20,000 bases of DNA. Origin: an uncultured virus (IMG/VR IMGVR_UViG_3300020407_000003) (lineage: Duplodnaviria; Heunggongvirae; Uroviricota; Caudoviricetes). Location: positions 56,613-76,612 of IMG/VR virus record IMGVR_UViG_3300020407_000003; one strand, written 5' to 3'. Position 1 is the stretch's first letter. The number at the start of each line of letters is the position of its first letter. The notes below the pieces were generated by a model. The model was not told where the DNA came from and did not search any database. It saw only the letters and a list, made by a program, of their open reading frames with translations. Shown here piece after piece: positions 1 through 20,000 of the stretch. A program made the translations under genes and the position numbers.

Positions 1-1161
1 ACGCTTAACGACTTTATACCCCAAATCACTTAACGTTGTGGTTAGCGCAGTATCAGTAATAGGAACGTCTTGACGATTGTCATTATAAATGACACGCTGT
101 TTAAGTTCATCAATGGTTAGCGAGCCTCTACCATTTCGTGTTGTGTCTTCTGAGAAGATAGAGATATTAGCCAGCGAGCTAAGCGGTGCCACCCAAGGTG
201 CGTTAGCAATATTGTCAATGTCACGCCACTCTACCGCATATTCGCTTGTTGGGAAGTTGTCCAGAATAAGGCTAAGTTCACCTTCCGTAGTATAGATATC
301 AACCCGGATATTAGATTGCAGCAAAGCGCTGGTGTAATAGATCTCAGGGATTGTCACCGTTAATGACTGATCCGCTACTGTTAATAATGCAGTGACCGTA
401 TCACTGGCAAATACTTGATCTGAATGCGTTGTGTGGATCTCAGTATAATTACCTTGACCGTCACCCATCCAAACACGCGCATGATAAAACTGACCATTAA
501 ACGTATAACGCTGACTTAATCCAGTAGAGACGGTAGTAGCAAAGTATTTCGGTGTCAGGCGGAATTGGAACACTTGAGCATCAATACGTAAGTAATCTAC
601 TCCGCTAATATTAACAATCTCGCTGTCAACTACGTTAGTGGTCAATGTCTGCAGTGGGTTTTCTTCCGACGTATCGTAGAGTACCTGTACTGCGTTGTTT
701 TCCAATACACGAATATCAATCGGATAGTGTAATCCAAAATACGTTTCAGATACAACAAACACGGTATTACGCGGAATAGTAATCTTCCTTAAACCAGTAT
801 TACCATCTACTACTGCTTGAGAGACAATCTCTTCCTTACTAAATAACAAGCTAAAGGTAGCGGTCGAGGGAAGAGCAAAACGTCCAATGTAATCTTCATC
901 AGCCATATGGCGATAAAGGTCTTCTTCAGTCTCAGCTAAAGTAGGATACAGCTTACGTAAAGCAATATCATTTTGAATACCTGCAGAGGCGGCTTGTACG
1001 GCGGAGGCTTCTAACAGAAAGATAAACGGATTGGTAGGGTCAGTTAGATCGTAAGTGCCATCATACGCCTCTTCAAGCGCATCTAGCGTGGTGCGCTGAA
1101 TGTTACCTGGATCAAAACGAAAACGACCCAGTTTAGACATTACGTTATTAAGCGTCGACAT
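1..1161 (-). CDS. Large virion structural protein, probable baseplate wedge-like (phiKZ gp87-like); 3' end runs off the window
   Basis: Not in the ORF track. Hand translation from ATG at 1161 gives MSTLNNVMSKLGRFRFDPGNIQRTTLDALEEAYDGTYDLTDPTNPFIFLLEASAV...RKLYPTLAETEEDLYRHMADEDYIGRFALP..., open to position 1. GGAG RBS upstream, 3 nt after the stop of the 1165..2193 gene. Family call from recalled phiKZ-like motifs and synteny. Confidence 0.75.
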   Translation of the reverse strand, partial: MSTLNNVMSKLGRFRFDPGNIQRTTLDALEEAYDGTYDLTDPTNPFIFLLEASAVQAASAGIQNDIALRKLYPTLAETEEDLYRHMADEDYIGRFALPSTATFSLLFSKEEIVSQAVVDGNTGLRKITIPRNTVFVVSETYFGLHYPIDIRVLENNAVQVLYDTSEENPLQTLTTNVVDSEIVNISGVDYLRIDAQVFQFRLTPKYFATTVSTGLSQRYTFNGQFYHARVWMGDGQGNYTEIHTTHSDQVFASDTVTALLTVADQSLTVTIPEIYYTSALLQSNIRVDIYTTEGELSLILDNFPTSEYAVEWRDIDNIANAPWVAPLSSLANISIFSEDTTRNGRGSLTIDELKQRVIYNDNRQDVPITDTALTTTLSDLGYKVVKR

Positions 1162-1164
1162 GTA

Positions 1165-2193
1165 TTATACTCCTGCTATAGCGACTTGTTCGTCGATAGT
1201 AAGTTGGTAGGTGTCTTTAGCTACCCACCATTCTAATTCGTTGTCTTCTGCTATCCTTGGATAACCTTGATAGTTAAATAAAGACAATTCTGATTTGGTC
1301 AATTTAGTAAACAGCTGCTCTCTGGTTGCATCAGCCATTTCTGGATTAAAGTAAACAACGGTTGCGTTAAACTCTTGAATACTTATAGGGTCATTGTACT
1401 CAACCCCTATGCATTGAAACGGGATAGAGATTTGTTCGTTATCGTTAGCCAAAGGACTATCGGCTGTATAGTTAAAGGCAGCACCCATGGGAACCGCTGT
1501 TGGAAATGCAGCCCCGCAGTTCGCTATTTTTTGAACATAGGTTCTCGTTGGATCCAAGACTAAACGATAGATACGCGTCATGTAGTCTATCTCATTTTCA
1601 ACGATCATCTCTGGATAAGGTACAAGCTCACCTCGACCTACCGCCATAGCGTAATGTGTCCAGGCGTAAAACAATGCAGAGATCGGGTCACCTATGATGT
1701 TACGAAAGTTTGCAGTCAATGAATACGTACCATAATTACGCGGTATGTCATCAATCATCGACCAGCTTTCTTTTGCTATACCTTCTTGTGAAGTATAGGT
1801 ATCGACATCCACATCAGGCCAACCACTGATGGATAATAAATTATTAGTTAGCATGGGGATGAATGCGCTACGTTCATCAACTAAACCAGGTGCTTTCACT
1901 GAACGCGGTGATTTAGTACCATCGGGATCTAATAAAACTCGTATCAAACGCTGTTGCGTTAACTCTGATTGAGTGAGGAGAGGGGCAAGTATACGGCTGG
2001 CGCTTAAGTTATCGTATGACAAATTTAATCTAGGCCGTGTGAAAAACGTCAGGCCGTGATTATCCGTATTCTGGGTAACCGGGTTCCCAACGCCTCGGTG
2101 GTTAATGCCTTTATGGACATTAGTTGCTGTTGCTGACAAATTCCCAAGCCCACTCCCTTTCGAGATAAGGTTAATCGTTTCACGATTTGACAT
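1165..2193 (-). CDS. Virion structural protein (phiKZ gp88-like, tail/baseplate-associated)
   Basis: 342-aa ORF with GGGAGAG RBS. Motifs GLTFFTRPRLNL and IDYMTRIYRLVLD resemble phiKZ-like structural proteins. Same strand as, and tightly coupled to, the downstream gene. Confidence 0.65.
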   Translation of the reverse strand: MSNRETINLISKGSGLGNLSATATNVHKGINHRGVGNPVTQNTDNHGLTFFTRPRLNLSYDNLSASRILAPLLTQSELTQQRLIRVLLDPDGTKSPRSVKAPGLVDERSAFIPMLTNNLLSISGWPDVDVDTYTSQEGIAKESWSMIDDIPRNYGTYSLTANFRNIIGDPISALFYAWTHYAMAVGRGELVPYPEMIVENEIDYMTRIYRLVLDPTRTYVQKIANCGAAFPTAVPMGAAFNYTADSPLANDNEQISIPFQCIGVEYNDPISIQEFNATVVYFNPEMADATREQLFTKLTKSELSLFNYQGYPRIAEDNELEWWVAKDTYQLTIDEQVAIAGV

Positions 2194-2226
2194 TCTAATT
2201 ACTCTCCCATTATAGGACTTGTTATC

Positions 2227-3276
2227 ATGATTAAAGACACGGCCGATACCACTATTTCAGTGGTGAGCAAACTAGCCGGTATAATTGAATCTGCTAAAGG
2301 CTCAACGCTAACGGATGTAACGCGATCAACACGTGTTGAACCCATTGTGATGATGGAATCGCGTTTACGCAATGAACCGTTTATGACAGATGTACTTCAA
2401 ACGCTTACTTCAATATTCACTGGCTACTATTTACAAGCCGTTGCGGTATTGACTAAAGTAAATGGCGTTGAAGTTGTCCGCACGCTAGATCGCCTAGCAA
2501 CAGAACGCTCACCGGTTGACGCAATTGGGACTGAAGCGTATAAATACGCATTGCCAAACTACGAAACTAAAACGGTAGGTAATGTTGCAGTTTCTTTACT
2601 GCCAAGCGTTGAAGATCGTGGGCTTAATGAGTTAACCACTGTCAATAACCTAGCAGTAGGTAAATTGTTCGAGGTGAGTGTAGGTGTAGGTGAGCAGAAA
2701 GTCACCATCCCTATGTCTGTTCGTCTTAACGTAAAAGACATTAACACTCAAGGTTTGGTTCATATTTTAGCCGCCGGGGTTAAGGATAACAGCGCTAAAG
2801 AACGTTTCTACCGCTGGCGTGCAGGTGAACTTAAGTTTATCCAAGATTTGATTTTGTGCCAGGACATCATCGATGCTCGTAAGCAAGCTATGTTGGAAGA
2901 TAAAACTGACACATTAGCACGTATTGAACAGCGTCGTAATAAAAACCGCCTATCCGGTATCCTATCAGGGAAAGCGTCACTTAATGATGCCTCTGGTATT
3001 GTTGTAGTATCAAGTGATACGGCTGCTGATATCGAAAAAGAAATCGGTGGTAAGTTAAGCAAGTTCAAACATCGTGAAGCATTGTTTAAAAATGCATTCG
3101 TCATGTTGATGGTTGTTGTTGATACTGAGTGGGAACGTGTCACAATCTATCATCGTGGTATTGAAGATGAGTCTGAGCTTAGCTATCGTGACTTGCAGAC
3201 TGCTAACAAGCGTACTGGTCCTGATGTTGTTGAACTGCTTAAAGCTTTTCAAGCAGGTAACACCCCTCGTTATTAA
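2227..3276 (+). CDS. Virion/internal head protein (phiKZ gp89-like)
   Basis: 349-aa ORF with AGGA RBS. First gene of the divergent head-protein operon. Call is from synteny. Confidence 0.6.
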   Translation: MIKDTADTTISVVSKLAGIIESAKGSTLTDVTRSTRVEPIVMMESRLRNEPFMTDVLQTLTSIFTGYYLQAVAVLTKVNGVEVVRTLDRLATERSPVDAIGTEAYKYALPNYETKTVGNVAVSLLPSVEDRGLNELTTVNNLAVGKLFEVSVGVGEQKVTIPMSVRLNVKDINTQGLVHILAAGVKDNSAKERFYRWRAGELKFIQDLILCQDIIDARKQAMLEDKTDTLARIEQRRNKNRLSGILSGKASLNDASGIVVVSSDTAADIEKEIGGKLSKFKHREALFKNAFVMLMVVVDTEWERVTIYHRGIEDESELSYRDLQTANKRTGPDVVELLKAFQAGNTPRY

Positions 3277-3288
3277 GGAAACGAATTT

Positions 3289-4176
3289 ATGAAACTGACA
3301 GCCCTTTTCTCATCGCTGTTACCGTCTACTTCTAAAGAGACGCTATTGGGTGATATTAACCTAATCCGTGAGTCTATCAACTTACACACGCTGCCTGTCT
3401 ATAAGACGGCAGCTGACCTAACTCGCAAAGCACCACTTAAAGGTGAGATTGCTGAGGAGTTTGAACGTAAGGCTAAGCGCAATCTAGAGCTTTACAAAGA
3501 CAACGCTATCCAGACAGTGCATACATCGCTTACACGCGCTGTAGCTAACCTGTCAGTTGTTGAAGAACTCATCCGTAAGAACATTGAACAAGATAGCTTA
3601 ATGCGTGATGCCATGACATACACGCAGGCTAGCCTAATTCAATACGTTCAGGTTGCACGCTTCTGTTCTTCTTATGCACGTCGTCTTCTGCTGGTTATGA
3701 CTGAAGAAGCATCAGAAGTATTGTCTGACGATTACAGCAAGTCAAGTAACCGCGAGATGGAATACGTCAAGCAGTACATGGATGGTTTCATTCGTGGTAT
3801 TAACGCGATTGGTGGTAAGAAACAAGATACTGTAGAAGCCTTTGAAAAGATTCCAGATATCTTGTTAAACCCTGAAACGGTAGATGTGACCAAACAGACT
3901 GTGGGTATCAACCGCATGGATCCCTTTAAGTTTAACTTGATCCCTTATCGTTGGAATCCGATCTATCACCTTCGCATGGCGATTGCTAACTATCAAGTCC
4001 AAAATGCAAAACTTGCACAAGAAGAACTTGAGTCATTAGAGCTTCGCTTACTCCACCTTAAACAACGTCGAGACGGTAAAGAAAATGCAAGTATCGAACA
4101 GCAGATTAACCACACCCAAGGACGCATCGATAAGTTGCGCTACAAACTCCATCGAGATGAAGAGAAGGCTGCCTAA
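3289..4176 (+). CDS. Virion/internal head protein (phiKZ gp90-like) with C-terminal coiled coil
   Basis: 295-aa ORF with AAGGA RBS. C-terminal heptad-like segment (AKLAQEELESLELRLLHL...IEQQINHTQGRIDKLRYKL). Synteny. Confidence 0.6.
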   Translation: MKLTALFSSLLPSTSKETLLGDINLIRESINLHTLPVYKTAADLTRKAPLKGEIAEEFERKAKRNLELYKDNAIQTVHTSLTRAVANLSVVEELIRKNIEQDSLMRDAMTYTQASLIQYVQVARFCSSYARRLLLVMTEEASEVLSDDYSKSSNREMEYVKQYMDGFIRGINAIGGKKQDTVEAFEKIPDILLNPETVDVTKQTVGINRMDPFKFNLIPYRWNPIYHLRMAIANYQVQNAKLAQEELESLELRLLHLKQRRDGKENASIEQQINHTQGRIDKLRYKLHRDEEKAA

Positions 4177-4744
4177 CCGCCCACGCATGTATCGTAACTA
4201 CAACGCCACGGTTTTTCAAAGTGGCTTAGTACAACCGTTCATCATGCGTGATGACGATACTTACTATAGTATCGAAGAAATCCATAATACGCTTCATGAC
4301 TTTATGGAGAAAGTTGTTTATCGTCGCACCGATAACATCCCAATGGAGTTGGTGAATGAGTTTGTAAAGTATGCAATCTGGTTAACAGGTGGCAGTCACT
4401 TTTACGACGTGTTGATCACACAGTGTGATAATAACATGCTGAAAGATCAAACGCGTGACTTCTTAGTTGACACAGTTGAGATGCTTTCTACTGGCTCACG
4501 TAAAATGAACGTGTATACCTGGTTGCGTCTTACTACGGCATCTACCACAGAGTGGGGTGCGTCTAAGAAAGGACCTATCTCGGATCACTCTTTATATGAC
4601 GCGTTAAAAACAACGTTGCCCGCTAACCCTATAGCGACATGGCTTGCCATGGATGGCGGTTTTGAAGACCTCCTGACAACGCTGTATATCTTATTTGCCC
4701 AAGCGAACTATGATCCTTGGCAGGTTACCCCTAACCGGGTGTAG
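4157..4744 (+). CDS. Putative virion head protein; start uncertain (4085, 4157 or 4187)
   Basis: Open frame 4085..4744 fills the gap in the operon. ATG 4157 overlaps the previous gene by 20 nt. No strong RBS at any candidate start. Confidence 0.55.
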   Translation: MKRRLPNRPRMYRNYNATVFQSGLVQPFIMRDDDTYYSIEEIHNTLHDFMEKVVYRRTDNIPMELVNEFVKYAIWLTGGSHFYDVLITQCDNNMLKDQTRDFLVDTVEMLSTGSRKMNVYTWLRLTTASTTEWGASKKGPISDHSLYDALKTTLPANPIATWLAMDGGFEDLLTTLYILFAQANYDPWQVTPNRV

Positions 4745-4807
4745 TTTTACGTAAAACTATCCAAACGTTTAATTAAACAAAAAACTTAATATGGGAGTAA
4801 GACAATT

Positions 4808-6118
4808 ATGTCTAACCGTTTAAAAACATTACTAGCCTCTACTGCACCAACAGTAGCAGTAGAAAGCCAGAAAGACAAGCCAGTAGAGAAAGCACCTGTT
4901 GTTGATCTTACCGGCCCTGCTCTAGAGCACGCTGAAGCAAACCTAGCGCTTGCTACCGTTGGTGTTGAACATGCTGATAGCGATGTAAACGAACTAATGG
5001 AAATCGCTGCAGGTCTTGAATCTATCTGTGGTGCTGCTTCTGCAACTATCCCTGAAGGCGGTCTTAAGCGTTCTGGCGCTGCTATGCTACACGTAGCGGT
5101 TGAAGGCTATGCTAACCGTTTAGGTTTGGAAGAGTCTTTCGTTCCAGGCATCGAGTCTTTCGGTTCTGAAGGCGAAGCTATCACAGCAACTCAAGTATCA
5201 GTTGAAGGTATCAAAGAAACTATTCAACGTGTTTGGGAAGCGGTTAAAGCAGCGGTACTTAAAGCGATTGAAGCAGTTAAGGCATGGTTTGCTAAGTTCT
5301 TCATCAACGCTGAGAAAATCAAAGCACGCGCTGAAGCAATCAAAGCAGGTGTTAAAGACAAAACTGGCGATGCGAAAGAATCAAAAGTTAGCGTTGGCTC
5401 TGCGGTAGCTAAATTGCACAAAGGCGGCAAGCTTGCTTCTGTTTCTACTGTAGCGGCTGAAGTTAAAACTGTACTTGGCAACGTAGTAACAGCACAAACT
5501 GAACTTACTAAAACTGCTGGTGAACTTGGCGATATCGTAGGTAAGGTTGCAAAAGAAAATGCTGAGAAAGGCGCTGAGCTATTAGTTGAAGCAGGTCTTA
5601 AGCTAGTTGAAGCACCTCAAGCATTCAAAGGCACGCTGGATCTTAAAGAAAGCACCGTTGATGGCGAGAAAGCTTACTTCTCAGACGAGTTGTTTGGCGG
5701 TAAAGTTATCAAGATGGTAGCGAATGAAAAGAGCTACTCTGCGTCACTTCAAGATAAGGCTGACGTGAAGCTTGACGATGCTGACAAAGAAGTATCAACG
5801 CTTGCAGTTGCTGACATCGAGTCATTGTGTGACCTGGTAATCGATTGTGCTGACGAACTAGCCGGTGCTAAAGATACTGTCTTTGATAAAGGTAGCGACG
5901 TTAAGAACGACCTACTTAAAGCCGGTAAAGATGCATCAGCTGCGTTAGGCGATGACGCTGATAAAGCAGTAGCATCTAACACTCAAGCAATGGTTCGCAT
6001 GCTACCTACGTTTACACGTATGGTTGACCAGCCTTCAATGGCGCTTCTTGCACACTCTGCAAAAGCACTTGGTGGCGTTCTAGACATCGCAGCTGCTTCT
6101 TCAAAGCAGTACGAGTAA
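4808..6118 (+). CDS. phiKZ-like internal head (inner body/ejection) protein with cleavable propeptide, paralog 1
   Basis: 436 aa, GGGAG RBS, Ala/Lys/Glu-rich, strongly biased codons. Multiple [S/A/G]-x-E sites in the N-terminus (AVE, ALE, GLE, GIE, SVE), followed by GIKETIQRVWEAVK, typical of phiKZ gp93-family proteins. Confidence 0.8.
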   Translation: MSNRLKTLLASTAPTVAVESQKDKPVEKAPVVDLTGPALEHAEANLALATVGVEHADSDVNELMEIAAGLESICGAASATIPEGGLKRSGAAMLHVAVEGYANRLGLEESFVPGIESFGSEGEAITATQVSVEGIKETIQRVWEAVKAAVLKAIEAVKAWFAKFFINAEKIKARAEAIKAGVKDKTGDAKESKVSVGSAVAKLHKGGKLASVSTVAAEVKTVLGNVVTAQTELTKTAGELGDIVGKVAKENAEKGAELLVEAGLKLVEAPQAFKGTLDLKESTVDGEKAYFSDELFGGKVIKMVANEKSYSASLQDKADVKLDDADKEVSTLAVADIESLCDLVIDCADELAGAKDTVFDKGSDVKNDLLKAGKDASAALGDDADKAVASNTQAMVRMLPTFTRMVDQPSMALLAHSAKALGGVLDIAAASSKQYE

Positions 6119-6127
6119 GTTAAATCG

Positions 6128-6151
6128 TAAGGTGGGCTTCGGTCCACCTTA
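6128..6151 (+). terminator. Stem-loop after head protein gene (terminator or processing/stability hairpin)
   Basis: TAAGGTGGGC-TTCG-GTCCACCTTA with a cUUCGg tetraloop. The 3' arm runs into TTATTCC. Confidence 0.75.
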
Positions 6152-6204
6152 TTCCCTGTTAAGTTAGTTTATTAACAAACCCAACACGTAATTAGGATAG
6201 AATA

Positions 6205-7539
6205 ATGCGTAACTTTTTTAAAGAACCTGTAGCGGTTAAACCAGCGCCAGTAGCGCTGAGTGTTGAAGAACAAGAAGATGCGCTAATCGCATCTGAAGAA
6301 AGCTTTCACGAATTCATTAAATTAGACGTTGAAAACCAACGCGCAATGGAAATTGCTGCGGGCTTAGAAAACCTAGCAACCGTTGCAGGTCATGTATCTG
6401 AAGCACGTAACACTGATCTTGCTTTCTTTGACGCTGGCCTTGAGCTTGCACTAGTAGGTACTGGTATCGGTACTGAAGAGATTGAGCCTGGTCTTGAAGA
6501 CATGCAGGGTAAAACCATTTCAACTGAAGCGGTTAACCAAACAGTTGAGAAGATCTGGGAAGCGATTAAGAAAGTTATCGCTAACATGTGGAAGCAGATC
6601 CAAATCTTCTGGGGCAACCTAACCAAAGCAGCACCTGGTCTTAAGCTACGTGCTGAAGCGCTAACTGAAAAGGTAGCGGAAATGGGATCAGCTACTGCAG
6701 AAGGCAAAACCTTCTCTGCAGGTCGTTCTCTTAAAGTACTATCGGTTGACGGTGCAGTACCTAAGAAAGGTTCTGACGTTATCGAAGGTCTTTCTTTGGT
6801 TGAGTCTATTACTACTCACCTTTACGGTAAGTACAAAGAGCAGCTAATTAAAGCTGGTAAAGACATCGACGCTGCGCTAGGCGAATTCGATGTAACGTCT
6901 ATCGAAACAGCACGCAGCTCACTTGACGCTGTTAGTAACGCATTTGCTACCATCCACGAGATGAGCGAGTTCAAAGGCGTTAAGATGGTTAAAGTAGGTC
7001 GCGATACACGTTTCAATCGTTCAGAATCTGTTGAAGCGGTTCACCTGCCAACTGACATGGCTATCTTCCACGTTGAAGCGCCGGTTGAAGAAAACGAAGA
7101 TGTATTGGGTCGTGCCGAGCGTATCCGTAAGTCTTCTTTGGTTGTAATGCAGTCAAGCGAGCAAGAGTCTAAAGCGAAAGATAAAGAAGCCGAGATGGAA
7201 ATCTTTGCAACATCTGACGTAGTAACTATTGCTGAGCGTTCTATTGCTATCTGCGACATGATTGCAGAACATGACGCTAAAGCGCTTAAGTCTATTGCTG
7301 ACAACATCGTTAAGGCATCTGACGCGGTTAACAAGAAGTTTAAAGCAGCAAGCAAAGACGAAGCGGGCATCAGCTCTGCGTCTAGCTACGTAGATTCAGC
7401 GATGAAGTTCAACGTTGCCTTTACTACTGCATCAACTAAGTTTGAAGCACAGGTTTCTCGCGTTGCGATGACCACTGTTCGTGCAGCTCTTAGCGTTGCT
7501 CAGTCTAACTTATCTCAGTATAAGAAAGACAAAGCGTAA
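6205..7539 (+). CDS. phiKZ-like internal head protein with cleavable propeptide, paralog 2
   Basis: 444 aa, AGGA RBS. Shares MEIAAGLE, STE-AVNQTVEKIWEAIKK and C-terminal ALSVAQSNLSQY similarity with 4808..6118. Confidence 0.8.
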   Translation: MRNFFKEPVAVKPAPVALSVEEQEDALIASEESFHEFIKLDVENQRAMEIAAGLENLATVAGHVSEARNTDLAFFDAGLELALVGTGIGTEEIEPGLEDMQGKTISTEAVNQTVEKIWEAIKKVIANMWKQIQIFWGNLTKAAPGLKLRAEALTEKVAEMGSATAEGKTFSAGRSLKVLSVDGAVPKKGSDVIEGLSLVESITTHLYGKYKEQLIKAGKDIDAALGEFDVTSIETARSSLDAVSNAFATIHEMSEFKGVKMVKVGRDTRFNRSESVEAVHLPTDMAIFHVEAPVEENEDVLGRAERIRKSSLVVMQSSEQESKAKDKEAEMEIFATSDVVTIAERSIAICDMIAEHDAKALKSIADNIVKASDAVNKKFKAASKDEAGISSASSYVDSAMKFNVAFTTASTKFEAQVSRVAMTTVRAALSVAQSNLSQYKKDKA

Positions 7540-7583
7540 GCGTTAAGCGACACGTACTAAAGAAATCCCATTATCTGGGTCTT

Positions 7584-7617
7584 AGGCTAGGAGGATTTCC
7601 TCCTAGCTTTATGCCGT
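7584..7617 (+). terminator. Terminator-like hairpin followed by TTATGCCGT
   Basis: GCTAGGAGG-ATTT-CCTCCTAGC perfect stem, ~45 nt after the stop codon. Confidence 0.8.
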
Positions 7618-7622
7618 ATATG

Positions 7623-7900
7623 TATGATGGGATATGCGGTCATTGGTTATCACGCGGGTTGTTGACGTAACATGTGTCTTCCTGCCAATTCGCAATTGAT
7701 AACAGGGTGTAGGTTTTGGGTTGGGCTATTTACCTACACGCCTCTTTTCCAACGCACCATCATGGCACGGTGTTCTCTGGTAGGTTTTTTACCTGATTTT
7801 CCCTACCACTGTACGGTTCCTGGACAGACCGTCACACCTGTAGCTGTTGACCACCAGTGTGGTCGCTGAGAGGGATGGGGTCGTAGGGGCCCCATCCCTA
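7623..7900 (+). ncRNA. Candidate structured non-coding RNA (unknown family)
   Basis: Intergenic, between two terminator hairpins, starting at a TATG (phiKZ late TSS motif). At least six stems found by eye, several with G-U pairs that favour the + strand. Confidence 0.5.
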
Positions 7901-7910
7901 CTTATGCCGT
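7871..7910 (+). terminator. Terminator-like hairpin followed by TTATGCCGT
   Basis: AGGGATGGGGTC-GTAGG-GGCCCCATCCCT, a 12-bp stem with one G-U pair. Confidence 0.8.
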
Positions 7911-7976
7911 CGGGGATGGTATGAATATAATTACCAGCCCATTAATTATGATTAGTATTAACCATGGAATGATATC

Positions 7977-9512
7977 ATGCCACGTATAGCGTTAGATTGT
8001 GGTGATAGTTACGATAGCGTCATACGCCCAACTGTCATCCAAGTAATAGATAAAGTAAAGAAAGTCACCGGTCTAAGTAACGTGAAGACTCTATTTACAG
8101 GTGATCCTCAAAACACACCTCAAATTGGTGGCAGTCTAAATGGGGAGGCTAAAGATGTTTCGTTTTCAAATGAAGAATACTTACAACTAGAAGTAAGAAC
8201 GCAATACGTCGATTCGGATATGTTGACTAACAATGTATTTGCACGAGGTAATATTCCTTTATTCAACGATCCTGAATTAGGTGTAGTGGTAACACCAGTG
8301 GTGGGTCATACGCAGGTTACCATCAGTGTTAAGTATAAGGCACAGAGTAAGAATAGCGCTGAGCGGTGGATAAGCGAAATCAAGCGCCGTACCGCCCAAG
8401 GGTTTAAAGAACTTATCCATGAAAGTGACTATCATTATCTCATCCCTAAAGAGATCCTAGTTATCCTAGATCAAATCCATCAGCGACGTGAGAATGTAGC
8501 GCCTTATGGTGAAGACCTTAACACGTACTTAAATAAACACTTCCACCCTAAAGTCACGTGGTTGTCTAACCAAAGCGGACAGCGTAAAGCACTAGGTGTG
8601 CGTGAACGTCAAACCAATATCCTAGGGTATTTCGATTTTGAATCAGTACCTGAACTTGAGAAAGGGGAAAACGGTAATTGGATTAGTACGTTTGATTACG
8701 TGGTGCAGTTTGACAGACCCCACTCAGTGGTAATGCAATATCCTTTAGTAGTACACAATCAACTATTGGATCCTCGTTTCTTTGATGATTCGGAAAACTT
8801 CAACCTTAATTTAGAGATGTACTTAAGCACAGCCTTTAATCAGGGATTAGATGTAATTGCACATCGCCATCGTCTTCCTGCCTTATCTACTATTATGGGG
8901 TATTCCGTTCCAGCCTTTGATGAGTGGTTACCTACTAGCGTCCCTATGGGCACCAGTACTATGGCGCGTATTTTACTTGCGGTCGATGAACAAAACCCTC
9001 GCTACTTGTGTAACATTGAAGAGCTGGGAGACTTTGCGCTAATTGATGAAGTGATAACCTATTTGAAAGAACGTCATGAGTTTGCAACGGTGCTAGGCGC
9101 GTGTCCAGTATTCTTTAGCCTCTACCAGGACCATACTCGTATGTCAGATAGTGTGTTAGCTATGGATGAGGAAGGTAATCTATTTACCACCGTAGATCTT
9201 TCTTTACGGCGAGTATATCACCTGCGAGTAGGTGTGTATAACGACTTAACGTTACTTAATCAAGAGACGTTGGAAGACATCCGTATCAATGGTCGTTTTG
9301 CTCAGATATTACTGACGGCACTTGAACCTCAATTAAAAGATGACCCTTTAATTGAATTGTTACCTGATGGTCGTATGCCTAAGCGTCAATTCTGGGACGC
9401 TATTGCAAAGATTAAAGGAACAAATGCCATGTACAAAAACAAGATAGAAGTATCGCGGTTTACTGTAGCCAGTTTAATGTTAACGGCCAACCGCCCTTCT
9501 CAGTACGCGTAG
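7977..9512 (+). CDS. Putative virion structural protein
   Basis: 511-aa ORF with GGA RBS. First of four tightly coupled genes in the phiKZ-like structural block. Confidence 0.6.
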   Translation: MPRIALDCGDSYDSVIRPTVIQVIDKVKKVTGLSNVKTLFTGDPQNTPQIGGSLNGEAKDVSFSNEEYLQLEVRTQYVDSDMLTNNVFARGNIPLFNDPELGVVVTPVVGHTQVTISVKYKAQSKNSAERWISEIKRRTAQGFKELIHESDYHYLIPKEILVILDQIHQRRENVAPYGEDLNTYLNKHFHPKVTWLSNQSGQRKALGVRERQTNILGYFDFESVPELEKGENGNWISTFDYVVQFDRPHSVVMQYPLVVHNQLLDPRFFDDSENFNLNLEMYLSTAFNQGLDVIAHRHRLPALSTIMGYSVPAFDEWLPTSVPMGTSTMARILLAVDEQNPRYLCNIEELGDFALIDEVITYLKERHEFATVLGACPVFFSLYQDHTRMSDSVLAMDEEGNLFTTVDLSLRRVYHLRVGVYNDLTLLNQETLEDIRINGRFAQILLTALEPQLKDDPLIELLPDGRMPKRQFWDAIAKIKGTNAMYKNKIEVSRFTVASLMLTANRPSQYA

Positions 9513-9521
9513 GAGTAAACT

Positions 9522-10892
9522 ATGCCTTTAATGACACCCCCAAAGCCAGATGCACGTACACGTACCCAGATCGAAGATAAAGCAAAGACGATCAAAGACC
9601 TGGTTACACCTATTACGCATCCAGAAGAAGCTCAGAGAGCACATCTTGAAGAAGTGATAGATACGTCGTATTTACCGACAAACTCTTTACTAGCGCACGT
9701 AGAGGGCTCAGAATGGACGGTTAACTATTACGGTCAAGTTTTAACTAACGGATCTGAGGCAAACCCCCAAGCTTTAACGCAAGATGCAGTACATCAACAG
9801 TATCGTCTAATCACAGGTCTAGCTATTAAAGTAACCAGTGAGATCTCACAAGAGCAGAACGCTGAAGACGGGACATTTACTGTATCAGGCGCAGCCACCA
9901 CTCTACCAGGTCTAGTACCTAATACGGGCGATATGTTCACTGCCGATGTAGGTGATGGTCGTGTTGGTGTATTCACAATAACCAGCTCACGCCGTATGAG
10001 TATGTTAAGAGACACGGTCTACGGTATTGAATACCAGATGACGTCTTTCTTAACCGGTGAGGTAGAACAAGATTTAAGTGAGAAAGTTGTTGAGACGCGA
10101 CATTTCAACAAAGATTATTTACTTAACGGTGAAGATCCTTTTTTAAGTACCAGCGATGCGGTTACTGAGAAAGACCTTAAATCTGATTACTACACGTTAA
10201 TTCAACATTACCTTCAAGCGTTCTACAGTAGAGAATACAAAACAGTACTACTACCTGATAGTAACGGTAATACGGCATCGGTGTATGATCCCATGGTGAT
10301 GAAGTTATTCCATTTGATCATTTCACGTAATGACGTGTTTGGTATGGAATACCCTACTATTAAACAAGTAGGTGGTGACGTTGAAACGGACACCCTCACG
10401 GTATGGGATGCACTACTTAAGCGTGAGCCTGACCTTTTACGCTTTGCTGCAACGCAATATCGTAAAGTCCCTGCCTCTGCCTTTTCCGTTCAACCGTTCT
10501 TCTCATCGATTGCATTAACGGGAATTGAAGAGGTTATTTGGCCTGCCTCTGAGCTGACGCACAAAGAAAAGCAAGCGGGTATTAAACGTAGCTCGCTTAT
10601 CGATGCGTTAGATGACGAGGGTGCTGATAACTATCAAACGCCTGATTCTGTAGATTTCTACGAGCCAGATATGGATGGCTACTATGTATTTAGTAAGCCG
10701 TTCTACGATGGTGATACGGAGTCTATGTCTAAATTAGAATACATGGTTGATCAGTATCTAGATGGGGATAGTCTGCGCTTAGGAGATATTAAAGCTATCC
10801 TAGAGAAGCTTTATCAGGCCACACCACTTCAGCAGTATTATCACATACCAGTGGTATTACTACTGCTTAAAGTCTTTGTTAGGAATTTATAA
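9522..10892 (+). CDS. Putative virion structural protein (phiKZ gp99-like by synteny)
   Basis: 456 aa, AGGAG RBS. Beta-rich N-terminal region (PNTGDMFTADVGDGRVGVFTIT) suggests a head-completion/tail-type fold. Confidence 0.6.
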   Translation: MPLMTPPKPDARTRTQIEDKAKTIKDLVTPITHPEEAQRAHLEEVIDTSYLPTNSLLAHVEGSEWTVNYYGQVLTNGSEANPQALTQDAVHQQYRLITGLAIKVTSEISQEQNAEDGTFTVSGAATTLPGLVPNTGDMFTADVGDGRVGVFTITSSRRMSMLRDTVYGIEYQMTSFLTGEVEQDLSEKVVETRHFNKDYLLNGEDPFLSTSDAVTEKDLKSDYYTLIQHYLQAFYSREYKTVLLPDSNGNTASVYDPMVMKLFHLIISRNDVFGMEYPTIKQVGGDVETDTLTVWDALLKREPDLLRFAATQYRKVPASAFSVQPFFSSIALTGIEEVIWPASELTHKEKQAGIKRSSLIDALDDEGADNYQTPDSVDFYEPDMDGYYVFSKPFYDGDTESMSKLEYMVDQYLDGDSLRLGDIKAILEKLYQATPLQQYYHIPVVLLLLKVFVRNL

Positions 10893-10894
10893 CC

Positions 10895-11461
10895 ATGGCT
10901 AGTAAACCCAAACACTCTAATGCATTTAAACTGTTTAACTATCCCTTTACCATCTGGGTAGCTAACATGTATATGGTGTCTGAAGTTGAAGCAAGAGAAG
11001 TCGGTACTTTTTCAACCGGTAATATGGCAGAAGACCAACAACTTGCCCAACAAGAATGCCGTCGCATGGTAACCATTTCTAAGATGGTAGAAATCGTAGA
11101 GATGGGTGGGAGCTTCAGTTTCATTAACGGTGAAGACGCACAACGCGCCTATGACATCATTGTCGGTCACTTAAGCGACTGGGTGGACGCGATCAATAAT
11201 CGTGTTAACATTCGTCGACCCCCTAAAGATGACCTACGTCAGCTAGATGCATTGGCGGCAATGATCTATAAGAGTGCACGTATTCGCATGGTATCTGATA
11301 CGTCTGTACCTAAGTTAGTACAGAAACTATTGAATATGTCACCAATGGCTACCCCTCAGAAACTTGTTAAGGACAGTGTAGCTAAGGATCACAAACACCC
11401 CATCACCGATATGATAGCGGATGTTGGCGAACTTAGGGATATAAGACGATGGCGGGATTAG
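10895..11461 (+). CDS. Conserved jumbo-phage hypothetical protein
   Basis: 188 aa, AGGA RBS, 2 nt from the previous stop, overlaps the next gene by 13 nt. Confidence 0.6.
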   Translation: MASKPKHSNAFKLFNYPFTIWVANMYMVSEVEAREVGTFSTGNMAEDQQLAQQECRRMVTISKMVEIVEMGGSFSFINGEDAQRAYDIIVGHLSDWVDAINNRVNIRRPPKDDLRQLDALAAMIYKSARIRMVSDTSVPKLVQKLLNMSPMATPQKLVKDSVAKDHKHPITDMIADVGELRDIRRWRD

Positions 11462-12885
11462 TAGATGAAACGGCGCTTTATAACGATGTCATTGATGTCA
11501 TTACCACGCAGTATGACGACGTGGACGAGCGCAAGCGCCCCGATAAACACTATCGTTATCGTTTAGAACTTTACGTTGGTGATACGCCTTACGAGGCGAT
11601 TAAAGTAGTCGCCGTTGATGTACAGCGTGACTTTCAAAACGAGTTTAGTGAATCCCTTATTGTTGAAGCGGTATTAGGTGTGGGCACATACGCCCACGCC
11701 ATCTATCCTAATAAACAAGGACTCACCGCTAAGCTTTATCGACAGTTGGTATTGACGGCAGCTAACGGTAAAATTGTAACAGATAGCGCTGAGGAGTCGT
11801 GGGATTATCAATGCATCATCGTAGGGGACCAGTCCCCGTCAGTCGTGGCATCTACCGAAGCAACATCAGACCAGGAGACCGGAGATCGTTCAGATGTTAT
11901 TAACGTAGAGTTACAACTTATCGAGCAGATTGTTGATGAGTTTCGTGTTGTAGAGGTAGGTGGGATCTTTAAAGACTGCACGGTAAAGCAGATACTTACG
12001 CTATTCTTCGCTAACGTACAGCGTCCTGAAACACCCCCTAGCTCGTTAACGGTAACCTCTGAGGATTATCTTGAATGGCGTCTTAAAAACCTTGTAAGTG
12101 GCGCACACATCATAGAACCAGACAATACGCGTGTCTATGACCACATCGTTATACCTCACGGTACGCGGTTGGTTGACTTGCCTAATTATCTGCAGAAAAC
12201 TTATGGTGTTTATAAGACGGGGATGGGGTATTTCTTCCAAAAGACTATATGGTTTATCTTTCCCGCCTATCATACACGTCGTTATGACAGTGTTGAACAA
12301 ACTCTCACTATAGCTAACTTGCCTGCTAATCGAATGCCTGGGGTAGAAAAGACATATAAGGTCAACGACCCCATTAAACATTACGGTAAGGTTTATATGT
12401 TGGCTACAGGGGATGTGGTGCAGAAAGACCATAGTGAGCGTCGTCAGATGAATGATGGTAATGCCTATTACCACGTCAATGCAGACAAGGTTATGGATGT
12501 GTTCAGTACTACCAGTGCTAACGTAACCACCATTAATGACGAAGACCATGAAGTCCAAGCTGCGGTAGAGAGTCGTATCCATACTAACTTCCTTAAGTTA
12601 AGTAAAGATGCCATTACGCATAACGCGTTTGTTGAAAACAGCAGGCTATCTAGACAAGTAGGCTCTCATGTTCAAATACGTTGGGAGAATGCAGATATTG
12701 ACCAGGTGTATCCTGGTATGCCTGTACTGCTACTCTACATCTTAGATGGTAACGTGGCTAAACTTTACGGCACATTACAGCGTATCGACCAGGACTCTAC
12801 CGCTATAGAACCTGGACCTACCGAACACCGTCATTTAAGAAACGCGGTTATTACCGTTTGGGTAGAGCGTGATAAAACCGATTAA
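11449..12885 (+). CDS. Putative baseplate hub-like virion protein (phiKZ gp101-like)
   Basis: 478 aa. Motifs YLQKTYGVYKTGMG and WENADIDQVYPGMPV are consistent with a contractile-tail hub. Call is from recalled synteny. Confidence 0.55.
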   Translation: MAGLVDETALYNDVIDVITTQYDDVDERKRPDKHYRYRLELYVGDTPYEAIKVVAVDVQRDFQNEFSESLIVEAVLGVGTYAHAIYPNKQGLTAKLYRQLVLTAANGKIVTDSAEESWDYQCIIVGDQSPSVVASTEATSDQETGDRSDVINVELQLIEQIVDEFRVVEVGGIFKDCTVKQILTLFFANVQRPETPPSSLTVTSEDYLEWRLKNLVSGAHIIEPDNTRVYDHIVIPHGTRLVDLPNYLQKTYGVYKTGMGYFFQKTIWFIFPAYHTRRYDSVEQTLTIANLPANRMPGVEKTYKVNDPIKHYGKVYMLATGDVVQKDHSERRQMNDGNAYYHVNADKVMDVFSTTSANVTTINDEDHEVQAAVESRIHTNFLKLSKDAITHNAFVENSRLSRQVGSHVQIRWENADIDQVYPGMPVLLLYILDGNVAKLYGTLQRIDQDSTAIEPGPTEHRHLRNAVITVWVERDKTD

Positions 12886-12918
12886 CCTAAACACCTACAT
12901 TACTAAAAGGAGACTATC

Positions 12919-13071
12919 ATGAGTGATGGTTTTGATGATTTTGATTTTGATATCGACGAAGCAGCACTAGAGCGTGCAAATGCAGAACGTATGGCAGAGC
13001 AAGATGAAGAAGCGAAAGCTTTAACGGAAGGCGATGTCGATGGCTGTGAAGGCGGTGCATGTAAAATCTAA
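12919..13071 (+). CDS. 50-aa acidic mini-protein ending in a ribonucleotide reductase alpha-like CxxxxC tail (DGCEGGACKI)
   Basis: Below the ORF-track cutoff. AAAGGAG RBS, ATG at 12919, TAA at 13069-13071, followed by its own terminator. Sequence: MSDGFDDFDFDIDEAALERANAERMAEQDEEAKALTEGDVDGCEGGACKI. Confidence 0.9.
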   Translation: MSDGFDDFDFDIDEAALERANAERMAEQDEEAKALTEGDVDGCEGGACKI

Positions 13072-13080
13072 AGAACTATA

Positions 13081-13111
13081 GGGAAGACTTTCGGGTCTTC
13101 CCGTTATGCCC
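13081..13111 (+). terminator. Terminator-like hairpin followed by TTATGCCC
   Basis: GGGAAGACT-TTCG-GGTCTTCCC. Confidence 0.8.
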
Positions 13112-13136
13112 TTAAGGAAACTAAAGGTAAAAAATC

Positions 13137-13688
13137 ATGAAAGAAGATATTAAAAAATTATGTCAGTTGCGCGGCGTAATCGTTGAGGTTATATCTAAGC
13201 CGAAACTAACTGAATGTCTAAGTAAAGAACTTGATGAATTAGACATGTCTATACGTGAGCCATTAAGAACTATAGATGACTATATCGCCCTAGCGAATGA
13301 GTTAGAAAACGCTATAACAAAAACTGTGTTTATTGAATCATTACTTGTAGACCATGACGAGATTGATTATGCAAACGGGAAGATGGTTTTTACATCTAAT
13401 CTTAGCGCAGTATTCAGGCGAATACATTGCGCGGTCGTAGTTAATGGACATTGTCTGGTGTCTGTTCATTCTACGTCAGGTCTCTGGTTGTTAACGTTAA
13501 TGCCATACATAACGTCATTAACTCTAGTTCTTGATGAAACTAAATGCTCTGTGATTATAAATAAGCTCGATAATACTACTGACAGCAATCAAGGTATCTT
13601 TAACCAGCCTACCAGTCCGTATAAAGGCATGAAGGCGTGGTCAGAAAACGCGGATTTTACATTTACTAAAAAACCAAGCAAGACTTAA
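13137..13688 (+). CDS. Hypothetical protein
   Basis: 183-aa ORF with AAGGT RBS. No recognised motif. Confidence 0.65.
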   Translation: MKEDIKKLCQLRGVIVEVISKPKLTECLSKELDELDMSIREPLRTIDDYIALANELENAITKTVFIESLLVDHDEIDYANGKMVFTSNLSAVFRRIHCAVVVNGHCLVSVHSTSGLWLLTLMPYITSLTLVLDETKCSVIINKLDNTTDSNQGIFNQPTSPYKGMKAWSENADFTFTKKPSKT

Positions 13689-13702
13689 AGGACAAGTAAT
13701 AA

Positions 13703-14173
13703 ATGGCTAGAATGAAACCCTTAGATGTCAAAGCGTATCAGAGAAACCAAACTCGGGTAGCTCAGTTGTTAGACATCGCTGAAGGGTCACCCGAACCCGT
13801 TAAGGCTTTTAATGCGTTAATGGTAAACCATATCAACAGCGACTTACCCACTGCTCGTAGTTTTAGACGCCAAGCAGTAAAAGGCGAATTCCCTCGCCCC
13901 TTTAAAGCCTGGAATGCCATCGAGCGACTTATGACGCACCATGGGTTAGATGTACGGTTTGATAAAAGTAGTGAAGCTATCTGGCTACATAGACAGCATC
14001 ACCCTCTACACGCTAAAAATGGATTTCCCTTTAGGCGTGATCTTAAACTTACCATGGAGATGATCAACTGGATTAACACCCATCCTTGCATTATTAAACC
14101 AGTAAATCAAACTGCGCTTTTAAAACTAATACAAGCACCTGACTCTCCAATAATCAGGGCAGGTGACAGCTAG
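13703..14173 (+). CDS. Hypothetical basic protein
   Basis: 156-aa ORF with AAGGA RBS. Arg/Lys/His-rich. Confidence 0.65.
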   Translation: MARMKPLDVKAYQRNQTRVAQLLDIAEGSPEPVKAFNALMVNHINSDLPTARSFRRQAVKGEFPRPFKAWNAIERLMTHHGLDVRFDKSSEAIWLHRQHHPLHAKNGFPFRRDLKLTMEMINWINTHPCIIKPVNQTALLKLIQAPDSPIIRAGDS

Positions 14174-14270
14174 TATATAAATACACACTGCCTTTAAACT
14201 ATTATGAGACGTGTTCTTTAAACACGCTTACACCTTTTAAACCAAAATAATAAATTAATGGATTATTACA

Positions 14271-14807
14271 ATGAACAATTCAATCCCTTTAAATACCGTA
14301 TTTCATTCTCCTAAACACCGTGTTGCTGACAACGCTAAGCGTCTGATTACCCTAACTAATCTGTCGCATTTTAAACAAGTTGTAGGCGCACTACATCCAG
14401 CTAAGGGTCTACCTACCGCCTTGGTTGATCAGTACAGCATTGACATGAATGTGTCGTCAGAGTGCGTTACAGCATGTCTGGAGTGGGTGTGTCGTGTAAA
14501 CCGCTTGGACAATGCTCAACTGCGTATCCTTGCGTTAACTAACATCATGTCAGGTCGTCTGTATGAAGAAGACTTGCTGACTAATGTTCATTTAGATGAG
14601 ATCGAGCAATTGCATAACGACCCTCACGCAATAGACCTAACTGCTATTGAAAAAGCAATGAACATCCATCGTACTACTATATGGGATCGCCCTACTATAT
14701 CGTGGTGTGAGATAGAAGCCATGGGGCAGTACGCGCCTACGCTTACAAAAACGTTTTACCGGTTAATTAACGGCAAGGCATTTATTAAAGAAAGTGTTTG
14801 CATATAA
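14271..14807 (+). CDS. Hypothetical protein
   Basis: 178-aa ORF with GGA RBS, after an AT-rich intergenic region. Confidence 0.65.
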   Translation: MNNSIPLNTVFHSPKHRVADNAKRLITLTNLSHFKQVVGALHPAKGLPTALVDQYSIDMNVSSECVTACLEWVCRVNRLDNAQLRILALTNIMSGRLYEEDLLTNVHLDEIEQLHNDPHAIDLTAIEKAMNIHRTTIWDRPTISWCEIEAMGQYAPTLTKTFYRLINGKAFIKESVCI

Positions 14808-14816
14808 GGATAGGTA

Positions 14817-15434
14817 ATGAGCAACAATGCCAATTTAATAACTGTAAGGCAGGAAGCCAACAAAGCCCGGATGTTTTTAAAGCAGTTTCTTGATCCGTCT
14901 TTGGACAGACGAGCAAGTAATTTCATCCAGGGATTCAACAACGTTTACGAAGCATCGCTCAGACAACTAGAAAACTTCCAATTCCGCAACACCTCATCGG
15001 TTACACTAACACACGTTTTTAATACTGCTGAGATCAACGCGTTGGGTCTAAGTGAACCTGCCGCGCGTGTAACTATGGCTGTAGTTAAACACCTGCCATA
15101 CACGGCTATGCAAAATGCCATATATCAAGATCTTGTTAATGAAATTGTAATGTTACCAGATAGCATTCCTACCGTTAAAATAGGTCGTGGTATCTTTGCT
15201 AGGAATAGGAAGTCAGTTATTAACTTCAACGTGATGCTGCAGGATAGGGTATTAGATTGGTATTTGCGCCATATATTAATACTGGGTAACATCCTCATAC
15301 TCGAACGACACGTCTGTACAGGTAAGCCATCGTCCGCTTTACTAAAGGCTTGTGCGGAACGTGCAACGAAGTTTGCTGTGCTATATCAAGAATTATTAAA
15401 ACGCTCACCCCTTTTAAAGGATATAATAAAATGA
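14817..15434 (+). CDS. Hypothetical protein
   Basis: 205-aa ORF with AAGGA RBS. ATGA overlap with the next gene. Confidence 0.65.
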   Translation: MSNNANLITVRQEANKARMFLKQFLDPSLDRRASNFIQGFNNVYEASLRQLENFQFRNTSSVTLTHVFNTAEINALGLSEPAARVTMAVVKHLPYTAMQNAIYQDLVNEIVMLPDSIPTVKIGRGIFARNRKSVINFNVMLQDRVLDWYLRHILILGNILILERHVCTGKPSSALLKACAERATKFAVLYQELLKRSPLLKDIIK

Positions 15435-16204
15435 AACAAAAATCAGTAGGACTATTCACCATACTACTAGCTACCGTTGCTATTGGTATTATCATGTCTG
15501 CAAGTACCGGTTATGCAGCGGACATTCCTAAGTCATTCCCTACCAGTGTAAAATGGATGGTAGAGGACATCCACAAACCCCCATTGAACCAGACGTTTTA
15601 TTGTGGGTGTGCTTTTAAAGATAATAAAAGTGTGGATTATTCAGACTGTGACTATCAGCCTGTTAATATAAACGGCACGCGCGCTAACCGCATTGAAGCT
15701 GAACATGCCATGCCTGCGGTTATGTTAGGTGGTGGGTTAATGTGTTGGGGTGATACACGTAAAGATATTCCTGCGTGTTATGAGTCGGATGGGGATTTGT
15801 TATCATCTAGAGCGTGTTGCGAGAAAACTAACATGATCTACGAGCGGGCGCAAAACGACTTAGTGAATCTAGTGCCCGCCATTGGCGAGCTTAATAACCT
15901 ACGTTCAGACAAGTTGTTTTCAAATATACATGGTGAGGGGCGTGACTTTGGTAGTTGTGATGTTGAAGTCAACCAAGAATATGTAGAGGTGCGTGACGTT
16001 ATGCGTGGGGATGTAGCCCGCATCTTTCTGTATATGTTAGATGCCTACTCATTACCACTTGATATTGTAATAAGCGATAAAGAACTCATGCATCTCTATT
16101 ATTGGGATTTAAAAGACCCCGTGAGTGATGATGAGCGTTTACGTAATCAGCGTATCTGTGAAAAACAAGGTAGTGGTAACCACTACGTAGGTGAATGTGA
16201 ATAA
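15431..16204 (+). CDS. endA: Endonuclease I family (EndA/Dns/Vvn) DNase with signal peptide
   Basis: Motifs TFYCGC, RIEAEHAMPA (cf. RIEWEHVVPA), DLVNLVPAIGELNNLRS, RGDVARIFLYM, DPVSDDERLRNQRI..QGSGNHYV. Likely start is ATG 15431 (AAGGA RBS, ATGA coupling), giving the Sec-type signal MKQKSVGLFTILLATVAIGIIMSASTGYA. Confidence 0.9.
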   Translation: MKQKSVGLFTILLATVAIGIIMSASTGYAADIPKSFPTSVKWMVEDIHKPPLNQTFYCGCAFKDNKSVDYSDCDYQPVNINGTRANRIEAEHAMPAVMLGGGLMCWGDTRKDIPACYESDGDLLSSRACCEKTNMIYERAQNDLVNLVPAIGELNNLRSDKLFSNIHGEGRDFGSCDVEVNQEYVEVRDVMRGDVARIFLYMLDAYSLPLDIVISDKELMHLYYWDLKDPVSDDERLRNQRICEKQGSGNHYVGECE

Positions 16205-16207
16205 TTA

Positions 16208-16236
16208 GGGAGGGCTTCGGCCCTCCCCTTATGCCT
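16208..16236 (+). terminator. Terminator-like hairpin followed by TTATGCCT
   Basis: GGGAGGGC-TTCG-GCCCTCCC. Confidence 0.85.
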
Positions 16237-16259
16237 GAATTTAAATAGAGAAATGGTTT

Positions 16260-16772
16260 ATGAATAAACTAACACCGTTTATAGATTTTGATACGGGTGA
16301 CTGTAAGAAGCCACACTATCTTAAACCTGAGACCAAGGGTCAGGGTATAGTACCACGAAAAACTAGCCAAGTTGAAGTACGACGTGTACCGCCAGATTGG
16401 AAACATCCAAAAGATAATGAAGGAAACTATATTCCTTTATTCGATGGTTTGTTAGTAGAAAAGCACAATTATAAAATTATGCTATATAAGAGTCGAGCAA
16501 AAGAAGGGTTTGCTACTATCGACGGGCTGCTATATTGGATGGGTGCTCCCTTTATACCCTGTGAAGACGGTTTAATTGATCCAACGCATGCAACTCAAGG
16601 TTACACTGCCTTTGAAGCTACATCGTATTGTCTCTATGATACTACTACATTAGGTACACCAAAGTCCCCTGTATTTGATAGTTTAAAAGATATGGCTGCT
16701 TGGATTAAACAAGACAACGACGGCCGAACACTTAATCACATTTTGGCTAATTTAGTTAGCTTGTTACAATAG
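16260..16772 (+). CDS. Conserved phage hypothetical protein
   Basis: 170 aa. The blocks EVRRVPPDWKHPKD and LYDTTTLGTPKSPVF resemble a recurrent phage hypothetical family (from recall). Confidence 0.65.
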   Translation: MNKLTPFIDFDTGDCKKPHYLKPETKGQGIVPRKTSQVEVRRVPPDWKHPKDNEGNYIPLFDGLLVEKHNYKIMLYKSRAKEGFATIDGLLYWMGAPFIPCEDGLIDPTHATQGYTAFEATSYCLYDTTTLGTPKSPVFDSLKDMAAWIKQDNDGRTLNHILANLVSLLQ

Positions 16773-16780
16773 GAAACCTT

Positions 16781-16990
16781 ATGTCTGATTCAACATTTAA
16801 CATAGAAGACAAGGCCAAAGATGTGGCAGCACGTCTTCGTAGTCTAGCAGACGCCATAGAGACAGGCGAATATGACTACCAAACCAAATTGTCAATCAAA
16901 GGCTTTAGTTTCAAATATGAACTTGAAGCAACACGAAAAGTAGAAGTGCCTTTACCCTTTAATAGTAACGAGGAATGTTCTAATGTTTAA
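16781..16990 (+). CDS. Small hypothetical protein
   Basis: 69 aa, AGGA RBS, 8-nt overlap with the next gene. Confidence 0.65.
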   Translation: MSDSTFNIEDKAKDVAARLRSLADAIETGEYDYQTKLSIKGFSFKYELEATRKVEVPLPFNSNEECSNV

Positions 16991-17276
16991 ACTTCTTTTA
17001 TTAGTGGCATTATTGTGGGTGGCGTACGAGTACTATAAAAAATGCACACCAGTTATCGCCGACATGCGTATCCTAAAAGATACCAGCATGACGTACCAGG
17101 AATGGAACACCAACGTCTTTAATCCCGCACTGGTCAAAGCGTATCAAACTAAACGCCATGTTAAAGTTATTCGCTACGAGGATGACACTAATCGTGGTAG
17201 AATTAACGATAAGTTTGAGATAGACAAGCATTTATTAGAATGGATGCGACCTCTACCTAAAGTAGACTTTGAATAA
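16983..17276 (+). CDS. Small protein with N-terminal membrane anchor
   Basis: 97 aa, GAGGA RBS, hydrophobic start MFKLLLLVALLWVAY followed by basic residues. Confidence 0.7.
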   Translation: MFKLLLLVALLWVAYEYYKKCTPVIADMRILKDTSMTYQEWNTNVFNPALVKAYQTKRHVKVIRYEDDTNRGRINDKFEIDKHLLEWMRPLPKVDFE

Positions 17277-17278
17277 AT

Positions 17279-17310
17279 AAGAAGGGTTAACGCCCTTCTT
17301 TTTTTGCCGT
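17279..17310 (+). terminator. Rho-independent terminator with TTTTTGCCGT tail
   Basis: AAGAAGGG-TTAACG-CCCTTCTT followed by a T-run and GCCGT. Confidence 0.85.
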
Positions 17311-17363
17311 CAATGTTGTATTTAACAGCCCTTAGGGATCTTATAATACTAAGGAGAGTGACT

Positions 17364-17843
17364 ATGGGCGCTGAAGCTATAACGATGTTTAGGGGCGAAT
17401 ATTCGTTCTTAAGTAACTTTTACATATTAGAAACCCCGCTTCCTGAGAACGCTATATTTAAAACACGCTCACATCCCCTGTTTTACTTTGCGACCTCTGA
17501 ACACGCTTACGTAGCCTGTAAGACTGATAATGAAGAGATTCGCAGATATATTGCAAGTCTATATAAACCCGGTGAAGTTAAGCGCTATGGACGATCTATC
17601 GACATCGTAGACAATTGGGATGATATCAGACAAGCATGTATGTGGGATGTGTTATATGCAAAATTCACCTTTAATCCCCATTTAAAAGAAAAGCTACTTG
17701 CTACTGGTGACCGAGAACTAGTCGAAGGGAATTGGCATGGTGATAAATACTGGGGCGTGTGTATGCGCACCGGGGAAGGTAGCAACCATTTAGGACGTAT
17801 GCTCATGGAGCTGCGTGATTACTTTAGAGATATAGAGGAATAA
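17364..17843 (+). CDS. NADAR (YbiA-like) family hydrolase
   Basis: Motifs FRGEYSFLSNFY, SEHAYVACK, AKFTFNPHLKEKLLATGDRELVEGNWHGDKYWG, GEGSNHLGRMLMELR. Likely start is ATG 17364 after AAGGAG. Confidence 0.92.
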   Translation: MGAEAITMFRGEYSFLSNFYILETPLPENAIFKTRSHPLFYFATSEHAYVACKTDNEEIRRYIASLYKPGEVKRYGRSIDIVDNWDDIRQACMWDVLYAKFTFNPHLKEKLLATGDRELVEGNWHGDKYWGVCMRTGEGSNHLGRMLMELRDYFRDIEE

Positions 17844-17845
17844 CC

Positions 17846-18724
17846 ATGATCTTACCAAAGAACTTACCGTCAGCTGAAGTACAGTATCTTGACCTTTTAC
17901 GTACAACCATGGAGCACGGTCACGACATTCGCAATGATCGTACTGGGATGGTCTGCCGCACAGTTACAGGTGCGGTGATGTATTACAATGTAGGAGGGGG
18001 TGAATTTCCTCTTACCACTACACGTAAAAGCTATTGGCGTAAGGCGATTAGAGAACTCTGCGGCTACTTCCGTGGGTTTAGCAGCGCAGCGCAGTTTAGA
18101 GACCTAGGTACTGATAGCTGGGATATCAACGCTAATGAAACACGTGCATGGTTAGATAACCCTCATCGTAAAGGTACGGATGACATTGGTTTGGTTTACG
18201 GAGGCGTAGCTAAACGCTGGCCAACGCATGACGGCCACACCATGGATCTATTTAAAAAGGTCTACACTAACCTTAAAGCAGGAGTAGATGATCGCGGCGA
18301 GATCGTTACGTTTTGGAATCCAGGTCTTTTTGAATTAGGTGCGCTAAGACCATGTATGTATAGCCACACCTTTACACTGTTAGGCGACACACTTCACATG
18401 ACGTCGACTCAGCGTAGCTCTGATGCGTTTTTAGGTGTGAATTGGAATATGATGCAGTGTTATGTTTTCTTAGCGGTAATGGCTAAGATAACAGGTCATA
18501 AGCCGGGTTGGGTTAAACATGACCATAATAACTTCCACATCTACGAAAACCATTTTGAACAGGTGACGGAACAGTTGAGTCGTGATCCCTATGAGATGCC
18601 TACAATAAAGTTAAGTGACCGTATCACGGATTGGGACTATGTGGTTAACCATATGACCGATGAAGACTTTGAGGTAATAGGTTATCAGTCACACCCACCT
18701 ATTTCAGGTAAAATGTCAGCATAA
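17846..18724 (+). CDS. thyA: Thymidylate synthase (Vibrio/Haemophilus-like ThyA subtype)
   Basis: NDRTG, FPLTTTRK, catalytic LRPCM, QRSSDAFLGVNWN (Asn retained, indicating dUMP specificity), HIYENH. Confidence 0.95.
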   Translation: MILPKNLPSAEVQYLDLLRTTMEHGHDIRNDRTGMVCRTVTGAVMYYNVGGGEFPLTTTRKSYWRKAIRELCGYFRGFSSAAQFRDLGTDSWDINANETRAWLDNPHRKGTDDIGLVYGGVAKRWPTHDGHTMDLFKKVYTNLKAGVDDRGEIVTFWNPGLFELGALRPCMYSHTFTLLGDTLHMTSTQRSSDAFLGVNWNMMQCYVFLAVMAKITGHKPGWVKHDHNNFHIYENHFEQVTEQLSRDPYEMPTIKLSDRITDWDYVVNHMTDEDFEVIGYQSHPPISGKMSA

Positions 18725-18733
18725 GGAACTTAC

Positions 18734-18940
18734 ATGATTGAAGAGATCATACAGACCCATGGCGATAAAAACGTAATTGCAAAAAGTGCAGATGGCAATC
18801 AGATAACTAAACTTGGCGTTGCTAAAGATGCCTTGAGTTTATTTGAGGATGCGCTATTTACCAGTTACTTCATTGAAAACAATCATGTGGTCATTATAGC
18901 CACAGATGATTTCTTTAATTTACAACCAGGATTAAGTTAG
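18734..18940 (+). CDS. Small hypothetical protein
   Basis: 68 aa, AAGGA RBS, fills the gap between thyA and dcd. Confidence 0.65.
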   Translation: MIEEIIQTHGDKNVIAKSADGNQITKLGVAKDALSLFEDALFTSYFIENNHVVIIATDDFFNLQPGLS

Positions 18941-18945
18941 TTGTT

Positions 18946-19563
18946 ATGTTGATACCAGATTACGCTATAGAGTCACTTTGTACGGGTGATTGTTCTATCG
19001 AAATTGATGGAACGATTGTCAATAATAAAAAGCGTCCTATGATTGAGCCATTCATTAATACGTCGGTGAAAGTTAACGACAACGATCAACGTATTCCTAG
19101 TTATGGCCTTAGTAGCTTTGGGTATGATGTCCGTCTTGCCCCTGAGTTTAAACTCTTTAGTAAACCTAACGATGGTCGCATTATCGATATCATGAACTTT
19201 GATGAGCGTGAGTTTGTTGAAGAAGTGAAGGCCGACAGTGTTATCCTGCCTCCAGGTGGGTTGTTGCTATCTCGTACAGTAGAATACTTCTCTATTCCAA
19301 ATAACGTCATGGGTACATGTTCTAATAAGAGCACATGGGCACGTATTGGCATGTTTAGTCTGGTAACACCGCTGGAGCCAGGTTGGGAAGGTAACTTAGT
19401 GGTGGAGATCACTAACTGTACTAATCTACCCATGCGTATATACGCAGGGGTGGGTATTGCGCAGATAGAGTTTAAAGCATCTAAGGTCCGCCCAAACGTC
19501 ACTTACGGTGATAGAGGGGGCAAGTACCAGGGTCAGACAGGTATTACCGGCAGTAAGCTATAA
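18946..19563 (+). CDS. dcd: dCTP deaminase
   Basis: SYGLSSFGYDVRL, KSTWARIG, TPLEPGWEGNLVVEI, YGDRGGKYQGQTGIT. Confidence 0.93.
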   Translation: MLIPDYAIESLCTGDCSIEIDGTIVNNKKRPMIEPFINTSVKVNDNDQRIPSYGLSSFGYDVRLAPEFKLFSKPNDGRIIDIMNFDEREFVEEVKADSVILPPGGLLLSRTVEYFSIPNNVMGTCSNKSTWARIGMFSLVTPLEPGWEGNLVVEITNCTNLPMRIYAGVGIAQIEFKASKVRPNVTYGDRGGKYQGQTGITGSKL

Positions 19564-19579
19564 TGACTAAATAGTTAAC

Positions 19580-19610
19580 TAAAGTAGGGCTAGTCCCTAC
19601 TTTATGCCGT
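19580..19610 (+). terminator. Terminator-like hairpin followed by TTATGCCGT
   Basis: TAAAGTAGGG-CTAGT-CCCTACTTTA. Confidence 0.85.
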
Positions 19611-19620
19611 ATCCGTAACA

Positions 19621-19646
19621 TTTATACCTCTATATTACCTTAGTGA
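19621..19646 (+). promoter_or_regulatory. Putative phiKZ-type early (virion RNAP) promoter
   Basis: Exact TATATTAC at 19631-19638 with an upstream TTTA element. Intergenic, directly after a terminator and ~60 nt before a gene. Confidence 0.65.
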
Positions 19647-19695
19647 ATAAATACAATAATGTATTATTCTTTAAACTAAATAAGGTATTAAACCC

Positions 19696-20000
19696 ATGCG
19701 AATTACACAAACATTTACCATGACCCGTACAGAAGTTGCTGCTTTTCGCGAACAGTCTAGTCAAGCTATTGACTTACTTAAACCACTAGCTGCAGAGTTG
19801 ATGGGTGAGCAAAAGACTGAAGCCCAAGCAGCGAAGCTCCTAGAGCAGTTAAAAACCTCTATAACTGTTGATGTTAAAGTTGCAAATAAACTAAGCACGG
19901 TGGGTTACCTGCTACGTATAAAAGATGATGTTGAGGTCGTACTGACCGTTGATGTTGATGATGAAGTATTTACCGAGCTAATGGCTTACGGTGTAGATCT
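19696..20000 (+). CDS. Hypothetical (probably early) protein; 3' end runs off the window
   Basis: TAAGGT RBS, ATG at 19696, open to the window end: MRITQTFTMTRTEVAAFREQSSQAIDLLKPLAAELMG... Confidence 0.7.
   Translation, partial: MRITQTFTMTRTEVAAFREQSSQAIDLLKPLAAELMGEQKTEAQAAKLLEQLKTSITVDVKVANKLSTVGYLLRIKDDVEVVLTVDVDDEVFTELMAYGVD

Follow-up and report, generated by a model that had tools for sequence, protein, structure and literature searches.

Ribonucleotide reductase (RNR) provides the sole de novo source of DNA building blocks. In the class Ia enzyme, electrons from thioredoxin or glutaredoxin are picked up by the dithiol tail of the large (alpha) subunit NrdA, which delivers them into the active site. 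The C-terminal tail of NrdB docks on alpha, and inhibitory peptides have been derived from it. Yeasts have small disordered RNR regulators, namely Sml1, Spd1, Hug1 and Dif1. To our knowledge, how phages devoid of RNR secure DNA building blocks is poorly understood. One survey counted RNR genes in 128 of 685 phage genomes, and the same paper mentions nrdH for phages (PMC3653736). Here we describe a 50-residue phage peptide which is a free-standing copy of the redox tail of the class Ia RNR alpha subunit, a likeness that goes beyond chance when the sequences are compared. No description of a free-standing RNR tail peptide was found in the open-access and bioRxiv literature searched.

The DNA analysed, referred to as the window, is a stretch of 20,000 nucleotides taken from a 76.6-kb record, itself a fragment. 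The window is of the phiKZ-like jumbo phage type and encodes internal head proteins, a gp91-like vertex protein, a tail tube and head-tail joining proteins (Table 1). Translation of the peptide gene gave MSDGFDDFDFDIDEAALERANAERMAEQDEEAKALTEGDVDGCEGGACKI-stop. A first-pass annotation, made from the sequence alone, had singled out this ORF as a 50-aa gene with a strong ribosome binding site, and direct reading of the sequence confirmed the ORF and a good site. The annotation had also granted the gene a terminator of its own; a hairpin was indeed present behind the stop codon, but it lacked a T-run on the + strand and a terminator scan flagged it in the minus orientation only. The start codon, ATG in the window, was GTG in the close relatives L011, L013, L063 and L017 as well as in contigs from four RNA-library runs. 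The upstream gene (478 codons) ended normally at position 12885, as previously described, leaving 33 nt between its stop and the start of the peptide; it is the counterpart of phiKZ gene 101, labelled as a structural protein in some records. Downstream of the peptide gene, the window encodes an EndoI-family nuclease, a NADAR protein, and the ThyA and dCTP deaminase (Dcd) enzymes whose proximity had already been pointed out. No RNR domain was found next to the peptide gene, in line with the earlier description, nor in the entire 76.6-kb record.

Table 1 Features of the peptide gene and its surroundings in the window.
Feature	Position	Strand	Remarks
Shine-Dalgarno AAGGAG	12907..12912	+	6 nt ahead of start codon; read directly
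Peptide gene	12919..13071	+	ATG start; 50 aa; stop within coordinates
Residues 3-13 (DGFDDFDFDID), disordered acidic/aromatic motif	12925..12957	+	Resembles class Ia NrdB C-terminal tails, e.g. ..DDFDDFDL
Residues 14-38, predicted single helix, linker	12958..13032	+	AlphaFold2, mean pLDDT 66.8
Residues 39-50 (DVDGCEGGACKI), copy of the NrdA C-terminal dithiol tail	13033..13068	+	Sequence comparison
G+C-rich hairpin, 8-bp stem, 6-nt loop	13081..13102	+	Just 3' of stop; no T-run on + strand
Thymidylate synthase ThyA	17846..18724	+	PF00303 8.4e-71; phrog_160; dNTP-supply module context
dCTP deaminase-like protein (Dcd)	18946..19563	+	PF22769 9e-28; phrog_1663

Several other features of the window were recorded. 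The Endonuclease I family protein (15350-16204), encoded 2.3 kb downstream of the peptide gene, has a hydrophobic N-terminal segment, and a gene of the same family lies directly upstream of the peptide gene in the relative L010 (L010:1847-2671). The NADAR domain protein (9.6e-28; 17304-17843) is encoded immediately upstream of ThyA. Two large genes are separated by a 437-nt stretch (7540-7976) whose sole frame, of 65 codons, is implausible and which has no tRNA or Rfam match. Searches for tRNA and Rfam families found none in the window, and maturase, protease or exporter genes of the RiPP type were absent beside the peptide gene, both in the window and in 15 related loci.

The peptide ends in ...DGCEGGACKI. 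Comparison with the PDB sequence of E. coli NrdA, which ends in ...DDLVPSIQDDGCESGACKI, confirmed the earlier claim that 9 of the last 10 residues are identical and that the match sits at the true C-terminus. Cys43 and Cys48 of the peptide correspond to Cys754 and Cys759 of E. coli NrdA, with the same CxxxxC spacing. As in NrdA, the acidic C-terminal tail ends in C-x-[GS]-G-A-C-K-I at the true C-terminus. The exact CEGGACKI-stop closes the NrdA proteins of Proteus, Xenorhabdus, Yersinia, Pectobacterium and Shewanella among others, and also those of Pseudoalteromonas, Moritella, Oleispira and Gilliamella. BLASTP extended the likeness beyond the dithiol motif, aligning peptide residues 24-50 to residues 735-761 of Pseudoalteromonas NrdA (13/27 identical, E 7e-6). 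The back-translated motif with its stop codon occurred once in the window and in none of 200 shuffles. The 50-residue peptide contained neither the PF02867 catalytic barrel nor any other Pfam match, and a phmmer search against PDB sequences returned nothing at E<=10. The original reading of the gene as a free-standing RNR redox tail holds, and it extends to a large family. Weak tblastn matches were also seen in 71 Mycobacterium phage records (E 2-10, 40-42.5% identity over peptide residues 14-50), falling on ribonucleotide reductase genes in every annotated record among the matches listed; they hint that the tail likeness may extend to this distant phage group.

Small ORFs with this tail, for which a homologue search had been proposed, were found in large numbers. 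Scanning IMG/VR for C-E-x-G-A-C-K-I-stop identified 63 loci on 63 different contigs: 37 were short frames of 39-130 aa counted from ATG, four were mid-sized (two of 263 aa and two of 360 aa) and 22 were NrdA, complete or cut by the contig end. A 17-peptide profile retrieved 89 proteins of 21-151 aa at E<=0.01, and a 49-row profile run against 1.84 billion cluster representatives retrieved 75 at E<=0.001, none of them of NrdA length. Conservation was analysed on 87 sequences, corresponding to 91 stored proteins minus two NrdA fragments, one truncated and one read-through sequence. Both cysteines and the CK[IL] end were kept in 87/87, and the exact CEGGACKI end in 77/87. Cultured carriers include the Klebsiella phages Centimanus, FBKp24, KpLz-2_45 and relatives, Yersinia phage phiR1-37, the 48-kb Vibrio podophage 275E43-1 and further phage records from Erwinia (25), Salmonella (21), Cronobacter (2), Escherichia (2) and Proteus (1), the protein being annotated as hypothetical in all of these groups. 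Relatives of the peptide matched PHROG families 14561, 24014, 38753 and 10239, all of unknown function (e.g. 1e-44 for L061 and 7e-18 for L025); the window peptide itself matched none of these at E<=0.1 and had no usable PHROG match, and megablast of 2.8 kb around the gene gave no match against cultured phages. The peptide family is wide and undescribed.

The peptide is very acidic, with 17 acidic and 4 basic residues (net charge -13). An AlphaFold2 model built on a 17-row alignment (A1) displayed one helix (residues 14-38) flanked by two low-confidence ends, which suggests a small, mostly disordered molecule with a floppy N-terminus, a single helix and a floppy C-terminus bearing the dithiol. 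The N-terminal end carries a periodic acidic/hydrophobic motif with the same make-up as NrdB tails, an observation that is solid at the level of composition. C-termini of NrdB taken from 70 loci gave 46 distinct 12-mers with the consensus [ED]-V-x-x-D-D-[FL]-[SGD]-D-F-[EDQ]-L; E. coli NrdB ends in ...DTDDLSNFQL. The window peptide begins with SDGFDDFDF and its relative P0004 with MSDFDDFDL, residues 3-9 of which (DFDDFDL) are the last 7 residues of Litoribrevibacter NrdB. Similarly, LDFDDFEL in the L010 peptide can be set beside ...DLDDFEL in Moraxella NrdB. Scored with a profile of the last 8 residues of NrdB, the window peptide (P0001) reached p=0.02 against 2000 shuffles, as compared with p<0.05 for 11 and p<0.01 for 4 of 49 non-redundant peptides. 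Summed scores were 4.6-6.4 sd above shuffles, in a family whose members share the motif partly by descent. Reversed NrdB tails gave z values of 6.5 and 8.8, against 6.0 and 4.6 for the forward tails, and column-permuted profiles gave z 0.5-4.2. Because these order controls scored as well, the likeness of the N-terminus to the NrdB tail is only suggestive. The motif also occupies residues 3-10 of 50, whereas in NrdB it forms the free C-terminus. A predicted complex between Litoribrevibacter-type NrdA 1-737 (30-row alignment) and the peptide (17-row alignment) scored 0.02 against a mark of 0.32, a value that counts neither way. Mimicry of the SSB tip was considered and rejected, the terminal three-residue signature tested being present in 0/87 peptides.

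The genomes that carry the peptide gene were searched for RNR. Locus L013, 99.2% identical to positions 10045-16071 of the window (6 kb sampled), is part of a 190,650-bp record that carries direct terminal repeats (G001). NrdA, NrdB and NrdD profiles found no match in the 190,650 bp of G001. The RNR large subunit (PF02867) was absent from all 27 peptide-bearing phage records searched, which belong to related clades and are thus not 27 independent cases; 15 were at least 90% complete by CheckV and 2 were complete GenBank genomes. NrdB, NrdD, glutaredoxin and thioredoxin profiles matched 0/16 peptide-bearing phage records. As a positive control, the same search recovered NrdA in 5/5 NrdA-bearing viral records. 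NrdA and the free peptide were never encoded on the same contig among the 63 motif-bearing viral contigs.

A survey of 15 related phage loci indicated that the peptide gene sits in dNTP or replication modules. L010 had EndoI just upstream of the peptide gene and ThyA downstream. A dCMP deaminase gene lay 1.2 kb upstream in L015, L025 and L052, ThyA was found upstream in L061, and ThyX adjoined the peptide gene in L047. In L002, the peptide gene was located between a T7-type primase-helicase and DNA polymerase A, and in L004, L009 and L034 its neighbours were 5'-3' exonuclease, RNase H-like or polymerase A genes. L008, L012, L022, L049 and L060 had no informative neighbours. A YAcAr (cpYpsA-related SLOG) gene lies beside the peptide gene in L004 (L004:2654-3004). 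The presence of polymerase A next to the gene in some small carriers raised the idea of a T7-type link between thioredoxin and DNA polymerase, which was set aside since the jumbo carriers have no such set-up.

The C-terminal module, often together with the acidic motif, also ends larger proteins, including the 263-aa and 360-aa types, for which ESM Atlas look-ups yielded nothing of use. It was found on an N4 gp49-family domain in L060 (PF13876, 7.6e-27), on a zinc-ribbon peptide in L012, and on nine cluster representatives of 163-296 aa. The cargo domain of the P0112 type, of about 100 residues, was modelled by AlphaFold2 with a pLDDT of about 90, and Foldseek found no PDB match for it at E<=0.001. 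P0100, of the type with a 100-residue cargo, had no cysteine outside the module (one sequence read), and we therefore suggest that the module is not always the redox shuttle of its own cargo; it resembles a tag directed at a shared partner. Two fusions stand out. In P0119, one of the nine representatives, the module is joined to a cpYpsA SLOG domain (5.7e-14), which together with the L004 YAcAr gene makes a repeated link to a predicted nucleotide-binding fold. In P0155 (89 aa), the first 50 residues of IscU (NifU_N, 1.3e-18) are joined directly to the acidic motif and CEGGACKI, either by a real rearrangement or possibly by an assembly artefact.

Scanning bacterial genomes gave at least 120 loci. 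Among those listed, 14 were free-standing short frames, including nine from Neisseria species, one from Moraxella caprae and one from Thalassolituus maritimus. In Neisseria, a 42-codon ORF (L026:2899-3027) was found directly between iscS and iscU, the operon order being iscR-iscS-ORF-iscU-iscA-hscB; it was downstream of iscS in 3/3 loci of this type (L026, L067 and L105). In one Neisseria MAG the peptide gene lay between valS and an aldehyde dehydrogenase gene. The Thalassolituus gene comes right after cysI-cysJ, and the Moraxella gene adjoins FMN oxidoreductase and luciferase-like monooxygenase genes. In the two genera where its position relative to nrdAB was read, the gene was not next to nrdAB but in the company of sulfur/redox genes. 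NrdA was found in 4/5 bacterial carriers, all four with an intact tail ending in ...DDGC[VA]GGACK[IL]; no match came from the fifth, a 1.7-Mb MAG. The genera named as hosts or bearers are Klebsiella, Erwinia, Salmonella, Cronobacter, Escherichia, Proteus, Yersinia, Vibrio, Neisseria, Moraxella and Thalassolituus, and the same NrdA tail type was read in E. coli, Yersinia, Proteus, Neisseria, Moraxella and Thalassolituus. Some records annotate the Neisseria ORF as a 69-aa hypothetical protein starting further upstream. A Neisseria-type peptide with runs of N on a 778-bp contig labelled Terrabacter (L079), one of the 14 short frames, is probably contamination. NrdA tails in a 23-codon frame of Psychrosphaera algicola (L076) and a 209-codon frame of Pectobacterium (L114) may reflect frameshifts or nrdA assembly errors.

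Collectively, these observations suggest that the peptide probably plugs into host class Ia RNR or its electron donors. Host enzymes are proposed as its targets because the phage encodes no RNR, thioredoxin or glutaredoxin of its own; the NrdA cleft and thioredoxin/glutaredoxin are the likeliest partners, since they are what recognises the NrdA tail in the cell. Our main hypothesis, tentatively given a probability of about 35%, is that the peptide is a trans-acting tail engaging both host class Ia RNR and thioredoxin/glutaredoxin, and that its role is rather a supporting one. Once reduced by host thioredoxin or glutaredoxin, the peptide would move into the active-site cleft of NrdA as a spare tail. 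Docking would be assisted by the acidic N-terminal motif, possibly at the groove that normally holds the NrdB tail, and host RNR would be kept re-reduced while the phage draws on dNTPs. What we infer is that the peptide binds NrdA or thioredoxin/glutaredoxin, where it docks and in which direction it acts. We lean towards a supporting role because of the invariant dithiol, the dNTP-supply neighbourhood and the position of the Neisseria gene in the housekeeping isc operon, a location more in keeping with a helper than with a constitutive inhibitor. Several points weigh against it. An inhibitory rather than a helpful effect would be expected of a ligand of the NrdB-tail groove; the likeness to the NrdB tail lacks order specificity, involves a motif at the N-terminus and reached p<0.05 in 11 of 49 peptides. 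The module borne by larger unrelated proteins, P0100 with its cysteine-free cargo among them, looks more like a targeting tag than a reductant, and the bacterial genes are not adjacent to nrdAB in the two genera where this was read, but lie with sulfur/redox genes. The absence of RNR is confounded by the shared ancestry of the carrier clades, and the phiR1-37 homologue g117 was nearly silent in published RNA-seq (PMC4848604).

We also consider it possible, although somewhat doubtful, that the peptide represents, in its bare form, a portable 'RNR plug' of two parts. One would be an acidic docking motif patterned after the NrdB tail, the other an exact NrdA dithiol tail. Phages without RNR, and Neisseria from its isc operon, would use the plug to attach themselves or cargo domains to host class Ia RNR, thereby controlling dNTP supply.

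The same two ends may instead act as a brake. The peptide would then inhibit host class Ia RNR competitively, in a two-handed manner, and would be to phages and Neisseria what the small disordered RNR inhibitors are to yeasts. Its N-terminal motif would fill the NrdB-tail groove on NrdA and block holoenzyme assembly, and its C-terminal mimic would occupy the route of the NrdA tail or compete for the reductants. We regard this as doubtful in itself but nearly as likely as the supporting tail. The resemblance of the N-terminal motif to NrdB tails speaks for it, although the likeness failed the order controls. C-terminal peptides of the small subunit are classical RNR inhibitors, and the peptide has no radical-transfer part of NrdB, so that it would be able only to block. 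The free peptide is strictly absent from phages equipped with a class Ia RNR of their own that has the same tail type and would be liable to cross-inhibition, and the use of the tail as a C-terminal tag on larger proteins, including P0100 with no cysteine in its cargo, fits a binding module. A brake is harder to reconcile with carriers that have no RNR (0/27), need dNTPs and keep the gene among dNTP-supply genes, or with a copy within a housekeeping operon in Neisseria; the two cysteines, invariant in 87/87, point to redox chemistry rather than to a plug.

The bacterial contexts bring in another alternative, which we hold to be unlikely: a general thiol-redox peptide with no specificity for RNR, acting as a thioredoxin/glutaredoxin substrate, a decoy, a mini-shuttle or a recruiting C-terminal tag, and serving sulfur or iron-sulfur metabolism in bacteria. 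The Neisseria isc, Thalassolituus cysI-cysJ and Moraxella FMN oxidoreductase/luciferase-like contexts all fit this proposal, as do the fusion in P0155 of the module to the 50 N-terminal residues of IscU, the fact that the gene is not next to nrdAB in the two genera where this was read and the occurrence of the tail on several unrelated domains. However, what is copied is the tail of NrdA and not a generic CxxC, and the likeness reaches 27 residues into that tail. In the 15 phage loci the gene was accompanied by nucleotide and replication genes, never by sulfur genes, and the carriers are without RNR.

Sequence evolution indicated that the gene is real. Comparison with L017 gave dS 1.41, dN 0.052 and dN/dS 0.04, synonymous change being saturated and replacement change rare; comparison with L010 gave dN/dS 0.11, again with saturated synonymous change. 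The peptide gene is under purifying selection. The whole ORF was covered by RNA-library contigs from 3 studies; these contigs are not proof of transcription because, at 1.3-9.3 kb, they may represent DNA carry-over. The distant homologue g117 of phiR1-37 (L194:5010-5165), which ends in ...DECDGGGCKI and has its own annotated RBS and terminator, was nearly silent, with RNA-seq means of 3.91 early, 1.51 middle and 1.16 late, and had no temporal class assigned (Table S2, PMC4848604). Phage phiR1-37 is a deoxyuridine-DNA phage, g117 has the tail variant CDGGGCKI, and a sigma-type promoter is listed ahead of it. A functionless ORF, either decaying from a captured nrdA 3' end or arisen by chance, could account for the alignment of the last 27 residues with the NrdA tail and for the near absence of g117 transcripts (PMC4848604). 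We find either highly improbable: dN/dS of 0.04-0.11, a start conserved as ATG or GTG, 75 cluster representatives spread over very different phages and bacteria and the absence of the motif from 200 shuffles argue against chance and decay.

The split RNR initially put forward, in which the peptide would serve, in trans, a tail-less NrdA encoded by the same genome, has nothing in its favour beyond the tail itself and is refuted for the window lineage, leaving it next to no likelihood, given that G001 encodes no NrdA, NrdB or NrdD, that PF02867 was found in 0/27 carriers, none of which encodes a tail-less NrdA beside the peptide, and that the four NrdA proteins of bacterial carriers have intact tails.

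If the proposed function is correct, a cheap and widespread peptide that copies an enzyme tail would be a new way for viruses and some bacteria to tune RNR. The RNR plug, if true, would give bacteria and viruses their first equivalent of the small RNR regulators of eukaryotes, and would provide a clear example of an enzyme's own tails being mimicked by short motifs. The carriers include cultured Klebsiella, Erwinia, Salmonella, Yersinia and Vibrio phages, which makes the idea testable at once. The copy in the isc operon of Neisseria hints that iron-sulfur status, thiol redox and the supply of DNA precursors may be linked in a so far unrecognised way. A function assigned to the peptide would extend to several PHROG families labelled unknown: PHROG 14561, 24014, 38753 and 10239 are matched by relatives, whereas the window peptide matches none of them at E<=0.1, and they have neither name nor function.

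Among known systems, the phage-encoded thioredoxins, glutaredoxins and NrdH-type redoxins that serve RNR are similar in being accessory thiol-redox genes of nucleotide metabolism. Unlike these proteins, the peptide has no thioredoxin fold or CxxC and copies the tail of the client, not the reductant. The yeast regulators are also small and largely disordered, and, as for them, the action proposed for the peptide targets the large subunit by competing with the C-terminal cysteine tail of that subunit; they are not known to copy the tail itself, no sequence relation is expected, and the searches run revealed no bacterial or phage member of this type. NrdB tails and the inhibitory peptides derived from them share with the peptide an acidic stretch and two hydrophobic or aromatic residues three apart, but in the peptide the motif is N-terminal, the match is good in 11/49 only, and reversed or permuted profiles score similarly. 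The NrdA tail has in common with the peptide the last 8 residues, identical in many gammaproteobacteria, the same CxxxxC spacing, the same C-terminal position and a preceding acidic run. In contrast to that tail, the peptide is encoded by a separate gene without a catalytic domain, in phage genomes without RNR, and bears an N-terminal motif and a helix that are both missing from NrdA tails.
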